Part shown: positions 1 through 64,000 of the stretch, piece by piece
Numbering within the stretch: position 1 is the stretch's first letter
Layout of the letters: each line of letters opens with the position of its first letter
Source of the DNA: a virus
Virus record (IMG/VR): IMGVR_UViG_3300025018_000100
Length of the DNA: 64,000 nucleotides
Direction: 5' to 3' (one strand)
Made by a program: the position numbers and the translations under genes
Notes under the pieces: generated by a model
What the model was told of the DNA's origin: nothing
The model's database searches: none
Seen by the model: only the letters and a program-made list of their open reading frames with translations

Positions 1-204
1 GTAGTAGCTCTTAAAAACGTGTTAGCAAAAGAAAATATTACTATTGATCATGAAGTACTTGTAAGAAGTAGTGGTAGAGGTAATGATAATAATTGGTGGA
101 ACGGAGTTGGGGTATATGTGCTTAGTAAACCCGTAGTGCCAGAAGAACCAAAAGTAGCTGTTAAAACTCCTGTAGCTAAAACTCCCCCTACTAAGAAGGT
201 GTAA
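1..204 (+). CDS. 5'-truncated ORF, possibly the C-terminus of a class I SAM methyltransferase, with a Pro/Lys-rich tail
   Basis: Frame is open from base 1; WWNG-VGVYVL ending resembles small phage methyltransferase-like proteins; heads a glycosyltransferase cluster. Confidence 0.35.
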   Translation, partial: VVALKNVLAKENITIDHEVLVRSSGRGNDNNWWNGVGVYVLSKPVVPEEPKVAVKTPVAKTPPTKKV

Positions 205-207
205 AAG

Positions 208-1032
208 ATGAAAATAAGCGTAATTAGTTTAATAAGTTATGATGCGGACATGATTATGAGTAGCATTAAAAGTTATTATAACTACGTAGATCAAATTGTA
301 TTAGGATTAGACGTAAATAGAATAACCTGGAGCGGTAATCCTTTCAGCTTTGATGAAGAAAAATTATGGAAACAATTAGATGATATTGACACAGATAATA
401 AAATTTTGATTGTAGAAGATAATTTTCATAAAAGTAGTATTCCTATGGAAAATGATACTTATGAGAGAAATTTCTTAAAAAATTATTGTACAGGAGATTG
501 GATATTAAGTTTTGATGCGGATGAAGTATTATTAAACGCCCATGATTTTTTCTATCGTTTTGTACCTTTATTTGAGCCCTATAAAACTAAAAAAGATTTA
601 TTATTTACTTGGTTTTTACCTTATAAATATTTACCAGTTACTGATTCGTATTTAGTTATAACCAATAATGACAATACTATTTTTAGAGGTGACACTCAAG
701 GTTTTGCTACAGATAAAAATAATACATATACTTATGCTAGATGGACTAATAATAAAAATATAGTACAAAGCCCTTTATGTATATTACATTGGAGTTTCTG
801 TAGACCTGCTAAAGCTATAGATATGAAAATTAATAATTTTGGGCACAGTGATCGAACAAAAGATGATCCTTTCTTTGATAATTGGAAGAAAGTAGACCAT
901 ACAAATTATAAACAATTAAGAAATTTCAAAACATCAGGTTTTGGGGATAATCAATGGGAAAAATTATTAGAAGTTCCAGCAAATAATTTTCAGGATTGGA
1001 TGAAATCACAAACAGATAAGGTTTACAGATGA
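208..1032 (+). CDS. GT-A fold (GT2-like) glycosyltransferase
   Basis: MKISVISL start; ERN-x-L-x-x-C-x-GDWILSFDADE (DxD motif); late ILH. Confidence 0.8.
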   Translation: MKISVISLISYDADMIMSSIKSYYNYVDQIVLGLDVNRITWSGNPFSFDEEKLWKQLDDIDTDNKILIVEDNFHKSSIPMENDTYERNFLKNYCTGDWILSFDADEVLLNAHDFFYRFVPLFEPYKTKKDLLFTWFLPYKYLPVTDSYLVITNNDNTIFRGDTQGFATDKNNTYTYARWTNNKNIVQSPLCILHWSFCRPAKAIDMKINNFGHSDRTKDDPFFDNWKKVDHTNYKQLRNFKTSGFGDNQWEKLLEVPANNFQDWMKSQTDKVYR

Positions 1033-2180
1033 AAGTAATAGAAATTATAAGCAAATTTTATGATAATCATAGTCTATCTATAGTTAGTAGAAATTTAGCT
1101 ACATATTTAGATAGTATGGGAATTTACAATGTCTGTATTACCCCACTTGATTCATTTAATAGTAAGTATAAATTAAATACTAGCGTTGTTAAGCAATTAA
1201 AGAATTTGGAATCTAAAAATTTTGAAGCTAAGGATGTAGATATTCAAATTAGGCATAGCTACCCTCCTATTTGGAGATGGCCTGTATCTAATAAGACTAA
1301 GGTTATCTTTATTCAACCTTGGGAATATAGTAAAGTACCTTTTGAGTGGCAATATAAGTTTGAAACTTTTGCAGATGCTCTTATTACTCCTAGTAGATGG
1401 TCTGGGGATAGATTCTTAGATAGCGGCTTAAATCCTGAAAAGTTATTTATTTTACCTAATGGATTTGATAATAAAGTTTTTCATAATAACGATAGACAGA
1501 AGCTAAATAAATTTACTTTTACCTATGTAGGAAATCATCAGTTCAGAAAAGGTCTAGATATAATGCTACAGGCGTGGGTAAAAGCCTTTAGTAGTGGTGA
1601 TAACTGTCAACTTATTATTAAAGATAATCCTAATGTATATGGACAAAATAATATCTTAAACGATATATTAAAAATTCAGTATAGAACAAAATGTGCCAAA
1701 ATAAGATATATTGATGATGATCTAAGTGATGATCAGATTGGAAATTTATATAGGTCTACTGATGTAATAGTACACCCTTATAGAGGTGAAGGTTTTGGTA
1801 TGCATATTCAAGAAGCAATGGCTTGTGGAGCTTATCCTTTAGTATCTTCTAATGGTCCTACAGATGATTTTGTTACTGATCAGTGTGGTGACAAAATCAC
1901 TGTTATTAGAAAGTTCTTAGATTTAACACAACCAGACGTGTTTGCTACTAAACCAGGAGATAGTCTCACTTTGATGGGTCAACATGCATGGATAGATGAA
2001 CCAGATATAAAAGATTTGACAAATAAATTATATAAACTTTATAATATGCATAATAGAGAAGAGTATTTATCTAAAGTAAATGATGCAATTTTATTTCCTT
2101 GGGAAAAAGTAGTTGAAGATTTATCTGGGATTATCGAAACAATAGCTGAGAGACCTGTTTTTAGAATTTTAAATGAATAA
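1029..2180 (+). CDS. GT-B fold (GT4) glycosyltransferase
   Basis: ITPS, LPNG, YVG..RKGLD, HPYRGEGFGMHIQEAMACG (E-x7-E motif). Confidence 0.9.
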   Translation: MKVIEIISKFYDNHSLSIVSRNLATYLDSMGIYNVCITPLDSFNSKYKLNTSVVKQLKNLESKNFEAKDVDIQIRHSYPPIWRWPVSNKTKVIFIQPWEYSKVPFEWQYKFETFADALITPSRWSGDRFLDSGLNPEKLFILPNGFDNKVFHNNDRQKLNKFTFTYVGNHQFRKGLDIMLQAWVKAFSSGDNCQLIIKDNPNVYGQNNILNDILKIQYRTKCAKIRYIDDDLSDDQIGNLYRSTDVIVHPYRGEGFGMHIQEAMACGAYPLVSSNGPTDDFVTDQCGDKITVIRKFLDLTQPDVFATKPGDSLTLMGQHAWIDEPDIKDLTNKLYKLYNMHNREEYLSKVNDAILFPWEKVVEDLSGIIETIAERPVFRILNE

Positions 2181-2796
2181 CTATCGAGAAATAGTAGAAT
2201 TTAGTCATCTACCTTGGTTAAAATTAGATATAGAGGTACCTCACGAAGCAATGCTAGAAGAAGCTATAAATATTCAACAATATTATGTAGCACATAGAAG
2301 TGAAGAATCTGTTATAGGACTAAGTCATAAAGGGTGGAGCAGTACTTGTATACATGGGATAGAATGGAATAAAACTAATCATTATACTTCTTATGGGTAT
2401 GAAAGTAATGACTCTACACCCTATAAATGGACTATAATTAGTGATTTATGTCCTACTATTACTAAATTTTTTAAATACTCCTTTCCAATGACTGAGTATT
2501 ATAGATTAAGAATAATGAAATTGGAAGCTAGGGGCTTTATAATGCCGCACAAAGATATGGAAGAAAATAGATTATCCCCAATAAATATTTCACTAAATCA
2601 ACCTAAAGAATGTATATTTAAAATGAGAGATAAAGGTGTAGTACCTTTTAGTCCTGGAGACGCTTACTTATTAGATGTAGGTAACGAACATGCGGTTATT
2701 AATAATAGTAATGAAGATAGATACCATATAATAGTTCATGGAATACCTAATAAAGATTATAAAGAGTTGGTAATAAAAAGTTATGCAAAAAAATAA
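2173..2796 (+). CDS. Aspartyl/asparaginyl beta-hydroxylase-like 2OG-Fe(II) oxygenase
   Basis: RLRIMKL..GFIMPHKD (HxD) ... HAVIN.S.EDRYHIIV. Confidence 0.8.
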   Translation: MNNYREIVEFSHLPWLKLDIEVPHEAMLEEAINIQQYYVAHRSEESVIGLSHKGWSSTCIHGIEWNKTNHYTSYGYESNDSTPYKWTIISDLCPTITKFFKYSFPMTEYYRLRIMKLEARGFIMPHKDMEENRLSPINISLNQPKECIFKMRDKGVVPFSPGDAYLLDVGNEHAVINNSNEDRYHIIVHGIPNKDYKELVIKSYAKK

Positions 2797-4108
2797 ATTA
2801 GTTGTTGGTATTCACAGAGAAAATGTTAAAAATATACAAGATGTAAAAAATATAGAAAGATTAACTAATTTATTTACTAAAAATAAATATTTTGGTGATA
2901 TTATAAGAAAAGATACAATTAAAGAAGTATTAGATGATGCCGCAGTTAGAGGGTATGATTACTGCTTAGTTCAAGCTATCGGACATTTTATTAAGGAAAT
3001 CCCGTTTTTTGATTACATAAATGACTGGATAAATAATATGGATTTTTTTATTACCGGACATATTGTACATAAAGAAGATAGTTTTGGATTACATAATCAA
3101 TGTATATTAGTAAACTTAAACTACTATAGGGATTTTGGAAATCCTTCTTGTGGTAAGAAGGGGGAGAAGGTTGAAATAGTAGTTCCTCGTAGAAGTGAGA
3201 AGAATATTCACCATGATTATACGCCTATTTGGCTAAAACCTACTAACGAAACAAAGGTGTGTACTCCCGTCGTAGATGGGTGGAATTTTATAGACCAAAG
3301 TTTAAGAGAAAATCTTACAGTTTATAATTTTCATCCAAAAATGAGAGAATGTAAAGAATATTGTTATCCTCATAAATCTCTAAAGGAATTAGAAGAACAA
3401 TTAAGTTGGATAGGTAGAATTATAGAATTTGCCCCTCAAAGCGTATTTTTCTGGAATACAGAAAATTATATAGATATTAAAGATCAAATTCAAGAACCTA
3501 TTGATAAAATTTACTGTGTGGCAGCAGGATTTAAACCAAATATGTTTTTACATAAATTTGGATTTAAAGACTCCACAGAAGTTATTTACTATGATTATAG
3601 TAAGAGTGCCTTAGCGTTTAAAAAGCTTTTAATTAGTAAATGGGATGGTAAAAATTACCCAGCATTTATTAAAGCAGTTAAAGAACAGTTTTTTATTCGC
3701 GAAAGCACACATAATCCATTCGGAAATGATGATTATGATAGCTTATGGACCCAAGAACTTGAACGATGGGGAGGTGAACAAAATTTACACCAACATTGGC
3801 TACGTTACAGAAAGTTAAAGCATACTTTCATTCATTGTGACATAGTTAAAGATTCATCTAAATTAATTAATTTAGTTGATGATGAAGGCACTCAAGTAAT
3901 TTGGTGGAGTAACTGTTTCCACACAGTAAACTCGCATTATTTAAATAATAATGAAGGATTATATAATATATATAAAGAATGGGTAAACGGTTTAGCTAAT
4001 AAAAATCCTAATTTATTTATATTTGGTAAAGATTATTTAAATAATAGTTTAAAAGGCGGTAAAATAAAACAATATGATATACCTAGCGAGTACAGCCCTA
4101 AAAGGTGA
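2783..4108 (+). CDS. Two-domain hypothetical enzyme (N-terminal GT-A-like, C-terminal Rossmann/methyltransferase-like)
   Basis: 441-aa ORF between the two hydroxylase genes; CLVQAIGH/GHI/LHNQCILVNL then VAAG..YYDYS..HCDI; domain calls tentative. Confidence 0.4.
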   Translation: MQKNKLVVGIHRENVKNIQDVKNIERLTNLFTKNKYFGDIIRKDTIKEVLDDAAVRGYDYCLVQAIGHFIKEIPFFDYINDWINNMDFFITGHIVHKEDSFGLHNQCILVNLNYYRDFGNPSCGKKGEKVEIVVPRRSEKNIHHDYTPIWLKPTNETKVCTPVVDGWNFIDQSLRENLTVYNFHPKMRECKEYCYPHKSLKELEEQLSWIGRIIEFAPQSVFFWNTENYIDIKDQIQEPIDKIYCVAAGFKPNMFLHKFGFKDSTEVIYYDYSKSALAFKKLLISKWDGKNYPAFIKAVKEQFFIRESTHNPFGNDDYDSLWTQELERWGGEQNLHQHWLRYRKLKHTFIHCDIVKDSSKLINLVDDEGTQVIWWSNCFHTVNSHYLNNNEGLYNIYKEWVNGLANKNPNLFIFGKDYLNNSLKGGKIKQYDIPSEYSPKR

Positions 4109-4664
4109 TTGGGAAGATAGTTTAAATCATTTACCTTTCACAGAACATACAGATAAAGATTTATTAAATAATCAAGCCGTAGCTTTAAAAAGTGAAGATG
4201 GAAAGTACACAAGTTTTTATAGAAGTAAGAACTTGGAAAAACCTAAAGATTATAGTTTTACTAGTATTTATTATGAATATTCAGGTATTAAAAGACTAGT
4301 AGATTTTTTTGAGTTAGAATCTACTAGAATAAGAATACATAAACAAAATCCTGGCGTAAAAGTAGCTTTACATAGTGATTTTAATAATGAAGACCATATT
4401 GATACTATAGATAACTATAGAGTTAGAATTATGGTTCCTTTAAATTACGATAAACATTTTATATATCATTTTCATGATGGTAAAAAACATAGTGTTTATA
4501 ACTTTAAGAAAGGACAGATAGTTACTTTTGACCCTGATTTGGTATATCATGGGACAGAAAATAATTCACAAATACCAAGATACTTGCTAGTTATGGTAGT
4601 AAAACCTAATAAATGGTTATATAGTTTACATAATAGTAAGGTTAAAAGAGAGATATATGTATGA
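4074..4664 (+). CDS. Second AspH-like 2OG-Fe(II) oxygenase
   Basis: RIRIHKQNPGVKVALHSD (HxD) ... HGTENNSQIPRYLLV. Confidence 0.75.
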   Translation: MIYLASTALKGDWEDSLNHLPFTEHTDKDLLNNQAVALKSEDGKYTSFYRSKNLEKPKDYSFTSIYYEYSGIKRLVDFFELESTRIRIHKQNPGVKVALHSDFNNEDHIDTIDNYRVRIMVPLNYDKHFIYHFHDGKKHSVYNFKKGQIVTFDPDLVYHGTENNSQIPRYLLVMVVKPNKWLYSLHNSKVKREIYV

Positions 4665-4957
4665 TAGTAGAAGATTTTGAACTTGATATAGGAGCAGCAT
4701 ACATTAAACCTATAAGTGGTAATAAAGTTACTGTAAAAATGAATCAATTCAGAGGTCAAGTATACGTGCATATAAGAGAATATGGAATGGATGGTGACAC
4801 TGGTAAATTTTTTCCTACAAAAAACGGCTATGCAATTTTAGGGGAAGAAGTAGATAGTGTTATTGAAAAATTAGAAATAGCTAGTAATTTATTAGCAGAA
4901 TTTTATAGAAGAAATACAAATCAATATGAATTTGATTTTATGAAGGAGAATGAATAA
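4661..4957 (+). CDS. PC4/p15-family ssDNA-binding protein
   Basis: FRGQVYVHIREY...FFPTKNG motif. Confidence 0.85.
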   Translation: MIVEDFELDIGAAYIKPISGNKVTVKMNQFRGQVYVHIREYGMDGDTGKFFPTKNGYAILGEEVDSVIEKLEIASNLLAEFYRRNTNQYEFDFMKENE

Positions 4958-5264
4958 TATGTCAACGAAAGCCTGGAGCGAAGAAGATGAACAAGCTCTT
5001 ATAGATTTATACACTAGTGAAAAAATGGATGTTTATGGATTAGCAAAACATTTTAATAAAGGACACCGAAGTGTTATTAGTAAGTTAGTTCAATTAAAAA
5101 TTTATAAAAGAGAAGAGACTGATAAGAAAAAAACTGAAACCGTAAAAGCTATGATAAGAGAAATAGAAGATCAACTAGGTATTGAAATAGAAGGTACAAA
5201 CCTTAATAAAAAGTCTAATCTTGTTAATTTAGTTACAGCCCTCAGAGGTAAGGTAGAAAAATAA
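4950..5264 (+). CDS. D3: T5 D3-like DNA-binding protein
   Basis: AWSEEDE..L..LY and RSVISKLVQLKIY resemble T5 D3; start may be ATG 4959. Confidence 0.65.
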   Translation: MNNMSTKAWSEEDEQALIDLYTSEKMDVYGLAKHFNKGHRSVISKLVQLKIYKREETDKKKTETVKAMIREIEDQLGIEIEGTNLNKKSNLVNLVTALRGKVEK

Positions 5265-5821
5265 TGTTTATATTGGGAATTCACGGTAAAATAGGTAGCG
5301 GTAAAGATACTTTAGCAGATTATATAATTAGCAAAGAATCTAGTTTTGTAAAAAAATCATATGCGTATAAATTAAAATATATAACTAGTTTTCTAACCGG
5401 AGTATCTTTGGAGGACTGTTTTACTCAAGAAGGTAAAAATAAATATATGCCAGAATGGGGTATGACGGTAGGTGAATTTCAACAAAAACTAGGTACAGAA
5501 GCGATTAGAGATGGACTTCATGAAGATGGGTGGACGTTAGCACTATTTGCGGAATATGATGCAGATAATTACGAAACTAATTGGATTATTACAGATGTAA
5601 GATTTCCTAACGAAGCAGAAGCGATACTTGCTAGAGGAGGAAAATTATTAAAACTAGAGGGTGATCCTAATCATATTAGGGCTAATAGTAAAAGGGATAT
5701 GAGTCACCCAAGTGAAACTTCTTTAGATAATTGGACAAAATGGGATTTTACTTATACAAATGACAAATCTCTTGAAGAATTATATAAGTTTGGCGACCAT
5801 CTTCTGAAAGAATTAATTTGA
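5264..5821 (+). CDS. Deoxynucleoside monophosphate kinase
   Basis: GKIGSGKDT P-loop, QKLGTE..R, ITDVRFPNE, HPSE. Confidence 0.9.
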   Translation: MFILGIHGKIGSGKDTLADYIISKESSFVKKSYAYKLKYITSFLTGVSLEDCFTQEGKNKYMPEWGMTVGEFQQKLGTEAIRDGLHEDGWTLALFAEYDADNYETNWIITDVRFPNEAEAILARGGKLLKLEGDPNHIRANSKRDMSHPSETSLDNWTKWDFTYTNDKSLEELYKFGDHLLKELI

Positions 5822-5846
5822 TATTAAGTTAAATTTCTTATATAAT
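5818..5846 (+). promoter_or_regulatory. Sigma70-type promoter
   Basis: TTGATA-17 nt-TATAAT; ATG 5852 lies 5 nt downstream. Confidence 0.75.
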
Positions 5847-5851
5847 AAATT

Positions 5852-6076
5852 ATGTTAGAAGCAGTTATAATATATACATTAATCATTACAGACGTACAAC
5901 CAGCTAGTGTTACACAAGGGTACTTTTATAATACGAAGTACCCTTGGACACTGGAATACTGTGAAAATTATGTATTGCCAGAATTTACGGTCAATATTAA
6001 TTCGGTTGATAATATAGAACTTCGCCATGCAAAATGTGAGATGGTAGAAGTTAATAGACAAGGAGAAAAGAAATGA
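5852..6076 (+). CDS. Hypothetical protein
   Basis: 74-aa ORF behind a promoter; stop overlaps next ATG (ATGA). Confidence 0.65.
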   Translation: MLEAVIIYTLIITDVQPASVTQGYFYNTKYPWTLEYCENYVLPEFTVNINSVDNIELRHAKCEMVEVNRQGEKK

Positions 6077-6447
6077 CTTAGGAAGATCCTACATTAAGAT
6101 TATATGCAATAGTTAGAAGAGATTTAGAAATGCCACCAGGAAAGCTGGCTACACAAGCAGGACATGCGTATACTAATACGCTATTACAAGCAGATTATGA
6201 AACAGTTATTGAGTACCAAGGTGAAGATAATATAGGTACTAAAGCACTATTATTTGTAAACAGCCAAAAAGAATTAGAAGAATTATATTGTGAAGCACAA
6301 TATTTGGGATTAAATTGTAACTTAGTGATAGATAAAGGACACGTTTTACCGCCGCATTTTGATGGTTCAGAGGTTATTACAGCACTAGGAGTCGGTCCTA
6401 TAAACAGGAAAGACGCTCACTTTATAAAAGACTTAAAAACAAAATAA
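6073..6447 (+). CDS. pth2: Peptidyl-tRNA hydrolase 2 (Pth2) with in-frame TAG at codon 3
   Basis: AGGAG SD 6061-65, ATG 6073, ACT, TAG 6079-81, then in frame LRLYAIVRRDLEMPPGKLATQAGHA...DKGH...TALGVGP; the conserved N-terminal strand lies upstream of ATG 6130. Confidence 0.8.
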
Positions 6448-6451
6448 CAAT

Positions 6452-6490
6452 AAAGGCAACTAAGATAATTTTTAGTTGCCTTTTACTTTT
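6452..6490 (+). terminator. Intrinsic terminator overlapping the -35 of the next promoter
   Basis: AAAGGCAACTAA...TTAGTTGCCTTT hairpin followed by T-tract. Confidence 0.75.
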
Positions 6491-6504
6491 TTTGAGATTA
6501 TAAT
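6476..6504 (+). promoter_or_regulatory. Sigma70-type promoter
   Basis: TTGCCT-17 nt-TATAAT. Confidence 0.7.
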
Positions 6505-6510
6505 ATGAAG

Positions 6511-6645
6511 ATGATAAAAGATGAACCTTTAGAATTAATTTCAGATAATAACTTGTGCGGTTCAGATTTTAAAACTCAAGATTCGTGGAATGTTTTAGTA
6601 GAGCTTCTATACTACATAACAAATATTAATATGGAATATATATAA
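6511..6645 (+). CDS. Small hypothetical protein (44 aa, not in ORF track)
   Basis: MIKDEPLELISDNNLCG...MEYI*, stop abuts the ligase ATG. Confidence 0.45.
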   Translation: MIKDEPLELISDNNLCGSDFKTQDSWNVLVELLYYITNINMEYI

Positions 6646-8406
6646 ATGAAATATGATGAATTAGTAGAAACAATAATTAAACATGATATTGCTTATTATG
6701 ATCATAATAAACCTACTATCAGTGATACCGAATATGATAAACTATATGATGCATTATTAATAACAGAAAAATCTCAGGGCTGGGCAGCACATAATTCTCC
6801 CTCACGTAGGGTCGGTGGTTTTAACGGCAAAATTAAACATAAGCATCGTTTATACTCTTTAAAAAAGGTATACGAGAAAAGCGAAGTAGATCCTATATTT
6901 GACGTTAAAACCCCAAAAATTGATGGGGCTAACTTAACTCTTACCTTTATCAAAGGTAAGATATTTAATATGCTTACAAGAGGTAGGGATGGTGCTTATG
7001 GCGAAGATGTACTTCATTTATTTCCTTATTTAAAAGGTACGCCAAAGTCTATACCTGAAAACTACACAGAAATTGTTGTTACAGGAGAATGCGTTACTGA
7101 AAATGGTGACGTAGAAAATTTTCGTAACTATGTTTCAGGAGCATTAGGATTAAAAGATGTAGAGGAGTTTAAATTCCGCAATATTAGATTTATTGCTCAC
7201 GATTGGTTAGGTATTGATATGCCTTATACCAAAAGAATGGAAGTTTTAGCTAATATGGGATTTGAAACTGTATTTACTATAGACCCAGATAAATATCCTA
7301 CAGATGGTGTTGTATATAGAGTAAATAGTTTTAAAGTATCTAAAGAATTAGGATATACAGCTAAATATCCTAGATTTGCAGTAGCATTAAAACCTAGAGG
7401 AAAGCTAACAGCTATTACTACATTACAAAATGTAGAATGGGTAGTTGGTCGTTCTGGTGTAGTTGCTCCTACGGGTATTGTTATGCCTGTTATATTAGAC
7501 GATGCTACTATTACAAGAGTTACATTACATAACATCGGTATTATTGAGCAACACAAACTCTGTCTTGGTGATACTATTGAAATTGAGAGAGCTGGCGGGG
7601 TTATTCCGAAGTTCGTTCGTAAGGTAGTAAATAGCCCACATAATGCTTTTATTACTGCTGATATGGCAGAAGAAGCTATCGGCTGTAGTACTTATAGAGA
7701 AGGTCCTAGACTGTTTGTTGCAGAAGGACATGCTAATATTAACCGTAAAAATCTTGAACATTATATTAAAACTATGGGAATCAAAGGTTTAGGACCTAGA
7801 AGTTTAGATAAACTAGATTTTACTCATATTGTTGATATTTACCGGAATGACGTTAAATGGACTGCGATATTAGGAGCTAATGGACTTAAAATAAAAGAAG
7901 AAATTGAACAGAGTAAAACAAAACCTTATACAGTAGTATTAGCCTCTTTAGGTATTCCGGGGGTTGGAACATCTACTGCCTTAGAGATTTGTAAATATAT
8001 TAAAGAATTTGGTAAATTAAGAGATATTGAATATACTCAAATCAAAGGCATTGCTAATAAAACTAAAGAAAAAATTCTTAGTTGGTTAGATGTAAACGAA
8101 GAATGGGTATATAGTCTACCTGTAAATTTAGTAGCAGAAGATAAAGATATTGCTTTTGAGGAAAGTGATTCTGTTGCCGAACGAAAAGTTTGTGTTACAG
8201 GAAAAATGGATATGACGAAAGGTGATTTAAAAGAACATTTAGGTCAATTTGGGTATAAACTAGTTGATGCCGTCACTAAAGATTGTTACGTATTAATTGT
8301 AGCAGGCGATTATGCCTCTACAAAAGCAGAAAAAGCAGAAAAATATGGGATAAGAATTATAGACTACTGGAAGCAAAAGTCAGACATTTTAAAAGGCCAG
8401 CTTTGA
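6646..8406 (+). CDS. ligA: NAD-dependent DNA ligase (single chain)
   Basis: YY...ISDTEYD, KIDG adenylation motif, TRG, DGVV, GRSG..P, TLHN, HhH repeats, BRCT (VCVTG). Confidence 0.95.
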   Translation: MKYDELVETIIKHDIAYYDHNKPTISDTEYDKLYDALLITEKSQGWAAHNSPSRRVGGFNGKIKHKHRLYSLKKVYEKSEVDPIFDVKTPKIDGANLTLTFIKGKIFNMLTRGRDGAYGEDVLHLFPYLKGTPKSIPENYTEIVVTGECVTENGDVENFRNYVSGALGLKDVEEFKFRNIRFIAHDWLGIDMPYTKRMEVLANMGFETVFTIDPDKYPTDGVVYRVNSFKVSKELGYTAKYPRFAVALKPRGKLTAITTLQNVEWVVGRSGVVAPTGIVMPVILDDATITRVTLHNIGIIEQHKLCLGDTIEIERAGGVIPKFVRKVVNSPHNAFITADMAEEAIGCSTYREGPRLFVAEGHANINRKNLEHYIKTMGIKGLGPRSLDKLDFTHIVDIYRNDVKWTAILGANGLKIKEEIEQSKTKPYTVVLASLGIPGVGTSTALEICKYIKEFGKLRDIEYTQIKGIANKTKEKILSWLDVNEEWVYSLPVNLVAEDKDIAFEESDSVAERKVCVTGKMDMTKGDLKEHLGQFGYKLVDAVTKDCYVLIVAGDYASTKAEKAEKYGIRIIDYWKQKSDILKGQL

Positions 8407-8427
8407 GCAAATAAAGTAAAAATCATC

Positions 8428-8456
8428 TTGCCCTCTTGATTTCTTTGTGTTATTAT
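8428..8456 (+). promoter_or_regulatory. Promoter for the D5-like gene
   Basis: TTGCCC-17 nt-TATTAT. Confidence 0.55.
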
Positions 8457-8586
8457 AACTCATAAATGAAAAACAGAGTTTACAAAGATAAATTCTGATT
8501 TATTTTAATAAAACTCAATAGTTTTATTATTAATCATTCACACTAGGATTTAAAAATCCATAAAACAAACCAGGAGAAAATATAAT

Positions 8587-9267
8587 ATGAGTAAATTTCA
8601 GTATACAGAAGAAATGGTAAAGCGCATGACAGATGCTGCGGAAAACGGTGTAACAGAAGAGCTAGTAGAAACATTAGTTTCTGAGTTCGAATTTCCTCGT
8701 CGTAGCGTAACCGCTAAATATCGTAAGTTAGGATTTGAAGTTCCTAAAAAGCAAAACGTACCTGTATTTAGTGCAGAAGAGTCTGAAGCACTAAAGAACT
8801 TATTAGAAGCCAATAACGGTGAGCTAACAGCAGAAGAAATTGCTGCACAGTTTGCTGATGGTAAATTCACTTCTCGCCAGATCAATGGTAAGGCTCTTAG
8901 CCTTGAAATGACTGGTAGCATTAAGGCTGCTGAGAAGAAGGAAACACCTAAGACCTATACTCCAGAACAAGAAAGTGTAATTACTGAACTTGTTGAGGCA
9001 GGTAAGTTCATCGAAGAAATCGCTGAAGCACTTGGTAAGGAAGTCTCTAGTGTACGTGGTAAGCTTCTTAGCATGGGTCTAAAAGCCCCTCAACGTGATA
9101 AGAAGGCCTCTCGTACAGATACTTATGAAGGTATCGAAGATATTGCAGCAGATAAAACTGTTGCAGAGCTTGCTGAACATTATGGCAAAACTGAGCGTGG
9201 TGTTAGAACTGTTCTTACTCGCCGTAGTATCGCAGCTAAAGATCATCCGATCAAAGAAAAGGAATAA
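8587..9267 (+). CDS. D5: T5 D5-like DNA-binding transcription regulator
   Basis: RSVTAKYRKLGFEV, QINGKALSLEMT, GKTERGVRTVLTRR match T5 D5; follows the ligase as in T5; AGGAG SD. Confidence 0.85.
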   Translation: MSKFQYTEEMVKRMTDAAENGVTEELVETLVSEFEFPRRSVTAKYRKLGFEVPKKQNVPVFSAEESEALKNLLEANNGELTAEEIAAQFADGKFTSRQINGKALSLEMTGSIKAAEKKETPKTYTPEQESVITELVEAGKFIEEIAEALGKEVSSVRGKLLSMGLKAPQRDKKASRTDTYEGIEDIAADKTVAELAEHYGKTERGVRTVLTRRSIAAKDHPIKEKE

Positions 9268-9296
9268 AATACTCTGTAAAAGAGTATAGTTAAAAC

Positions 9297-9334
9297 AAGC
9301 GGTAGAAGTGTGAGCTTCTACCGCTTTATTTTTT
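9297..9334 (+). terminator. Intrinsic terminator
   Basis: AAGCGGTAGAAG-TGTGAG-CTTCTACCGCTT then TATTTTTT. Confidence 0.9.
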
Positions 9335-9343
9335 GAGGTAAAT

Positions 9344-9652
9344 ATGGCAGATAAATTTTCATTAGAACAATTAAGAGATGATAAATTAGAAATAATTCTT
9401 AGTCTAGATGATCGAGAATTAGCTATTTATTTAGATAACTTAGTACAAAGATTTTATCCTCATGCTAGAGATTATTCTTTAGAGCGATATCAGGAATTGT
9501 GTGATCAATATATTAATAGTTTTCATTTAGAAAGAATATACAGGCAGTCAGAAGAACTTCAAGAAGGATTTGTTCCTGTTTATACAGACACAGGCATGAT
9601 TCAAGAATTAACTAATAAACTTTATGCACTTCCTGTATCAATAAAAAATTAA
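9344..9652 (+). CDS. Hypothetical protein
   Basis: 102-aa ORF with GAGG SD. Confidence 0.7.
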   Translation: MADKFSLEQLRDDKLEIILSLDDRELAIYLDNLVQRFYPHARDYSLERYQELCDQYINSFHLERIYRQSEELQEGFVPVYTDTGMIQELTNKLYALPVSIKN

Positions 9653-9658
9653 AAACTA

Positions 9659-9688
9659 TTGCTAAGTAAGTCTTAATTACAATAAAAT
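9659..9688 (+). promoter_or_regulatory. Promoter for uvdE
   Basis: TTGCTA-18 nt-TAAAAT. Confidence 0.55.
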
Positions 9689-9708
9689 AAATAATTAAGG
9701 AGATAAAT

Positions 9709-10716
9709 ATGACTAAAGATTATTTTAATCGAGATCAAACTGATTATCGAATTACTACTTGTTGTCAATTCCATGACGCTTCCCTAAAGAAACAAATGAA
9801 TATTGGTACTTGTACTAAAACTAATGCACTAAAAGATCACCAAAAAGCTACGTTAAAAGCTGTAAGTAATTGTAAAGAATTAATTAAATTTATGAATTAC
9901 TTTGCTAAACAACCTGTCAATCTTCGATCATTTCGAATTAGTAGTACTATGTTCCCTTGTTTCACTGTTCCTGAGATTAATCCTTACTACGAAGAAGTAT
10001 GGGAAGAAATAAATAAATTATTAAAAATTGCTGGAAATATAGCTATAGAAAATAAAATACGTCTGAGCATGCACCCAGATCAATTCTGTGTACTCGCCAG
10101 TAATAGATCAGATGTAGTTAAAAATAGTATTGATGAAATGCATTATCATGGATATATAGGAGAAATGTTAGGCATTGAACCTGAAAGCTTTAGTATAAAT
10201 ATTCATTTACAAGGTAAATACGGAATAGCTAGTAGTGAACCAGGTATTCAAAGATTTGTTAGTGCGTATCAAGATCTAAATGATTATTGTAAGAAAGCTA
10301 TTAGTGTAGAAAACGAAGATAAACCTAATGGTTATGATATTTATGATACCTTAGAATTAGCACAAAGAATACCTATTAGATGTACTTTAGATATACACCA
10401 TTATGAGTGTTGGCGTAAAAAAGACTGTGAATATCCAAGTGTTACAGATGATTTCTTTAAAGAAGCAGTAAAAACCTGGAAAGGACACAGACCTTTATTT
10501 CATAAATCTCAAAGTATTCCCGGAGAACCTAGAATAAATTCTCATAGCGATATATATTATGATGAAGATCGTATGAGCAGAGCTGTCCCTATGCTAGAGT
10601 ATGCTGATTTTGATATTGAAGCTAAACATAAAGAAGTAGCTGTTAAACATTTTTACAATTTTATTAAAGAAGAAGAAGAAATGGCTGGAGAGTTTTTAGT
10701 ATGCAAAACTCTATAA
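9709..10716 (+). CDS. uvdE: UV-damage endonuclease
   Basis: FRISS.MFP, RLSMHPDQF.VLAS, NIH, ENED, LDIHH, HSD, IEAKHKE. Confidence 0.93.
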   Translation: MTKDYFNRDQTDYRITTCCQFHDASLKKQMNIGTCTKTNALKDHQKATLKAVSNCKELIKFMNYFAKQPVNLRSFRISSTMFPCFTVPEINPYYEEVWEEINKLLKIAGNIAIENKIRLSMHPDQFCVLASNRSDVVKNSIDEMHYHGYIGEMLGIEPESFSINIHLQGKYGIASSEPGIQRFVSAYQDLNDYCKKAISVENEDKPNGYDIYDTLELAQRIPIRCTLDIHHYECWRKKDCEYPSVTDDFFKEAVKTWKGHRPLFHKSQSIPGEPRINSHSDIYYDEDRMSRAVPMLEYADFDIEAKHKEVAVKHFYNFIKEEEEMAGEFLVCKTL

Positions 10717-11648
10717 AAGCTTTAATTTCTCATAAAAAAACTATAAATGTATGGTGGCTTACAACTATGAGATGTAATTACAGTTGTTGGTATTGTGCTA
10801 GTTTTGCTAATAATTTGCCGGGAGATAGATTTAAAAGTTGGGATGATTATGTAATAGCTTTATCTTATTTAAGATTATTATGGCCTTTAGAAGAGACAAT
10901 AGTAATTACTTTAACGGGAGGAGAGCCTTTATTATATAAAGATTGGGATAAGTTTTTAAAAACTAAATTTGATAATATGATTATACATATACTTACAAAC
11001 TTATCTTTACCGTTAAATATCATAAAAGATAGATTAGATGGTACTCAAGGTAAAAAGAATTTTACTGTAAGTTATCATGCTAGTTTTTGTGATATTAATG
11101 TTTTATTACCCAAATTATTATACTTAAAAGAAAAAAACTATTTAAATTGTGTAAAAATATTAAACGATACTAGATATACAGAAAAAGTAAACGAGGCTTA
11201 TAAGATATGTGTTGAGAATGATTTATCTGTAGTTTTTACTTATTTAGATAATCAAGTAGAGGAAAATGCGATAATAGGTAGTACTGTTTCTATTGAAAAT
11301 AGTAGTAAATCTACTAAAATTCAAAAAGATTTAGAAGTAGTATATGAAGATAGTTCTGTTATGGTAGATAGCAATTACTTATATACAAATGAGCTAAATA
11401 ATTTTAAGGGTATGTTGTGTGAATTAGGCCAGCGTAATTTATATATTGATTATCAAGGTAATGCTTTTCCTTCTGCTTGTATGCTTAATTTTAAGAAAAC
11501 TAACTTGGGTAATATTTACAAGCAAAATATTAAATTATATACAAAACCTAAAACTTGCCCATTTAATTTCTGTGCATGTGGTTCAGATTTCGAATTTTCT
11601 AAATGGGATAAGGTTTATTATGAAGAATTACGTCAGCAAACATCTTAA
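10701..11648 (+). CDS. Radical SAM enzyme with C-terminal Cys-rich (SPASM/twitch-like) domain
   Basis: CNYSCWYC, TGGEP, TN, C-terminal CELG...SAC...CPFNFCAC. Confidence 0.9.
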   Translation: MQNSIKALISHKKTINVWWLTTMRCNYSCWYCASFANNLPGDRFKSWDDYVIALSYLRLLWPLEETIVITLTGGEPLLYKDWDKFLKTKFDNMIIHILTNLSLPLNIIKDRLDGTQGKKNFTVSYHASFCDINVLLPKLLYLKEKNYLNCVKILNDTRYTEKVNEAYKICVENDLSVVFTYLDNQVEENAIIGSTVSIENSSKSTKIQKDLEVVYEDSSVMVDSNYLYTNELNNFKGMLCELGQRNLYIDYQGNAFPSACMLNFKKTNLGNIYKQNIKLYTKPKTCPFNFCACGSDFEFSKWDKVYYEELRQQTS

Positions 11649-11657
11649 AAATTTAGC

Positions 11658-11686
11658 TTGCTAGAACGGCAAAATTTTAGTATAAT
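11658..11686 (+). promoter_or_regulatory. Sigma70-type promoter
   Basis: TTGCTA-17 nt-TATAAT. Confidence 0.8.
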
Positions 11687-11728
11687 TAAACATATCAGAT
11701 ATTATATATAAAGGAAGAGGAAAAGGGT

Positions 11729-12490
11729 ATGCCTAGAGCAGGTACTAAAATAGGAGAACTTGATGAAGCTAAAATTCGTCAAGCTATCTGGATGCTTAAA
11801 GTAGGGAAAACAAAAAAAGAATGTTGTGAGCATTTAGGCATTGCTTATAATACTACTAGATTAACTAAAATTTTGGATGAGTTTAAGTTAAATGAAGAAA
11901 AAGTAGCTAAACTTAAAGAGAAAGCTAAAACTAAAGAATTTTCTGAGCTTGAAAAGAAAGAAATAGCCCAAGAATATTTAGAAGGTAAAGCTGTAAGTAA
12001 TATAGCTAAAATGTATCACGTAACCGATTATCGTATTAAGAAAATCCTCAAGGAATTACAAGTACCTATTCGAGGTCGCGGAAAAAATAAAGAAGCTAAA
12101 GTAGATCACATAGTACAAAATCTAGATACTAGATTAAGTGTAGGTGATAGAGTATTCTATGTTCCCACCAGCGATACTTGCTTAATTAAACAAATATATG
12201 ATGAAGAATATGCAGAATACCTTTCTAACCCAGTTAGAGAAAGGTACGTACATATGTTTGACGCAAAAGATGAATACCAACAAACTAGAGAAGGTGTACA
12301 CTATGAGGTTTATTGGGTTTATGACAATGGTAAAGAAATGAAGAGACTAGCCGTTCAGTCTATAGTTAACGGAATATATGATAATATTGAAAAAAATGGA
12401 AGAGAAAGCTATTTAATATGGAGACTAGGAGATTATGCTAGATATATTGAAAGCTCTAGAGAAAACATTCTTCCAATCGAGGTAAAATGA
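11729..12490 (+). CDS. D2: T5 D2-like protein
   Basis: TKKECCEHLGI, IAQEYLEG..IA..Y, VGDRVFYVP resemble T5 D2. Confidence 0.75.
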   Translation: MPRAGTKIGELDEAKIRQAIWMLKVGKTKKECCEHLGIAYNTTRLTKILDEFKLNEEKVAKLKEKAKTKEFSELEKKEIAQEYLEGKAVSNIAKMYHVTDYRIKKILKELQVPIRGRGKNKEAKVDHIVQNLDTRLSVGDRVFYVPTSDTCLIKQIYDEEYAEYLSNPVRERYVHMFDAKDEYQQTREGVHYEVYWVYDNGKEMKRLAVQSIVNGIYDNIEKNGRESYLIWRLGDYARYIESSRENILPIEVK

Positions 12491-12660
12491 ATATAAAAAG
12501 ATTAGAGAAACTAAATATCGGAGACGTTATTTACGAATGTGAGTATGGGATGACTATTGCTGCCGAACTTACAACTAAGCCAAAAATTTGTATTGCAGAG
12601 GACGGTAAATTATATTTAGATAACGGAATGCTTGAGGGCCAAGAGATACATATTAGATGA
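12487..12660 (+). CDS. Small hypothetical protein (57 aa, not in ORF track)
   Basis: MNIKRLEKLNIGDVIYECEYG...HIR*; ATGA overlaps at both ends. Confidence 0.6.
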   Translation: MNIKRLEKLNIGDVIYECEYGMTIAAELTTKPKICIAEDGKLYLDNGMLEGQEIHIR

Positions 12661-14075
12661 ATTTAGATTTACAGAAGATCACACTTAGACGATTAATTGA
12701 AACACAAGATCATGAATTATATACCAAATTAGCCCGTCAATATTTTAGCGGGCTAAATTTGTTATTATTTGTTAAGATTGAGGGTTTTTATAAAAAATCA
12801 CTTAGACTTCCTAGTATAGAAGAATTTACCAGTATTAGGAAAGATAGTACACTACAACAACATTGGGAGAATGAAATTCTCCATGAAGAAAATATAAGTG
12901 CTACTGTCCAAAGCGAATTTCTTGTTGCACAATTACAGGATTATTGTGTTAGAGAAGAAACTATTAAATTTCTTAATGAGTTTTTAGATAGCTTCGAAGA
13001 ATACGAAAGTGTTGAGATCGTAGATGCTTTTCAAAATCATCTATTACGACTGAATGAGGCTATACCTATTAGTGATGAATGTTACGATATTGCAGACATG
13101 GATTTAATTCCGAAAGGTGATAGTTTTACTCTATATACTAGTGGGTTGAGTAGTGAATATGACGCTAGAAATGGTGGATTTGCCCTACAAGAACTAGTTA
13201 TGTTAGGTGGTAGACGTGGTAGTGGTAAGAGCATAATATCATTGAATTTAGCATTACATAGATTTTTACAAGGTAATACAGTTAGTTTCTTTACAATCGA
13301 AATGAGACATAAAGAAGTACATGATAGATTATTAAGTATTATTAGCGGTGTACCTTTCCTTGATATTTTCAAAAATCAAACTACTTTAAAACAAGATTCT
13401 CACATAATTAATTCTAAGCTAGATTTATTATATAAATCTACAGATAAACTTAATTATTTTAAAACATTATTTAGTAATGCCAAGAATAAACAAGATTTAA
13501 TCAGAGCTGAACAATTATTTAAAAATGACAAGCCAGAATTTAAAGAGCATAGATTTTTTATTATTGATGATGAAAGTTTAACTCTTAATAGAATTGATCA
13601 CTATTCTAATATGTTTAGTAATAAATATTCTAAATACACTATGGGAGTAGTAGATTATCTTAATATTATTAAAACACCTGATGGTAAGGATTGGAAAGCT
13701 CAAATTCAAGTAGCAGAGGAATTAAAACGAGTTAGTAGAAAATATGATCTTACTATGTTAACCCCATATCAAACAGATGCTACCGGTGAGGCTAGATTTT
13801 CTAAAGGTATTCTTGATAGTGCTGATAGAAGTTTTATTTTCCATAGGGGTGAAGAAACCGAGAATACTAAAGGCGGGAATTATCAATACGATAATGGGCC
13901 TATTTTAGTTAATACAACTAAAATAAGAAACGGTGCACGTATGGATTTTGATGTAGATATGGACTGGGAATGCGTAAAAGTTATTAGCGATAAAAGTAGT
14001 TTAAGTAAAGAAAAACCTCATAAAATAGCAATGTATGGTAGTGACCAAGAAGAAAAAGAGATGGACCTGAGCTAA
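12657..14075 (+). CDS. dnaB: Replicative DnaB-like helicase (T5 D6)
   Basis: GGRRGSGKS, FTIEM, VVDYLN, PYQ, RFSKGILD, KIRNG. Confidence 0.92.
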   Translation: MNLDLQKITLRRLIETQDHELYTKLARQYFSGLNLLLFVKIEGFYKKSLRLPSIEEFTSIRKDSTLQQHWENEILHEENISATVQSEFLVAQLQDYCVREETIKFLNEFLDSFEEYESVEIVDAFQNHLLRLNEAIPISDECYDIADMDLIPKGDSFTLYTSGLSSEYDARNGGFALQELVMLGGRRGSGKSIISLNLALHRFLQGNTVSFFTIEMRHKEVHDRLLSIISGVPFLDIFKNQTTLKQDSHIINSKLDLLYKSTDKLNYFKTLFSNAKNKQDLIRAEQLFKNDKPEFKEHRFFIIDDESLTLNRIDHYSNMFSNKYSKYTMGVVDYLNIIKTPDGKDWKAQIQVAEELKRVSRKYDLTMLTPYQTDATGEARFSKGILDSADRSFIFHRGEETENTKGGNYQYDNGPILVNTTKIRNGARMDFDVDMDWECVKVISDKSSLSKEKPHKIAMYGSDQEEKEMDLS

Positions 14076-14947
14076 TGGACATTATTGATTTATTAAATGA
14101 AAAAGGTGTAGAATATAAGACTAGTAACAATCCTAATGAGATTCTTGTTAGATGTACTAGTGGCATACATGAGGATAAAACCCCAAGTATGCAGTACAAC
14201 TTAGAAAAAAATATGTTCCATTGCTGGTCTTGTGATTTTAAAGGAGGCAGTAGAAAATTTTTAGCTTCTTTAGGTATTAAAGTAAAAGTAGATGTTGAGA
14301 GTAAACAACCTTATAAAGTTCAGCAGTTAAAAAATAAGTTATTAGAAATTAAAGATCAAAAAGAGCTTCATATACCTGAAGATGCAGTTGCTGCAGTAGG
14401 CAGGATGAGTGGAATTAGTAGTGAGATAATTACTGGTTTTGATGCTTTCTTTACTCATAGATATGATATGGATGATTATGTATGTTTTCCTATATATCAA
14501 TATGGTAAGTTAAGATTTTTTGAAGGTAAAATTAAGTATAAAAATAGTCCAAAAGCTAAGTACACTCGTCAGCCTCAAGGAGTAAATACTAAAGATATAT
14601 TATTCCCTTTAGATAAAATAAAAAATAAAAGTCATCTTATTTTAGTAGAAGGGTTATTTGATATGTTAAACATGTGGCAAATGGGGTATACTAATACAGT
14701 ATGTATTTTCGGCGTTAGTAATTTTGGTAAGAAAAAAGCTGACCTTTTAGATAGTATAAATTGTACAAGAATAACTGTGTTATTTGATGGTGATTTAGCG
14801 GGTAGAAGTGGGGCTCAAAAAATTAAGGATTTATTAGAAAGTAGAAGTCTAGAAACAGATATTGTTTATTTACCAGAGGGTAGAGACCCAGGCGATTTAA
14901 CCAAGGAAGAGGCAGATAAATTTTTATACTCCTCGTTGTCAAAATAG
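14075..14947 (+). CDS. dnaG: DNA primase
   Basis: Zn finger C..H-EDKTPS..HCWSC; TOPRIM LVEGLFD, FDGDLAG, DPGD. Confidence 0.93.
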   Translation: MDIIDLLNEKGVEYKTSNNPNEILVRCTSGIHEDKTPSMQYNLEKNMFHCWSCDFKGGSRKFLASLGIKVKVDVESKQPYKVQQLKNKLLEIKDQKELHIPEDAVAAVGRMSGISSEIITGFDAFFTHRYDMDDYVCFPIYQYGKLRFFEGKIKYKNSPKAKYTRQPQGVNTKDILFPLDKIKNKSHLILVEGLFDMLNMWQMGYTNTVCIFGVSNFGKKKADLLDSINCTRITVLFDGDLAGRSGAQKIKDLLESRSLETDIVYLPEGRDPGDLTKEEADKFLYSSLSK

Positions 14948-14950
14948 TTC

Positions 14951-14979
14951 TTGACTACTGCTTAAATATATAATATAAT
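14951..14979 (+). promoter_or_regulatory. Promoter for DNA polymerase
   Basis: TTGACT-17 nt-TATAAT. Confidence 0.8.
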
Positions 14980-15011
14980 TTAATTTATAGAAATTATTAT
15001 TGGAGAAATAT

Positions 15012-17273
15012 ATGACTAAATTAGCATTTGTTTTACCTGCTAAGACGGGTAATGCAAAAGAGCCTTTTAATGAGTATGCACATGGATTAGATTATGATAT
15101 TCATTTTTTATGCTCTCAAGAGAAGGACAAAATACTTAAAAAAGATATTGACTTAGATATGTCAATACTCAATGCTTACGATGCATTAGTTCTTGTAGGA
15201 GCAGAAAGTTTAAAATATGTAGCTGGACTTACAGGTATTATTAAATATAACGGTATGTTCGTGGAGAAAAAATATATACCATTAATTCATCCTAATATGA
15301 CTGTTTTTAAACCTCAATATAAAGTTGAGATTGTAAAAGCTTTTGACAATATTAGAAAAATTGTAAGTGGTGAAATAGATAGTACTAATAATAAAAAACG
15401 CTATCAGTATATAACTACTAAAGAAGAGTTTGAAGAGTATTTAGGTGAATTAGAATTAGCAGATGAAATTGTAGTCGATATTGAAACTACAAGTTTATCC
15501 CCAAGAGACGGTAATATCTTGGGAGTAGTTTTTAGTACAAAACCACATGAAGGTATTTTCGTAGATATTGATGTAATTAAACATTTTGTTTCTGAATTAC
15601 AAGAAGTGTTTAATAATGCTACTATTATATTTCATAATGGTAAATTCGATATTAAGTTCCTAGCTTACGAATTAGGTTTTACCTTTAATAAGGTAGAAGA
15701 TACTATGCTATTACATTATGTTTTAGATGAGAGCGTTGGTACTCACGGACTAAAACCCTTAGCAATGAAATATACTGATTTAGGTGATTATGATAGAGAA
15801 CTAGACGAGTATAAAAAGAAATTCTGTAGAGAAAATAAAATAAAATTAACTGATTTCAATTATGGACTATTTCCAATTGATATTCTAGGCACTTATGCTT
15901 GTAAAGATGGTGATGCAACATTCCAAATTTTTAAAAAGTTTAAGCCTTTAGTAGATAATAATCCTAGATTTAAGAAACTATATGAGACAATATTGTTACC
16001 TGCTAGTTATGCTTTACGAGTATTAGAGGATAATGGTGGGCCGTTAAATAAAGACCAACTAACTGTTCTAGAAGAGAGTTATCTTATTGATATTGAAGAG
16101 GCTAAAGAAGAGATTTGGCGTCACCCTGCTGTATTAAGATATGAAAGAATCTATAATAAAGTCTTCAATCCTAATAGCGTTCAGCAGTTAAGAGAAGTAT
16201 TTTTTAATATTTTAAAACTACAACCTATTAAAAAAACTGACACAGGTGCATTTTCTACGGACGCAGAAACTCTAGAAACTTTAGATCACCCGTTAGCAGA
16301 AGCTATTTTAGATTTACGTAAAAAAAGTAAAATCTATGGTACCTATATTGCAGGTATTAAAAGAGGTTTAGACGAAGACGGTAGACTTAGAAGTAACTTC
16401 AATATTCACGGTACAACTAGTGGACGACTAAGTAGTAGTGGTGTTATTAACTATCAAAATATTCCTAGAGACAATAAAGACATTAAGAAATTATTCAAAG
16501 CTCGTCCTGGGTATAAGATTGTTCAATGTGACTTAGGAACCGCAGAAGTTTATTATGCTGCTGTATTATCTGGTGATAAATTCTTACAAAAAGCGTTTAC
16601 AGATAAATTAGATTTCCACAGTTATATAGCAAAACAAATGTTTAATTTGCCTTGTGAAATTGACGCAATTAAAACTGAGTATAAAAACTATAGACAGATT
16701 AGTAAAGCTATTACTTTCGGTATTATGTATCAGGCTGGACCTGCTAAAATAGCTGAAACTGTAAATAATGATGCTACTCCGGGAAATGAAATCTCTGTTA
16801 ATGAATCTAAACAACATATTAATAAATATTTCAGAGAAGCTAAACAACTTAAACATTTTATTGATTTAAGTAATGCTCAAATTACAGATAACGCCTATAT
16901 TTATAGTTTTTTTGGTAGAAAAAGAAGACTACCAGAAAGTAGAAGCCCTAATCCAGGTATTGCTAAACACGCAATTAGAAGTGGTGTTAACTTTCTTATT
17001 CAAAGTGTAGCTAGTGATATTAATATATTAGGAGTAATTGATTTAGTTAATTGGATTGAAGAAAATAATTATCAAAAAGATATTATGCCTTTTACTGTGG
17101 TTCATGACTCTATTGTATCAGAAGTTAAAGACGAATTAATAGATGAATATGTTAAAGTTACTAAGCAATTTTTACAAAAAGATAGAGGCTTAAGTATTCC
17201 AGACTGTCCTATTAACGTAGATTTTGAAGTAGGTACAAGTTGGGGTGAATTAGAAGATTATAAAAAGGTATAG
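15012..17273 (+). CDS. polA: Family A DNA polymerase with 3'-5' exonuclease and N-terminal UDG-like domain
   Basis: DIETT, HNGKFD, YACKD, TTSGRLSS..NYQNIP, DLGTAE, KAITFGIMY, VHDS; ATG 15012 follows a GGAG SD. Confidence 0.97.
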   Translation: MTKLAFVLPAKTGNAKEPFNEYAHGLDYDIHFLCSQEKDKILKKDIDLDMSILNAYDALVLVGAESLKYVAGLTGIIKYNGMFVEKKYIPLIHPNMTVFKPQYKVEIVKAFDNIRKIVSGEIDSTNNKKRYQYITTKEEFEEYLGELELADEIVVDIETTSLSPRDGNILGVVFSTKPHEGIFVDIDVIKHFVSELQEVFNNATIIFHNGKFDIKFLAYELGFTFNKVEDTMLLHYVLDESVGTHGLKPLAMKYTDLGDYDRELDEYKKKFCRENKIKLTDFNYGLFPIDILGTYACKDGDATFQIFKKFKPLVDNNPRFKKLYETILLPASYALRVLEDNGGPLNKDQLTVLEESYLIDIEEAKEEIWRHPAVLRYERIYNKVFNPNSVQQLREVFFNILKLQPIKKTDTGAFSTDAETLETLDHPLAEAILDLRKKSKIYGTYIAGIKRGLDEDGRLRSNFNIHGTTSGRLSSSGVINYQNIPRDNKDIKKLFKARPGYKIVQCDLGTAEVYYAAVLSGDKFLQKAFTDKLDFHSYIAKQMFNLPCEIDAIKTEYKNYRQISKAITFGIMYQAGPAKIAETVNNDATPGNEISVNESKQHINKYFREAKQLKHFIDLSNAQITDNAYIYSFFGRKRRLPESRSPNPGIAKHAIRSGVNFLIQSVASDINILGVIDLVNWIEENNYQKDIMPFTVVHDSIVSEVKDELIDEYVKVTKQFLQKDRGLSIPDCPINVDFEVGTSWGELEDYKKV

Positions 17274-17278
17274 AAACT

Positions 17279-17443
17279 ATGAGTGTATTTCCAGAAAAAC
17301 TTAGTAATGAATCTATCGAAGAAGATGTGAAAATAATTATTAGAAATATGGAATTTTTCATAGAGAATAGAAGTTATGATTATTTTTTATATTTTTCTAT
17401 ATTACAATTAAAAGATTTATTAAATAAAGTAAAAAATGAGTAA
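17279..17443 (+). CDS. Small hypothetical protein (54 aa, not in ORF track)
   Basis: MSVFPEKLSNESIEEDV...KNE* fills the gap and overlaps the next start. Confidence 0.5.
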   Translation: MSVFPEKLSNESIEEDVKIIIRNMEFFIENRSYDYFLYFSILQLKDLLNKVKNE

Positions 17444-17945
17444 ATTTAAAGGAATAACTTTTCCTTTTTTTGGATTACTAAAGAAACCTATTACATTATC
17501 GTATGACAGTAATAGAATAACAATAAAGAAGATAACTAATGGGGCCAATTTTATATTAGACGATAGAAGTATATCTGGCTCCAGTTATCTTGATAGAATA
17601 TATAAATTAGAAGATAAATACGATAAACAAAGAGTTATATTTGATATAACTGCCCGTAAAATGGAAGAACTTATAAATAGTGGATGTGTTTGGGGAATAG
17701 ATAACCAAGCAAAAGTTTTTGACTTATCTAAAAAAGAAAAATTTAAATATAAAGTTACAGATATTTCTCGTATAAAAGATAATTTATTTTGGGTAAATGG
17801 GATTAGCTACCCTTTTCAACTACCTGATCATTTAGTTGGTGTTAATTTAAAAGACTTAAAAGCTAAACTTGTGTATATTGACGGAGTTTGGTATTTACAT
17901 AGATTTGATCTATTAATAAAATATCAAAATACTATAAAACTATGA
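17436..17945 (+). CDS. Conserved T5-like protein between polymerase and D10
   Basis: FPFFGL, LDDRS..G..YLDR, GISYPF; syntenic with T5-like phages. Confidence 0.7.
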   Translation: MSKFKGITFPFFGLLKKPITLSYDSNRITIKKITNGANFILDDRSISGSSYLDRIYKLEDKYDKQRVIFDITARKMEELINSGCVWGIDNQAKVFDLSKKEKFKYKVTDISRIKDNLFWVNGISYPFQLPDHLVGVNLKDLKAKLVYIDGVWYLHRFDLLIKYQNTIKL

Positions 17946-20428
17946 AAAAAATAAAAATAAAAAAAATACATGTCAGTGATAAAATTAGATTTAGTATTAA
18001 TGATTTAATTGACTCAGATATTTACGACCTAAGAGATCGCTTTTCTTGGAATTTACAGGATGAGAGATTTTCTATATTAGATGAGTATGAAGGTAGTGAT
18101 ATAGTAGAACTACCAAGCAACGCTTGGTGGGCTTTAGAATACGATGAAGTAGTCGACGAAAGATGTTTCCCTAAAAAACAAGAATTTGAATTTGAAGGCA
18201 CACTAAGAGCTGAACAAGAGGCTGTTAGTGATGCTTTTTTATTGACTAAAAGTGGAAACATTAGGTCAGGTATTTTTCAAGCAGCGTGCGGATGGGGTAA
18301 ATGTAAACCACACTTCTCTCGTATTTTAACAGATAAAGGATATTTATCTTTAGAAGAGTTAAAATATTGCTGGAATAATACCAAAGTAATTAATCATAAA
18401 GGTAAATACAAAATAATAGATTTTTATGACAACAAACTCGAAGAATGTTATGAAGTAAAAACTCAGATAGGTAACATTGTAAGAGGTACTGCAAAACATC
18501 CTTTACTAACATGGAATGCGCAATTATTACGACTGGAATTTAAAAAAATAAATGATTTAACTACTCAAGATTATATAGTAGGAAAATATAATACTAACTT
18601 ATTCGGAAGTAATAAAATAGAAGATCCTTATTTAATTGGAATTTTAATAGGTGATGGTAGTTTAACAGTACTTAACAGGATAGGGTTTGCAAGTGCAGAT
18701 AAAGAATTACAAGAATATTTTACAAAAATATTTCCAAATTCTATAGTAGTCACAAAAAATAATCATAAAGAGTATTATATAAATAATAAGTCACTTTATA
18801 AAAAATATGTTACTAATTTTAACATAGGTTGCAAATCTATAGAAAAACCAATTTGTTCAGAATTAAGACAATTAAATAAAGAACAAACTATATTATTACT
18901 TAGAGGTTTATTTGATACAGATGGTTGTGCTAATAATGACGGAACTGTTGAATTTTGTAGTAGTTCTAAAGACATAGCTTATTATGTATTCGAACAATTA
19001 CTTAATTTAGGTATTATTTCTAGAATCAAAAAGAAAAAAACAAATAAAAATGATACTTATATTATTGATATTAATTCTAAATATGAATGCCTAAAATTTT
19101 ATAATTTAGTAGGGTTTTCTATAGAAAGAAAACAAAAAAGAAAAGACATTATAGGTAATAAATCTTTTGGATCTACTTTAACAGGTAATTTTGTAAATTT
19201 AAATAAACTAGTATATAAATTATATAAAGAATTTTTAACTAATAAAGGTTATAGTAAAAAATTTAGTAATTATAAGAATAACAATATAAGTTTGAGAAAA
19301 TTTAATGAATCTGTAGAAATTCTTGGTAAGTATAATGTTGATTATACTGAAATAAAAGATTATATTAATAGCTATGCTGCCAAAGTAGTATCAATAAATA
19401 GTATTGGAGTACAACAAACCTATGATATTTCAGTAGATGAAACTGCCTGTTATGTTTCTGAGGGTATAATAAATCATAATACTTTCGCAGGTACTCAAAT
19501 GCTAGCTAAAAGTAAAACTAAATGTTTAGTATTAGTACATAGTACTTTATTATTTAATCAGTGGATAGCAGAGTTGAAAAATTTAGTTCCAGATGCAACC
19601 ATAGGTATGATAGGTGATGGACACGACACAACCGGAGATATTGATGTAGGTATTTATAAAAGTGTAGTAAATAGATTAGATAAGGTAAGAAGTAGGTACG
19701 GGTTAGTACTTGTTGATGAAGTACATTTATGTCCCGCTGATTTATTTGGGTCATGTTTAAACGGTATTAACGCGAAAATTAAAATCGGTGTTAGTGCTAC
19801 ACCTAAGAGAAAAGATGGTAGACATGCGGCGTTACCTTATTATTTTACTACGTTCAATGTAGTAGCAGAAGATTTTAATAAGCGATCTGCTGAGTACGAA
19901 ATTATAAAGACCGATATACCTTTCAATATTAGAGACCCTAAAGTTGATTGGGCAAGATCGTTAAATAAGCTAAGTAAAGATGAAGCTTATATAAATTTAA
20001 TAGCAAATAGAGCTATTAGAGATATAAATAGAGGTAGAGTACCTTTAATATTATTTCCTAGATTAGAAATGTTGGATGCGTTAGCTAAAAAAATTCCTAA
20101 TAGTATTAAAATTACTGGGTCAACTACTAATAGAGAAGAGTTATTAAAAGATGTAGGATCGATATACAAATGCGTATTAAGTACTACTATTTTTGATGAA
20201 GGTGTTAGTTGTCACAGATTAGATACATATTATAGTATATGTCCCGAAAATAATCCATATAAAAGAGAACAGAGAATAGGAAGAATACAGAGAGATCATG
20301 CCTCTGCTAAATATCCCTGTATTAGGGACTTCTTTTTAAAAGGTAAATTTGTAGAAAAACAACAGATAAATAGACTAAACTGGTATAAACAAGTAGGGTA
20401 TAAAGAAATCTATGATAACTTATTATAA
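17942..20428 (+). CDS. D10: SF2 helicase (T5 D10) containing an intein
   Basis: LRAEQ, CGWGK|T Walker A split by the intein, DEVH, SATP.RKDG, QRIGRIQR. Confidence 0.92.
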   Translation: MKKIKIKKIHVSDKIRFSINDLIDSDIYDLRDRFSWNLQDERFSILDEYEGSDIVELPSNAWWALEYDEVVDERCFPKKQEFEFEGTLRAEQEAVSDAFLLTKSGNIRSGIFQAACGWGKCKPHFSRILTDKGYLSLEELKYCWNNTKVINHKGKYKIIDFYDNKLEECYEVKTQIGNIVRGTAKHPLLTWNAQLLRLEFKKINDLTTQDYIVGKYNTNLFGSNKIEDPYLIGILIGDGSLTVLNRIGFASADKELQEYFTKIFPNSIVVTKNNHKEYYINNKSLYKKYVTNFNIGCKSIEKPICSELRQLNKEQTILLLRGLFDTDGCANNDGTVEFCSSSKDIAYYVFEQLLNLGIISRIKKKKTNKNDTYIIDINSKYECLKFYNLVGFSIERKQKRKDIIGNKSFGSTLTGNFVNLNKLVYKLYKEFLTNKGYSKKFSNYKNNNISLRKFNESVEILGKYNVDYTEIKDYINSYAAKVVSINSIGVQQTYDISVDETACYVSEGIINHNTFAGTQMLAKSKTKCLVLVHSTLLFNQWIAELKNLVPDATIGMIGDGHDTTGDIDVGIYKSVVNRLDKVRSRYGLVLVDEVHLCPADLFGSCLNGINAKIKIGVSATPKRKDGRHAALPYYFTTFNVVAEDFNKRSAEYEIIKTDIPFNIRDPKVDWARSLNKLSKDEAYINLIANRAIRDINRGRVPLILFPRLEMLDALAKKIPNSIKITGSTTNREELLKDVGSIYKCVLSTTIFDEGVSCHRLDTYYSICPENNPYKREQRIGRIQRDHASAKYPCIRDFFLKGKFVEKQQINRLNWYKQVGYKEIYDNLL
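18302..19480 (+). mobile_element. Intein with LAGLIDADG homing endonuclease (393 aa) in the helicase P-loop
   Basis: GK|CKPHFSRILT ... GTAKHP ... GILIGDGS ... LRGLFDTDG ... TYDISV ... IINHN|T. Confidence 0.95.
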
Positions 20429-20870
20429 TTGGAATCAATTACTTCAGCACGGAGACCAGCACAATGCTGCTATTTTAATTTTGACACTTGCTATCCTCAA
20501 AGGGTATAATAATATTATTGCTGGAAACAGTAGCGAACTCATGGAAAAATTATATATAAATAATATTCCTCCAATACTATTTAGAAGAGGTTACTTATCT
20601 GTAAATAAATATGGCGGTATTAAAGGTTTCTATAAAGTTACTGAACCAACAAGTTATTTTACAAACAATAAATTCTTATACTATAAAATACCTTTGAGAA
20701 GTAAAATAGAATATCTTTGGATGTTAAGTTTAAGAAGAATAAATGAAAAACAAGACTACATTCCTGAAAATTACGTTAGCGAAAAAAGATGGAATAATAT
20801 ATTAATAGAGCGAAAACAAGGTAGATTATATTTTATACCTGAGTGTAGCTCTCCACAGACCAGAACATAG
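20412..20870 (+). CDS. Hypothetical protein (T5-like position between D10 and D11)
   Basis: 152-aa ORF, EYL.MLSLR motif, synteny. Confidence 0.65.
   Translation: MITYYNWNQLLQHGDQHNAAILILTLAILKGYNNIIAGNSSELMEKLYINNIPPILFRRGYLSVNKYGGIKGFYKVTEPTSYFTNNKFLYYKIPLRSKIEYLWMLSLRRINEKQDYIPENYVSEKRWNNILIERKQGRLYFIPECSSPQTRT
20481..20510 (+). promoter_or_regulatory. Intragenic consensus promoter, probably for the D11 operon
   Basis: TTGACA-18 nt-TATAAT. Confidence 0.6.
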
Positions 20871-20889
20871 TTCATAAAAGGAGACAAAC

Positions 20890-21549
20890 ATGGTATCATG
20901 GGATCAAGCAAAAGCCCCACAAGGTGGAGGTCAAAGAAAAGAAATTGATAGATTAAAATTTGAAATAGGAGATACTAAAATCAGATTAATAGGAGATGTT
21001 GTACCCCGATATGTATATTGGGTTACTACAAAAGAAGGTAAAAAGGCACCAGTAGAGTGTTTAAGTTTTAATAGAGAGACTGAAAGTTTTAATGATGGAG
21101 TACCTGACCCTATTAAGGAAATTACGTCAGAAGCAACTGGGGGTGAAGAATTAAAACCACAGTTTGCATATGTGTGTAATGCTATTGATAGAAAAGCTAA
21201 GTCAGTAAAGGTATTCGATTTAAAATCAACAATCTTTAAACAGATTGTAGACTTTGCTAAGAATGTTGAATATGGTAGTCCTGCTGATCCAGTTAATGGA
21301 TATGATTTAACTATTAAAAAAGAAAAGACAGGTAATTTACCTCAAAACGTCAAATATACTGTTATACCTGGCAGAAGCTCTACTCCCTTAACTGAAGAAG
21401 AGCAAAAGATGGAAACTTATGAATTAAGTAAAATGCATAAAGTTCCTACTTATGAAGAACAAAAAGAGTGGCTCATTAAAAACACTTTTTATTTTAGTAG
21501 TGATAATAGTGAATTCTCTCCAGACGAAAGTGCAGAGGATTTAACATAA
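20890..21549 (+). CDS. D11: T5 D11-like single-stranded DNA-binding protein
   Basis: IRLIGDVVPRYVYW, ECLSF.RETE.F, DLK..IF.QI, KTG.LP.NV.Y, acidic tail. Confidence 0.88.
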   Translation: MVSWDQAKAPQGGGQRKEIDRLKFEIGDTKIRLIGDVVPRYVYWVTTKEGKKAPVECLSFNRETESFNDGVPDPIKEITSEATGGEELKPQFAYVCNAIDRKAKSVKVFDLKSTIFKQIVDFAKNVEYGSPADPVNGYDLTIKKEKTGNLPQNVKYTVIPGRSSTPLTEEEQKMETYELSKMHKVPTYEEQKEWLIKNTFYFSSDNSEFSPDESAEDLT

Positions 21550-22464
21550 ATGGTAAAAAGAGTATCTGAAGATAAAATTTTAATTTCAGATGCAAACGTG
21601 GAAGCACAGGCTCATGAAGAGCCTGTGCTTGACACTGCATCGTCTTCTGAATCTTCTACTCCTGCTATTACAGGAGTAGATGGTAATAAACTACAAATTG
21701 ACGTAAATTACCTACGTAAGTATAATATATTTTTTGCTACCCCTTGTTATGGTGGTATGCTAACAGACCAATATTTTTTGAGCATGTTTAGAACTACACA
21801 AAAGTTAATGCAATTAGGTATTAACTTTAGAATTACTACTTTAAGAAATGAAAGTCTTATTACAAGAGGTAGAAACATATTAAACGCTATGTTTATGGAT
21901 AGTGATTGTACTCATTTAATGTTTATTGATAGTGATATTGAATGGGATCCCGACAGCATAGTTAGGATGTTAGCAATGAATAAGCCAATTATTGCAGGTG
22001 CGTACCCTAAAAAAACAGTTAATTGGGGTAACGTAAAAGAGGCAGCCGCGCGAGGAGAAAAGGATTTAGAAAATTTCCAGGCTGATTATGCTATTAATTT
22101 ACATTTTGCAGATAAAGAAACTAAAAAAGTTGAGTATAAAGATGGAGCTATTAAGGTTCTTGACGCAAGCACTGGATTTTTTATGATAAAACGTGAAGTA
22201 GTTGAAAAAATGATGAAACATTATCCAGAATTGCATTATAAAAATGATAGTCATATTGATCCTAGATTTGATAAGTGGTGTTATAGCTTATTTGATACTA
22301 TGCATGATCCAAAAGATAATAGGTATTTATCAGAAGATTATACATTTTGTAGAAGATGGCAAATGATGGGCGGAGAAATTTGGTTAGACCCACACACTAG
22401 TTTAAATCACGTTGGTAGTTACACATTTCATGGAAACCCTAGTAGAATGTTTAGGAATGCTTAA
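21550..22464 (+). CDS. GT-A fold glycosyltransferase-like protein
   Basis: FATPCYGG, NESLITRGRN, HLMFIDSDI (DxD), GAYPKK, TGFFMIKR, LSEDYTFC. Confidence 0.8.
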   Translation: MVKRVSEDKILISDANVEAQAHEEPVLDTASSSESSTPAITGVDGNKLQIDVNYLRKYNIFFATPCYGGMLTDQYFLSMFRTTQKLMQLGINFRITTLRNESLITRGRNILNAMFMDSDCTHLMFIDSDIEWDPDSIVRMLAMNKPIIAGAYPKKTVNWGNVKEAAARGEKDLENFQADYAINLHFADKETKKVEYKDGAIKVLDASTGFFMIKREVVEKMMKHYPELHYKNDSHIDPRFDKWCYSLFDTMHDPKDNRYLSEDYTFCRRWQMMGGEIWLDPHTSLNHVGSYTFHGNPSRMFRNA

Positions 22465-22886
22465 TGAAATACTGTTTAGGATTTATTCATGAAAACTACA
22501 CTAAAAATATATTATTAATTAGAAAAAACAGACCTTCCTGGCAAGCAGGATTTTTAAATGGTGTTGGAGGTAAAGTAGAATTAGGTGAAACCTCTAAAGA
22601 AGCAATGTCTAGAGAAACAGAGGAAGAAACTGGATTTCAAATTCCAATAGATAACTGGAATTTATTTGCTACCCTACAAGAAAAAGATAAATTTAAAATA
22701 GATGTTTTTAATATATTTGTTGATAATTTAAGTGAATTTGAGCAGAAAACAGATGAGAAATTAGAAATTCATGAATGGGATAAATTATCTAAAGAATTAT
22801 ATATAATACAAAACCTATTATGGTTAATACCTTTAGGGCTATACAGTTTATCCAATAAAATTGATATAGTAGAGGTAAATTATTAA
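22464..22886 (+). CDS. NUDIX hydrolase
   Basis: GGKVELGETSKEAMSRETEEETG Nudix box. Confidence 0.92.
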   Translation: MKYCLGFIHENYTKNILLIRKNRPSWQAGFLNGVGGKVELGETSKEAMSRETEEETGFQIPIDNWNLFATLQEKDKFKIDVFNIFVDNLSEFEQKTDEKLEIHEWDKLSKELYIIQNLLWLIPLGLYSLSNKIDIVEVNY

Positions 22887-23398
22887 TGATAGTAATTAAT
22901 CTATTTGGAGGGCCGGGAGTTGGTAAATCTACTATCGCTTCTGGTCTTTTTTCTTTAATGAAAAAGCAAAGATTAAATGTAGAATTAGTAACTGAATATG
23001 CTAAGGATATGACTTGGGAACGTAGATTAAATGTATTACAAGATCAGTTATATGTTACAGCGAAACAAAATAGAAGGTTAGCTAGACTTATAGACCATAA
23101 AGTAGACTGGGTTATAACAGATAGCCCACTACCTATAGGTTTATTATATACACCAGAAGATTATTATAGTAACTATAAACCTTTTTTATTAGAAGTCTTT
23201 AATAGTTACAACAATGTAAATTTTTTAATTGAAAGAAGAGTTAAATATGATACTACAGGTAGAAATCAAAATGAATATGAGGCTAAATTAATTGATGAAA
23301 AACTAAGAAAGTTTTTAGTAGATTTTAATATTTCTTACCATAGTGCTGCTGACGAACACGAAATACTAAAAGAATTATTAGGTGAAAGATTGATTTAG
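22886..23398 (+). CDS. P-loop nucleotide kinase/ATPase (NadR/AAA_28-like)
   Basis: GGPGVGKST, EYAK, ITDSP, GRNQ. Confidence 0.8.
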   Translation: MIVINLFGGPGVGKSTIASGLFSLMKKQRLNVELVTEYAKDMTWERRLNVLQDQLYVTAKQNRRLARLIDHKVDWVITDSPLPIGLLYTPEDYYSNYKPFLLEVFNSYNNVNFLIERRVKYDTTGRNQNEYEAKLIDEKLRKFLVDFNISYHSAADEHEILKELLGERLI

Positions 23399-23430
23399 AG
23401 TATATTCATTAAAGATTTGGAGAGTTATTT

Positions 23431-24411
23431 ATGATGAAAATATTAATGAGTGCAGATTGGCACATACTTCTTCATAAGAAGAAAGTTCCTAAAGAATGGC
23501 AAACAAATAGATTTAAGCTATTTTTTGATAAAATTTTAGAGTTAGAAAAAGATTGCGATATTCATATAATTGCTGGAGACGTATTTGATACAGCCCCTAA
23601 ATTAGATGAATCTACTCTATTTGAAGATTTTGCTAATAGAGCAAGTATAAAAACTATCATTATTCCTGGTAATCATGAGGCTACTAAAAAAGGTAAAAGT
23701 TTTTTAAGTGAATATGTTGATAATCCTAATGCTATTAGTAATCCACTAGTAGAAATATATACCTATAATACAAGAATTGAACATATGGGTCAGGGTTTTC
23801 AGTTATTTCCTTATGGTGAGATGCAGCTTGATAAAATACCTAATTATGTAGAAAATGATATATTAGTTACACATATTAGAGGTGAAGTACCACCACATGT
23901 CACCGCTGAATATGACTTCGAAAAACTTAGAAAATGGAAATTAATATTACTCGGAGATTTACATTTTAATCATAAATATAAAGATTATCCTGCATATTAT
24001 CCGGGTAGTCCTATGAATGTTACTTTTGATAGGTCAGATAATCGAGATTATGGTGTATATATTATAGATTTCAATGATATTGATGATTATAAAGTTAATT
24101 TTATTCCTTTAAAACTTCCTAAGCTAATTAGAAAAACAATTAAATCAGATGAGCAAGATCAAATTAAAAAAGATCAATTTCATCATATTATTTATGAAAT
24201 TACAGGAAATGTAAGTGAATTAGGTAATGTAGATATTAAAAATGAATTAATTGATAAAAAAGTAGCTCATAGGCCTATTGAAAGTAGTAGTTTAGATTTA
24301 TCAACTGCTAAAAATATTAGAGAAGAATTAGGTAGATACTTAGATTACAACAAAATAGATAATAAAACAGGAATACTCAAAGAATTTGAAGATTTAGGGG
24401 TTATAGACTAA
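23431..24411 (+). CDS. sbcD: SbcD/Mre11-like nuclease (T5 D12)
   Basis: ADWH, AGDVFD, PGNHE, GDLH, YPGSP. Confidence 0.92.
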   Translation: MMKILMSADWHILLHKKKVPKEWQTNRFKLFFDKILELEKDCDIHIIAGDVFDTAPKLDESTLFEDFANRASIKTIIIPGNHEATKKGKSFLSEYVDNPNAISNPLVEIYTYNTRIEHMGQGFQLFPYGEMQLDKIPNYVENDILVTHIRGEVPPHVTAEYDFEKLRKWKLILLGDLHFNHKYKDYPAYYPGSPMNVTFDRSDNRDYGVYIIDFNDIDDYKVNFIPLKLPKLIRKTIKSDEQDQIKKDQFHHIIYEITGNVSELGNVDIKNELIDKKVAHRPIESSSLDLSTAKNIREELGRYLDYNKIDNKTGILKEFEDLGVID

Positions 24412-24478
24412 TACGTCAATATCTAATAAAATAGTGTTGTGTTATTATTAATCGTTTGTGAGAAGGTAAATAACTAAA

Positions 24479-24679
24479 TTGAAATGCGTAAAATGTAAAA
24501 AAGTAATCAATAATACGGAGTATTATGATAAAAGTAATGTTATAGGTCCCCTATATTTTAAAGCTAAAGTGGTAAAGGGACCTTCTTATTTTATATATAG
24601 TGAAGATCACGAAAATGATTTACCTTTTTGCTCGAGCAAATGTTCTTTAGAGCATTATGAAATGTTAAAAAATGACTAA
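24479..24679 (+). CDS. Small Cys-rich (Zn-finger-like) protein
   Basis: CVKC ... FCSSKC; TTG start with AAGG SD. Confidence 0.55.
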   Translation: MKCVKCKKVINNTEYYDKSNVIGPLYFKAKVVKGPSYFIYSEDHENDLPFCSSKCSLEHYEMLKND

Positions 24680-25493
24680 TACTGACCTAAATAGAGTATA
24701 CTGGAAATATAAAAATAGTTCCCTAATGAGGCCAAAAATATATGAGGGCGTTTATGTAACAATCCCTAGATATAAATCATTTACTAATTTTTATGATGAT
24801 TTAATATACGAGGTCTCAGAATTTCATAATAGATGGGGTAAGTCTTATAATTATGTATTAGCTTTAAGTGGTGGGGTTGACAGTGAAGCTACTGCTTGCG
24901 CTTTTAATCATCTTAAAATACCTTATTCAGCTATTAGCTTAAATTTATTTAATAGAAATAAGTATGATTTAGATTGGGCTTACTCTTTTTGTAAACGTAA
25001 TAAAATAGAACATACAATTATAGATATAGATTTACAAAAACTATGTTATAAATTACCTAAATTTGTAAAGTATGGTCAATTTAGTGAGAGTTTAAGTCAA
25101 GCGGTACTGTGCGAATTATTAGATGTTCAAAGTACAAATCAAATAACTATTTTTAGTGGTCATAATCCTGATTTTCATAACAAACTAGGTTTTGGTTGGT
25201 GGGAAGACTGTATTAATATGGTTAAATATGCTATCAACACAAATAAAAGATTTTATACTTTTACTAGTTTAGAAAGCATTTTTTGTCATTATGCAAGAAA
25301 TATAGATTTAAATCAAGCAGGAAACAAAGATAGTACATTTATTCATAACGCCTTTCCAGAAATTAAAAAAAGACCTAAATATACTGGGTGGGAAAATTGT
25401 CATGATATACATTATGAATTTAGTAGATTTTTAAACAAAACAACCTGGTCAGACACAGATGAAAGAACTCAAATTTTTGTGACATGGAGATAG
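24672..25493 (+). CDS. PP-loop adenine-nucleotide alpha-hydrolase-like protein
   Basis: LALSGGVDSE PP-loop; KYTGWE near the C-terminus. Confidence 0.7.
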   Translation: MTNTDLNRVYWKYKNSSLMRPKIYEGVYVTIPRYKSFTNFYDDLIYEVSEFHNRWGKSYNYVLALSGGVDSEATACAFNHLKIPYSAISLNLFNRNKYDLDWAYSFCKRNKIEHTIIDIDLQKLCYKLPKFVKYGQFSESLSQAVLCELLDVQSTNQITIFSGHNPDFHNKLGFGWWEDCINMVKYAINTNKRFYTFTSLESIFCHYARNIDLNQAGNKDSTFIHNAFPEIKKRPKYTGWENCHDIHYEFSRFLNKTTWSDTDERTQIFVTWR

Positions 25494-25494
25494 A

Positions 25495-27324
25495 ATGATA
25501 GAATTAGAAAGATTAGAATGGAGTCACATGTACAGTTATGGAGCAGATAATGTACTTGACCTAAATAAAGAAAAAATCACACAGTTAACAGCCCCTAATG
25601 GTACTGGTAAGACTAGTATATCTTTAATTATTCAAGAATTACTATTTAGTAAAAATATTAAAAAAATTAAAAAAGGAGAAATTCTGCATAGACATAGCGG
25701 TGCAAAGTCTTGGTCAGGAAACTTGTATTTTAAAAAAGATGCAAACGATTATTGTATTAAAGTAATTAGAACAGGTGCTTCTACTAAAGTAACTCTGTTA
25801 GAGAACGGAAAAGATATTAGTGAACACAAGGTACCAGATACCTATAAAAAAGTATTAGATATTCTTGGTATAGATTTTGATATATTTACTCAGTTAAATT
25901 ATCAAAGTAGCAAAAATGTATTAGAATTTCTTTTAACTACGGATGCAAAGAGAAAGCAGTTTCTTATCAATTTGTTTAAACTTAATAAATATTTAGAAAT
26001 TGGAGAGACCGCTAAATTTAAATTACAACAAGTAGAAAAACAAACTACTAAGTTAGAAGGTGAGTTGGAAGGTGTAATTAAGTTTTTAAATGAAGCTAGA
26101 ATACCAGAAAAAAAATATGAAATTGATGTCCCAAAAATTGATGAAGATTTAAGAACTCAACAAGCATATCTTATGGCAGAAATTAAAAACCATAGAGAAA
26201 AAGCTAGATCAATTGATAAGAATAATATATTAAAAAATGAAAGAGATAGTATAAGTTTTGATATGAATATAGAAGAATTTGATTATGATACTTTTAAGAA
26301 TAAAAATACTAAACATCAAATTATGGCTTCTGAAATTAAAACTTTACAACAAGAACAAGCTAAAATTGCAAAGAAAATTAAAGATCTAGATTTAAAAGAT
26401 ACATGTTATGCTTGTGGTCAAACTATAGATATTAGCCACAGTTTAGTAATTAAAAATAACTTTGAATCTGAGTCTTTAGAATTAATGAAGAAAGAACATG
26501 AAGCTAAGAATGTATATTTAGAAATTGCTTCTGAATTATCTTCTTTATTAGAAGATAAGAAGAAATACGAGGAAAATAAAAAAGCTATTGAGAGATTTGA
26601 ACAGTTATCCCAGCTTATTGATGAAGAAATGGACAGTACTATTGATGATTTTGATAAACTGGAAGTAGATTTACGTACCATCAATGCTACTATTAAAACT
26701 CAAGAAGAAGAGAGAGAAAAAGCACAAAAGCATAATGAATCTGTGAGAATCTCTAATACGAAAATCGAAGCCCTAGTAGAGCAACGTCGAGAATTTTTAG
26801 CTAGACAAAAGCTACTAGAAGATGATATAATACAGTTTAAATCAAGAGTAAATGATTTAACAATTCTACGTAAAGCCTTTAGTCCTAGCGGTATAGTGGC
26901 ATATAAGATAGAGAATTTAACTAAGGAACTAGAGGACGCAATTAACTCCTACCTAGCTGAGCTTTCAGACGGTCAATTCCATATTGTATTTAGACTCGAT
27001 GGAGAGAAACTAAATATTGTTGTTATAGATCAAGGTGTAGAATCACCTATCGAAACAGCCTCTGATGGAGAGTTTAGCAGAATCCAAACAGCAGTATTAT
27101 TGGCTATCAGAAAGTTACTATCTAACATTAGTGGTAGCTATATAAATCTTTTATTCTTAGATGAAATAACAGGTGTATTGGATGAAGCCGGTAAAGAAAA
27201 ACTAATTGATGTATTAAGAGAAGAAAAGAATTTAAATGTATTCTTAATTTCTCATGATCTTACACACCCTCTAATAAGTAAGGTTAATATAAATAAGAAT
27301 GATAAGATAAGTTATATAGAATAA
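25495..27324 (+). CDS. sbcC: SbcC/Rad50-like ATPase (T5 D13)
   Basis: NGTGKTS, Q-loop, CYAC zinc hook, coiled coils, SDGE, LFLDE, ISH. Confidence 0.93.
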   Translation: MIELERLEWSHMYSYGADNVLDLNKEKITQLTAPNGTGKTSISLIIQELLFSKNIKKIKKGEILHRHSGAKSWSGNLYFKKDANDYCIKVIRTGASTKVTLLENGKDISEHKVPDTYKKVLDILGIDFDIFTQLNYQSSKNVLEFLLTTDAKRKQFLINLFKLNKYLEIGETAKFKLQQVEKQTTKLEGELEGVIKFLNEARIPEKKYEIDVPKIDEDLRTQQAYLMAEIKNHREKARSIDKNNILKNERDSISFDMNIEEFDYDTFKNKNTKHQIMASEIKTLQQEQAKIAKKIKDLDLKDTCYACGQTIDISHSLVIKNNFESESLELMKKEHEAKNVYLEIASELSSLLEDKKKYEENKKAIERFEQLSQLIDEEMDSTIDDFDKLEVDLRTINATIKTQEEEREKAQKHNESVRISNTKIEALVEQRREFLARQKLLEDDIIQFKSRVNDLTILRKAFSPSGIVAYKIENLTKELEDAINSYLAELSDGQFHIVFRLDGEKLNIVVIDQGVESPIETASDGEFSRIQTAVLLAIRKLLSNISGSYINLLFLDEITGVLDEAGKEKLIDVLREEKNLNVFLISHDLTHPLISKVNINKNDKISYIE

Positions 27325-27336
27325 GGAGATTTATAT

Positions 27337-30300
27337 ATGTTAGCACCTGGATATATTCCATTAAAGTTTCATTTAAATGAGGCATTCAAAACTAAATTAA
27401 GAAATAAACCTGTAAAGTGGGGTTTTGGTGGGTTAAGTGAATTTACTTTTTACAGAACATATTCTCGCCCTAAAGAAGATGGTTCCTTAGAAACATGGGC
27501 AGATTGTGTATTAAGAGTTATTGAAGGAATGTTTACTATTCTTAAAACTAATGCTCAATACTCTCACATTCCTTGGGAAGTGGATAAAGCAGAGAAGCTT
27601 GCCGAGGAAGCTGCTGAGAGAATGTTTGACTTTAAATGGACTCCCCCTGGACGAGGTCTATGGGTTATGGGTACCGATATGGTATGGGATAAGGGCGGAG
27701 CTGCCTTAAATAACCCTCTCCATGAAGATACCAAAATTCTTACCGAGGAATATGGTTGGATTGCTTTGAAAGAGATTGAAGGGCAAAACGTAAGAGTATT
27801 ATCTAAGCTACGTAGTAAGCAAAAATTTACTGGAGGAGCAGGGTTTGTGGATGCTTATATTTCTACTAAAGAAATGCAGCCTTCTTATAAAATTACTATT
27901 GAAACTCTACTAGGTAATATTAAAGAAATTATAGCATCTGAAAACCATAGATGGTTTGTTATTACTGATAAAAAAAATAGTTTTGAAAACCGAATTACTA
28001 CAGATTATCTTACTAATAAACATTATTTGCCAAGAGCTACACCCACTAAGCAGTACGAACCTAGCTTTGCAGGTTACTGTCATGGGTTTTTCTTCGGCGA
28101 TGGTACACGTAGTAATGGAGAATTACATCAATTCACAGAAGATAATAAAAAAATATTAAATAGTATATTTCCTGAAATTAGTTTTAGAGAAAATATCTAT
28201 AAATTACCTTCAGGTTTAGAAGCTAAGATAGTAAAAAACCTTCCTAAAGCTTGGTCTAAAGTTCCTGAGGGAGATTATGCTACAGATAAGAAGTATGTCT
28301 TTGGATTTTTAGCGGGATATTTTGCTGCAGATGGTTCTGTAGGGACTACCTATAGAATTGCCTCTTCAAAGATAGAAGAACTAGAAAAGGTCCAAGAATT
28401 ATTTGAATATGTAGGTATTGAAACTAAAATCATTAAAGATAGCTCTAATTCAACCAATTTTAGTGAAGATAGAGATTTATACCAATTAAATATTTGTAAA
28501 CATGATTTAAATGAGAAATTCTTCTTAAAAGAAAGTCACTTACATCATTGGGTAGAAAATAAATCTAAAATAAAAAGACCACTCCATAAAGTAATATCTA
28601 TAGAAAAACTAGAAGAACTGCAGCCTGTTTTATGTGCTGTAGTTCCAGAACACGAAAACTTTGTTATTGACGGGTTTACTGTAACTTCTAATTGTGCTTT
28701 CGTAACAACTAAAAATATTGGTACTGAGTGGAGTAAACCTTTTGGATTCTTAATGGATATGAGTATGTTAGGAGTTGGTGTTGGATTTGATACAAAAGGG
28801 GCTGGTAATATTGATATATACAAACCTGAAGGTGATCCAGAAGTAATTACTGTGGAAGATAGTAGAGAGGGGTGGGTAGACTTAATATGTACTCTTATCG
28901 ACAGCTATATGGACCCGGATGGAGTTCCTATTATTCCAGATACTCATTTAGTTAGAGAATATGGAACTCCTATTAAAGGATTTGGAGGAGTAGCTAGCGG
29001 CCCAGAACCTTTAGTACAAGGTTTCTACGGAATCATGGATATTCTTAATAAAAGAGCTAATAGTGACGATAATTATATTACTAGTACCGATATTGTTGAT
29101 ATCATGAATATTATTGGAAAAATTGTTGTAGCAGGAAACGTTAGAAGATGTTTACCTGAAGATACACTAATTCATACAAAAACAGGATTAAAAGAAATAA
29201 AAAATATTATTCCTGGAGAAGAAGTTTACACTTCCAAGGGTGTTAGTAAAGTATCGGAATTAGTATATCAAGGAGAGCAAGAAGTTATTTCTATAAATAC
29301 TCAGCTAGGTAGTTTTAAATGTACTCCAAAACATAAAATAGCTGTCTTAGACTCTACAAATACTTATTATTGGACCCAAGCCCAGTATCTAAAGACTGGA
29401 GATAGATTAGTATTTCCAGAACATGAAATAGAAGGGATAAAAACTAGTTTACCTAGTTGGGAATATAATAAAACAGAAAAATCAACAACATGTAAAGATA
29501 TTACAATACCTGAATTAAATAAAGACGTATCTTGGTTACTAGGATTATTTCACGGAGACGGATACACATATCCTAATTTTGAAAAAAATGGATATAATGC
29601 TTATATTAGTATTGCATGTGATAATGTTAATTATCCAAGTATTACAGTTAAAGCAAAAGAAACACTAGCTAGTTTTGGACCTAACTTACATTTTTGTGAT
29701 ATACCAGATTCAGAAAAAGATAAAAGTTATAAAATTAGAATACAATCTAAACAATTATCTTGGTATTTTTCTAAGTTTAAAGAAGCACATAAATGTATAA
29801 GTGTGCCTGATTTTATTCTTCAAGGTACTAAAGAAATTAGAGCTTCGTATCTAGCAGGCCTTTTTGATGCTGATGGTTCTAGTATAGACAGAACTACTAT
29901 AGCTGTTTATACAGTTTATGAAAAGTATGCGAAACAAATACAAGCATTGTATGCTAGTCTAGGTATTCCTACACGTATAAAAGAAAATTGGCAAAAAATA
30001 TATTTAGTTTCTATCATAGGACAGGATACAATAGAAAAATTTGAAAAACTAATAGCTATTCACTCTGAAAAGTACCATAATTATAATAAGACTAATAGGA
30101 GTCAAAATGATTTTGGGTATCCGAGTGCTTGGATAGACAAAGAAGTAGTAAATTATGGTAAATCTTGGACTCCTCAACAAGAGCAAATGACTTACCATAA
30201 ATTCAAATCTTTAAAAGGAGATAGTAATTTAATTCCTATTAAAGTAGAATCTATAGAATATAATAACGAAGTAGTAAATACATATGATATTAGTGTTCCA

Positions 30301-31653
30301 GGAGCAAACGAGTTTATTGCTGGTGAAGGACTATTAGTCCATAATACTGCTGAAATTGCTTTCTCAGAACCAGACGATGAAAATTTCATGACCATGAAAG
30401 ATTATACTAAGTTTCCTGTAGAAGTAGGAGCAAAAGCTCCTCTTGAGTTAAAGGAAGTTGATCCAGAAGCTTATGAAAAATATAACTCGTTTATCAGTAG
30501 AAAAATAATTGAGGAAAAGTACCAAGAAGAGCCTTGGGCATATAAGTTTGGAGGCTGGAGATGGGCTTCTAATAATAGCTTATTAGGAGTTGTAGGTATG
30601 AATTACGATAAAGCCGCAGCAAGTATTGCTGTAAATGGTGAACCAGGGTTTGCATGGTTAGATAATATGCGTAAATATGGTAGAATGAAAGATGGAATTA
30701 ATAATAAAGATCATAGAGTAATGGGGGGAAATCCTTGTCTGGAACAATCTCTAGAGAGTTATGAGCTTTGTTGTTTAGTTGAGAATTTTCCTAATGCTCA
30801 TAAAGATTATTGGGATTTCCAACGTACTTTAAAATTCTCTTATTTATACGCAAAAACTGTAACTCTAATGGGTACTCATTGGAGCGAGACAAACAGAGTC
30901 ATTGCTAGAAATAGAAGAATTGGTTGTTCTCAGAGCGGTATTCAAGAAGCTATTGGACGTTTTGGACGTCGTAAATACTTTGATGAATTTTGTGATAGAG
31001 CGTACAATTACATTCAATATGTAGATAAAAAATATAGTGAGTGGTTAGGTATTCCTCTTAGTATTAAAACTACAAGTGTTAAGCCTAGCGGAACTGTTTC
31101 TCTAGTAGCAGGAGCTCTTCCAGGTATTCATTATGCGGAAAGTGAAAGTTATTATAGAACAGTTAGAGTGTCTGCTATTAGTCCTTTAGTTGAAATTTTA
31201 AGAAAATCTAACTATAGAATTGAACCTAGCGTAACAGATAGTAAAAAAACGGTAGTTATATATTTTCCAGTTTTACACGATGTGGGAACTGTAACAAAAA
31301 GTAGCGTAAGTATTTGGGAACAGTTTAAAAATGCTGCCGACATGCAATATTGGTATGCTGATAACCAAGTAAGTATTACAATTACCTTTAAAAAAGAAGA
31401 AGCTAGTGAAATTAGTAGATGTTTAAGTACTTTTGATAATGAATTAAAAGGGGTTAGTTTATTACCTTTAGCAGATCATAATTATGAACAAGCTCCTTAT
31501 ACGTCCGCTCCAAGAGAGGAAATAGAAGCTTATCAAAAACAACTATTACCGTTAGATTTTAGTATTCTAACAACTACACAGGTAGAGGAAGCTAGTGGAG
31601 AAAATCTAGAAGCAAATAAATTTTGTGAGGGAGATTCTTGTCAATTATTCTAA
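27337..31653 (+). CDS. nrdJ: Class II (B12-dependent, monomeric RTPR-type) ribonucleotide reductase with two inteins; ~713 aa after splicing
   Basis: RTYSR, PPGRGLW, LNN|CAF, GVGVGFD, GNVRR|TAEI, NPCLEQ, CCLVE, VKPSGTVS, C-terminal CEGDSC. Confidence 0.95.
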   Translation: MLAPGYIPLKFHLNEAFKTKLRNKPVKWGFGGLSEFTFYRTYSRPKEDGSLETWADCVLRVIEGMFTILKTNAQYSHIPWEVDKAEKLAEEAAERMFDFKWTPPGRGLWVMGTDMVWDKGGAALNNPLHEDTKILTEEYGWIALKEIEGQNVRVLSKLRSKQKFTGGAGFVDAYISTKEMQPSYKITIETLLGNIKEIIASENHRWFVITDKKNSFENRITTDYLTNKHYLPRATPTKQYEPSFAGYCHGFFFGDGTRSNGELHQFTEDNKKILNSIFPEISFRENIYKLPSGLEAKIVKNLPKAWSKVPEGDYATDKKYVFGFLAGYFAADGSVGTTYRIASSKIEELEKVQELFEYVGIETKIIKDSSNSTNFSEDRDLYQLNICKHDLNEKFFLKESHLHHWVENKSKIKRPLHKVISIEKLEELQPVLCAVVPEHENFVIDGFTVTSNCAFVTTKNIGTEWSKPFGFLMDMSMLGVGVGFDTKGAGNIDIYKPEGDPEVITVEDSREGWVDLICTLIDSYMDPDGVPIIPDTHLVREYGTPIKGFGGVASGPEPLVQGFYGIMDILNKRANSDDNYITSTDIVDIMNIIGKIVVAGNVRRCLPEDTLIHTKTGLKEIKNIIPGEEVYTSKGVSKVSELVYQGEQEVISINTQLGSFKCTPKHKIAVLDSTNTYYWTQAQYLKTGDRLVFPEHEIEGIKTSLPSWEYNKTEKSTTCKDITIPELNKDVSWLLGLFHGDGYTYPNFEKNGYNAYISIACDNVNYPSITVKAKETLASFGPNLHFCDIPDSEKDKSYKIRIQSKQLSWYFSKFKEAHKCISVPDFILQGTKEIRASYLAGLFDADGSSIDRTTIAVYTVYEKYAKQIQALYASLGIPTRIKENWQKIYLVSIIGQDTIEKFEKLIAIHSEKYHNYNKTNRSQNDFGYPSAWIDKEVVNYGKSWTPQQEQMTYHKFKSLKGDSNLIPIKVESIEYNNEVVNTYDISVPGANEFIAGEGLLVHNTAEIAFSEPDDENFMTMKDYTKFPVEVGAKAPLELKEVDPEAYEKYNSFISRKIIEEKYQEEPWAYKFGGWRWASNNSLLGVVGMNYDKAAASIAVNGEPGFAWLDNMRKYGRMKDGINNKDHRVMGGNPCLEQSLESYELCCLVENFPNAHKDYWDFQRTLKFSYLYAKTVTLMGTHWSETNRVIARNRRIGCSQSGIQEAIGRFGRRKYFDEFCDRAYNYIQYVDKKYSEWLGIPLSIKTTSVKPSGTVSLVAGALPGIHYAESESYYRTVRVSAISPLVEILRKSNYRIEPSVTDSKKTVVIYFPVLHDVGTVTKSSVSIWEQFKNAADMQYWYADNQVSITITFKKEEASEISRCLSTFDNELKGVSLLPLADHNYEQAPYTSAPREEIEAYQKQLLPLDFSILTTTQVEEASGENLEANKFCEGDSCQLF
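27715..28692 (+). mobile_element. Class 3 intein (Pro1, WCT signature) with LAGLIDADG endonuclease, 326 aa
   Basis: N|PLHEDTKILT; block B ASENHRW; GFFFGDG and LAGYFAADG; block F VLCAVV; block G TVTSN|C. Confidence 0.88.
29149..30345 (+). mobile_element. Class 1 intein with LAGLIDADG endonuclease, 399 aa
   Basis: RR|CLPEDTLIHT; CTPKH; LGLFHGDG; LAGLFDADG; TYDISV; LLVHN|T. Confidence 0.95.
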
Positions 31654-31674
31654 AAATTGATATAGTAATAATTT

Positions 31675-32361
31675 ATGACCCATTTACCTTTACCTACAGA
31701 TAAAGTAGATATTATAAGTTTGTTTGATTTAAGTGGTTTGGCTATAATACCTTTTACAAAGAAAGGGTATAAAACGCTAGTAGTAGATAATCAAGCTACT
31801 GAGTTAAATAGTAGAGCCACTTATACAAGCAACGTTGATATATTAAATTATGAACACGAAATAACTAACTTAGCAAAAACTGCTAAGTTAGTTATTGCTT
31901 TTCCACCCTGTACTGATCTTGCTGTTTCTGGCGCTAAACACTTTAAAAATAAGGCTGCAAAAAATCCAAATTTTCAAAAAGAGGCATTACATCTTTTTAA
32001 GTCAGCTATAAGAATATGCGGAAAAGATACTCCTTATATGATTGAAAACCCTATAGGTGTAGTATCTACAATGTATAGAAAGTACGATTTCAACTTTAAT
32101 CCTTGTGATTATGGTGGTTATTTGCCGGAGGATGATGTACATCCAGAATTTCCTGATTTAATTCCAGCAAGAGATAATTACACTAAAACAACTTGTTTAT
32201 GGACAGGAAATGGATTTATAATACCAGAAAAGAAAAAGTTAAATATATTAAATAAAGGAAACGCCCATTACAATTCGGTTGGCGGTAAAAGCAAAAAAAC
32301 AAAATATATAAGGTCTTTAAGTCCAAGAGGATTTTTTGTAGCCTTAGCGGAGATTTATTAA
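31675..32361 (+). CDS. Phage DNA cytosine-5 methyltransferase (compact Dcm-like)
   Basis: SLFD.SG, FPPCTDLAVSG (catalytic PC), IENP, YTKTTCLW, RSLSPRGF. Confidence 0.8.
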   Translation: MTHLPLPTDKVDIISLFDLSGLAIIPFTKKGYKTLVVDNQATELNSRATYTSNVDILNYEHEITNLAKTAKLVIAFPPCTDLAVSGAKHFKNKAAKNPNFQKEALHLFKSAIRICGKDTPYMIENPIGVVSTMYRKYDFNFNPCDYGGYLPEDDVHPEFPDLIPARDNYTKTTCLWTGNGFIIPEKKKLNILNKGNAHYNSVGGKSKKTKYIRSLSPRGFFVALAEIY

Positions 32362-32573
32362 TGATTTATATATATGGAATAGATAATTGTGAATTTTGTG
32401 AAAAAGCAAAAGCTCTAGCATGTGAAAAAGGTATTGAATTTAAATATGTAGATATGCCCACAATATTAGAACGTAAAATAATTGGAAATAAGTACGGTAT
32501 GCGCACTGCTCCAATTATCACAGAAGATGAAATATTAATTGGTGGTTATACTGAGTTTAAAAATTTAATCTAA
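32361..32573 (+). CDS. grx: Glutaredoxin
   Basis: CEFC, RTAPII, IGGYTE. Confidence 0.9.
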   Translation: MIYIYGIDNCEFCEKAKALACEKGIEFKYVDMPTILERKIIGNKYGMRTAPIITEDEILIGGYTEFKNLI

Positions 32574-32708
32574 AAATTTACAAATATAGAAATTTTTTTA
32601 TTTTTTTCTATAAATACACACTTTCGGAATTGTGATTATATATAAAAATTTACGTTTTTGAAATAAATTAAAAATCATTGAGTACCTATCAGGAAGGTTA
32701 AAAATTAA

Positions 32709-33476
32709 ATGAAAAAATATAAAACTATATGGTTAAGTGATATACACTTAGGTACTAGAGGTTGTCAGGCAGATTACTTATTAAGTTTTTTAATAAATAA
32801 TGAAGCTGAGAATATATATTTAGTGGGGGATATTATTGATGGGTGGAGAATTATGGGAAGAGGTAAAACTTATTGGCCTACTTCACATAATACCGTAGTC
32901 CAAAAATTATTAAGAATGGCTAGAGCAGGGACAAATATTGTGTTTGTAACTGGAAATCACGATGAATTTTTAAGACCATTAGTATCCGCCCAGGGCGGTG
33001 AATTAGAATTTGGAAATATGAAAATAGTAAATAGTTCTGAATATACTAGTCTTTCTGGTTTAAAATTTTGGATAGTTCACGGAGATGCTTTTGATGGAGT
33101 TACAGATTATCATAAATGGGCAGCTCTACTAGGAGATAATGCTTATGATTTTCTGTTATGGCTGAACATACATTTAAATAGGTTTAGAAGATTAATAGGA
33201 TTACCTTTTTGGAGTATTAGTAAATATCTAAAAAATAAAACTAAAAGTGCAATTAATTTTGTCTTTAAATATGAAGATAAGATTACCTATGAAGCTAAAA
33301 GAAGGGAATATAACGGAGTTATATGTGGTCATATCCATAATCCAGAAATTAAAATATTAAATGATGTCACTTATATAAACTGTGGTGATTGGGTAGAGAA
33401 TTGTACTGCTATTGTGGAGGATTATGATGGAAACATCAATATCATTAAATGGACAGAAAATACTGTTAGTGACTGA
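32709..33476 (+). CDS. plcP: PlcP-like phospholipase C (LpxH-family metallophosphoesterase)
   Basis: SDIHLG, GDIIDGW, HNTVVQKLLR, GNHDEFLR, HGDAFD, CGHIH, NCGDWVE; paired with an Agt-like GT. Confidence 0.8.
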   Translation: MKKYKTIWLSDIHLGTRGCQADYLLSFLINNEAENIYLVGDIIDGWRIMGRGKTYWPTSHNTVVQKLLRMARAGTNIVFVTGNHDEFLRPLVSAQGGELEFGNMKIVNSSEYTSLSGLKFWIVHGDAFDGVTDYHKWAALLGDNAYDFLLWLNIHLNRFRRLIGLPFWSISKYLKNKTKSAINFVFKYEDKITYEAKRREYNGVICGHIHNPEIKILNDVTYINCGDWVENCTAIVEDYDGNINIIKWTENTVSD

Positions 33477-34437
33477 TGCTTGGTTGCCTCAAGTAAATGG
33501 GGTAGTAACTACTTTAAATACTATATATGAATTATGTAATATGCAAGTATTTCACCCAGAATTAGTAAAATATATTAAGTTTCCTTTTTATAAAGAAATC
33601 CCGTTATGTTATACTTTCAAAGGTCTTAAAGAATATATTAAGAATGCTGAATATATACATATAGCTACAGAAGGTCCTTTAGGGTTATATGCTAAATTGT
33701 ATTGTGATTTTAAAGGCTATAAATATACTACAGGATATCATACTAATTTTGATCAATTATTAAAAGATAACTATAATATTCCATTTTTTATTACTAACTT
33801 TTTTATTAAGTTTTTTCATAATAAAAGCGAAAAAATTTTAGTTCCGTCATTATCTACAGCTATCAAATTAAATAGTATTAACTTAAATAATACCATAATT
33901 TGGACAAGAGGAGTGACACAAAATTTTGTTTTCAATGATGAATTAGTAAAATTAAATAAAATTCTGAGATTACTTTATGTAGGTAGAATTAGTAAAGAAA
34001 AAAATATAAAGAATTTTTTAGATACAGAAATAGGTATACCCCATAAAAAAATAGTAATAGGGGATGGTCCTATGCTAAGACAATATCAAAAAGAATATTT
34101 AGATGTAAACTTTCTAGGTACTTTAGTAGGAGATCAACTAGTAAAGGAATATCAAAAAGCAAATGTTTTTGTTTTTCCTAGTAGATTTGATACTTTTGGG
34201 TTAGTACAAATTGAAGCTATGTACTGTGGAACTCCTGTAGCCGCATATAACGTTCCAGGACCTGAAGATGTAATAGACCAAAATAGAACAGGATATATAA
34301 GTAATAATTTAAAATATTCTATACTTAAATGCTTACATTTAGATAGAAAATCAGTAGCTAAACGAGCTAGAGAAATGTGGAGTTGGGATGCCTGCTTAGA
34401 TATATTTATTAGTAGTTTAGTAAAAAAAGAGAGATAG
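33427..34437 (+). CDS. agt: GT4 glycosyltransferase, Agt-like diacylglycerol glycosyltransferase
   Basis: TDAWLPQVNGVVTTL, HIATEGPLG, YHT.F, VGRISKEKN, FPSRFDTFGLV.IEA; GGAGG SD before ATG 33427. Confidence 0.8.
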   Translation: METSISLNGQKILLVTDAWLPQVNGVVTTLNTIYELCNMQVFHPELVKYIKFPFYKEIPLCYTFKGLKEYIKNAEYIHIATEGPLGLYAKLYCDFKGYKYTTGYHTNFDQLLKDNYNIPFFITNFFIKFFHNKSEKILVPSLSTAIKLNSINLNNTIIWTRGVTQNFVFNDELVKLNKILRLLYVGRISKEKNIKNFLDTEIGIPHKKIVIGDGPMLRQYQKEYLDVNFLGTLVGDQLVKEYQKANVFVFPSRFDTFGLVQIEAMYCGTPVAAYNVPGPEDVIDQNRTGYISNNLKYSILKCLHLDRKSVAKRAREMWSWDACLDIFISSLVKKER

Positions 34438-34441
34438 TTTA

Positions 34442-34921
34442 TTGACTAATAAAAGCGCTTTAAAAGGTGGTGCTTATGAACGAAAAATTAAAGACTTGCT
34501 TACAGCTCATTATGGAATTAATTTTGAGAGAGTTCCTCATAGTGGTGCATTGAAATATTTAAAAGGCGACGTATGGGCACCTCACCATATGCATATATGG
34601 CAATATACAATCGAATGTAAGCATTATAAAGATTTAGAATTTAAAAACTTATTAGTAGCGAAAAGTAATGATATTCATAGTTTCTGGGCTCAAGCTTCGG
34701 AAGAAGCCGCTATTATGGCAAAAGAAAGTGGTACAGAAAAATATCCTTTATTAATATTTAGATGGAACAGAAGTAAAGATTATGTTGCTTGGAATACAGA
34801 ATTTGACTGTGAAACACAATTTTCTGTTAAAGCATTTGGTAATTTTTACAAAATAGCTTTGTTAGAGGATTGGTTGAAAGAAAATACAAAATTACTTGAA
34901 AAGTTAAAGCAACCTAAGTAA
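34442..34921 (+). CDS. D14: Holliday junction resolvase-like PD-(D/E)xK nuclease (T5 D14)
   Basis: KG.AYER, RVPHSGA, LKGD, IECKHYK. Confidence 0.85.
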   Translation: MTNKSALKGGAYERKIKDLLTAHYGINFERVPHSGALKYLKGDVWAPHHMHIWQYTIECKHYKDLEFKNLLVAKSNDIHSFWAQASEEAAIMAKESGTEKYPLLIFRWNRSKDYVAWNTEFDCETQFSVKAFGNFYKIALLEDWLKENTKLLEKLKQPK

Positions 34922-34929
34922 TTTTTATA

Positions 34930-34958
34930 TTGCGTTGCACCTTATTATGTTATATAAT
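34930..34958 (+). promoter_or_regulatory. Promoter for D15
   Basis: TTGCGT-17 nt-TATAAT. Confidence 0.65.
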
Positions 34959-34990
34959 AAGTTTAATAATACTTATGAAAGGTAAAATTT

Positions 34991-35857
34991 ATGGATATGA
35001 GTTGGGATGATCTCGCAGGTCTTGAGGAACAGCGAGAGAATGCTCGTAAGAATTTACTATTAGTAGACGGCAACAACGTCGCTTATAGATATATTAAACG
35101 GGCTAATTATAATAATTTCACAGAAGATTATATTAGAACAGTAGAGAGTTTGGCAAAAAGTTATGATGCTAGACGTACAATCATTTGTTTTGATTTTGGT
35201 AAAAGCTATTACAGAAATAGTATATACCCAGAATATAAAGATAATAGGTCTCCTCCAAAAGACCCAGAAGAAAAAGAAAAGTATGATGAGTTTTTTAATT
35301 GTTTAAATTTCACTATTGATCTTCTAGCAGAACGTAATATGGAATATTATAAACTCAGAGGTGTTGAGGCTGACGATCTATTAACATTTTTTGTACAAAA
35401 CTTATCTGATGAATACGAACACACTTGGATAATTAGTAGTGACCGAGACTTATATCAACTTTTAGAAGAAGATATTAGTATTTTTAATATGTTTTCACGT
35501 AAAGAAATTACGTTAGAAAGCTTAAAAGAAGAACATAATTGTTCTCCAGAACAACATATGCTTGCTAAGATTATTCAAGGAGATAAGAGTGATAACATTT
35601 TTGGTATTGATGGAATTGGTGAAAAAAGAGCTTTAGATTTAGCTATTAAATATCATAACTTAAATAATTTAATCGCTAATCTACCTATTAAAGGTAGTAA
35701 AGCTAAATATATTGCTAATTTAAACGCAGGCAAAGATAAACTCATTCTTAATGAACAATTAGTTAATCTGGTAGAATATAATCAGCAAGCTATTGAAATG
35801 GGAAAGGAAGAGTCAGAAGGTTGGCAACAACTTCAAAGCGCTCTTATTTATAAATGA
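34991..35857 (+). CDS. D15: 5'-3' flap exonuclease (T5 D15)
   Basis: VDGNN.AYR, YPEYK.NR, GVEADD, SSDRD, GDKSDNI.GI.GIGEKRA. Confidence 0.95.
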   Translation: MDMSWDDLAGLEEQRENARKNLLLVDGNNVAYRYIKRANYNNFTEDYIRTVESLAKSYDARRTIICFDFGKSYYRNSIYPEYKDNRSPPKDPEEKEKYDEFFNCLNFTIDLLAERNMEYYKLRGVEADDLLTFFVQNLSDEYEHTWIISSDRDLYQLLEEDISIFNMFSRKEITLESLKEEHNCSPEQHMLAKIIQGDKSDNIFGIDGIGEKRALDLAIKYHNLNNLIANLPIKGSKAKYIANLNAGKDKLILNEQLVNLVEYNQQAIEMGKEESEGWQQLQSALIYK

Positions 35858-36093
35858 TATTTTTCGGTAACGGAGAAAAATCTTTAGCAGAAGCTTATTT
35901 TTTAATTAAAGACTTAATTAAAGCTTTCGATATTTTGAACGGTCTTCAACAAGGGTATATAAATAAAGAAGAAAGAGAAGAATTAGAATATGAAGTATTA
36001 GCAGTTAGAAAAAAAATTTTTAATGCTTTAAGTATAAATAAAGATGATATGTTAATCCTTAATAGATTTGGTGAATTAAAAAATGAGAAATAA
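35854..36093 (+). CDS. Hypothetical protein
   Basis: 79-aa ORF with overlapping start and stop. Confidence 0.6.
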   Translation: MIFFGNGEKSLAEAYFLIKDLIKAFDILNGLQQGYINKEEREELEYEVLAVRKKIFNALSINKDDMLILNRFGELKNEK

Positions 36094-36574
36094 CGTAGTT
36101 AGAAATAGAGGTAAAAGTAACGCCTCTATATTTTTTAAACCTGGAACCATTAATAGTGGGGATTATGTCACTATTTTTGTAGATGCTAGTTACTGTGATA
36201 AAACACATTCTATGGGTTGGGCAGGCTGGTGTAAATATGGAGAGTGTGGTAAAAATATAACTTGTTCAGGAACTGGCAAAGCTGCTAATAGTACAAAAGC
36301 GGAGTTAACTGGATTAATTAAAATGATTAATTTCGTAATAGAAAGTGGAGTTTCTATTAAAAATAAAAAAGTAGTTATTCAATGTGATAATATCAATGCA
36401 TTGGAGACATATAAACACGATAGACTTTATGAGTTAGGTGCAAAAAATGTTAAATTTAAGCATGTAAAAGCTCATACTAATGGCTGGGATCGACGCAGTA
36501 AAGTTAATGATTGGTGTGATGCCCAAGCCAAAGAAGCCTTAAACAGGAGTAGAAATGAACACGTTGGACGTTAG
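36083..36574 (+). CDS. rnhA: Ribonuclease H
   Basis: FVDAS, NSTKAEL, QCDN, KHVKAH, NDWCD. Confidence 0.88.
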   Translation: MRNNVVRNRGKSNASIFFKPGTINSGDYVTIFVDASYCDKTHSMGWAGWCKYGECGKNITCSGTGKAANSTKAELTGLIKMINFVIESGVSIKNKKVVIQCDNINALETYKHDRLYELGAKNVKFKHVKAHTNGWDRRSKVNDWCDAQAKEALNRSRNEHVGR

Positions 36575-37151
36575 AATTGAAAAAACAGAATTAGCTAAAA
36601 AATTAGAAATCAATCAAGGATTAAACTTTAATCTTTGGCAACATCACCCTTTTGATGCTGGATATGATGTGAGAGCTTGTATTGAAAAACCTATTTCCTT
36701 ATATGCTGGAGAAAGAGTTATTATCCCTATTGGGTTGTATATAGAATTAGATAGTCCACATTGGGAAATTCAAGTACGACCACGAAGCGGTCTATCCGCC
36801 AAAAACGGTATTACAATAGTAAATTCTCCGGGTACTATTGATTTTAGTTATAGAGATGAGATTAGAGTTGTTCTGTTAAATACCTCTCATGTAGTTTCTG
36901 AAGAAACGAAGTTTCTTATTAACCCAGGAGATAGAATTGCTCAGCTTTGTTTTAGAAAAGTACCAGAAGTTAATATAGAATACGTTGACGAAATAGCTAA
37001 AACAGTAATCATTAATAAAGAAAGAGACTGGACTAGAGAGGATAGAGGACCTAAAAATAAAAAACAATGGGGACTCGAAGCTACTGGTGAATTAACCGAA
37101 GAACAACAGAAAATAAAAAGAGGTGGATTTGGTAGCTCAGGTATTAAATAA
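36555..37151 (+). CDS. dut: Trimeric dUTPase
   Basis: AGYD, RPRSG, GTIDFSYR, GDRIAQL, RGGFGSSG. Confidence 0.95.
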   Translation: MNTLDVRIEKTELAKKLEINQGLNFNLWQHHPFDAGYDVRACIEKPISLYAGERVIIPIGLYIELDSPHWEIQVRPRSGLSAKNGITIVNSPGTIDFSYRDEIRVVLLNTSHVVSEETKFLINPGDRIAQLCFRKVPEVNIEYVDEIAKTVIINKERDWTREDRGPKNKKQWGLEATGELTEEQQKIKRGGFGSSGIK

Positions 37152-37335
37152 GAAATGGATTTTTAGAACAGTTCCCGCGATAATTCAATTAATTATCGCA
37201 ACTGTTCTATTTTTTTACTTTATGATAAACCCCGCTTATTTATTAATATATCTAGGCATTAGTATTCCTTTATCAGGATTATTTATAGAAACAATTATAC
37301 TAAATAATGCATTAAGGAAATGGTTAAGAATATGA
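37123..37335 (+). CDS. Small two-TM membrane protein
   Basis: Two hydrophobic stretches in 70 aa. Confidence 0.5.
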   Translation: MDLVAQVLNKKWIFRTVPAIIQLIIATVLFFYFMINPAYLLIYLGISIPLSGLFIETIILNNALRKWLRI

Positions 37336-37592
37336 TATATACACTAGGACATACAGAATCTTATAAAAAGATTTTAAAAGAAAATAAGATTGTATTTAAA
37401 GTGGGAAGAGAGATTGACGGAGTAGGTGGAATAGCTTTTAAAAACAAAGAAAATGCTAATAAGTATATTATTGATAATAATAAAAAAACTTGGTCAGTCT
37501 TTGGATTAGATTGTGAATGGGATAATACTTATTACTTAAAAGAAGAAGATAGGTATGCTATAATTAAAGATACAAGGATTATAAAAATATGA
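37320..37592 (+). CDS. Hypothetical protein
   Basis: ORF in tightly packed run. Confidence 0.65.
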   Translation: MVKNMIYTLGHTESYKKILKENKIVFKVGREIDGVGGIAFKNKENANKYIIDNNKKTWSVFGLDCEWDNTYYLKEEDRYAIIKDTRIIKI

Positions 37593-37897
37593 AAATAACA
37601 TTGTGTGGAAGTACTAAATTCAAAGATAAATTTATAGAATTAAATAAATCTTTATCTAAGGAAGGGCATGTAGTTTATAGTGTGTCAAGCTTTGGACATT
37701 CTGGTGATGTTATATCAGATGATGAAAAAATAACCTTAGATTTAGTACATCTAATAAAAATACAAGAAAGTGATGCTATATATGTAATTGATATAGACGG
37801 TTACATAGGTTTTAGCACTAGTCGAGAAATTAAATGGGCTAAAATGTTAAACAAAAATATAATTTATTGGAGCCTAGAAAATGACAAAAAAAATTAG
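37589..37897 (+). CDS. Nucleoside deoxyribosyltransferase-like (flavodoxin-fold) protein
   Basis: ITLCGS.KF, H..KI..SDAIYVID..GYIG.ST..EI. Confidence 0.6.
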   Translation: MKITLCGSTKFKDKFIELNKSLSKEGHVVYSVSSFGHSGDVISDDEKITLDLVHLIKIQESDAIYVIDIDGYIGFSTSREIKWAKMLNKNIIYWSLENDKKN

Positions 37898-38072
37898 AAT
37901 TGAAAATGGAGACACATCTGGACACTCCGTAGATATAGAAATTTGGGATAATGATGAACTAATAGAAATTAAAAAATTAGACTACCCCACTGCGTTAGAA
38001 GAAATTACTATTTGGGAAGATCGATATATAGTTATTAGAGAGGTAAAAAGAGATAATGACCAAACAAAGTGA
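37881..38072 (+). CDS. Hypothetical protein
   Basis: 63-aa ORF with GGAG SD. Confidence 0.6.
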   Translation: MTKKIRIENGDTSGHSVDIEIWDNDELIEIKKLDYPTALEEITIWEDRYIVIREVKRDNDQTK

Positions 38073-38961
38073 GATACTAGAAGATAGTAATTATAGACCT
38101 ATATTAGACCATGGATTTGTGGGATTAATTGATGTTATGGGTAATGATGCTTCTATAGCTAGAGCCGCTAGAGTTAGTTATGGGGCAGGTACAAAAACGG
38201 TTAATGAAGATAGAGGCTTAATTAGACACTTAATAAGACATAAACATACTAGCCCAATTGAGATGGTAGAATTTAAGTTACATATAAAAATTCCCGTTTT
38301 TGTTATGAGACAACATGTAAGACATAGAACTGCTAGTCTTAATGAATACAGTGGTAGATATAGTGTTATGAGTGAGGAATTTTATATCCCTGAATCTGCT
38401 AATATAGCACCTCAAAGTATTAACAATAAACAAGGTAGAGAAGATGATGGTTTTGATATTGATACAAAACAATTTATTAAAGATATAATAAGTACTCATT
38501 CTGAAGATTCGTATAAAGCGTATGAGATTTTATTAGGACAAATCCCTAATGATGAAAATTATCCTTCTTACAAGACTATAACAGACAAAGGAGGTTTAGC
38601 TAGAGAATTAGCAAGAATGGTGCTACCAGTAAATTATTATACCGAATTATATTGGAAGATAGATTTACACAATCTTATGCATTTCTTAAAATTGAGAATG
38701 GATAGTCATGCACAATATGAGATTAGGGTATTAGCTAATGCTATATATGAACTAGTAAAACCTCATGTTCCTATTGCTATGGAAGCTTATGAAGATTATA
38801 TATTAGATGGTTGTTCTTTTAGTAAACAAGAATTACAAATACTTAGAAAATTCATTTATGTGATGAATATAAATAGAAGTGATGCTAGAGAAATGGCTAA
38901 TGAGTTTATAGAGAATAAAAGAGAATTGGAAGAATTTATAACAAAAATTTATAGAAACTAA
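38056..38961 (+). CDS. thyX: Flavin-dependent thymidylate synthase
   Basis: AARVSY, HTSPIE, RHRTASLNEYSGRY, ELARMVLP, LRMDSHAQYEIR. Confidence 0.97.
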   Translation: MTKQSEILEDSNYRPILDHGFVGLIDVMGNDASIARAARVSYGAGTKTVNEDRGLIRHLIRHKHTSPIEMVEFKLHIKIPVFVMRQHVRHRTASLNEYSGRYSVMSEEFYIPESANIAPQSINNKQGREDDGFDIDTKQFIKDIISTHSEDSYKAYEILLGQIPNDENYPSYKTITDKGGLARELARMVLPVNYYTELYWKIDLHNLMHFLKLRMDSHAQYEIRVLANAIYELVKPHVPIAMEAYEDYILDGCSFSKQELQILRKFIYVMNINRSDAREMANEFIENKRELEEFITKIYRN

Positions 38962-39215
38962 TGAAAAAAGATTTTAGAAGAACTACAGAATGGAAAACTA
39001 AATTATTTCTATTTCCTAAAGCATTAGAAACGTGTAAAGCAGATATTCCGTATTTGAGTGATAGTATAATTGAATATAGTAGGTTTTTTACTAAATTAGA
39101 ATATAGAAAACAAGCAACAATCAATAATGGTTATATTACTATATATAGAAAACTAGGTTCTGATTGGGATATTTTTATACAAGATTTTGAAAAGAAGCCT
39201 CCACGTATAAAATGA
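38961..39215 (+). CDS. Hypothetical protein
   Basis: 84-aa ORF coupled at both ends. Confidence 0.55.
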   Translation: MKKDFRRTTEWKTKLFLFPKALETCKADIPYLSDSIIEYSRFFTKLEYRKQATINNGYITIYRKLGSDWDIFIQDFEKKPPRIK

Positions 39216-40360
39216 TAATATTTATGACTCAATATTATCGTGGTTTGGGTCATAGTATGCGTATTAAACATATTGCAGAAGAGATTTCCAAAACTCACGA
39301 AACGATGATAGTACATCATCTATTAAAACCGCCTATAGAATTTAACGTACAACATGAAGTAACTTTAATGACTAGAGATATGATAGATCGAAGTCAAAAA
39401 AATCTTTATGAAGGCATTATGACAGAGAGTAATATAAATGCCAGATTATTCAATTACAATGAGCGAGTGCTACCCTATGTGGATGAGAGAACAGTTTTCA
39501 TCTCAGAGGGTTGGCCTTTGTGCAGACATCAATTCGCTTTTGAATTGTTCCGAATTACTGAAAGTAACAAACAAAAAGGAGCAATCCAGTTGGTTAGTAT
39601 TAGAGACTTTCCTTGGGACGAGCCTCATAGCTTATCTCTCCAAGATTGGGTCGCGGTCACTCAAAATAAAATTATCAGAGAGTACTATGATACAGTCCTT
39701 GTTCATGGTGATGCAGCAGCCCTCCCAATGTACGCAGACACTATGGCATACGCAAACAGTGAAACTATTGTTCAGGAACTTTCAGAGTTTTTATACTATA
39801 CCGGATATGTGGTTAACCCCTCCCAACCCAAATATACGGGCGGGACAAACCGCATATACGTTAGCTGTGGACTCAATAAAGAAGAGAGTCTTTACTTATT
39901 ACGGGATTTCTTAAAAATAAGTAAAGAATTACCTGAATATGAGTTTATATTTCCTATTGCAAATGAACATTTAGTCAAACAATTAGGAATGAGAAATAAA
40001 AATAACGTAACTATAGTAGATTATATACCTAATCTGCATGAAAAATTAAGTAAGTGTGCTATATTTATTACTTATGGTGGTTATAATAGTACTATGGAAG
40101 TATTGAATGGACGTGTTCCTGCTATTATCATACCTAGAAGTGATGGTAGAAAATTGGAACAGTTTGTAAGATGTTATAAATTTGAAAAATATGATATGTT
40201 TAAAGTATGTAGCCCAGATAACCTAAAAAAGATACCTGAATTAGTTAGAAAAATTAGTCAAGATATTAATTTTCCTAAGAAATGCGAATTTAACTTGAAC
40301 GGAGTTCAAAATAGTGCCGAATACATTATCCGAAAAGCAGAAATGGCAAAAAAATCTTAA
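39212..40360 (+). CDS. GT-B glycosyltransferase (GT28 C-terminal / COG4671-like)
   Basis: GLGH..R, SIRD, VLVHGD, YTGYV, GGYNSTMEV, PR..EQ. Confidence 0.8.
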   Translation: MIIFMTQYYRGLGHSMRIKHIAEEISKTHETMIVHHLLKPPIEFNVQHEVTLMTRDMIDRSQKNLYEGIMTESNINARLFNYNERVLPYVDERTVFISEGWPLCRHQFAFELFRITESNKQKGAIQLVSIRDFPWDEPHSLSLQDWVAVTQNKIIREYYDTVLVHGDAAALPMYADTMAYANSETIVQELSEFLYYTGYVVNPSQPKYTGGTNRIYVSCGLNKEESLYLLRDFLKISKELPEYEFIFPIANEHLVKQLGMRNKNNVTIVDYIPNLHEKLSKCAIFITYGGYNSTMEVLNGRVPAIIIPRSDGRKLEQFVRCYKFEKYDMFKVCSPDNLKKIPELVRKISQDINFPKKCEFNLNGVQNSAEYIIRKAEMAKKS

Positions 40361-40826
40361 ACAGGATGAGCTTAAATATATTTTAACTAAAAATGATCCT
40401 ACCAACCCCGAAGATCATGGTTGGATACATATAACTTTAAGAGATAATAAATTAAATTATAAAGTATCTAAAGCAAGACGTATAGTATTAGTAGGATGTG
40501 GGAGCTACCCTTACAGTCTGTTTGATATAGCTAAAAAATACTCTCATAATAAAGATTTAATATTTATTGGCATAGATTACGATGAGATTTGTTATAGGAT
40601 ATGCGTATCTTTAAGGAATAAGTATAATTTACAAAATTTTTATTTTTATCAATGTAGAGGTATTGATTTTAATTATTCTAATTTAATAGATGAAGACATG
40701 ATATTCTTAAGTGCTGATTTAATAGATATCGAAGATACGTATTGGCATATTATAAAAAATAGTAAAGCTCAGGTTTATATATGCAAGCCACATAAAAAAT
40801 CACCGGGATTTTATCCCGGTGATTAA
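40314..40826 (+). CDS. Class I SAM-binding protein resembling nicotianamine synthase/CntL
   Basis: IVLVGCGSYPYS and IGIDYD motifs. Confidence 0.5.
   Translation: MPNTLSEKQKWQKNLKQDELKYILTKNDPTNPEDHGWIHITLRDNKLNYKVSKARRIVLVGCGSYPYSLFDIAKKYSHNKDLIFIGIDYDEICYRICVSLRNKYNLQNFYFYQCRGIDFNYSNLIDEDMIFLSADLIDIEDTYWHIIKNSKAQVYICKPHKKSPGFYPGD
40793..40824. terminator. Terminator hairpin at the convergence of the two arms
   Basis: AATCACCGGGAT-TTT-ATCCCGGTGATT with a U-tract on the - strand; lies in the last codons of the + strand gene. Confidence 0.85.
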
Positions 40827-40828
40827 GT

Positions 40829-41014
40829 TTACTTCTTCTTATACTTAGTTGTCTTCTTTTTGGGCATTTTTTTAGGGTCGGCTTTATTGCCAGCCATTTT
40901 TGATTTCATTGCTGCAACTAATTGAGGCGGCATTTTTTTCTTTGCGTCCATAGTTTTCTCTCTTTTTAGCACCTTTAACATATTACGTTGTAAAAATAAA
41001 GGGACTACTGACAT
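40829..41014 (-). CDS. Small Lys-rich basic protein
   Basis: KKMPKKKTTKYKKK; start 41014 (TAATG overlap) or 40951. Confidence 0.6.
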   Translation of the reverse strand: MSVVPLFLQRNMLKVLKREKTMDAKKKMPPQLVAAMKSKMAGNKADPKKMPKKKTTKYKKK

Positions 41015-41280
41015 TAAAATTTATTAAATGTATTTTGAGCAGAAAATTTCTTGCCCACGCCAGTCTTTTTTGGTCCCTTTGTAAGAGAGCCTGCTCCACC
41101 AGTTACGGGTGCACCGTTACCTGCTGAAGGGTTAACATTGTAGTTTCCTACACCGTTAGACTTCCCGGCACCTGTTAAAGTTTGTGTGCCTTTCTTTGCT
41201 GGTCCTTTCTGTACTCCACCTTTAGGTGTTACAGAATTTACACCATTATTTGATGGGGTACCGCTTGCTGTTTTTGCCAT
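41014..41280 (-). CDS. Small Gly/Lys/Asn-rich low-complexity protein
   Basis: AAGGAG SD; no Asp or Glu; KGP.K repeated. Confidence 0.75.
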   Translation of the reverse strand: MAKTASGTPSNNGVNSVTPKGGVQKGPAKKGTQTLTGAGKSNGVGNYNVNPSAGNGAPVTGGAGSLTKGPKKTGVGKKFSAQNTFNKF

Positions 41281-41293
41281 AGTAATTATCTCC

Positions 41294-41491
41294 TTATTTA
41301 GAACGACGAAGTCTTGTTTGATTCATTGCAATGGCGATTGCCTGTTTTTTATTAGTAACAGTTTTACCGCTTCCAGACTTTAGTTTGCCTTGTTTAAAGC
41401 TATCTATAGTCGAACCTACTCGTTTACGTTCACTATCTTTAAAATTTAGTAATGATTTTTTCCTTTGTTTCTTTTTAAGATTTTTCATCAT
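41294..41491 (-). CDS. DUF6496-like basic protein
   Basis: FKQGKLKSGSGKTVTNKKQAIAIAM; ATG 41491 follows the promoter, and the track's TTG at 41527 is the -35 box. Confidence 0.7.
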   Translation of the reverse strand: MMKNLKKKQRKKSLLNFKDSERKRVGSTIDSFKQGKLKSGSGKTVTNKKQAIAIAMNQTRLRRSK

Positions 41492-41498
41492 ATTATAT

Positions 41499-41527
41499 AT
41501 TATATTAAAAATTAAGCGTAATAGCAA
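41499..41527 (-). promoter_or_regulatory. Sigma70-type promoter
   Basis: TTGCTA-17 nt-TATAAT on the - strand. Confidence 0.75.
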
Positions 41528-41530
41528 ATA

Positions 41531-42118
41531 TTAATTTTTAATATTATCTATATGATCTTGAATCATATCGTGTAATGTTAAAATAGATGTTTTGGGTATA
41601 TTATATCCTTTTAAATAGGTTTCTAGGATATTCATTAAAGTATCTACTTGATCTACCGCTTCAAAAACTTTTTTCTCGGCCTCTCGTCTATTAAGAAGAC
41701 CTTTAATTACTCTACCATTATCATATTTCCAACGTAATAACTGATTTGCAGCTTCTATATAATCATTAGCATTTAGTTTTCTCAATAAAGTAGAAGTTTC
41801 AAAAGCTGTTTCTCCTACGTTATAAGTAAAACTAACTAATGCATCGAATTGATTTTGATTAATTTCTACATCTACAGAGTCATTAACTGAGGCTTCCGCC
41901 CATTTTACATCATGAGCAAGCCATACACTAGCTTGTTCAGGGGTGCAAGTCATTCCTTTAGTTACACGTTTCCCGTTGATTTTAGTAGTACCGTAACCAA
42001 TAGTCCATACCCCCCCTGTATCTAGGTATGCTTCATCTTCAAATCCTTCCCAGAATTGAATAAATTTTAATCCCTCTAATGAGAGAGACATTCTATTTTT
42101 AAGTCCCATATCCTTCAC
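41531..42118 (-). CDS. GH24 lysozyme (endolysin)
   Basis: EG....AYLD.GGVWTIGYGTT (E-D-T triad), NQFDALVSF.YNVG, GLLNRREAE. Confidence 0.93.
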   Translation of the reverse strand: MKDMGLKNRMSLSLEGLKFIQFWEGFEDEAYLDTGGVWTIGYGTTKINGKRVTKGMTCTPEQASVWLAHDVKWAEASVNDSVDVEINQNQFDALVSFTYNVGETAFETSTLLRKLNANDYIEAANQLLRWKYDNGRVIKGLLNRREAEKKVFEAVDQVDTLMNILETYLKGYNIPKTSILTLHDMIQDHIDNIKN

Positions 42119-43085
42119 CTGCCTTCCAATTTTTTATTTCGCCAGTTGTTAAATCTTCTTCTATTTTTTCTCTGCTGCTTATAATCTTTCCGCACTGGCT
42201 TTTGCAGAGTTTGAAACTTCTATCATATCCATGTAAAAAGCTTTGGAGTTTTTCCCAGTAATCTTTCTCAAGTATTTTTTGAATGGGGACATGAAAACCA
42301 TTGAACATATTTTCAAACTTTGTAGGATAATAGAATCGGTCATTAACTTTATCATAATAATGGCCTCCAGTCCAACAGCATCTAAAAACATTACCGTCTG
42401 GAGACACATACCATTTACCCCAGTCATACCAACTACATATAATTTTTTTAGGTAATTTTTCAATCTTTTCCACCTTCTTTGCGTGCACAAAAGGACCGGA
42501 TGTTGGAGCTCTAAAGTCTCTATTAGTTTTTACAGTACTAAAAGTAGTAAAACCCAACTCTTTAGCTCTTTTATGGGCTTCCTCAACTTGATGCTCATTG
42601 TAATCAAATACTATATATTTCCAGTGTACTTTAGGTCTATTAGTAGAAATAACAGCACATGCATTACGTATAACATTCTCGTATTTAGTATTAATTCTAT
42701 ATATATGATGTGTATCTTCTAACCCATCAATATCAAAATTAATTATATCTTTATCAGTAAGTATATTACCTACATCAATCCAATAATCTTCTGAGTGAAT
42801 AGCTCCATTAGTATGAATTATTATTTTAGTATCATGTTCTTTGACATAACTAATAATTTCTCTAAATTCTTTATTCATTATACTATCACCAAAATTACCG
42901 TTAATTACTAACCATTCTAAATTATTTAAAAGTTCACTATTAAATAAAATTTTAAAATTCTCTAAGGTAATAGTATATTTTTTATCGTTAAGATTAATAC
43001 GTAAAGGCTTCATTCTATGACAAGCTGGGCACTGAGCGTTACATCTAAAAGTAAGTTCCGTACTTATTTGTTTATATTTCTTCAT
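42099..43085 (-). CDS. Radical SAM enzyme with SPASM/twitch-like domain
   Basis: CNAQCPAC, GNFGD, HTNG, IDGL, C...VSPDGNVFRCCW...CKSQC. Confidence 0.9.
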   Translation of the reverse strand: MKKYKQISTELTFRCNAQCPACHRMKPLRINLNDKKYTITLENFKILFNSELLNNLEWLVINGNFGDSIMNKEFREIISYVKEHDTKIIIHTNGAIHSEDYWIDVGNILTDKDIINFDIDGLEDTHHIYRINTKYENVIRNACAVISTNRPKVHWKYIVFDYNEHQVEEAHKRAKELGFTTFSTVKTNRDFRAPTSGPFVHAKKVEKIEKLPKKIICSWYDWGKWYVSPDGNVFRCCWTGGHYYDKVNDRFYYPTKFENMFNGFHVPIQKILEKDYWEKLQSFLHGYDRSFKLCKSQCGKIISSREKIEEDLTTGEIKNWKAGEGYGT

Positions 43086-44605
43086 TATGGTTTGTAAAAA
43101 GCGTTAATTATAATATACTCCCCCTCTATCATTGTTGTGTCTATAAATTGTATTGTATTATTTCCAGTGTTAAGTACCCACTCATTTTCAGGCTGAGCTA
43201 CCCCTCCTAAAAATATACTAACATACTCTGCACCGGGGATAGTACCTGGTGCACCTACAAAGTAAATATTGCTAGACGTAGAAGTAACTGTATTAGTCCA
43301 AGGAATTACATTAATAGTAGCACCAATAGAAGCAATATTATCTTGTAATACATTTAAATTAGCTGTTAAGCTAAGATAACTGTTGTAATCATTAGCCATA
43401 GCGGCGATATAAGTAGCATAGTCATTAGCTTTATATTCGGTTCCTAGTTGATTATATGTTGAAAAATCATTAGCTTTTGCAGAATTAAAGGTAGTTAAAT
43501 CATTAGCCATAGCTGCTAAATAAGTAACAACGTCATTAGCTCTGTAATCATTAGTTATTTGTGTATAAGTAGTATAATCATTTGCGTTAGCAAAAGTAAA
43601 AGTTATACTATCGTTAGCTTGATAATCTTGTCGTCTAGCTATATCATCAGCGCTTGTTAAAGGTCCTGTACCTAATCTAAATTTACTACCACTACCGCTT
43701 GCGTATACAATATTAGCTAATATTTGGTTATTGCTACCTGTTATTGCTAATCCTGCACCCTCTGCTGTAGCATCAGTACCGTTCCAGTTTACTGCAATAG
43801 TTGTATCTTCGCTAGTAACTGTTTCTGTATTAGCGGTAAAGCTATTTCCTTCAACAGTAACGTTACCTATAATAATAACATCACCCTGAAATATCTTTAG
43901 AGGGGCTGTAAATTCATCAGTCCCAGCTAAAATAGCATTATAAGTTGCAAAATCATTTGCATTAAATGAAGACTGTATATCAGAATATTCTTGACCATCA
44001 AGTAAATCAGCATTTAACCCACTACCTGGACCATCATTACCTTCATGCCAAATTACAGAACTACCACCAGAATAAGGACTAGTTCCGAATTCCCATCTGT
44101 TATTAGGTAAACTATAGGTTAACGCATTAGCGGTTTGTAGTACATTTTCTTTTTTAGGTATTAAATAAACCACCCCTAGATCATTAGTAATAATAGCTAT
44201 ACCGTTAGCAGAAGCACTATTAGCATTTTCTAATACTTCAAGACCTATACTATTAGGGGCTACTCTAATATCTAATGATCCAGTCATTACATCACCAGTT
44301 ACATTAACAAAATCATTAGTTACTTGAAGAAAAGTAGCATAGTCATTTGCAAGAGCAGCTTGATAAGTAAGATAATCATTAGCTTTAGATTGTAAAAACG
44401 TAGCAAAATCATTTGCTCTAAATGCATTAGTAGTAGTACTAACATTACTTTGCACTGCTGATACGTTAGCAGTTTCATCTAGTTTTGTTATGTCTATTGA
44501 ACCGTTAATATAGTGTCTATTTTCAATCTGATTAGATTGAATATTATAGCCCATAATGGTATTACTACTAATTACACTATTAGTTACTTTTGTTAAGTCT
44601 GACAT
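43085..44605 (-). CDS. Tail fibre-like protein with 11/15-residue AND-x-x-T-Y/F repeats
   Basis: GDVMTGSL and WHEGNDGPGSGLNADLLDG fibre motifs; 11 AND repeats. Confidence 0.75.
   Translation of the reverse strand: MSDLTKVTNSVISSNTIMGYNIQSNQIENRHYINGSIDITKLDETANVSAVQSNVSTTTNAFRANDFATFLQSKANDYLTYQAALANDYATFLQVTNDFVNVTGDVMTGSLDIRVAPNSIGLEVLENANSASANGIAIITNDLGVVYLIPKKENVLQTANALTYSLPNNRWEFGTSPYSGGSSVIWHEGNDGPGSGLNADLLDGQEYSDIQSSFNANDFATYNAILAGTDEFTAPLKIFQGDVIIIGNVTVEGNSFTANTETVTSEDTTIAVNWNGTDATAEGAGLAITGSNNQILANIVYASGSGSKFRLGTGPLTSADDIARRQDYQANDSITFTFANANDYTTYTQITNDYRANDVVTYLAAMANDLTTFNSAKANDFSTYNQLGTEYKANDYATYIAAMANDYNSYLSLTANLNVLQDNIASIGATINVIPWTNTVTSTSSNIYFVGAPGTIPGAEYVSIFLGGVAQPENEWVLNTGNNTIQFIDTTMIEGEYIIINAFYKP
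43378..44420 (-). repeat. Protein-level repeats A-N-D-x-x-[TS]-[YF], 11 copies (DNA core GC[TA]AA[TC]GA[TC])
   Basis: RANDFATF, KANDYLTY, LANDYATF, NANDFATY, QANDSITF, NANDYTTY, RANDVVTY, MANDLTTF, KANDFSTY, KANDYATY, MANDYNSY. Confidence 0.9.
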
Positions 44606-44620
44606 TTATATACCTGAAGA

Positions 44621-45067
44621 TTATTTATCTTCTTCCTCTATTTCAGCAAAAAATTCTGCTAAAAGGTCTTTTTGCTGAACAGGTGTGTTTTCTGTTTCAC
44701 TAAAAAACTCATCAATAAATTTCTGAACCTGTTCATCGTTAGATGGTGGTTTATTGAGGTCATCGTAGCTACCTGCAATAGCTTTATTAGCTATATCATC
44801 ACATATAGTCTGTTCTTCTTTAGTTAAAATTTGAATTGAACCATCTAACCAAGATTTTGTTGTCACATTGACGGGTTGTTCAATATAAATAAAATAAACA
44901 TCCCCATCTAATAACGTAAACCCGTCTTCTATCTCTAAAAATTTATCAAGAGGAAATCCATTTTTATAAAAAGATTTATTTCCTTCTTCATCTTTACCTC
45001 TTAATTCTAATGTAAACCTATTAATACTCTCGTCGAAAGTAATTTTTTTATAACTTATTTCTTTCAT
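44621..45067 (-). CDS. Hypothetical acidic protein (possible fibre chaperone)
   Basis: GAGG SD; lies between two fibre genes; acidic amphipathic C-terminus. Confidence 0.55.
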   Translation of the reverse strand: MKEISYKKITFDESINRFTLELRGKDEEGNKSFYKNGFPLDKFLEIEDGFTLLDGDVYFIYIEQPVNVTTKSWLDGSIQILTKEEQTICDDIANKAIAGSYDDLNKPPSNDEQVQKFIDEFFSETENTPVQQKDLLAEFFAEIEEEDK

Positions 45068-45077
45068 GTTTTTCCTC

Positions 45078-46241
45078 TTAATATTTAATTATATAATTTA
45101 AAGCAGTTACCGGGTTAGTAATTGTATGAGTGTGCCCACTCTCAGGTTGAACATCTGTAAGGACGTTAGTAGTAGTACTATCTTTTGCGCTAGCTGCAAC
45201 AGTTGTAGTAACATTAGTGTGATCGTGACTACCCCCACCACCACTTGTTGTTTCTCCAGAACTGTTAACACTAGTACTTGAAGTAGTTCCTAAAGTCATA
45301 TTACCAGCACCTACTACAGATTTATTTTGTAGATTAGGTATATTAAACGTAGTTGACCCATCACCGACACCGTATATAGTACCAATTAGAGCAAATAAGG
45401 TTGCATATGTGGTTCTATTGATAGCTGTACCATCGCAGATAAACCATCCTACAGGTGCCGAAGACCCCGCAAAAGGTAATACAACTCCGGGAGGTAATAA
45501 ATCACCGAAGCTACCGGATTCACTTTCAAACTTTTTAAACTCAGCAGCTCTAATAGTATAAGGATTATTTAACCCATCAGTTACAGTCAGAGCGCTAGAA
45601 GAGGCATTGTGTGATACCATAGCGCTACTATTAATAGTATTAAAACTAATACTAGTATTACCGAAATCCGAATATAATTGAACAGCAGAAGTTAGATAAG
45701 TATCTTGATTATCGATATCAAACTTTTGTGCTGCGGTCCATACTCTAGAACTATCTGTTACACCTACATTACTACTTAATTTTTGTCCTGTGACTTGTCC
45801 ATTCCCAATCATATTAGTAGTAATACTTCCATTATTTGGAGGTATACCAATATCAACTATAATTCCCGCATTACTAGTTTTCATATATAGTCTAGAATTA
45901 GCGCCAACTGTTTTAAACAATTCTCCTACTTCGTAATCACTGCTAGAGTAGGAGCTTAAATCTTCAATTATTCTACTACCAATACCATTTACAGTGAAGC
46001 TACCAGCTCCCCCTTTAGTAAAGTTGTAATCTTTTATATATAATACACCGTTAGTAGAATTTCTCCATAGTAACCCGTCATCAGGAGTAGTAGCTACACC
46101 TTCTAACAAATAATTAGATGAAGTTGGTCTAGCAGGCCCATAAAAATTAGTAGCTAATGCTTTATGACTATTATTCCAAAAACCTCTAGCTAAGATTAAG
46201 GCTGTTGCGGCTGATGGTGTTGAGAAGGTATTTGAAACCAT
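45078..46241 (-). CDS. Tail fibre protein with phage tail-collar domain
   Basis: PPGVVLPFAG..AP.GWFICDG..I.RT.YA.LFALIG..YG.GDGSTTFNIPNL ... LNYIIKY. Confidence 0.9.
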   Translation of the reverse strand: MVSNTFSTPSAATALILARGFWNNSHKALATNFYGPARPTSSNYLLEGVATTPDDGLLWRNSTNGVLYIKDYNFTKGGAGSFTVNGIGSRIIEDLSSYSSSDYEVGELFKTVGANSRLYMKTSNAGIIVDIGIPPNNGSITTNMIGNGQVTGQKLSSNVGVTDSSRVWTAAQKFDIDNQDTYLTSAVQLYSDFGNTSISFNTINSSAMVSHNASSSALTVTDGLNNPYTIRAAEFKKFESESGSFGDLLPPGVVLPFAGSSAPVGWFICDGTAINRTTYATLFALIGTIYGVGDGSTTFNIPNLQNKSVVGAGNMTLGTTSSTSVNSSGETTSGGGGSHDHTNVTTTVAASAKDSTTTNVLTDVQPESGHTHTITNPVTALNYIIKY

Positions 46242-46247
46242 TTTATA

Positions 46248-49200
46248 TTAAACTCCTATTGCTGTTACTGTAACTTCTACACCTGTAACGGCTGATCCTG
46301 TATTGCTATACACATTTATATTTGCCCCATCTTTACTCCATCCAGGAATCAATACAGGTAAGTAGTTATTATCTGAACCTAAAGTCAATGTAATATTAGG
46401 TGGCTCAATAAATTGTCTGTTAGAGAAATCTATTGATTGTGGTGAAGTGGTAACAGTTATTGTTTCTGTATAAATTTTATTTTCTATATCAATGCTATAA
46501 TTAAGTTTATCTAGTAAATAATCTGCCTGATTAGGTTGTGAGTTTTGTACATTAAATCTAACTTGAAACCAACGGAAATTAATAGTAGAGCCACCATAAG
46601 GCTTCCAACCATCATTTGTAACCCCATCAGAGAATACTAGAGCATTAACATTACCGTTCGCATAGTAAGGATTAGCTGTAGTATATCTATACTCTAAGTT
46701 AGTATCAATAATACCGTTTTGTCCTTGGAAAGTTAATTGACCAGTATCATCAATAAATTGTTCTAAATTCACTAACTCATAACTAGTAGAACTATTAATA
46801 TTAGATAATAAATTAGTACCTGTTGGCATACCGTTAGCCCAATAACTATCACCTAGTGCTATAGCATTAGCGTTTATTACTCCAGCTATTAACGCCCAAC
46901 TATTAGCATTGGCATCGTCTCCAACATACTGTCCAGCATTCCAAATAGCATAAACATTTCCTGCATCTCCACCACTTGTGAGAGTACGGAAGTATGAATT
47001 ATATGATACAACAGCAGCCGTAGCATTGTCAAATCCTAAAATATGACCTATTCCCCCGAAATCTACGTCTACTAATACGTTATCTCCTGGAGAAGTTTCT
47101 GTAGCACCTGTTAAAATAATTTCTTTTAAGTCATTAAAAGTAGATGTTATACCCTGAGAACCATTAGCAGTTACAATAATACTTCCAGTAATTACGGAAC
47201 CCACATCTCTGATTTGAGTAGTATAAGTAGCGTTATCATCAGCTAAAAGATCAGTAGGACTACCACTAATAACAGTCCAACCAGAACTAGAACCATTAGC
47301 ATTATCTACAAGTCCAGAAGATGCACTACTTAAGCCACCTAAACTATCTGCAAAACTAGGATAATTATTTTCAAAAGGAGCTTCATTTGGTTGTCCCGTG
47401 ATAATGTTACTTGAAGGTTCGTCTTCACTCCAAGCTTTATATGCATCAATTCTAGCAGGTCTTTGTGTACTAATTGTTAATGTTCTAATTTCTTCACTCT
47501 CATTACTGCTAGTATCTTTAGTCTTAAAGAAATAGGTATAAACTCCATAATTTCCAATACTTAGAGTTACACTATTTGCAGGGGTAGCTACCTTAGCTAC
47601 AGGATCAGCAATAGGCCATTTACTAGCAGCATCAGCTGGGTCTACAATACCTCCAAGTCTTTTAATAATTATTTCATTTAGATCTAAATCAACAACAGTC
47701 CCGTCAGAATTAGTAGGAACCTTCCAAATAAACTTAAGAGTTTGTCCTTCTTGGCCCCCTGCTACTCCTTGAATATTTAAAGGAGGTGCAGATTTACCAA
47801 TTATACTTTGAGAAGCTTCAGCAGTAATACCACGTATACCTTTATTTAAAGGTACAACTCTAACAGTAATACTATTAATAGCAGAAATTCTGCCTCTATC
47901 AAGGTTATTAATAACATAACGAATCTTACCATCTGAGTCAATACCAGAGGCTGGAAGTTTAACAGTATTAAAAGTGGATAAATCTGCGCTAGAAGAGTTT
48001 AATTTGAAACTAACTTCGTAGTCACTAACTTCTTGATCTAAAATAGCATCAAAAGATATTACAGCTCTTACTATAATCCCTTGTGAAGTATCCTTATAAA
48101 GTTGCTCACTGATAGTAAGATTATCTACTTTTTTAATAGGTATTTCATTAATTTGTACTTCTTTTCTAACAAAAGGGCTTCTTCTACCGCTACTATTCAT
48201 ATTTCTAGCTCTAACTATACTAATTCCCGGATTAACGTCTTTCAATACTCTATCCGAAGACAGTGTTACAGGTTTAAAATCTAAGGGAACTTGAATATTG
48301 TATAATTGATTATTAGCTAAGTTAAAGTTACCTGTATACACATTTTCATTGTAATCTAAAGAAAAACTGTTAGCTACTACATCAACATTACCTATTAGAC
48401 CTACGATATCATTACTGATGTTAACAAAAGTTAAGCCGGAAACATTAGCTTTGATATTATCTCTTAATTCTATTTCATAAAAATTAGCAGTAGTCAAATC
48501 AACATTGTATGTAGGACTACTAATATCATAACTTACATTAGCTACAGCATATACGTTTTCTGAATAAAAACTAATATTATCACCAATTTCTACAGCAGGG
48601 GCAGTATAATAGTCTACTCTTGTTTTTAGTAAGCGAGTACCACTACTAATATCTAAGGTGATATTAGATAAATTATCCCAAACCCATGCACCTTTTGGTT
48701 CGATATTACCATCTACCCATACAGTTATTTCATTACTAGTTCTTGGTTTAATTTTAAGATCAAAAGTATTACTTCCTGTAAGGTTTTCAACATTATTTAC
48801 TACTTGTCTGTATTTATTTGAGCCAGTAATATAAAACTTTTTACTAGTAAAAAATCTAGTATCAATAATTTGTGCTAGCTTAGCATAAAAAGGTGGTGTA
48901 GGTAATACATCAAATAGCCCGACTCCTTGAGATTGTTCATTTTCAAAAGTAATAGTATTAGCACTAATATTATAAGATAAAATATTACTACTATATTGAG
49001 TTACGCTAGGATTGTATCCCACAAAATCTAATGCAGCTCCGGTATTAGATTTTTCATTAACAGGTACAGAAATGTAGTCTAAACCTTTTAGTCCATTAAA
49101 AAAGCCATCATTAACCTCTAAAAGGTGGTTAGAAAAATTTTTATCTTCTAACAAATTTAACCCTTCAACATTTAGCAATACATTAGAATCCATATCAATA

Positions 49201-49331
49201 GAAGATATTTCGGTTACTAATATAGGAATAGTTCCGGCTATACCTATAAATCCATTTTTTCCTGTTATAGCAGCAGTGTCTCCATTAGAAACATCACCTA
49301 TACTATTAGCTGTAAAATATAAACTTGCCAT
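46248..49331 (-). CDS. Large tail-tip/fibre protein with FN3-like domains (C-terminal gpJ-like part)
   Basis: VRARN..GRRS, GKSAPP.NI, Y.FKTKDTS.NES; coupled to J by TAATG. Confidence 0.7.
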   Translation of the reverse strand: MASLYFTANSIGDVSNGDTAAITGKNGFIGIAGTIPILVTEISSIDMDSNVLLNVEGLNLLEDKNFSNHLLEVNDGFFNGLKGLDYISVPVNEKSNTGAALDFVGYNPSVTQYSSNILSYNISANTITFENEQSQGVGLFDVLPTPPFYAKLAQIIDTRFFTSKKFYITGSNKYRQVVNNVENLTGSNTFDLKIKPRTSNEITVWVDGNIEPKGAWVWDNLSNITLDISSGTRLLKTRVDYYTAPAVEIGDNISFYSENVYAVANVSYDISSPTYNVDLTTANFYEIELRDNIKANVSGLTFVNISNDIVGLIGNVDVVANSFSLDYNENVYTGNFNLANNQLYNIQVPLDFKPVTLSSDRVLKDVNPGISIVRARNMNSSGRRSPFVRKEVQINEIPIKKVDNLTISEQLYKDTSQGIIVRAVISFDAILDQEVSDYEVSFKLNSSSADLSTFNTVKLPASGIDSDGKIRYVINNLDRGRISAINSITVRVVPLNKGIRGITAEASQSIIGKSAPPLNIQGVAGGQEGQTLKFIWKVPTNSDGTVVDLDLNEIIIKRLGGIVDPADAASKWPIADPVAKVATPANSVTLSIGNYGVYTYFFKTKDTSSNESEEIRTLTISTQRPARIDAYKAWSEDEPSSNIITGQPNEAPFENNYPSFADSLGGLSSASSGLVDNANGSSSGWTVISGSPTDLLADDNATYTTQIRDVGSVITGSIIVTANGSQGITSTFNDLKEIILTGATETSPGDNVLVDVDFGGIGHILGFDNATAAVVSYNSYFRTLTSGGDAGNVYAIWNAGQYVGDDANANSWALIAGVINANAIALGDSYWANGMPTGTNLLSNINSSTSYELVNLEQFIDDTGQLTFQGQNGIIDTNLEYRYTTANPYYANGNVNALVFSDGVTNDGWKPYGGSTINFRWFQVRFNVQNSQPNQADYLLDKLNYSIDIENKIYTETITVTTSPQSIDFSNRQFIEPPNITLTLGSDNNYLPVLIPGWSKDGANINVYSNTGSAVTGVEVTVTAIGV

Positions 49332-52306
49332 TAATTAATTCTCTCAATAATTTTAGTAGATGAAGGACTAGCGTATTCAAACTCAGTTCTTAAATCTAGT
49401 GGATATGCCGAAGTATCAGTTCTAGCATCAATTTCTAATTCATATGTTGTAGACCCATCAGCTAACCTTCTAGCTCTTGGTATTACATTTAATATAGGTG
49501 CTGGTGGAGCAATTAATGGACTGATAGTATCTATATATTTAACAGGAATATAATTTATAAGAGTATCACTATCAATATAAACATTAGATACATATTCACT
49601 AGCAGAAATCTGAATTTGGTCATCACCTCTTCTAGTTAATTGATTAACTTTGAATAATTTCTCACCTTGATTGGTATAAAAATTAGATGGGTCAATCTCC
49701 CCAATGGACCATAAGTCTCCTTTTACTGGGACATTATTACTAGTCCAATCTATATTAAAACCAAAAGTACTAAAAGTTTTGGAGTCTGGAATAAATCTTT
49801 GACTTACCGCTACCTCTACAAGATCAATACCAGATTGAGTATTGCCTGTTACATCAGCAGAAAAAGTGTTTGATAATAAATATAAACTTAATCTATCAGA
49901 TTCCATATTAATTACTCGTAATGCGAGAGGTTTCGTATTACTAGTAAATACGCTCTGACTTAATGCAGGAGAGGTAAAATGTTCTAATATAACAGTATCT
50001 TCTCCTATAACAGAATTACTAGCCACCCTTCCTGCGTAACCCCAAGCAGTTCCCGGCATTCTTTGAGATACACTAATAACATCACCGATAGTTAAATTAA
50101 CCGCTTCACTAGGAACGGTGAAATCAATTTTTCTTCTAATATATTTAGTAGATGCAATTAAATATTGAGCAAACCTAATAGCTTGCCCTCGTCTAGTACA
50201 ACCAGTAGCTTCAATTTGTTTTACATTCTCAATTTGATTTAATTCTCTTAAAGATTGAGGATCGTCTACTCGTACTGTTTCTCTCTTATAATGGTTATTA
50301 GGTTCAATATAACTAATTTCTACTCCGGTAATTAATTCTGATTCCTTAATACCGCTAATATTAACACTATCTTTGATAATATTAGCTTCACTGAAGTGAG
50401 CTACAGGAACTTCGTCGGGTAAATCCACATTAAGAGTAATTTTACCCCCACTATAGAATAGTACTCCACGGAAAATAGCAGCTACCTTCTGAATAATATC
50501 AAAAACCTGAGCCTGTGAACTTAATAATAAATCACAAATAAATCTACGCTCTTTAATAGCAATACCTGCATTTAGCCCGATTAATGCCTCGTTTACGGCA
50601 GTAAATCTATTTCTAGGCTTATATCTAAATGTACTGTCACTATATCCTACTACCCCATCAAATCTGCCGGTTTTTGGATTTACAGCATCACAGTATTGAG
50701 CAATTTTATAGAATCTATATTTATCAATATTAGCTTCTGGTATACCTAAACCATAAGTTGAATTAGTTAAAATATCATATAAAATCCAAGCAGGATTCTG
50801 AGTCCAAGCATAACTAAAAGTTCCGTCCCAAAAACCTTTGTAAATTTCTGGGTTATCTTCTGTTAGTACGGTACTACCAGTAGCCTGAAGTCTATATCCA
50901 TTAGCTTGGTAGCTGTTAATATTTGTTCCTGTAGGATCATTTACTACTTCTATTTCTCGCCAATCCACTTGGAAAGTAGAACTATTAAAGTCGGGAATAA
51001 TAGGCTGATTATAATTACTAGGTACCTTACATAACATACCTTTTACAATAGAGGTAAATGTTGGAATACCGCCTCGATATTCTGCAACAGCTTTAATAGC
51101 ATAGCCGATTACAGCTGTTCTTGTGTAAGCTACATCTTCGTGAGTTATTTCATCCCAAGAAATAAACTGAATAGCATCCTGAATTTTAGAACTATCACTG
51201 TCATTACTAGTTTTTTCTATAGTAAATCTATGACCACTAGAGCTTTTTGAAGCTTCTGGAATGGGAATATCGACAGTATATTTATACTGTACGTTAGTTT
51301 TCCCATCAATAGTAATAGGTTTTTCTGCAATTATATTAGAACCCGTATTATCATATACAGTAATCTTAGTAGCTACACTCCCAGAAAAAACATTTCCTTT
51401 ATCATCCATAGTTTGTAAAGCATTAATAACGAATACAAATCTTAGTACATCAATTCTAGACACACTAGTGTTTTGTAATACTACAGCAGCTCTAGGAATA
51501 CCTTCTAAATTACCTTTCTTTAGAGTAACAGGGTTACTTAGAGATTGAGGTACGACTGTTTCTTCACCAAAAATGTTTAGAGGTGTTTGAGTTAATGTAC
51601 CTGTAGTACTATCAGTATAAAAATATTCAGTGTTAATAGTACCATCAGTACTTAGATTAAGTAAGTCATCAATGTTACCATCATTAATTTCAATATCCTG
51701 AGGACCGTTTGGGTTAATTCTATATACAGGACCTTCACTAAGAGCTACAGTAACAAACATAATATCTGTAGAAAACAAATTATTTGGACTTTCTACCCCA
51801 GGGGCTGCAGTAGCACCCTTTCCACCACCTTTATTATGAACTAAAATATTATTAGCTATATAAGTATGATTATTTTCTACGGTTAAATTATACACAATAT
51901 CAACTTCTTTAGTAGTTTTACTAGCAATAGCTGTCATAGTACCAGTTTCTTGTACTAAACAATCTCCCTCTTTAAGAAGGCTTGCAGGTAAAAAGTCACC
52001 ATCTGGGGTTAAAATCCAGTGGTTATCTGTTACTACTAATTCGGTTTTATTCCATAATTTAAATACATGTACAGTATGTTTCTGTTCATGAATGTGAATT
52101 TGTGTTACTCTTTGTTGAGTAAAATTACCTTCACTATCATAACTAGTAACGTAAGTATCAACTCTAATATCTTCAATAGCAAGTTGACCGTTAGCTGTAG
52201 ATATCAAAGTACCTTCAGCGAAGCAACCACCCTTCCCGCCATGAATAAATGGAACTTTTTTATCTGCTATATTGAAATAATATTTAAAATTGTGGTTATT
52301 AAACAT
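49331..52306 (-). CDS. Central tail fibre/tip attachment protein gpJ-like, with N-terminal Hint domain
   Basis: KGGGKG..ESPNNLFS..ALSEGP, VPSNY, WDGTF..AWTQNPAWILYD, IAQYCD, GCTRRGQAIR (lambda J motifs). Confidence 0.92.
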   Translation of the reverse strand: MFNNHNFKYYFNIADKKVPFIHGGKGGCFAEGTLISTANGQLAIEDIRVDTYVTSYDSEGNFTQQRVTQIHIHEQKHTVHVFKLWNKTELVVTDNHWILTPDGDFLPASLLKEGDCLVQETGTMTAIASKTTKEVDIVYNLTVENNHTYIANNILVHNKGGGKGATAAPGVESPNNLFSTDIMFVTVALSEGPVYRINPNGPQDIEINDGNIDDLLNLSTDGTINTEYFYTDSTTGTLTQTPLNIFGEETVVPQSLSNPVTLKKGNLEGIPRAAVVLQNTSVSRIDVLRFVFVINALQTMDDKGNVFSGSVATKITVYDNTGSNIIAEKPITIDGKTNVQYKYTVDIPIPEASKSSSGHRFTIEKTSNDSDSSKIQDAIQFISWDEITHEDVAYTRTAVIGYAIKAVAEYRGGIPTFTSIVKGMLCKVPSNYNQPIIPDFNSSTFQVDWREIEVVNDPTGTNINSYQANGYRLQATGSTVLTEDNPEIYKGFWDGTFSYAWTQNPAWILYDILTNSTYGLGIPEANIDKYRFYKIAQYCDAVNPKTGRFDGVVGYSDSTFRYKPRNRFTAVNEALIGLNAGIAIKERRFICDLLLSSQAQVFDIIQKVAAIFRGVLFYSGGKITLNVDLPDEVPVAHFSEANIIKDSVNISGIKESELITGVEISYIEPNNHYKRETVRVDDPQSLRELNQIENVKQIEATGCTRRGQAIRFAQYLIASTKYIRRKIDFTVPSEAVNLTIGDVISVSQRMPGTAWGYAGRVASNSVIGEDTVILEHFTSPALSQSVFTSNTKPLALRVINMESDRLSLYLLSNTFSADVTGNTQSGIDLVEVAVSQRFIPDSKTFSTFGFNIDWTSNNVPVKGDLWSIGEIDPSNFYTNQGEKLFKVNQLTRRGDDQIQISASEYVSNVYIDSDTLINYIPVKYIDTISPLIAPPAPILNVIPRARRLADGSTTYELEIDARTDTSAYPLDLRTEFEYASPSSTKIIERIN
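51833..52225 (-). mobile_element. Minimal Hint (intein/BIL-like) domain, 131 aa, with Lys at +1
   Basis: GG|CFAEGTLI ... VTDNH ... VYNLTV ... YIANNILVHN|KGG; no endonuclease. Confidence 0.9.
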
Positions 52307-53075
52307 TAAATTCTTCTCCTACCTTTACTATATCATTTTTACCGTGGTTCGCTGTCTTTACATACCCACTAACAAACTGACCACCTTGTCTATGCATACC
52401 ATAAATTAAGGCTAGACTATTACTACTGTCGGTACTATTAGTTAAACTACCAAACGCATCATTATCTTTTCTGTCTTGAATATCGGTTTCTTGTTCGGGG
52501 GCACTGGGTTTTTTTTGAAATAAAGACATAATACCTCCAAGTATTAGATTAATTCCTATTCCCATCAGTGTTTGTGCAGCATATCCAGCTACTCCAGTAA
52601 GCCCACTATATGCTGCAGCACTTTGAGCAAGAAAACTACCTCCCGCAGCACCTCCCGCAGCTCCTCCAACAGCCGCGCCTCCAGCTGCTCCCCCAGCTGC
52701 CCCAACTGCTCCGCCAGCCGCTAATAAAGCAGGAAGAGCAAAAAAAGCAAACGCAGCTATAGCTGCACCAAGTATAATACCACTTTTACCACCCCCACCA
52801 CCACTAATCGTAGGAACTACATATACTTCAGTAATATATTTTGGATTTTTTATTATAGTTGTTTCGGTAATCAGTTTCTTATCTTGATCTAAAATTAATA
52901 ATAAATCCTTACTAGTTTCGAAGTTACTAATATCAGTAAACTTTAAAATCAATTCTTCAAATGTACTTTTTAAAGCATAACTAAGACCTAAAAAATCAGC
53001 CACATCAAAAGTAAATTCTGATACATTACTTGTGTATTTATGAAGAGAGGTGTGAAAGTGTACTTTTATTTTCAT
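52299..53075 (-). CDS. Tail assembly protein I-like (ubiquitin-like N-terminus), copy 2
   Basis: MKIKVHFH beta-grasp start, VVPTISGGGG, Gly/Ala hydrophobic tract, FGSL.N..LIYG. Confidence 0.8.
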   Translation of the reverse strand: MKIKVHFHTSLHKYTSNVSEFTFDVADFLGLSYALKSTFEELILKFTDISNFETSKDLLLILDQDKKLITETTIIKNPKYITEVYVVPTISGGGGGKSGIILGAAIAAFAFFALPALLAAGGAVGAAGGAAGGAAVGGAAGGAAGGSFLAQSAAAYSGLTGVAGYAAQTLMGIGINLILGGIMSLFQKKPSAPEQETDIQDRKDNDAFGSLTNSTDSSNSLALIYGMHRQGGQFVSGYVKTANHGKNDIVKVGEEFNV

Positions 53076-53813
53076 TTAAAATTCCTCTCCTACATTTATC
53101 ATATCAGTCTTACCATGATTTTTAGTTTTTATATATCCGCTCACAAACTGACCACCAATTCTGTGCATTCCATATATAATACCTATCGCGCTTCTACTAT
53201 CTGTACTATTAGCAAGACTACCATAAGCATTATTCTCTGTTCTAGCCCCAGAATCAGGTACTTTTTGCTGGTTATTATTAATTTTAGGTTTTGGAGCTAA
53301 CCCAGAGAGTACCAACGAAAAACCTATACTTAAAGCTAATTGCCCTAAAGTAGTTAAACTTACTGTAGTAGCAGCGGCTGCTGCGGCTGCTCCACTACCT
53401 GCTGCAGCGATAGCACCGCCACTAAGAGTAGCACCACCAGCTGTTGAGCTAGTAGCTAATAGACCTAAACTCGCACCACCTGTAAAGAAAGATAATGCAA
53501 CTGCAGCAATAATTATAATACCGGCAATTAGACCACCATTACCGCCGCCACCATTTATAATAGGTACTAACGTAATCTCTTTCTTAGGTTTAAAAAATAC
53601 TTCATCCATAGGTACTACTTTACCATCACTTACTAGTAAAGCTTCTTCTTTAAAGTTATCTTTAACTACTGTTCTAAAATAGTTTTCAAGGTCTGGAAAC
53701 ATATTAGCTGCTGCTGTAACAGCATCACAATAACTTGTTACGTTTACTGTAATACTATCTACACCATTAGTAAATTTAGTTAATAGCTTATGAAATCGTA
53801 AAGTTACCTGCAT
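53076..53813 (-). CDS. Tail assembly protein I-like (ubiquitin-like N-terminus), copy 1
   Basis: MQVTLRFH, LVPIINGGGG, hydrophobic tract, YGSLAN..IIYG. Confidence 0.8.
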   Translation of the reverse strand: MQVTLRFHKLLTKFTNGVDSITVNVTSYCDAVTAAANMFPDLENYFRTVVKDNFKEEALLVSDGKVVPMDEVFFKPKKEITLVPIINGGGGNGGLIAGIIIIAAVALSFFTGGASLGLLATSSTAGGATLSGGAIAAAGSGAAAAAAATTVSLTTLGQLALSIGFSLVLSGLAPKPKINNNQQKVPDSGARTENNAYGSLANSTDSRSAIGIIYGMHRIGGQFVSGYIKTKNHGKTDMINVGEEF

Positions 53814-53823
53814 CTATAAACCT

Positions 53824-54195
53824 CTATTTAAGGTGTCGAACCTCAAAAGGTTCATATCTTAACATTTTTAGTTTTTTATCGTACCAATAGATAAAGAACT
53901 TATCATTCCATCCCACAATAAATTTATAATTATCAAATGTTGTGCTGGCCATATCTTGTTCACTAGGAATAGGATTTTCATCACCAGGGTGACTATGAAA
54001 TATACCCCAACAAGTGTCCTCATGGTCTAATAATGCTACAGGGTCTAATACAAAACTAGTTTTAGGATATAGGCTAATATTTTTACAAAATACGTATTTA
54101 AAATCTTTAGTTATTAATCCGCACGCTTCTCTTGGGTAATCTGCGTGAGCATGTCTACCCATATCATCTTTTAATTTGTTATAAAGCTCTTCCAC
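53824..54195 (-). CDS. JAB/MPN+ metalloprotease (N-terminal half of lambda K)
   Basis: YPREACG ... HSHP ... PSEQD (E, HxH, S, D). Confidence 0.92.
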   Translation of the reverse strand: MEELYNKLKDDMGRHAHADYPREACGLITKDFKYVFCKNISLYPKTSFVLDPVALLDHEDTCWGIFHSHPGDENPIPSEQDMASTTFDNYKFIVGWNDKFFIYWYDKKLKMLRYEPFEVRHLK

Positions 54196-54611
54196 CTGTA
54201 ATGTCCTTCAGTGTATTGTTTGTAATAGTTACCATATGATCCGATCCAGCTATTTCTATCAATAGTAATTTGAAGTAATTTATTATCTCCAACGTACATT
54301 GCCACATGATTTGGCATATTTGTTGCGCCTAGAGTCATTACTATAATATCAAAAGGCCTCATTTCACCATTATGTATTTCAACCCAGCCATATTTTTCAT
54401 CTCTAAACATATTAAGAGGGTGGTGTAAATCTGGATGATTGTACCAATCATCATCGGTTATATTACAAAAGGTACTTGTACTATACCATATATCAATATC
54501 ATGTTCTTTCTTTAGTACATATTTGATTAAATTACCACAATCAATACCGGTTACTGGGTCTTCCCCTAAATGTTTATAGGGTAATCCTTTATATTTTTCA
54601 TACCAAGTCAT
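54171..54611 (-). CDS. NlpC/P60 peptidase (lambda K C-terminal-like), copy 2
   Basis: GLPY..G..GIDC ... NHVAMYVG. Confidence 0.85.
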   Translation of the reverse strand: MTWYEKYKGLPYKHLGEDPVTGIDCGNLIKYVLKKEHDIDIWYSTSTFCNITDDDWYNHPDLHHPLNMFRDEKYGWVEIHNGEMRPFDIIVMTLGATNMPNHVAMYVGDNKLLQITIDRNSWIGSYGNYYKQYTEGHYRWKSFITN

Positions 54612-55023
54612 AGTGTCTATAACATCCTATTAATATTTTTATATCATCTTCATTAAGTAATTTAAAAGTTGCGTATCCGTTAAAAGGTAAATGAATATAA
54701 GTACCTGCTTCAATATACATTCCAAAATGAACATGTCTCATATTTTTAGTTCTAAATATAAGAATATCATATTCTTGGATGTCTCGCAAATTAATTTTTT
54801 TCCAATTATTTATTTCGTTAATTATAGTTTCATAAGGTACAATTTGATACCATTTTGCATCAATATTAGTAACACCATCAGTACCTGCTCTACTTAAACA
54901 TTCTTTTAAATCTATATTTAGAAATCTATTATATATGTCAACAATTAAGGTTACGCAATTCATCCCCTGCCATTCATGTTTTATCTTAATGTAATGTTCA
55001 TATTTTTTTAAACCAGTGCTCAT
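54598..55023 (-). CDS. NlpC/P60 peptidase, copy 1
   Basis: GMNCVTLI ... YDILIF ... HFGMYI..G.YIH. Confidence 0.8.
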   Translation of the reverse strand: MSTGLKKYEHYIKIKHEWQGMNCVTLIVDIYNRFLNIDLKECLSRAGTDGVTNIDAKWYQIVPYETIINEINNWKKINLRDIQEYDILIFRTKNMRHVHFGMYIEAGTYIHLPFNGYATFKLLNEDDIKILIGCYRHYDLV

Positions 55024-56179
55024 AATAAGGAAAAACCTCTATAAAATTTTCATTTCTTATACTATCTAATTTATCTGTATAATTTTTAAATTTAGATAGA
55101 AGATGACTATTATCTTGATTGTTCATAAATTTTAACCATACTAATATATGATTAACCTCATTTAAATGTAATCTTTTATCGATAGATAAATATTCTTTAT
55201 ATTTTTTATTTATAATTCTCTTTTCTTCAATAGGTAAACATTGAATGCTTAAATAGTTAGGAAAATATAATAAAGTGCCGTTAAAAAATATATCGTGAGT
55301 TTTGCACCAGTCGATCAACCTTAGCATACTATGTATGCTGTATATGTTAATAACACTACTAATTGTAGTTATATATTGTTTAACTTCCAAGCAATTAGCT
55401 TCAAACTGATCCCAGTTTAGTCCTTTTCTACTATATTCTGCTTCTTTGCCCATACCGTCCATACTAGGCCATAATTCAACTTCGTTGAAGTGGCTCCATA
55501 GTTCAGGTAAATCATATTCTTTATAGCGAAGTACACTAAGATTAGTATTATATGTAAGTCTAAGATTGGTATATCCATTACTAATTAAATATTCTAGTAA
55601 TTCATAATGTTCATCCATCATTAGCGGCTCTCCGCCCGCAAAATAAATTTCTTCTACATTATCTATAAATGTCGGAATGTCGTCCCACAAAGCTGGTTTA
55701 TTCCAATTTTTATGAGGACCTTTGAAATTTGTTTTACCAGTTAATTTCTGCCAATCATTATACCATTTAGTACTACTTTCAGGCCCGCACATTCTACACC
55801 TAAAATTGCAAACATTACTGAATCTAATATCAAAATAAGAAATGGGCACATCTACACTACCGTCAGGGTTAGTTTTATCCCAAAGGTCATGTTTATGTAC
55901 CCATTTTTTATTTTGATCGGTTCTGAAACTAGTCCCGCGTTGAGCCGCTTCGCGGCTATGGCAGGTTAAATAACATTCTCTAGGTATCTCATTATTAATA
56001 TATTGACTTCTAATGTGTTTCATTGGATTGCCATTCCAAACAGCATTATAGCTATCTTCACTAGTACCTAATTCTGTTTTTTCTTTTTGGTTCTGCAAGT
56101 AACAACAAAGTCTATATTTACCTTCTACATCTCCGTGTATATGTATCCAAGGAAGGATACATTTGTTATTATCAGTCAT
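54998..56179 (-). CDS. Radical SAM enzyme with N-terminal twitch domain
   Basis: CILPW..RLCC..C.TC; CNFRCRMC; FAGGEP; YNTN; SMDG; ATG 56179 follows a GAGGGG SD. Confidence 0.92.
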   Translation of the reverse strand: MTDNNKCILPWIHIHGDVEGKYRLCCYLQNQKEKTELGTSEDSYNAVWNGNPMKHIRSQYINNEIPRECYLTCHSREAAQRGTSFRTDQNKKWVHKHDLWDKTNPDGSVDVPISYFDIRFSNVCNFRCRMCGPESSTKWYNDWQKLTGKTNFKGPHKNWNKPALWDDIPTFIDNVEEIYFAGGEPLMMDEHYELLEYLISNGYTNLRLTYNTNLSVLRYKEYDLPELWSHFNEVELWPSMDGMGKEAEYSRKGLNWDQFEANCLEVKQYITTISSVINIYSIHSMLRLIDWCKTHDIFFNGTLLYFPNYLSIQCLPIEEKRIINKKYKEYLSIDKRLHLNEVNHILVWLKFMNNQDNSHLLSKFKNYTDKLDSIRNENFIEVFPYYEHWFKKI

Positions 56180-56218
56180 TATTCCCCTCAAAATTTAAAT
56201 ACAATTATGACGTTTTAT

Positions 56219-56360
56219 AAAAAATAGCAAACTTCGTTTGTAAATTTATTGAATTAAAATTACGTATGTCCCAAATGGGCTACACGAGCCGTGCTAGCAT
56301 AACGTAAGACAATATAATTTTATTATGATAATTCAATAATAATAAAACTACGTTTTACAT
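56219..56360 (-). ncRNA. Candidate structured small RNA or attenuator leader (~140 nt)
   Basis: Upstream promoter, nested inverted repeats and 3' hairpin plus U-tract (see findings). Confidence 0.5.
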
Positions 56361-56365
56361 AAATA

Positions 56366-56394
56366 ATTGTATCATAATTTTTAATAATTGTCAA
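56366..56394 (-). promoter_or_regulatory. Sigma70 promoter with extended -10
   Basis: TTGACA-17 nt-TACAAT, with TGn immediately before the -10. Confidence 0.8.
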
Positions 56395-56423
56395 GTGTAT
56401 CTAGCAATTTTATTTTTTATATT

Positions 56424-57917
56424 TTACCTAGGGATAGTTCTACCAGTTCCTGGGAAGCCTCCGAAATGAATATTGTTATTTCTAAGAGTACATGCTTCAA
56501 AGTTTTTAGCACAAACATCTTCTTGTACAGTAAGTACTTCTGCATTATTAATATCAAAGTATCCATTAGCTGTACGATTTTGTGTATCTCCTGGAATTAA
56601 ATCAGAACCATTATCAGGATATTGACATTCGGGACCTTTATATGACCAAGGACAGCTATTCTTAAAATACTTTCTTTTTGGCAGCTGTAGTTTGAAATAT
56701 TGAAGCCAACTTACTACTGCGAATACTGCAACAATCGGATTTAAAGTATCTAAACTATCAATTTTAAAGTTATCAACTACGAAACCGTCTTGGTCAGCTT
56801 CTTCATTTACGATGTACAGCTTATCCCCAGCTTTTACGTTTGGAACTTCTGTATCGGTGATTAAGTTATCTCCGAACATATTAATAATCTGATAAGTTTC
56901 TTGATTAGAATTACTACGTACTATGTCGCCAATTCTATAAGGAAGTGTAGATGCTACAGTAATAAGATTAGGAGTAGTTTCTCTAACAATGCTATATTCA
57001 GGCCATACGTCAAGAAAGTTAGCGTAAGTACTTTTAATTTCGATTACTCCGCCTAGTAAGTCTCTAGTATCAATTTTTAGTTTATTCCAAGTATCTCCAA
57101 GACTAATAGTTGTATCATAATCAAAAGCGACGTTGTATCCGCCTCTGCTAGCTGCTATATTTTCATCAAAGTCTGGATGTTCTGGATTAGTACGTGGATC
57201 AATATTGGTAACATATTCACCATTAACAATAGCCGTATTACTATTACTGCTATTATTTCCTACAAGAAAAGGGTTTTCTACAAGAGTAGTAATTAGATTA
57301 TCAAAGTTACTAATAGTAATCTGAATTTCATTTACTTGCCCACTACTGTCTATACCAATATCACCACTTTCGATAGGGTAAGGAAGAAAACTTTCTCCAC
57401 CAAATAAACATTCATACTGAATATCACTAGCTGTTTCACCCCTAATCTCGGCAAATCTGAAAGGTAAACCATCGGGCCAAGGATATCCTGTACCCTCTCC
57501 TGTAGGATTTCCTGCTTGATTTGGTGGGTACCATTCTCCTGGGTAGTATAAAGTGTAAAGTCTAACTGAGGGTCTTTGAACAAAAGCGTTCTTTTCCCTA
57601 ATAAAATTACTATTTTGAATGTTAGTTATCTCACAACTACTAACAACAGTGGTTGCATTATAACTAGGCTCAAAATAGGGTTGTTGATTGATATCGACAC
57701 TTCCACCACTTGTAGTAATAAAAGTAGTATTGCAGGTTTCTGCAATATTATACTCTTGTAGTACGTTATCTACTTTAACCTTAATAGTGTTATTCTCAGG
57801 ATTAACGTTAGCAATAAATCCTTCAGTACCGCTTGTGATACCAATAATATTGTTACCTTGTGTAAATCCTACAGTGCTATTAACTGTTAAAATGTAATCG
57901 TATGTACGTGTTGTCAT
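56424..57917 (-). CDS. Minor tail protein L-like (Fe-S cluster Cys motif), extended
   Basis: PYPIE, ITISN, LPKR..CPWSYKGPECQY..DVCAK..AC..R..HFGGFPG. Confidence 0.85.
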   Translation of the reverse strand: MTTRTYDYILTVNSTVGFTQGNNIIGITSGTEGFIANVNPENNTIKVKVDNVLQEYNIAETCNTTFITTSGGSVDINQQPYFEPSYNATTVVSSCEITNIQNSNFIREKNAFVQRPSVRLYTLYYPGEWYPPNQAGNPTGEGTGYPWPDGLPFRFAEIRGETASDIQYECLFGGESFLPYPIESGDIGIDSSGQVNEIQITISNFDNLITTLVENPFLVGNNSSNSNTAIVNGEYVTNIDPRTNPEHPDFDENIAASRGGYNVAFDYDTTISLGDTWNKLKIDTRDLLGGVIEIKSTYANFLDVWPEYSIVRETTPNLITVASTLPYRIGDIVRSNSNQETYQIINMFGDNLITDTEVPNVKAGDKLYIVNEEADQDGFVVDNFKIDSLDTLNPIVAVFAVVSWLQYFKLQLPKRKYFKNSCPWSYKGPECQYPDNGSDLIPGDTQNRTANGYFDINNAEVLTVQEDVCAKNFEACTLRNNNIHFGGFPGTGRTIPR

Positions 57918-58867
57918 TAACCATAAACCTCTTTTAATTTAATTGATACAGAATAAAATTGATCTTGTACGTTTGTGCCTCTACTACCAATATGATTGAA
58001 TTGTAAATCTCCTTCAAATCTTACATTAACAGTACCTGGCTCATTTATATGAGATAAGTTGAAGATGAAATCTTCAAACGTCCCACTTCTTTCATTATAA
58101 AAATTCTCTAAAGCTTGTTTTTCTACGCCGCTAAGAACAGAATAAGTTAGCTGGTACTCTCTTTTAGCTCTACGACTAAGTAGTCTTCTTTTTTCATAAC
58201 CTGCTTGGCTTTCAAAAGTAGCAACATCAAATTTTCTAGATTCTGTATAACCTTTATCTGGCTTTTTATCCGCCATACTATTACATCTATCAGTAAAAGA
58301 GATACTATTATTAATAGTTCTAATGTCTAGAAAAGTATTGGCATATGCTGGAATAGGTGGATCAATGTCAATACCTTGATCACCTAAAACAGAACTTGGA
58401 AATACGAAACTATTATCGCTTTGATTAACACCATTAACAAACACAAAAATACTAGGTTTTTGTGTAGAAGTACTATTTAAGGGTAGTGCCCAACTAGTAG
58501 TAACCCCATCAATTAAATAATTATTTGCATTATTAGTGACTGGATTATTATTGCTATAAGTAACACTGAATGTTCCTGTCTCTGACACTAGCTTTTTAAA
58601 CCTAGCAGGAATACTTAAAGTTTTAATAGTTAAATTAGCAGCATTCGGAGGTATATAAAAATTAATTGTGGAATTATTGTTACTTACGTAAAAACTAGAA
58701 GTTGATTGAGTTACACCATCCGTAATTGCAAAGATTTCTCCTTCAAAAGAAACACTACTAGGGAGGTTAAAAGATACGTCTGTTGAAGTATTTGTATACT
58801 GCGTAGTACCAATTACACTAAAACTAGTTTCTATGTCAAATACTGCATCATCTGGATAAGTTGCCAT
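57917..58867 (-). CDS. Distal tail / lambda M-like protein
   Basis: Follows the TMP; F....GYEKRR...KREYQLTY...FYNER.G.FEDF...VRF C-terminal domain. Confidence 0.7.
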   Translation of the reverse strand: MATYPDDAVFDIETSFSVIGTTQYTNTSTDVSFNLPSSVSFEGEIFAITDGVTQSTSSFYVSNNNSTINFYIPPNAANLTIKTLSIPARFKKLVSETGTFSVTYSNNNPVTNNANNYLIDGVTTSWALPLNSTSTQKPSIFVFVNGVNQSDNSFVFPSSVLGDQGIDIDPPIPAYANTFLDIRTINNSISFTDRCNSMADKKPDKGYTESRKFDVATFESQAGYEKRRLLSRRAKREYQLTYSVLSGVEKQALENFYNERSGTFEDFIFNLSHINEPGTVNVRFEGDLQFNHIGSRGTNVQDQFYSVSIKLKEVYG

Positions 58868-58881
58868 TTTTTATTTCCTCT

Positions 58882-58977
58882 TAATTAATCTTTGTACGTT
58901 CTTACCAGCAACAAATTCTCTTATTAATTTATCAATATGATGAAATTTTTTATTACTGGAAGAACGTACATTAATTA
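58882..58977 (-). promoter_or_regulatory. Long intergenic RNA hairpin
   Basis: TGTACGTTCTT/AAGAACGTACA, CCAG/CTGG and TAATAAA/TTTGTTG arms. Confidence 0.65.
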
Positions 58978-58979
58978 TA

Positions 58980-61900
58980 TTACACACTTCTAAGTCCTTT
59001 TCTAATTGGTCCGTTATTTCTGAAATCTTTTAATACTACATCAATAACAAACTGTTTACCGTCAAAACTTACCTGAGGTTGACCATCAGTTTGTTGGGCT
59101 GTGCCATTGTTAACAATATTAACTTTAACATCAGGCTGTCCACCAGAACCCCCTCTATTCATATTTCTTAAATTATTAAGACCTATATCTTGAGAAGCTC
59201 TCTTGTTCATAACAAACTCGCCTGGCTCTAACATTGCAGGCACACTATCTCTTAATAGATTTGGACCTCCAGCAGCCATATATCTAACAGGACCCCCTGC
59301 CGCCATGGTTCTACCATCTAAGATTCCATACTGAGCAACGGATAAAGCACTACTAGTTCCTACGTTACTACCAGCAGTAAATCCAGCACCTCCGCCAAAC
59401 ATACTACTTATTCCAGTACCAATAAGCCCTAGGATACTACCAAAACCGCTACTAGAACCGCCAGAACTTCCTAAAGCACTAGATAAGCTACTACCTAAAA
59501 AGTCAAATACTTTTGTGGCTGTGTTACCAAACGAACTTAATCCTCTTGATAAAAGTCCGTTTTCTCCAAAAACACTATCAAAAAATCCAGTAGTTTGTTC
59601 TTTGTTTTTATTAATAGTTTCTGTAACAGCTTTATCTGAATTTTCCGCCGCACTAAGTACTTCGGATTTTATAGATTTACTAGCACCTAAGCTAACATCA
59701 GAAGTGTATAAGGGGAGGTCACGAGAGTTACCTCTCTCTTCGCTCCCAAAAAGATCACCAAAAACACTACCAATCATATCTTCAACAGGTTTTACAATAA
59801 GTCTATCCGTAACTTTTTCTCTTATACCATCTAAGATACCTACGAATAAATCTCTTGCACCTTCTTTAAAGTTGTCCATAGTAAGGGTACCATCAAAATA
59901 AGCCTTGCTTAAATCCTGAATACCTGTTCCAATTTTATTTTTAAGAACTGAACTAATATCGTCAGATAGTAATCTAAGGGCGTCTCCTTGCTCCCTTAAA
60001 TTACTCATGGTTAAACTATGATTAGAATTTGCTTTTATTTGTTCATTTTCTAACTGAGTTATAGTATTTTTAAATTCTTCTTCGTTTATCCCTATTTCTT
60101 TTCTTTTATTATCTATCTTAATTTGTAATGCTGCGAGTTCTGCGGCATTTTCTCTGTTAAGATTTGATATCTTAATGTCGTTTAATTCTGCTTGTAATTT
60201 AGCTAATTCTCCTATATCAAGAATTTCATCTTGTATAGCTCTAGCTTTAAGAGACCTTAATTTGTCCTGAGTATTAGCTTCTTGTGTGGCTGCGTCTGCT
60301 TGAGTAGCTGCTAAGTCCTTAGTAGCATTAATAGTACTATCTAATTGTTCAATAGAAGTTTTAATAGAAGAATTTAGTGAATCAATTTGTTCATCAAAAT
60401 TAGCTACACTAATCAAACTAGGATTACTAGTTCCGTAGAATCCTGCTAATGTTTTAATAAATTCATTGAATATTCTAGCCAATTCAATAGGAAATTGAGT
60501 TAATGCTTGTATTTCTTTCTGAACAGTCAATAATCTGGTTTTTTCTAATTCTAATGCAGCTAATTTATTAGTTTTATTAATATCAATTTCTTGTTTTTTT
60601 ATAGCTAATTCTGCGTCTGCTCTTATTTTTTCTTGATCTAATATATCTAATCTATTAATTAAATTTTTCTGTTCATTAATGCTTTTCTGCTCAGAAATTT
60701 GCTTCTCTCTTAATAAAAGAGCAGCTTTCTGGCTATTATCTTTAGCTTTAAAAGTTTTTTCCGCTTCTAAATTATCTATCTCTAGATTAATAATCCTAGA
60801 TTCATTATCAAATTTTTTCTTTTCTGCTTCTATACGAAGATTAATTAGATTTAATTCTTTTTCTAAGTTACTAGCTGCTTGTTCTGCTATTAAATTTCTT
60901 CTATCTTCCCTAGTACCAAAATTAGGAAAATTAGCTTGATTATCAGCAGTTCTCTGTAATCGTAAGTCTCTTAATAATGCAGCACGTTCTATTGCTAGTT
61001 CTTTTCCCTTTAGTTCTGTATCTAATAGTTTATTAGCTAAATTTAATTCTTCAACTTTATTTTCGTTTATTTGTTGTTGTTTTTTAAATTTAATATTTTG
61101 AGTTTCATTATATGCCTTGCTTATATCTAAAAGAGCATTTTCTTTAGTTAGTAGAGCTTCTAAAGCTTTATTTCTATTATCATAAGCTTCTTGAGATAAT
61201 AAAATATTATTAGATAATTTTTGAATTTCTAATTTTTGCTTTTCAATATCTAATTGTTGTAAAGACTCCCTTAGTCTTTTTTCTTCAGCTATTGCAATTT
61301 TTTGTATTTCTTCTTTTGATTTTAGGAAAGCACCAAATAAAGCCTTTTCCGTAGTTTTTCGGAGATTTCCTAAGGCTACAATCTTAGCATTTTGTTCTAA
61401 ATCTTTTTCTCCTCGACTAGCAGCTTCTTTTTGTAAAGCAGCGAGTTCTATTGATCCTTGTTTTGCTATATTAATAGCAGTTACTAAATTTTCTGCTTTG
61501 TTAGCAGCTATTTCAATACCATTTTCTGCAAATTTACCATTAAATAAGTTAATTATCCCAGAAGATTCTAAGTTATCTACTAAACTTATTTGGCTAGAAA
61601 AAGCTTTAGTAATATTTACAGATAATTGCTCAATAGCTTGAAGCTCTTGGGTTATTTTTCTTGCTTCTTTTCCTTGATCTTTAAGTCTATTTATAATAGC
61701 AACTAATTTAGGGTCTAACTCACCATATTCGTTAGTGTAGGCTTCTTGTAATTTAACTAATTCACTAGTGATAGTAGTTATTGCTGTAAGTTTTTGTGCT
61801 GCCTTCTCTGCATCAAGAGAACCTGAAGCAAAAGAATCAGAGAAACTTTTACTTGCGTTTATGCTTTTACCTAACTCAGAAACTAAATTACCTACACCCG

Positions 61901-64000
61901 TTTTTAATTTGGGTAATCCTTTGTCGCTAATTTCAGAAATAGATGCTTGAATACCTCCAAAACCTATAGTAGCTACTTGATCATTAAATTTTATAAAACC
62001 TTGTAAAGCTAAATCAGCTACTTGTTGAATAGGAATTCCAGCAGTTCTACTGATTTCTTCAATAATACCCGATAATTGAGTTTTACCAGATTCTAAATTT
62101 TTAACTGCTTCCTCCAAAGTAGCTACCTCTAATCGACTACTTCTTAATTCCTCTCCACTTAGTTTTGTTTGTTTATTTTTTAATCTAGTAATAGTTTGAT
62201 TAAGTCTTTCTATTTGATTTAAGACACCTAATCTTAGTACTTCTTCTTTACTTAAAGCCTGTGCCTGTTCAAATTGTTCTTTATTAGGTCTAAATTCATT
62301 TCTTCCTGCAAAATTAGTTCCATTGTCTTTTGCTAATTGATTAGCAAATTGCTGTCTAATCCCAGAAGTGTTAGTTAATCCCTCAATAATTTGTTTATTT
62401 ACATCAGAATATTTTTCCGCTAGTTTTTCTCTAGCCTCTCTATCTAAATCTAATTCTTTTGCTAACTTTTCTAAATTGCTATTTTTAGATATAAAAGTAG
62501 TAGCAGCTAAAGCTTGGGCTCCTTCTTTAGCTCTATCAATTTCTTCTGTTAAAGATTTGAAAAATTTAATTACGCTATCTAAAATATCTACACCAAATAA
62601 ACTTGCGATAAATTGAATAGTAGATCCTACAAGAAAAAACTTATTTGCTAAGGAAACTGCGGCACTAATTGCTAACCCTGTTCTTCTAAAAGCTGCACCA
62701 ATAAAATCAGCTGATCTAGCTATACCTTTAGATAGTCCAGAACTATTATTCATAACCGTATTTAGATTAATATAAGAAACCTCTAAAGCTTTAACTCTTC
62801 TTGTAGCTCTTTCAATACTTCTATTTGCTGCATCAATTTGTTCCTTAGTTCTTCCCTGTACAGTTAAATATTTTTGTTTAGTAGCGATAAACTTATTTTC
62901 TTGTTCAATTTGAGCTTTAATTAAAGGAGTTGTTTCTCTAATTTGTTGGTTAGTTAGAGAATCTGCGTTATCTATTAAGTTATTAAATTGACTGGGAGAG
63001 AGTTTACCTCCGAAAGCATTTTTACCTCCGGTAAAACCTTTATTACCTTCAAATTCTGCTTTTGTATTATCTAAAGTATTTAAATTATCTTTTATAGTAT
63101 TTTTACCAAATAATCTAATATTTTTAGCTTTTTCTTCAATTCGTGTAAAAAATCTATCGATACTTTGTCCGCTCTCAGTAACAAAACTAGAAATACCTGC
63201 TGATAGACTACTAAAAATCTGAACAGATAGTACCGCAGCTAGTGCTCCAATGTTTCCAGGAGTTTGACTAAAGAAATCTGCTAAACTAGACAAAGGACCG
63301 GCTACAGCTTGTCCGACTTTAGTAGCTAAATCAATAACTTTAGCAGATAATTCTTCTAGACTTTGTTGCGTAGTAGGTAAAACGGTGTTAATAATACTGA
63401 ATTTACGCTCACCTTCTTCGATAACTTCATTAATGAAAGCTTGTCTTTTTTCATAATTAGTTAAACTAGATGTTGCAACATTTAATTGTCTAGCATACTT
63501 TTCTACCGCAGGGTCAATACGAGTAAAAATACCTAATTCATCTAAAAGTTCTGGTTCTAACTTAGCCGCACCTCGAACTAATCTTTGAAATGCATCTGTT
63601 AATGTTCTACCTAAGGCACGGCTAGCTTTTAGAGCAACCCCCGTAATTCTTTCTAATTGTTCACCGCCAAATCCAGCAGATAGTGCAATGTTAGCATTTT
63701 GAGCAGCTTCTGCTAAAGTTAACTGACCTTTGGTAATTTCTTGAATTTTAGCAAGAATTTTATTACCGTTAGAGCCTATTTCGTTAGCTAATGTAATAGT
63801 ACCACGTACAATTTCTTCTGATTGAGTTGCTCTTTGTAATGCCGCGAATGCCTGTTGCAATGCGAATACGCTAGCAGCCGCACCAGCATAAGCACCAACT
63901 AACCCACCTAAGCCTCTAGCTTGTTGAGAAAAAGCTCTACCTGCACTAGCTTGAGTAGTAGTAAGACGATTACTTTTACTATCAAGTTTATCTACTTCGT
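58980..64000 (-). CDS. Tape measure protein (T5 pb2-like), 5' end outside the window
   Basis: Frame is open to the window edge (SAGRAFSQQARGLGGLVGAYAGAAA); KLEPELLDELGI; long coiled coil; C-terminal MAAGG..DSVPAMLEPGEFV. Confidence 0.93.
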   Translation of the reverse strand, partial: EVDKLDSKSNRLTTTQASAGRAFSQQARGLGGLVGAYAGAAASVFALQQAFAALQRATQSEEIVRGTITLANEIGSNGNKILAKIQEITKGQLTLAEAAQNANIALSAGFGGEQLERITGVALKASRALGRTLTDAFQRLVRGAAKLEPELLDELGIFTRIDPAVEKYARQLNVATSSLTNYEKRQAFINEVIEEGERKFSIINTVLPTTQQSLEELSAKVIDLATKVGQAVAGPLSSLADFFSQTPGNIGALAAVLSVQIFSSLSAGISSFVTESGQSIDRFFTRIEEKAKNIRLFGKNTIKDNLNTLDNTKAEFEGNKGFTGGKNAFGGKLSPSQFNNLIDNADSLTNQQIRETTPLIKAQIEQENKFIATKQKYLTVQGRTKEQIDAANRSIERATRRVKALEVSYINLNTVMNNSSGLSKGIARSADFIGAAFRRTGLAISAAVSLANKFFLVGSTIQFIASLFGVDILDSVIKFFKSLTEEIDRAKEGAQALAATTFISKNSNLEKLAKELDLDREAREKLAEKYSDVNKQIIEGLTNTSGIRQQFANQLAKDNGTNFAGRNEFRPNKEQFEQAQALSKEEVLRLGVLNQIERLNQTITRLKNKQTKLSGEELRSSRLEVATLEEAVKNLESGKTQLSGIIEEISRTAGIPIQQVADLALQGFIKFNDQVATIGFGGIQASISEISDKGLPKLKTGVGNLVSELGKSINASKSFSDSFASGSLDAEKAAQKLTAITTITSELVKLQEAYTNEYGELDPKLVAIINRLKDQGKEARKITQELQAIEQLSVNITKAFSSQISLVDNLESSGIINLFNGKFAENGIEIAANKAENLVTAINIAKQGSIELAALQKEAASRGEKDLEQNAKIVALGNLRKTTEKALFGAFLKSKEEIQKIAIAEEKRLRESLQQLDIEKQKLEIQKLSNNILLSQEAYDNRNKALEALLTKENALLDISKAYNETQNIKFKKQQQINENKVEELNLANKLLDTELKGKELAIERAALLRDLRLQRTADNQANFPNFGTREDRRNLIAEQAASNLEKELNLINLRIEAEKKKFDNESRIINLEIDNLEAEKTFKAKDNSQKAALLLREKQISEQKSINEQKNLINRLDILDQEKIRADAELAIKKQEIDINKTNKLAALELEKTRLLTVQKEIQALTQFPIELARIFNEFIKTLAGFYGTSNPSLISVANFDEQIDSLNSSIKTSIEQLDSTINATKDLAATQADAATQEANTQDKLRSLKARAIQDEILDIGELAKLQAELNDIKISNLNRENAAELAALQIKIDNKRKEIGINEEEFKNTITQLENEQIKANSNHSLTMSNLREQGDALRLLSDDISSVLKNKIGTGIQDLSKAYFDGTLTMDNFKEGARDLFVGILDGIREKVTDRLIVKPVEDMIGSVFGDLFGSEERGNSRDLPLYTSDVSLGASKSIKSEVLSAAENSDKAVTETINKNKEQTTGFFDSVFGENGLLSRGLSSFGNTATKVFDFLGSSLSSALGSSGGSSSGFGSILGLIGTGISSMFGGGAGFTAGSNVGTSSALSVAQYGILDGRTMAAGGPVRYMAAGGPNLLRDSVPAMLEPGEFVMNKRASQDIGLNNLRNMNRGGSGGQPDVKVNIVNNGTAQQTDGQPQVSFDGKQFVIDVVLKDFRNNGPIRKGLRSV

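Follow-up and report, generated by a model that had tools for sequence, protein, structure and literature searches.

A lambda-type tail-tip module whose gpJ carries a ubiquitin-tail-like leader and a predicted BIL-type Hint domain

The tail-tip genes of phage lambda follow the order L-K-I-J, described as the TAPK/TAPI/TAPJ neighbourhood (PMC1779556). JAB and NlpC/P60 peptidases adjoin gpI in this neighbourhood, the hub domains of gpJ follow, and gpL carries an Fe-S cluster. gpI of the TAPI type opens with a ThiS/MoaD-like ubiquitin-like domain (Ubl) ending in Gly and runs through a Gly-rich/hydrophobic linker into a C-terminal domain. In 2006, Iyer, Burroughs and Aravind suggested that JAB cuts this Ubl after its last Gly (PMC1779556). 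Only residues 101/134–223 of lambda gpI are seen in virion maps, the N-terminal domain being absent, and only one mass spectrometry peptide has been reported; gpK is absent from virions, and lambda J is modelled from residue 1, with its N-terminus built into the hub. The baseplate hub protein pb3 of phage T5 is a single polypeptide without Ubl, JAB or Hint, and corresponds to gpL and gpI plus gpJ's N-terminal part, as the lambda cryo-EM study states (PMC10721106).

Bacterial intein-like (BIL) domains of the A type (PT-HINT; Amitai 2003 and Dassa 2004, summarized in PMC7664689 and PMC7765530; PDB 2lwy) are characterized by Cys1, TxxH and His-Asn, by the lack of a +1 nucleophile and of an endonuclease, by a low-complexity, non-conserved setting and by predicted cleavage at both junctions. 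BIL domains without a +1 nucleophile mostly yield cleaved products (PMC7664689, PMC7765530), while some BIL domains ligate instead of only cleaving. In Tetrahymena thermophila BUBL1, the BIL2 domain (PDB 6tmm, 6y75; Chiarini et al. 2021, summarized in PMC8616854) directly follows the ...RGG end of a whole Ubl domain and has lysine amines downstream; conjugation has been demonstrated, with Lys isopeptide bonds reportedly formed to the preceding Ubl without ATP. The Bil system (bioRxiv 10.1101/2023.09.04.556158) is encoded by the host with its own E1 and E2, and has the central tail fibre as the target of Ubl conjugation; the idea of an anti-Bil deubiquitinase in phage tails is raised in the discussion of that work by Hör et al. 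Both the JAB/gpI-Ubl pairing and the anti-Bil idea are already published. The literature yielded no earlier description of a leader plus Hint on the central-fibre protein gpJ, and this combination, a Ubl-tail-like leader followed by a Hint domain, seems new.

Here, we analyse a 64,000-nucleotide stretch of viral DNA (IMG/VR record IMGVR_UViG_3300025018_000100; the window), which contains the tail-tip assembly genes of an uncultured large siphophage, arranged as a lambda-type L-K-I-J module (table 1). The genes all lie on the minus strand in the order gpL, radical SAM, two NlpC/P60, JAB, two gpI and gpJ, which matches the lambda order, and gpL belongs to the same family as that of lambda. As in lambda, the peptidases adjoin gpI and the gpJ hub domains follow. 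Unlike lambda, K is split into three genes, with the two NlpC/P60 genes first and JAB separate; I is duplicated; a radical SAM gene is inserted; and gpJ has a 158-aa N-terminal extension made up of leader and Hint. The locus shares with Bil a Ubl, a JAB-type deubiquitinase (DUB) and the central tail fibre, whereas here the phage encodes all the parts, and E1 and E2 are absent.

Table 1. Features of the tail-tip module, with positions in the window.
Feature	Position	Strand	Basis or remark
gpL-like hub protein, 497 aa	56424..57917	-	PF05100 Phage_tail_L, E 1.5e-22; phrog_18; upstream border of module
Radical SAM/SPASM protein	54998..56191	-	PF04055, PF13186; between gpL and NlpC genes
NlpC/P60 paralogue 1, 141 aa	54598..55023	-	PF00877, 24.7 bits, just over the 23-bit cut-off
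NlpC/P60 paralogue 2, 146 aa	54171..54611	-	PF00877, 40 bits
Stand-alone Prok-JAB (JAB/JAMM metalloprotease), 123 aa	53824..54195	-	PF14464, E 7.5e-12, 45.6 bits (cut-off 25)
gpI paralogue 1, 245 aa	53076..53813	-	phrog_32 'tail assembly protein', E between about 1e-20 and 1e-19 for the two paralogues
LVPIINGG, gpI paralogue 1 residues 82-89; VPIINGG (83-89)	53547..53567	-	last strand and tail of Ubl
gpI paralogue 2, 258 aa	52299..53075	-	phrog_32, E 3.5e-20; architecture as paralogue 1
VVPTISGG, gpI paralogue 2 residues 86-93; VPTISGG (87-93)	52797..52817	-	Ubl tail
gpJ, whole gene	49331-52306	-	PF13550, PF24801, PT-HINT
gpJ leader, residues 1-27, ending VPFIHGG-KGG	52226..52306	-	start codon, motif, conservation
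KVPFIHGG, gpJ residues 17-24; VPFIHGG (18-24)	52235-52255	-	in leader
BIL-type Hint of gpJ, C28-N158 (predicted)	51833..52225	-	PT-HINT, 42 bits
gpJ body from K159: hub domains, FNIII-A, Phage-tail_3 domain	49331..51832	-	phrog_31, E 8.6e-114; PF24801, PF13550

The initial annotation had placed a stand-alone JAB and two NlpC/P60 proteins beside gpI and gpJ, and these genes and their Pfam domains are present. Residues E23, H67, H69, S78 and D81 of JAB are invariant in 66 JAB homologues and make up an intact JAMM zinc site (E ... HxH ... S..D), in which the HxH-to-S spacing is one residue above the canonical seven. Aligned with lambda K, its catalytic triad is matched by Cys, His and His in NlpC/P60 paralogue 1 and by Cys, His and Gln in paralogue 2, which in both putative peptidases corresponds to the C40 pattern of Cys-His-polar.

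Both gpI proteins have, by prediction and alignment, the TAPI architecture, in which a ThiS/MoaD-like beta-grasp with a conserved Gly at its end is joined by a Gly-rich/hydrophobic linker to a TAPI-C domain. Paralogue 1 consists of a MoaD-like beta-grasp (residues 1–88; AF2 pLDDT 96–98), GGGG, two hydrophobic helices (93–110 and 153–172) and a TAPI-C/plug region; the best Foldseek matches of its beta-grasp are MoaD, SAMP1 and CysO, with TM about 0.7. Paralogue 2 aligns with it over the full length at 36% identity. The two Ubls named earlier are thereby recovered, the first by predicted fold (MoaD/SAMP-like) and the second by alignment to the first only. The phrog_32 match spans residues 141–234 and 146–245 of the two paralogues, respectively. 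P84 and G88 are invariant across 84 gpI-family sequences, and two gpI genes per locus are the rule in the clade.

The third substrate considered, gpJ, is the central tail fibre, or tip attachment, protein by its domains and by alignment with the lambda J structures 8iyk and 9e7m, with only about 27% sequence identity to lambdoid gpJ (27% to the nearest cultured gpJ). The alignment puts K159 opposite residue 3 of lambda J, and K159 and K163 match lambda K3 and K7. An AGGAG stands nine bases upstream of the gpJ start codon, which itself overlaps the end of gpI paralogue 2.

A motif, VP.I.GG, links gpJ to gpI. Its strict form occurs three times in stop-to-stop open reading frames of at least 100 aa, read in six frames over the whole window (22,075 residues), solely in the two gpI paralogues and gpJ, and the mean in 200 shuffles is 0.0. 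The triple occurrence is not chance, and the motif first noticed in three consecutive proteins is real, exact and unique to them in the window. The spacing of P-x-I-x-G-[GSA] is equal in gpI and gpJ, and the three motifs are homologous in position. As pb3 unites gpL, gpI and the gpJ N-terminal part, the GG-motif junctions sit at the points that divide a single chain into three.

The initial annotation took the start of gpJ for a minimal 24-aa Ubl-like tag, and this description is not borne out as it stands. The gpJ leader was weighed as a Ubl domain and rejected: it has 27 residues and no beta-grasp, AF2 gives it a beta-hairpin only (residues 10–19, pLDDT about 70–75), and it copies the Ubl tail alone. 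At the profile level, the leader resembles the end of the gpI Ubl only weakly (hhalign P 0.007, probability 5%). The survey of gpJ homologues that had been suggested for the motif is positive: of 94 non-redundant relatives, 84 retain P19, I21 and G23, and these comprise 41 Hint-bearing and 43 Hint-less gpJ. These three positions are at least 90% conserved among 74 gpJ-family sequences, and in the Hint-bearing subset (P19 and G23 49/49, I21 48/49) their conservation is on par with that of the Hint catalytic residues. In Hint-less relatives the leader is fused straight to a G/K-rich linker that resembles a spliced product. Leaderless relatives begin just past GG, no more than about two residues from it, and an in-frame stop lies 3–17 codons upstream of their start, which indicates that they are genuine. 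On these comparisons, the leader forms a module in its own right, which most relatives conserve and a few lack. The presence of JAB is not tied to the leader: loci whose gpJ lacks it likewise have JAB and gpI, so gpI alone accounts for JAB presence.

The Hint domain, previously regarded as an add-on to gpJ, is instead by its residues a BIL-type autoprocessing domain, with Cys1, block B TxxH, terminal His-Asn and a non-nucleophilic +1 residue. C28, T93, H96, N158 and K159 are each found in 49/49 Hint-bearing gpJ sequences and H157 in 47/49, K163 is invariant among them, and Lys occupies the +1 position in 56/57 homologues (49/49 in the Hint-bearing gpJ subset). It is modelled by AF2 with pLDDT 96–98 and matches BIL structures at TM 0.81–0.87 in Foldseek, where canonical mini-inteins score nearly as high by fold comparison. 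In sequence, its best matches in the PDB are the BIL domains 6tmm/6y75 (E 2.5e-10) and 2lwy (E 6e-9). Identity as a canonical class 1 intein was considered and rejected, as the +1 Lys is not Cys, Ser or Thr and the insertion lies in a variable-length G/K-rich linker, not at a conserved site. The domain shares with A-type BIL domains its catalytic residues, its lack of a +1 nucleophile and of an endonuclease, its low-complexity setting and the predicted cleavage at both junctions. Unlike other A-type BIL domains, it sits in a phage central tail fibre, its N-flank is the conserved Ubl-tail-like leader, and its junctions, GKGG/C ... VHN/KGGxK, are nearly invariant in about 50 homologues. The Hint alone can, by predicted autocatalysis, free gpJ at K159, and JAB would then not be needed for gpJ maturation in this phage.

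We give roughly even odds (about 0.5) to a reading in which gpJ is a precursor whose extension is removed by the Hint itself, the leader serves JAB, and gpI is cut by JAB. JAB would cut each gpI after GG, as Iyer et al. proposed in 2006, releasing the Ubl and leaving the plug part in the tip; until insertion, the Ubl probably keeps the membrane-active helices soluble. The Hint would cleave at both of its own ends, as BIL domains mainly do, giving a mature gpJ that starts at K159 with a lambda-like N-terminus. The leader, copying the Ubl tail, is probably a handle or cleavage site for JAB; as a handle on gpJ it could equally serve the K/I assembly complex. In this phage, JAB cleavage of gpJ would be auxiliary to the Hint, and in Hint-less relatives JAB is the sole evident candidate to remove the leader. 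Since a working Hint makes JAB cleavage of the leader redundant, the strong leader conservation in the Hint clade is left unexplained.

In the model first put forward, JAB would mature all three proteins, cutting gpJ after G24; the Hint would here be an ordinary intein that splices first and restores a continuous leader–gpJ. The motifs, the JAMM site and leader conservation bear this model out in part, and the equal motif spacing, the spliced look of the Hint-less linker and the leaderless gpJ that begin after the GG position all suit it. Its gpJ step, however, needs no JAB if the Hint frees K159. A Lys at +1 in 56/57 homologues in place of Cys, Ser or Thr, nearest relatives that are mainly cleaving BIL domains, and a low-complexity linker without a homing endonuclease, which is typical of BIL domains and unlike selfish inteins, make the full model a less likely alternative.

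The leader might also be retained as a structural or assembly element, a hairpin that augments the hub sheet or docks gpI or gpL, in which case its likeness to the gpI tail would reflect common descent or a shared partner, not proteolysis. The predicted hairpin fits this idea, as does the beta-sheet augmentation that holds the lambda tip proteins together. I and J segments do join in evolution, with TAPI-TAPJ fusions noted in 2006 (PMC1779556), and the J profile phrog_31 also matches gpI paralogue 1. Retention is nevertheless unlikely, because close relatives without a leader begin at its GG boundary, and because a Hint with invariant Asn-cleavage residues separates the leader from gpJ, so that attachment would persist only if the Hint ligates.

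Counter-defence offers a further role for JAB, compatible with the precursor reading favoured above: it may act mainly as a deubiquitinase that strips a host Bil-type Ubl off the central fibre. Bil conjugates its own Ubl to this fibre, Hör et al. raise the idea for phage tail DUB domains, and JAB is retained throughout the clade. That this is its main role is improbable, given that JAB is always accompanied by a Ubl-bearing gpI of its own, a sufficient explanation, and that nothing ties this phage or its host to Bil.

The closest solved relative of the Hint in sequence and structure, BUBL BIL2 (E 2.5e-10, TM 0.8), raises the prospect of conjugation, with its ...RGG/Cys1 junction aligning with KGG/C28 of gpJ. 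The Hint would make a thioester of the leader's last Gly and transfer it onto a lysine, K159/K163 of gpJ or one in a neighbouring tip protein, and JAB would be the matching isopeptidase that takes this mini-tag off again. The invariant +1 Lys and K163, and the ATP-independent Lys isopeptide bonds reported for BIL2 (PMC8616854), accord with such a scheme. If true, leader and Hint would form a self-contained, ATP-independent tagging device, and a phage-encoded miniature conjugate-and-remove cycle would gate tail-tip assembly. We nonetheless consider it a long shot: K159/K163 equal lambda J K3/K7 and may simply be gpJ residues, canonical mini-inteins are nearly equal by fold, and leader-bearing gpJ without Hint is equally common. 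The N-flank likewise differs, being a whole Ubl in BUBL and here a 27-aa predicted hairpin, which is not a Ubl.

The order gpL, two NlpC/P60, JAB, two gpI and Hint-bearing gpJ repeats across relatives and is a trait of the clade, with NlpC/P60 paralogue 1 kept in 39 of 40 Hint-clade loci. The radical SAM protein is accessory and lies outside this conserved core; among 28 related Hint-clade loci with sufficient sequence upstream, only 4 have its gene.

The minus strand of the window carries a siphophage tail module, laid out in the table. The initial annotation had described a tail-tip ubiquitin-like processing module made up of a JAB protease, two NlpC/P60 proteins, two ubiquitin-like (Ubl) proteins and a gpJ with both the motif VP.I.GG and a Hint domain, and Pfam and PHROGs place all of these elements where it had put them. 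The radical SAM/SPASM gene has gpL, a member of a 4Fe-4S cluster-binding family, on one side and the NlpC genes on the other; it is found at this place in just 4 of 28 related loci. The gpL homologue is about twice as long as its lambda counterpart. Phage_tail_L matches it mainly over residues 371-493, which leaves a large N-terminal part without assignment.

Genes of the tail module, numbered in transcription order, and conserved residues of the gpJ Hint domain
Feature	Position	Strand	Remarks
Siphophage tail module	46-64 kb	minus	each assignment supported by Pfam and PHROGs
1. Tape measure protein	58980-63998	minus	>1,672 aa; runs off the window
2. DUF2460-like protein		minus	
3. gpL homologue	56424-57917	minus	497 aa
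4. Radical SAM/SPASM protein	54998-56191	minus	
5. NlpC/P60 protein		minus	small
6. NlpC/P60 protein		minus	small
7. Prok-JAB	53824-54195	minus	123 aa
8. gpI-like protein (gpI#1)	53076-53813	minus	245 aa
9. gpI-like protein (gpI#2)	52299-53075	minus	258 aa
10. gpJ	49331-52306	minus	991 aa
11. Conserved protein	46248-49331	minus	1,027 aa; no family match
Hint C28	gpJ residue 28		49/49 Hint-bearing homologues
Hint T93	gpJ residue 93		49/49 Hint-bearing homologues
Hint H96	gpJ residue 96		49/49 Hint-bearing homologues
Hint H157	gpJ residue 157		47/49 Hint-bearing homologues
Hint N158	gpJ residue 158		49/49 Hint-bearing homologues
K159, +1 residue of Hint	gpJ residue 159		49/49 Hint-bearing homologues

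Residues 1-88 of gpI#1 are predicted from an 84-sequence alignment to form a beta-beta-alpha-alpha-beta-beta fold (pLDDT 96-98) with EITLVPII as its last strand, and the top Foldseek matches are MoaD, SAMP1 and CysO (target TM ~0.7). The Ubl is followed by helices at 93-110 and 153-172 and then by a region matching phrog_32, the same layout as lambda gpI. In the lambda virion, gpI is a trimeric plug visible only at residues 101/134-223, with hydrophobic helices believed to pass into the outer membrane, and gpK is not detected in the particle. The lambda supplementary mass spectrometry table is silent on whether the gpI Ubl is retained, because it holds a single gpI peptide (9.9% coverage). The JAB protein keeps E23, H67, H69, S78 and D81 in 66/66 homologues, and the Cys and His of both NlpC/P60 proteins align with those of lambda K. 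Iyer, Burroughs and Aravind (2006; PMC1779556) put forward the cleavage of gpI by JAB after the last Gly of the Ubl, and also noted fusions of TAPI and TAPJ, the tail assembly protein families of lambda gpI and gpJ. The JAB/gpI pair in the window belongs to this known system, in which the JAB/Ubl pairing is already published. The idea that phage tail deubiquitinase domains counter Bil, the host anti-phage Ubl-conjugating system, is likewise published, by Hör et al. (bioRxiv 10.1101/2023.09.04.556158). In a Hint-less SVES-type clade (loci L001, L085 and L086) the single gpI keeps the Ubl and PxIxGG tail and does not have the long Gly/Ala-rich hydrophobic helices of both gpI in the window. K-type JAB and NlpC peptidases are also candidates for the protease that processes gpH, the tape measure of lambda, to gpH* once the tail is assembled, and possibly act likewise in the window phage.

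Across all six-frame open reading frames of at least 100 aa (22,075 residues), VP.I.GG occurs three times in total, at residues 83-89 of gpI#1, 87-93 of gpI#2 and 18-24 of gpJ, and it is absent from shuffled sequences, which bears out the earlier observation of a motif shared by three tail proteins. P84 and G88 are invariant among 84 relatives of gpI, and conservation of P19, I21 and G23 reaches 90% or more among 74 relatives of gpJ; the pattern common to both families is hydrophobic-P-x-hydrophobic-x-G-(G/S/A), usually followed by G or K. Profile-profile comparison aligns the gpJ leader (residues 1-27) weakly to the Ubl end (P 0.007, probability 5%) and gives no homology support for the gpJ N-domain against TAPI-C. 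Compared by eye from locus to locus, the x positions of the gpI tails and of the gpJ leaders showed no clear co-variation.

The leader had been interpreted as a minimal Ubl-like tag, a view that the AF2 prediction does not support: it yields a hairpin (strands 10-13 and 16-19, pLDDT ~70-75) and no beta-grasp. Two IMG/VR scans returned 378 and 361 relatives, and a survey for the leader, as the initial annotation had suggested, covered the 94 non-redundant gpJ N-termini from every fetched locus. The leader is kept in 84 of these, 41 with a Hint and 43 without; ten have neither, and Hint without leader was found in 0/94. Mis-called starts were ruled out as the cause of leaderless gpJ by in-frame stops 3-17 codons upstream. 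The leaderless start overlaps the end of gpI and lies no more than about two residues from the site that follows GG, and lambda J likewise starts at the G/K-rich stretch that relatives have after GG. This makes the leader a detachable module with GG as its boundary, which fits a pro-peptide and is not proof of removal. JAB and gpI are present in every locus with enough upstream DNA, leaderless loci included, so the presence of JAB is no guide to the leader hypothesis.

Residue 159 of gpJ (KGGGKG...) pairs with residue 3 of lambda J (KGSSKG...), and the two proteins align from there on; lambda J is modelled in the hub from residue 1, and gpJ 1-158 is therefore an extension. Residues 28-158 form a Hint domain (PT-HINT 42 bits; AF2 pLDDT 96-98) without endonuclease, inserted at a G/K-rich linker of variable length, and the +1 Lys is found in 56/57 of a wider homologue set. 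Among solved structures, the best sequence matches are Tetrahymena BIL2, from the BUBL1 locus (E 2.5e-10), and a Clostridium thermocellum BIL (bacterial intein-like) domain (E 6e-9), which also lead by fold (TM 0.81-0.87); the sequence matches to canonical mini-inteins begin at E 1.4e-6, at least three orders of magnitude behind. The nearest non-phage relatives are cellular proteins (P0055-P0066, P0113 and P0117) with a signal peptide and two tandem Hint domains ahead of a Tim44-like domain, and their Hint junctions are the same as in gpJ (RGGGG/C ... VHN/KG(G)C). Two papers (PMC7664689, PMC7765530) describe BIL domains as having no +1 nucleophile and giving mainly N- and C-cleaved products, and because of this cleavage at both ends the Hint alone can, by analogy, be sufficient to release gpJ at K159.

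The match to BIL2 also allows a reading in which leader-Hint and JAB would run a BUBL-like, ATP-independent cycle of lysine conjugation, with JAB as isopeptidase. BIL2 comes immediately behind a Ubl with a ...RGG end, a junction that aligns with KGG/C28 of gpJ, and is reported in PMC8616854 to link this Ubl to the side chains of lysines with no need of ATP. The gpJ locus has parts that would be in keeping with such a cycle: a leader that resembles the tail of a Ubl, a BIL Hint, invariant +1/+5 lysines and an adjacent isopeptidase-type JAB. Those lysines, however, also correspond to K3 and K7 of lambda J, and the Hint is absent from half of leader-bearing gpJ; we regard such a cycle as very improbable.

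The reading that we favour is proteolytic and takes gpJ as a precursor whose N-terminal extension must be lost, since an N-terminus of the lambda type forms part of the hub. The Hint would suffice for this in the window phage, and in Hint-less relatives JAB would be the only evident candidate for leader removal. Since the leader is equally conserved with and without Hint, it would also act before its removal, which suggests a handle for JAB or for a K/I assembly step; in lambda, the gpJ trimer is acted on by gpI, gpK and gpL. The initial interpretation, in which JAB may mature three tail substrates, is partly supported: the motif and the conserved leader hold, the leader resembles a Ubl at its tail only, and the Hint can free gpJ by itself.

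Gene order is kept in the Hint clade (gpL, two NlpC/P60, JAB, two gpI, Hint-bearing gpJ and a ~1,040-aa protein), with both NlpC genes in 39/40 loci and JAB in 40/40; a Hint-less clade at greater distance lacks NlpC and has gpL, JAB, a single gpI and gpJ. The clade of the window phage comprises at least 361-378 IMG/VR contigs with no cultured member found; a search for cultured relatives, aimed at virion proteomics, gave none closer than 27% identity. The role of the JAB and NlpC parts of lambda K has been in question since 2006, and the clade provides cleaner material, with the protease as a separate protein, two Ubl substrates and a 27-aa tail mimic as a third candidate; it also bears on the handling of the gpI N-terminal domain, which is not visible in lambda structures. 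A conserved autoprocessing-type Hint sits here in a virion structural protein, right after a ubiquitin-tail-like sequence, and the alternatives at stake are tail-tip maturation by Ubl-tail-directed proteolysis, Hint self-cleavage, or both. The only tested parallel found for this arrangement is the ciliate BUBL locus, which is reported to carry out enzyme-free conjugation. A limited literature search found no report of a Hint or a Ubl-tail-like leader in gpJ, turning up only unrelated inteins such as those of phiCbK TerL and RNR.

The 1,027-aa protein, which has no match in Pfam or PHROG, starts at the gpJ stop codon, and a homologue of ~1,040-1,090 aa trails gpJ in every relative examined. As gpJ stops near the point that matches lambda J residue 835, this separate gene may encode the distal fibre with its receptor-binding part. 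In the Hint-less relatives L001 and L002 the tape measures are 4,004 and 4,524 aa long, which implies extremely long tails.

Follow-up and report, generated by a model that had tools for sequence, protein, structure and literature searches.

A BIL-type Hint domain behind a ubiquitin-tail-like leader in a lambda-J-like phage tail tip protein

The tail-tip locus

The window analysed in this study is a stretch of 64,000 nucleotides of viral DNA (IMG/VR record IMGVR_UViG_3300025018_000100). Its tail-tip genes, from upstream to downstream, are as follows.

54171..55023, minus strand: two NlpC/P60 genes (Pfam NLPC_P60; PHROG 329 and 30), which with the JAB gene make up a split lambda-K equivalent
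53824..54195, minus strand: stand-alone JAB/JAMM metalloprotease whose E...HSH...S-x-x-D motif is intact (Pfam Prok-JAB, E 7.5e-12)
53076..53813, minus strand: gpI-like paralogue 1 (PHROG 32), with tail LVPIINGGGGNGG (53532-53570)
52299..53075, minus strand: gpI-like paralogue 2 (PHROG 32 'tail assembly protein'), with a ubiquitin-like domain, tail VVPTISGGGGGKSG (52779-52820), two hydrophobic helices and a C-terminal plug region
49331..52306, minus strand: Hint-bearing lambda-J-like tail tip protein J, 991 aa (ORF translation)

The order L, peptidases, gpI, J is shared with lambda, where K combines JAB and NlpC/P60, and where gpI has an N-terminal MoaD/ThiS-like beta-grasp domain, a Gly tail and a glycine-rich linker (PMC1779556). 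Unlike lambda, the window has three separate genes in place of K, a duplicated gpI and an added radical SAM gene, and its J bears a leader with a gpI-type tail motif plus a Hint domain. In the AF2 model of gpI paralogue 2, residues 1-92 mostly have pLDDT >90 (with a dip at 49-55) and a beta-grasp-like order of strands and helix; the top fold matches are MoaD, SAMP1, CysO and ubiquitin. The P and G of the tail motif P-x-x-x-G are invariant in 41 gpI-like sequences.

J carries the Pfam domains FNIII-A_GpJ and Phage-tail_3, and its best PHROG is PHROG 31 'central tail fiber J' (E 8.6e-114). The start of the reading frame is considered sound: its ATG overlaps the stop codon of the gpI gene before it (ATGTTTAA) and is preceded by an AGGAG-like site, and J homologues keep the leader from Met1 on. 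A 27-residue leader ending in HGGKGG is followed by a 131-residue Hint domain (C28 to N158), then by KGGGKG and a lambda-J-type start. The parts are placed as follows.

52226..52306, minus strand: N-extein, the leader ending in VPFIHGGKGG (KKVPFIHGGKGG), a predicted beta-hairpin (conservation, AF2)
51833..52225, minus strand: Hint domain of BIL / PT-HINT type, C28 to N158, 131 aa, without an endonuclease domain (Pfam, PDB sequence matches, fold match)
52211..52225, minus strand: block A, Cys28-Phe-Ala-Glu-Gly, in which Cys1 is the predicted thioester-forming residue (Cys1 near-universal in related Hints)
52085..52099, minus strand: His73 (Hint position 46), characteristic of the tail-type clade (group conservation)
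52016..52030, minus strand: block B, T93-D-N-H96-W97 (invariance in homologues)
51833..51874, minus strand: blocks F/G, NNHTYIANNILV-H157-N158, with the terminal Asn as the predicted cyclising residue (conservation)
51815..51832, minus strand: start of the C-extein, K159-GGGKG, with Lys rather than Cys/Ser/Thr at +1 (conservation, alignment with lambda J)
51701..51787, minus strand: first conserved motif of the J body, PNNLFSTD...EGPVYRINPNGP, at the start of the hub domain (Hint-bearing and Hint-less homologues)

The PNNLFSTD...EGPVYRINPNGP motif is near-invariant in Hint-bearing and Hint-less J homologues alike, and its counterpart in lambda J is at residues ~15-40.

The Hint domain of J

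The segment from C28 to N158 is a Hint domain, at a level far beyond chance. Pfam PT-HINT (PF07591) matches J with 42.1 bits against a curated cut-off of 27.7 (E 1.3e-10), over profile positions 1-136 of 137. A phmmer search of the PDB gave the BIL2 domain of Tetrahymena (6TMM/6Y75) at 2e-10 and a Clostridium thermocellum BIL (2LWY) at 5.6e-9. The AF2 model of the domain has pLDDT >90 over most of residues 30-155, with means of 86-97 over 10-residue blocks, and Foldseek matched it with probability 1.0 to BIL domains, inteins and the Hedgehog Hog domain. BIL2 is the top match, and the superposition on 2LWY has a TM score of 0.87 and an rmsd of 1.7. Thus the fold, the N-terminal Cys nucleophile and the block B TxxH of the Hint superfamily are all present, and the end of the domain, ...HTYIANNILVH157-N158 followed by K159-GGGKG, has the non-nucleophilic +1 residue of A-type BILs (VHN/K; the slash marks a Hint boundary here and below).

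How well are these residues conserved? In 35 homologues with 31-56% identity, C28, T93, H96, H157 and N158 are invariant, as are N95, W97 and V156. For the wider Hint family the best 150 of 7,919 members were taken. Among 304 complete related Hint domains, 303 have Cys at position 1, 301 end in His-Asn, and 230 have Gly at -1. This invariance suggests that the catalytic residues of the J Hint are under selection. TxNHW is common to all tail-type Hints and is matched in BIL2 (TVNH); the cellular clade has TxEHP. His46 (His73 of J) occurs in 100% of the J-K, J-G and I-G groups and is absent from the cellular clade; it aligns with H48 of BIL2, a residue named in connection with Zn binding (PMC8616854).

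The leader and the KGG flanks

The leader is conserved as well. P19, G23 and G27 never vary in the 35 homologues, and at least 90% of these keep I21 and K25; AF2 places strands at 10-13 and 16-19, with low pLDDT. The pattern extends well past positions -1 to -3 and is the same as in Hint-less J homologues, where the leader is joined directly to the J body. After the Hint, every homologue has K159 and G160, and at least 90% have G161 and K163. The first Cys, Ser or Thr of the C-extein is a Thr at +8. As DNA, the flanks read AAG GGT GGT / TGC ... AAT / AAA GGT GGT, with 8 of 9 bases identical. Both flanks lie within a Gly/Lys-rich linker, so the repeat by itself is weak evidence, and its conservation across homologues is, on the alignments, the stronger point.

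The leader ends in a motif, P-x-hydrophobic-x-G-G, which is common to J and both gpI ubiquitin-like domains. It occurs three times in 22,075 residues, in J and the two gpI genes, while the mean in shuffled sequences is 0.5. The motif was considered as a sign that the J leader is homologous to the gpI tail; comparing the gpI and J alignments with hhalign gave nothing significant (probability 0.3, E 0.2), and the match stands at the level of the motif.

Most of what a preliminary description had read from the letters alone therefore stands: the Hint domain with Cys1, TxxH and His-Asn intact is borne out by translation, Pfam, PDB and fold; the +1 Lys, said to bar canonical splicing, is invariant, and +1 to +7 hold no Cys, Ser or Thr; the KGG on both sides is real; the Gly-Gly flank is ubiquitin-like in the motif just given; and the resemblance of J from Lys159 to a lambda-J-type N-terminus is seen in the alignment of the C-extein start with lambda J, which begins MGKGSSKG.

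Distribution of the Hint clade and the +1 residue

Is this Hint peculiar to one phage? HN/KGG was found in 42 of 42 homologues of a first search and in all 80 IMG/VR loci (non-redundant, as listed), and many J-like proteins carry a Hint of one single clade at their start. The same clade occurs in gpI homologues, directly after the Gly tail of the predicted ubiquitin-like domain at the boundary to the linker. These comprise P0183, which is known from a 1.7-kb contig, and 26 further clusters at 90% identity; their N-exteins were assigned to the gpI N-terminal domain by the match to PHROG 32, while the beta-grasp fold was modelled for the gpI of the window. Some tape-measure-like proteins are further hosts. 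Such a coherent clade at the Gly tails of a phage tail-tip module was not found in the literature searched, so the J Hint apparently belongs to an undescribed group at ubiquitin-like Gly-Gly sites of phage tail proteins.

Searches of sequence collections gave the two parts separately. With tblastn, neither the N-terminus of this J nor a Gly-type Hint-J fragment found a place covering at least 80% of the query in 50,697 phage records; the former gave Hint-only matches, mostly to DNA helicases and hypothetical proteins, and the latter, among the records listed, matches to the J start only. In prophages of reference genomes no match spanned both Hint and J body, nearly all being to the Hint only, and the reference-genome Hint loci inspected were cellular tandem-Hint proteins. 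These form the sister clade, which includes a Legionella protein and in which Hints stand in arrays with linkers of Lys and one to five Gly only, and the +1 residue is Lys in 162 of 170 cases. This suggests that Lys is probably selected there by the Hint chemistry.

Over all 304 complete related Hints the +1 residue is Lys in 216, Gly in 45 and Ala in 16. The Gly cases of the tail-type clade are 22 J-type and 23 gpI-type Hints, and Lys and Gly have switched repeatedly (17 changes of the Lys label, at least 4 of them forced by well-supported branches). No residues specific to Lys-type as against Gly-type tail Hints were found, and the catalytic and conserved active-site positions are identical. 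Of the 22 Gly-type J Hints, 12 have no Lys within 12 residues. No Cys, Ser or Thr occurs at +1 to +3 in 70 J-context Hints.

Discussion

The +1 nucleophile is the defining requirement of canonical inteins. With class 1 mini-inteins (gp41-1, Npu DnaE, Ssp DnaB) the J Hint shares the fold, blocks A/B/F/G, a terminal Asn preceded by His (H157-N158), and Hint-less alleles with contiguous flanks. It differs from them in having neither a +1 nucleophile nor a homing endonuclease, in its vertical rather than sporadic inheritance in the J clade, and in its site, which is a low-complexity linker and not a conserved functional motif. A canonical intein was considered and rejected: since the +1 residue is an invariant, non-nucleophilic Lys159, splicing of classes 1-3 is excluded.

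BIL-type Hints are familiar from secreted bacterial proteins and from ciliate BUBL loci. Like A-type BILs (2LWY; PT-HINT PF07591), the J Hint is a mini Hint fold with Cys1, TxxH, His-Asn and a +1 residue other than Cys/Ser/Thr, and its place is likewise a variable linker rather than the active site of an enzyme. It differs in its hosts, which are phage tail-tip J and gpI instead of secreted bacterial adhesins and toxins, in its Gly/Lys-rich flanks after a ubiquitin-tail-like motif, and in its signatures His46 and TxNHW. The domain of 2LWY reportedly cleaves and splices without a +1 nucleophile (the work of Aranko et al. in 2013), and the title of Dassa et al. 2004, as cited in PMC7765530, speaks of cleavage and splicing by BIL domains without it. 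The literature is not unanimous on ligation, since the review itself has A-type BILs cleaving but unable to ligate (PMC7765530).

The closest solved sequence and top fold match is BIL2 of the Tetrahymena thermophila BUBL1 locus (6Y75/6TMM), which lies between two ubiquitin-like domains and is reported to form an ATP-free isopeptide bond between a Lys epsilon-amine and a C-terminus (PMC8616854). Its Cys1 follows a ubiquitin-like ...RGG tail, and it has TxNH and His48 in common with the tail-type Hints. It differs in coming from a eukaryotic (ciliate) polyubiquitin locus, and in its N-extein, a whole ubiquitin-like domain as is predicted for the gpI-Hints, against the 27-residue tail-like leader of J; its second named His (H125) is an Asn in the J Hint and is not conserved.

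Then what does the Hint do in J? In the assembled tail tip of lambda, gpJ can be traced from residue 1 onwards (PMC12617516), and the last ring of the tube is made by the N-terminal hub domain of this protein (PMC10721106). By analogy, the Hint would probably have to be removed from J. Our leading reading, held tentatively and at somewhat less than even probability, is that it is a BIL-type self-excising domain whose leader is re-joined to J by a peptide bond. We infer every chemical step of it, from the residues, fold, family, conservation and distribution given above. An N-S acyl shift would turn the Gly27-Cys28 bond into a thioester; cyclisation of Asn158 would cut the Asn158-Lys159 bond and free the alpha-amine of Lys159; this amine would then attack the thioester, leaving leader and J joined by an ordinary peptide bond. 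Such re-joining would be BIL-type splicing with no need of a +1 Cys, Ser or Thr, and hydrolysis of the thioester would be a side reaction that yields J starting at Lys159. Both products should work: the leader is contiguous in Hint-less relatives, and the first residues of lambda J correspond to J from +1 on. The preliminary description had already placed the domain among BILs that cleave or ligate, and the isopeptide reported for BIL2 (PMC8616854) supports that frame; attack by the alpha-amine to give an ordinary peptide bond was missing from it. This route is compatible with Lys and Gly at +1 alike, as the two switch while the active-site positions stay unchanged. Several points may be set against it. 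The search of 50,697 phage records gave no match to Hint and J start together, and the retention of +1 Lys in cellular tandem Hints is not obviously explained by this route. J lineages with very short N-exteins could do with C-terminal cleavage, the review denies ligation to A-type BILs, and BIL2, by its homology, would lead one to expect an isopeptide and not a peptide bond.

A rather unlikely alternative is that the Hint is a pro-domain for cleavage only. PT-HINT domains have been proposed as self-cleaving pieces that release toxin modules. Here Asn158 cyclisation, with or without thioester hydrolysis, would free J at K159-GGGKG, and leader and Hint would be discarded; the J end would be the one predicted from JAB protease acting at such Gly tails. 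The lambda J start at the +1 equivalent agrees with this, as does the absence of ligation in the review's account of A-type BILs. Many J-like proteins have N-exteins of only 6-8 residues (for example MKGKKG/C and MGSGGGDG/C), and in one J group the leader motif comes again behind the Hint (HN/GGHRERFPVISGSGGGGSKGGG), so C-terminal cleavage alone may be enough in some J lineages. The gpI homologues carry the Hint exactly between the predicted ubiquitin-like domain and the linker. In lambda structures the resolved part of gpI begins only at residue 101 (PMC11101478), directly behind VPRVAGAKSG, or at 134-135 (PMC12617516, PMC10721106). However, Cys1 and Gly-1 are nearly universal although the N-terminal chemistry would be dispensable for cleavage alone, and the leader is conserved well beyond -1 to -3 in the pattern of the attached leader of Hint-less J. 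Moreover, JAB is intact in loci whose sole gpI carries a Hint, which suggests that a Gly tail is still presented to it. The cleavage of the J leader by JAB in a Hint-less homologue, also put forward in the preliminary description, stays conjectural, given the profile comparison of gpI and J.

It is also possible, but improbable in our view, that the J Hint carries out ATP-free tagging as in BUBL, where the epsilon-amine of a Lys (Lys159, Lys163 or one of a neighbour) would attack the Gly27 thioester and receive the leader as an isopeptide-linked miniature ubiquitin-like tag. In gpI-Hint relatives the tag would be an entire ubiquitin-like domain, and the corresponding isopeptidase would be JAB. 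The BIL2 reaction, TxNH and the His at 46/48 point this way, as do the position of the Hint after a ubiquitin-tail-like motif in J and after a gpI N-terminal-type domain (PHROG 32) in gpI homologues, the invariance of +1 Lys in this J clade, and its frequency in the cellular tandem Hints, whose linkers have no other evident role. Against it stand the J-type and gpI-type Hints with +1 Gly and the same active-site positions. Lys-Gly-rich linkers are also found in Hint-less J and gpI, lambda included, so the +1 Lys may belong to the extein. The switching at +1 and the Gly-type J Hints without a nearby Lys make a dedicated Lys nucleophile unlikely on the sequences, which weakens what had been suggested for Lys+1. 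As for cross-linking of the tail tip, which had been suggested too, it does not fit the architecture and was rejected: the 27-residue tail-motif leader is all that precedes the Hint in J, so the thioester acyl group is a free leader unable to cross-link subunits. The wider proposal, that tail-tip Hints are phage counterparts of ciliate BUBL, acting as E1/E2/E3-independent, ATP-free ligases of gpI tail or J leader to a Lys of linker or neighbour with JAB as isopeptidase, is quite doubtful; if true, it would mean a real ubiquitin-like conjugation step in lambda-type tail-tip assembly. That the Hint is catalytically silent and stays on J as a structural or decorative part of the tail tip is highly improbable: a purely structural domain would not be expected to keep all catalytic residues invariant over 31-56% identity, the lambda tip complex has the N-terminus of J ordered within it (PMC12617516), and Hint-less relatives function without the domain.

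Why does such a domain matter? A pair of ubiquitin-like domain and JAB was predicted for lambda-type tails in 2006, with no Hint described there (PMC1779556), and the tail-tip Hint adds a second candidate device for processing at these sites, one open to test, with a bearing on the maturation of J and gpI ahead of tail-tip assembly. The module is also tied by sequence to the sole Hint reported to do ubiquitin-like conjugation. If it works, a 131-residue Hint with Gly/Lys flanks and no +1 Cys/Ser/Thr would make a useful tag for traceless ligation or cleavage.

There is a further question, whether the Hint came into J recently. On a tree of J bodies built with FastTree, presence of the Hint follows the tree: it changes 5 times, where shuffling gives 27.8 changes on average. 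Three proteins without a Hint fall within the Hint-bearing group, and at least three losses that kept the leader are thereby implied. The Hint thus appears long resident in J, with vertical inheritance within the J clade. The best description of it is a passenger of mobile origin, long settled in the tail-tip module at the ubiquitin-tail-like processing sites (P-x-hydrophobic-x-G-G), rather than a dedicated ligase. A recent insertion was considered and rejected, as the Hint shows no GC anomaly: its GC content of 0.31 equals the window average.

The Hint domain of J in its gene neighbourhood

The product of the J ORF carries the lambda-J hallmarks FNIII-A_GpJ and Phage-tail_3 in Pfam, and it matches PHROG 31 'central tail fiber J' with E 8.6e-114. 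Upstream of it on the same strand lies a module that Pfam and PHROG identify as lambda-type tail-tip, consisting of an L-like gene, a radical SAM/SPASM gene, two NlpC/P60 genes, a JAB gene and two gpI paralogues, the last of which overlaps the start of J (ATGTTTAA).

Features of J and neighbouring genes
49331-52306, minus strand: J ORF, 991-aa product
J residues 1-27: leader of 27 residues, ends KKVPFIHGGKGG
J residues C28 to N158: Hint domain, 131 residues
J from K159: C-extein start, K159-GGGKG, then ATAAPGVESPNNLFSTD...EGPVYRINPNGP
52299-53075 and 53076-53813, minus strand: duplicated gpI
JAB gene: stand-alone, 123 aa, JAMM motif intact

As the preliminary description correctly observed, Cys1, block B (T93-D-N-H96) and the terminal H157-N158 are in place and Lys stands at +1; the first Cys, Ser or Thr of the C-flank comes no earlier than +8. 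The identity of the domain as a Hint is secure, since it scores 42.1 bits against PT-HINT (cut-off 27.7), matches PDB sequences in phmmer with E 2e-10, and has an AF2 model (pLDDT >90 over most of the domain) that Foldseek assigns with probability 1.0 to bacterial intein-like (BIL) domains and mini-inteins. Its GC content equals the window average, and the K-G-G repeats flanking it are identical at 8 of 9 bases.

By both sequence and fold, the nearest structures are BIL2 (6Y75/6TMM) and the C. thermocellum BIL domain 2LWY. BIL2 of the Tetrahymena BUBL1 (BIL-ubiquitin-like) locus lies between two ubiquitin-like domains, with its Cys1 after ...RGG. It shares with the J Hint T-x-N-H and a His equivalent to H73 of J, whereas at its other named His, H125, the J Hint has an Asn. 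BIL2 is reported to form an isopeptide with a Lys independently of ATP (PMC8616854). Cleavage and splicing by BIL domains in the absence of a C-flanking nucleophile are documented by Dassa et al. 2004, as cited in the review PMC7765530; the text of that review, however, states that A-type BILs cleave and cannot ligate.

Conservation and history of the Hint in J

A search with residues 1-230 gave 42 Hint-bearing J homologues (37-56% identity), and all 42 have ...G-(G/S/A)-K-G-(G) before Cys1 and V-H-N followed by K-G-G. The catalytic residues are invariant, and so is the non-nucleophilic +1. There are 276 IMG/VR relatives, of which the best 80 loci all read HN/KGG (the stroke marks the Hint boundary), a biased set in that one search pattern included this motif. 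In Hint-less J homologues (about 850 aa) the leader, Y-F-x-I-N-G-K-x-V-P-x-I-x-G-G, is contiguous with the J body.

Is the Hint a recent arrival? In the J-body tree (all trees are from FastTree only), the Hint-bearing proteins cluster in one large group, and a separate clade with support 99 holds 36 Hint-less proteins. Three further Hint-less proteins fall within the Hint-bearing group, which implies that the Hint was lost at least three times with the leader kept. Hint presence needs 5 changes on this tree (shuffled mean 27.8). In one of the loss products the sequence is ITG-KGGGKGGG, against IRGSKG/Hint/KGGGGKGGG in its sisters, and this fits a deletion between the K-G-G repeats. The Hint has long been present in this J lineage.

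The wider Hint family

With the Hint and its flanks as phmmer query against 1.84 billion representative proteins, 7,919 matches were obtained at E <=1e-3 and 655 at E <=1e-10; the best 150 of the 7,919 were examined as family members. Among 304 complete Hint domains from the best matches, Cys1 is found in 303, the terminal His-Asn in 301 and Gly at -1 in 230, and the +1 residue is K in 216, G in 45, A in 16, R in 6, S in 6, C in 4 and T in 2.

Three contexts can be seen. First, many diverse J-like proteins, four of them confirmed by Pfam, carry, at their very N-terminal end, a single Hint or a pair. In many cases their leaders are very short (MKGKKG/C, MGSGGGDG/C, M..IIGSGGGG/C), and their C-exteins lead directly into a lambda-type start (HN/GGGGKGGGHTPIEAPDNLKS versus lambda MGKGSSKGHTPREAKDNLKS). 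In one group (proteins P0161, P0188, P0190, P0195, P0211, P0220, P0224, P0230, P0233, P0235 and P0239) the leader motif, hydrophobic-hydrophobic-x-G-S-G-G-G, is present twice, ahead of the Hint and behind it (HN/GGHRERFPVISGSGGGGSKGGG), as though the Hint had brought a copy of its own N-flank with it.

Second, in gpI homologues (P0183 and 26 further clusters at 90% identity, P0246-P0271) the Hint begins where the ubiquitin-like domain ends, right after its last strand and Gly run. The layout is ...TIDIIPIVEGAGGGGGGGG/C...HN/GGGGKxGGGGKGG and then hydrophobic helices; Hint-less sisters read EGAGGGGGGGGGKGGGGKSGGGKGG. This is a phage version of the ciliate order of ubiquitin-like domain, Gly-Gly and Hint. 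The gene order at such loci (L083:9001-10317, L085:9001-10362) is M-L-K(JAB+NlpC/P60)-gpI(Hint)-J, with the JAB motif intact.

Third, cellular proteins (P0044-P0056, P0099-P0134; loci L099:2983-5574, which is Legionella massiliensis LegA, L124, L087 and L100) have a signal peptide, ARGGGG/C, 2-5 tandem Hints and, at the C-terminus, a Tim44-like domain. They come from cultured Legionella species and from many Verrucomicrobiota, Planctomycetota, Nitrospirota and DPANN archaea. Their linkers are K-G(1-5) only, with Lys at +1 in 162 of 170.

In the Hint-domain tree, J and gpI Hints share one clade (118 rows, support 89) with a few host switches between the two, and cellular Hints are mostly apart. 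The tail-type signature is His46 with T-x-N-H-W; in the cellular clade the motif is T-x-E-H-P and His46 is missing.

The same Hint type was also seen in tape-measure-like proteins, just before the conserved tape-measure segment (P0159, 199-334; P0146, 205-345). Lambda gpH is known to undergo cleavage within a glycine-rich stretch, through an unknown activity (PMC12617516).

A Gly-tail motif shared with gpI

It was predicted by Iyer et al. 2006 that the lambda K JAB frees the gpI ubiquitin-like domain at its last Gly (PMC1779556). Residues 1-92 of the second gpI paralogue are modelled, mostly confidently, as a beta-grasp-like domain ending ...VVPTISGGGGG, with MoaD, SAMP1, CysO and ubiquitin as best fold matches, and this model agrees with the prediction. 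The pattern [VIL]-P-x-[IVLMF]-x-G-[GSA] occurs 3 times in the 22,075 residues of the window's long open frames (shuffled mean 0.5), namely in both gpI tails and the J leader. P and G of P-x-x-x-G are the sole invariant N-terminal positions in 41 gpI-like sequences; at the same spacing, P19 and G23 are invariant in 35 J homologues. Because a profile-profile comparison of the gpI and J families was not significant, the resemblance is taken as a short motif and not as demonstrable homology. From this motif and the gene neighbourhood, a link of the Hint to JAB is predicted. We file the Hint clade as BIL/PT-HINT type, apparently specialised to the Gly tails found in the ubiquitin-like/JAB module of phage tail tips.

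Proposed fate of the Gly27 thioester

Self-removal of the J Hint is very likely, because purifying selection acts on every catalytic residue and because the lambda gpJ N-terminus is ordered in the assembled tip. There gpJ is ordered from residue 1, and its N-terminal hub domain is the last tube ring (PMC12617516, PMC10721106). What then becomes of the thioester at Gly27? The analysis establishes the fold, the family, the catalytic residues, the +1 residue, the conservation of the leader and the distribution; we infer all chemical steps. Asn cyclisation would free the alpha-amine at +1, and this amine would attack the Gly27 thioester, with hydrolysis as a side path. We tentatively favour this route, since it is compatible with Lys and Gly at +1, would restore the contiguous leader-J of Hint-less relatives, and would explain the conservation of Cys1, Gly-1 and the whole leader.

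Another explanation, rather unlikely, is that the Hint only cleaves and the leader is not re-joined. The trivial N-exteins of many lineages, the leader motif duplicated after the Hint in one group, and gpI-Hints at the presumed cut-off point of the ubiquitin-like domain point this way; in lambda, the resolved part of gpI starts only at residue 101 (PMC11101478), directly after VPRVAGAKSG.

The preliminary description proposed instead that the thioester could form an isopeptide bond with a Lys. Its precedent in BIL2 is real, and the near-universal +1 Lys of the cellular tandem arrays, whose linkers have no other evident role, gives some support. However, in the tail-type clade +1 alternates between Lys and Gly with the conserved positions unchanged, Lys is absent within 12 residues in 12 of the 22 J Hints of Gly type, and Lys/Gly-rich linkers are found without Hints too, so that we consider this route improbable. 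Cross-linking of the tail tip by it is impossible, since only a free 27-residue peptide would serve as acyl donor.

Previous reports and neighbouring genes

No description of Hint/BIL domains in J or gpI was found in the literature searched, and PMC1779556 does not mention them; inteins are already known in actinophage tape-measure proteins (bioRxiv 10.1101/2025.01.02.630785). No match covering both Hint and J start was found among 50,697 deposited phage records, nor was one seen among the reference-genome matches, and this may account for the silence.

Some neighbouring genes should be noted. The lambda-K equivalent (53824-55023, minus strand) is three genes, two NlpC/P60 paralogues and the separate JAB. 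The L-like protein (56424-57917, minus strand; 497 aa) is matched by Phage_tail_L at about residues 370-493 only, and no match was found for its long N-terminal extension. The radical SAM/SPASM gene (54998-56191, minus strand) lies between the L-like and NlpC/P60 genes; since lambda gpL has an Fe-S cluster, a role of its product as maturase or modifying enzyme is conceivable. Immediately downstream of J, a 1027-aa ORF (46248-49331, minus strand) with no Pfam or PHROG match presumably encodes a fibre or receptor-binding protein.

Follow-up and report, generated by a model that had tools for sequence, protein, structure and literature searches.

The 244-nt spacer that separates tail gene L from a SPASM/radical SAM gene in the phage record IMGVR_UViG_3300025018_000100 was found to carry a very good match to a sigma70-type promoter, to contain a hairpin more stable than its shuffled counterparts, and to be absent from related phages. 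The analysis covered the whole stretch of 64,000 nt (the window). As judged by comparison with related loci, the spacer is most likely a private insert of one phage lineage and not a conserved riboswitch or a known RNA family. Tentatively, it is read as a sigma70-type promoter internal to the tail operon, from which the tail-tip genes would receive a structured 5' leader with a cis-acting hairpin; that the promoter fires, that transcription reads through and that the hairpin has a role is what we infer from these features. The sequence-only reading had proposed either an independent sRNA or a riboswitch- or attenuator-like leader controlling the radical SAM-K-I-J genes. Its promoter-led structured leader is favoured here as well, and its riboswitch or attenuator component was not supported.

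According to the favoured reading, the private non-coding insert would add an internal sigma70-type promoter to a long tail operon, and the downstream genes (radical SAM, two NlpC/P60 K-like genes, JAB, I and J) would get a structured 5' leader of ~180 nt. Transcription would start near 56358-56360, and most RNA polymerase would pass the feeble CAAAC/GTTTG-U6 signal and continue into the radical SAM gene. In the resulting RNA, the 94-nt hairpin (56339-56246) would act in cis, most likely by affecting stability or processing, in the manner of the elements that RNase III-type double-strand nucleases cut in polycistronic phage mRNAs; the same role would fall to a much stronger hairpin located between the tape-measure gene and gene M.

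The spacer and its surroundings

The non-coding spacer extends over positions 56180-56423 on the minus strand, is flanked by the stop codon of L (56424-56426) and by the radical SAM start codon (ATG at 56179), and has a GC content of 0.23. Relatives of the radical SAM protein align from residues 1-7 of the ATG-started product. On the 3' side of this gene lie two NlpC/P60 (K-like) genes, a JAB gene, and then I and J. The features of the region are listed in Table 1. Every motif string named in the sequence-only reading was found in place.

Table 1. Features of the spacer and of the neighbouring tail operon.
Feature	Position	Strand	Basis
Second hairpin, ~42 bp, near-perfect RNA hairpin; fills the spacer between the tape-measure stop and the RBS of gene M	58875..58982	-	
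Tail gene L	56424-57917	-	Pfam Phage_tail_L, 1.5e-22
Predicted sigma70-type promoter TTGACA-17-TACAAT, TG at extended -10	56366..56394 (TTGACA 56394-56389; TACAAT 56371-56366)	-	consensus scan
Small AU-rich 5' hairpin GTAAAAC-GTA-GTTTTAT	56342..56358 (arms 56358-52/56348-42)	-	present as sequence
Rod-like imperfect 94-nt hairpin, closed by the perfect 11-bp stem TTATTGAATTA/TAATTCAATAA	56246..56339 (arms 56339-29/56256-46)	-	fold and ensemble
GC-rich apical hairpin CTAGCACG-GCT-CGTGTAG	56280..56297	-	P 0.8-0.9
Terminator-like signal CAAAC-GAA-GTTTG, then CTATTTTTT; stem string CAAACGAAGTTTG at 56240-28, T-run to 56219	56219..56240	-	weak
RBS GAGGGG of the radical SAM gene	56189-56184	-	sequence reading
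Radical SAM gene, 393 aa	54998-56179 (ATG 56179-56177)	-	N-terminal SPASM-like domain and radical SAM domain

The stretch was found to be non-coding: scanning of six frames gave no ORF with a start codon in the spacer, and ARAGORN detected no tRNA, either in the window at default settings or in the spacer with the threshold relaxed to 50%. The GC content lies within the range of the other spacers of this phage (0.19-0.35) and is not foreign-looking.

The L junction in related phages

Relatives were collected by L protein as the best 80 of 252 matches in IMG/VR and the best 80 of 220 in metagenomes, with identities of 42-56%. The 3' end of L was present in 155 of the resulting loci. In 150 of these, the next homologous gene started at most 45 nt after L; this count was homology-based, and the 150 loci contained 99 distinct junction sequences. 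The gene directly after L was the radical SAM gene in 113 loci, K1 in 31 and K2 in 6. Apparent gaps of 26-48 nt in a few loci were explained by longer N-termini of the radical SAM protein. Three of the remaining loci ran off the contig, one (L151) had another gene abutting L, and L146 alone had a spacer. The L 3' ends of the relatives were not enriched in promoters (mean best score of 7.9 against a background of 8.2; 98 distinct ends). Since the spacer was absent from 150 of 155 relatives and their L ends showed no promoter enrichment, any function of the spacer should be dispensable.

The exceptional locus L146, a metagenomic relative, contains a spacer of ~85 nt with the promoter match TAGACA-17-TATAAT (11/12) at the L junction, a case from another lineage that counts in favour of the internal-promoter reading. 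In place of the radical SAM gene, it carries a 208-aa ORF (L146:4579-5292) that matched PHROG endonuclease VII (1.7e-19) and had no Pfam match. This ORF looks like a free-standing nuclease inserted at the L junction, which marks the junction as insertion-prone.

It is possible, although somewhat unlikely, that the spacer is a neutral scar, that is, decayed DNA left by an insertion at a recombination-prone junction, for example, by a lost free-standing nuclease cassette or a palindromic mobile element, in which the promoter and the hairpin have no current role. The restriction of the spacer to one lineage, with abutting genes in 150 of 155 relatives, agrees with such an origin, as does the clade-dependent gene content after L. 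Moreover, L146 demonstrates that selfish DNA bearing a promoter and an endonuclease VII-like ORF does land at this junction. However, no remnant of the L146 ORF was found in the window spacer (best tblastn E 1.6; blastn gave only short AT words), and no target-site duplication was seen by eye.

The age of the radical SAM gene at this position was inferred from FastTree phylogenies of L and of the radical SAM protein, which have long branches and carry moderate weight. In the L tree, the window sits with loci that have no radical SAM gene (the L003-L018 type and L089), and the next outgroups, L144 and L129/131, carry it. In the radical SAM tree, the window groups with L144 and L129/130. Because the two trees are congruent for the radical SAM-bearing loci nearest to the window, the radical SAM gene appears to be old at this position and to have been lost in the sister clade, and the spacer appears to be a later non-coding insertion. 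Acquisition of the radical SAM gene together with the spacer, as a moron consisting of promoter and gene, was rejected on the strength of this agreement.

A radical SAM gene with a SPASM-like N-terminus lies between L and K in 113 of the 155 related uncultured phage loci (within L019-L162); the clade that is nearest to the window in the L comparison appears to have lost it. The IMG/VR locus L001 contains five tandem SPASM/radical SAM paralogues (L001:770-7204) with 24-32% identity to the protein of the window.

The predicted promoter

The promoter claimed in the sequence-only reading was recovered by the consensus scan. The site TTGACA-17-TACAAT is a very good sigma70-type match that scored 11/12 with an additional TG, and it ranked first among 45 promoter-like sites in the 50-64 kb part of the window, a region that overall contained fewer such sites than its shuffles. 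It agrees with the sigma70 pattern (-35 TTGACA, -10 TATAAT, spacer of 16-18 nt) and is regarded as a predicted promoter; its spacing places the predicted transcription start at ~56358-56360. Exact matches to TTGACA-N16-18-TANAAT occurred three times in the window, compared with 0.32 expected, and ten sites on both strands of the window scored at least 11/12. When the spacer itself was shuffled, a score of at least 11/12 was reached in 131 of 5000 shuffles (2.6%). The other true spacers of this phage contain sigma70-like promoters and canonical terminators, which indicates that the phage uses host-type signals.

Predicted fold of the spacer RNA

The 94-nt core of the spacer RNA had a minimum free energy (MFE) of -22.6 kcal/mol, while its shuffles gave -13.0 ± 2.9 kcal/mol (z -3.3), and none of 500 shuffles reached the native value. 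Two RNAs started at the promoter, of 142 and 191 nt, were examined as Boltzmann ensembles. In these ensembles, the outer 11-bp stem formed with P 0.87-0.94, and the apical hairpin, CUAGCACG-GCU-CGUGUAG in RNA letters, formed with P 0.8-0.9 for both of its parts (CACG/CGTG and CTA/TAG). The predicted structure is a rod: an 8-nt bulge separates a 10-bp helix from a second helix of 7 bp, and an internal loop leads on to a third helix, also of 7 bp, which includes two G-U pairs and is capped by the apical hairpin.

In the sequence-only reading, the 11-bp stem enclosed a three-way junction of which the apical hairpin was a part. The 11-bp stem and the apical hairpin were reproduced, whereas the stems of the junction were not: in the 142- and 191-nt RNAs, TTACGT/ACGTAA (56307-02/56265-60) and ATG/CAT each had P of at most 0.01, and CCC/GGG had P 0.05-0.13. 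The full structure proposed earlier had an energy of -22.1 kcal/mol compared with an MFE of -27.6 kcal/mol. The small 5' hairpin, although present as sequence, had P 0.03-0.09 in the same RNAs, a predicted occupancy below 0.1, and reached 0.85 only in a 401-nt read-through fold. An alternative pairing of TGTAAA with TTTACA, which had also been suggested, had P 0. Thus, the promoter and the long hairpin are real as sequence features; the three-way junction is unsupported by the folding model, which predicts a rod instead. An attractive junction drawn by hand in DNA of 23% GC may differ from the predicted fold.

The excess stability depended on the length of RNA considered. For the whole 144-nt RNA, z was -2.3, and the 191-nt leader up to the start codon had an ordinary stability (z -1.3). 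In the 401-nt read-through fold, P of the long stem fell to 0.12, although folds of that length are less reliable. Taken alone, the perfect 11-bp inverted repeat was found in 227 of 3000 shuffles of the 23% GC spacer (7.6%). Single features are thus not very rare in such DNA, which is in keeping with a decayed scar. The combination of a near-perfect promoter, a stable hairpin and an intact RBS, in the right order and on the right strand, nevertheless exceeds what would be expected of one.

The antisense strand was also found to fold (z -2.5). Both strands fold and the perfect 11-bp arms are Watson-Crick paired on either strand, as would be expected if the inverted repeats acted at the DNA level, as a protein-binding or cruciform site such as an operator overlapping the internal promoter. 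This explanation is nonetheless considered very improbable. The arms are separated by 72 bp and lie downstream of the promoter, and G-U pairs, which can form only in the sense RNA, contribute to the inner helix that is predicted as best; the sense form of the 94-nt core was 3.8 kcal/mol more stable than the antisense form and contained four G-U pairs against one. Only ~10 of 19 positions matched the E. coli Fur-box consensus by eye, and no LexA-type box GTTC-N7-GTTC was found in the spacer.

The terminator-like signal

The spacer had been described as bounded by a terminator, and this boundary could not be upheld. The stem of the putative terminator consists of 5 bp with two G-C pairs and has a stability of -1.8 kcal/mol, approximately ten times weaker than the clear hairpin-plus-T-run terminators of the window (-17.6, -21.0 and -19.2 kcal/mol, near 6448, 9290 and 37165, respectively). 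The consensus terminator scan listed no terminator in the spacer. Compared with an intrinsic terminator, which combines a stable G+C-rich hairpin with a U-run, the signal has the U-run and lacks such a hairpin. The hairpin formed with P 0.09-0.5, with the value of 0.09 obtained for the 142-nt RNA. Given the stem energy of -1.8 kcal/mol and the absence of a call by the scan, read-through into the radical SAM gene is expected.

Perfect hairpins of 12 bp and 16 bp were also observed elsewhere in the window, at 21602-21630 and 31860-31896 on the plus strand (-25.7 and -20.3 kcal/mol, respectively). They lie inside the ORFs 21550-22464 and 31675-32361 and are not followed by a T-run.

The weakness of this signal bears on the proposal of an independent sRNA gene, an 'RNA moron' whose ~140-nt transcript would end at the U-run 56219-56224 and act in trans. 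The promoter, the hairpin and the U6 tract do follow each other in this order in DNA that has no ORF, and, in the manner of morons, this DNA is an insertion that separates genes which are neighbours in relatives. Furthermore, RNA positions 103-120 are complementary at 17 of 18 positions to a plus-strand gene (37589-37897) at 37627-37644 (E 0.026 within the window). This E value is borderline in AT-rich DNA, the complementarity is probably due to chance, and the stretch concerned is sequestered as the 3' arm of the main stem. In addition, the terminator stem falls below the criteria of the scan, no conservation was found, and the GC content of the spacer does not look foreign. A terminator-bounded sRNA, as described earlier, was accordingly judged unlikely.

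Search for homologues and known RNA families

The earlier statement that the element is not a recognised family was upheld by a search of Rfam. No match was obtained in the whole window at the gathering threshold; at E of at most 10, the region 56100-56500 gave three weak matches, all of which were outside the hairpin core and none of which was to a riboswitch family. A blastn search of positions 54900-57000 against 50,697 phage records gave no match, and tblastn searches of L and the radical SAM protein against phage records gave only remote relatives; therefore, the window has no close cultured phage among these records.

No similarity to the spacer was found by BLAST among the related loci, and no second copy was found in the 64-kb window or in 161 related loci. 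A single-sequence covariance model of the structure proposed earlier, searched against the window and 161 loci (L002 and L163-L174 were left out), matched only itself; the next best match had 19 bits and an E of 2. Scanning for the GC-core motif gave one chance match in IMG/VR, which falls within an ORF of 1500 aa in GC-rich DNA, and three chance matches in GC-rich MAGs among 185,579 species genomes (GTDB). A scan for a second core string gave no match. The pair of 11-bp arms occurred in nine IMG/VR loci, which were AT-rich and had unrelated interiors. With regard to MITEs and palindromic elements, the spacer has 11-bp arms, and neither another copy nor, by eye, a target-site duplication was found. 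The lack of a second copy and the unrelated interiors of the arm-sharing loci speak against the spacer being a scar of a mobile element.

No variants of the spacer were found; of four public DNA contig sets that contain the phage, one is the probable source and three contained identical low-depth pieces across the spacer. No RNA run was listed with the sequence. With one sequence and no homologue, covariation or strain variants in the searched data, the element is a singleton, and selection on the structure is unproven.

These searches also bear on the idea of a riboswitch or ligand-sensing attenuator, in which the junction would bind SAM or a metal and set the read-through into the radical SAM gene. 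The element does precede the gene of a cofactor-dependent enzyme, and promoter, structure, U-run and RBS are in the appropriate order. However, no family matched even at a permissive threshold, no second example was found in anything searched, and neither the junction nor the antiterminator pairing belongs to the predicted fold (P of at most 0.13 and P 0, respectively). The orthologous radical SAM gene lies directly behind L, with no leader, in 113 related loci, and the congruence of the two trees points to an old gene and a new leader. A riboswitch is thus hardly credible.

A second hairpin in the tail operon

The minus-strand tail operon has one other spacer, of 112 nt, which extends from the stop codon of the tape-measure gene (58980-58982) to gene M (58867). 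It was found to contain a hairpin that is statistically stronger than that of the L spacer (z -9.1 versus -3.3), with an MFE of -34.6 kcal/mol that was reached by none of 200 shuffles. The antisense strand gave -23.2 kcal/mol, a difference of 11 kcal/mol, and the sense fold contains four G-U pairs. Among 117 related loci, which represent 77 distinct junctions, none had a spacer of more than 53 nt at the tape-measure/M junction. A motif scan with the arms of this hairpin gave no match, and the two inserts share only short AT words.

That one operon has two private hairpins on its sense strand, both at boundaries between cistrons, points to action at the RNA level on the polycistronic message. 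If the promoter and the hairpin of the L spacer work as the favoured reading suggests, the tail-tip genes would have become uncoupled, in one lineage of an uncultured phage group, from an operon that has no gaps in ~150 relatives, and the means would have been inserted non-coding RNA elements; the comparison with these relatives is clean. As it stands, the case is a single unconserved instance of common parts, a promoter and a leader hairpin, and it opens no long-standing question.

Comparison with known phage elements

The RNase III sites of T7 early and late mRNAs are conserved among T7 relatives. Like these sites, the hairpin of the L spacer is a long imperfect sense-strand hairpin in an intercistronic phage spacer, just upstream of the next RBS. 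Unlike them, it has no sequence relation to T7 sites, and both hairpins of the tail operon are private to one genome. In PMC3867540, the ideal substrate of RNase III is given as ~22 bp, and the polycistronic precursor of T7 is described as having five processing signals; according to the same source, single-strand cuts leave 3' hairpins that act as stability determinants. The stacked helices of the tail operon hairpins amount to about two turns, with 10+7+7 bp in the spacer hairpin and ~42 bp in that at 58875-58982; in the spacer hairpin, this length would suffice for a substrate, although the 8-nt bulge and internal loops interrupt it.

The put sites of HK022 are promoter-proximal, cis-acting antitermination RNAs with two defined stem-loops that are conserved between putL and putR. 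The spacer RNA resembles them in that it is structured, follows a promoter directly and stands first in a long operon; it differs from them in that it has no Rfam match. It is quite improbable that the spacer encodes a newly arisen functional regulatory RNA, either a gene-less 'RNA moron' sRNA acting in trans or a put-like element that would act in cis and modify RNA polymerase molecules started at the internal promoter. If it did, the phage would, together with the hairpin at 58875-58982, be re-segmenting a translationally coupled tail operon by RNA structures arisen de novo.

Lambdoid morons, as described in PMC3594210, carry a gene for a protein and a true terminator, and their GC content is often deviant. 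The spacer shares with them the position of extra DNA between tail operon genes that abut in relatives (150 of 155 loci) and a sigma70-type promoter of its own. Unlike them, it contains no ORF and thus no gene of its own, its terminator is feeble, its GC content is ordinary for a spacer, and the radical SAM gene that follows it appears to be ancestral there.

As presented in PMC4122927, PeSLs of T4-type phages have a stem-loop just upstream of a promoter, and each genome contains many of them, most of which lie outside structural modules. The spacer shares with PeSLs its intergenic position and its make-up: a near-consensus sigma70 promoter, a stem-loop and an AT-rich tract, together with a start codon preceded by a Shine-Dalgarno sequence. 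In the spacer, however, the stem-loop is downstream of the promoter, is present in a single copy in the 64-kb window and lies inside the tail module. A PeSL cassette of the kind presented there was ruled out by the downstream stem-loop and the absence of a second copy in the window.

Composites of a terminator followed by a promoter were observed in spacers of the plus-strand gene block, at 6448-6500, 11649-11728 (+) and 41500-41530 (-). Their promoters consist of TTGCCT or TTGCTA, a 17-nt spacer and TATAAT. In the composite at 6448-6500, the 3' arm of the terminator contains the -35 element, which resembles the arrangement in PeSLs of T4-type phages.
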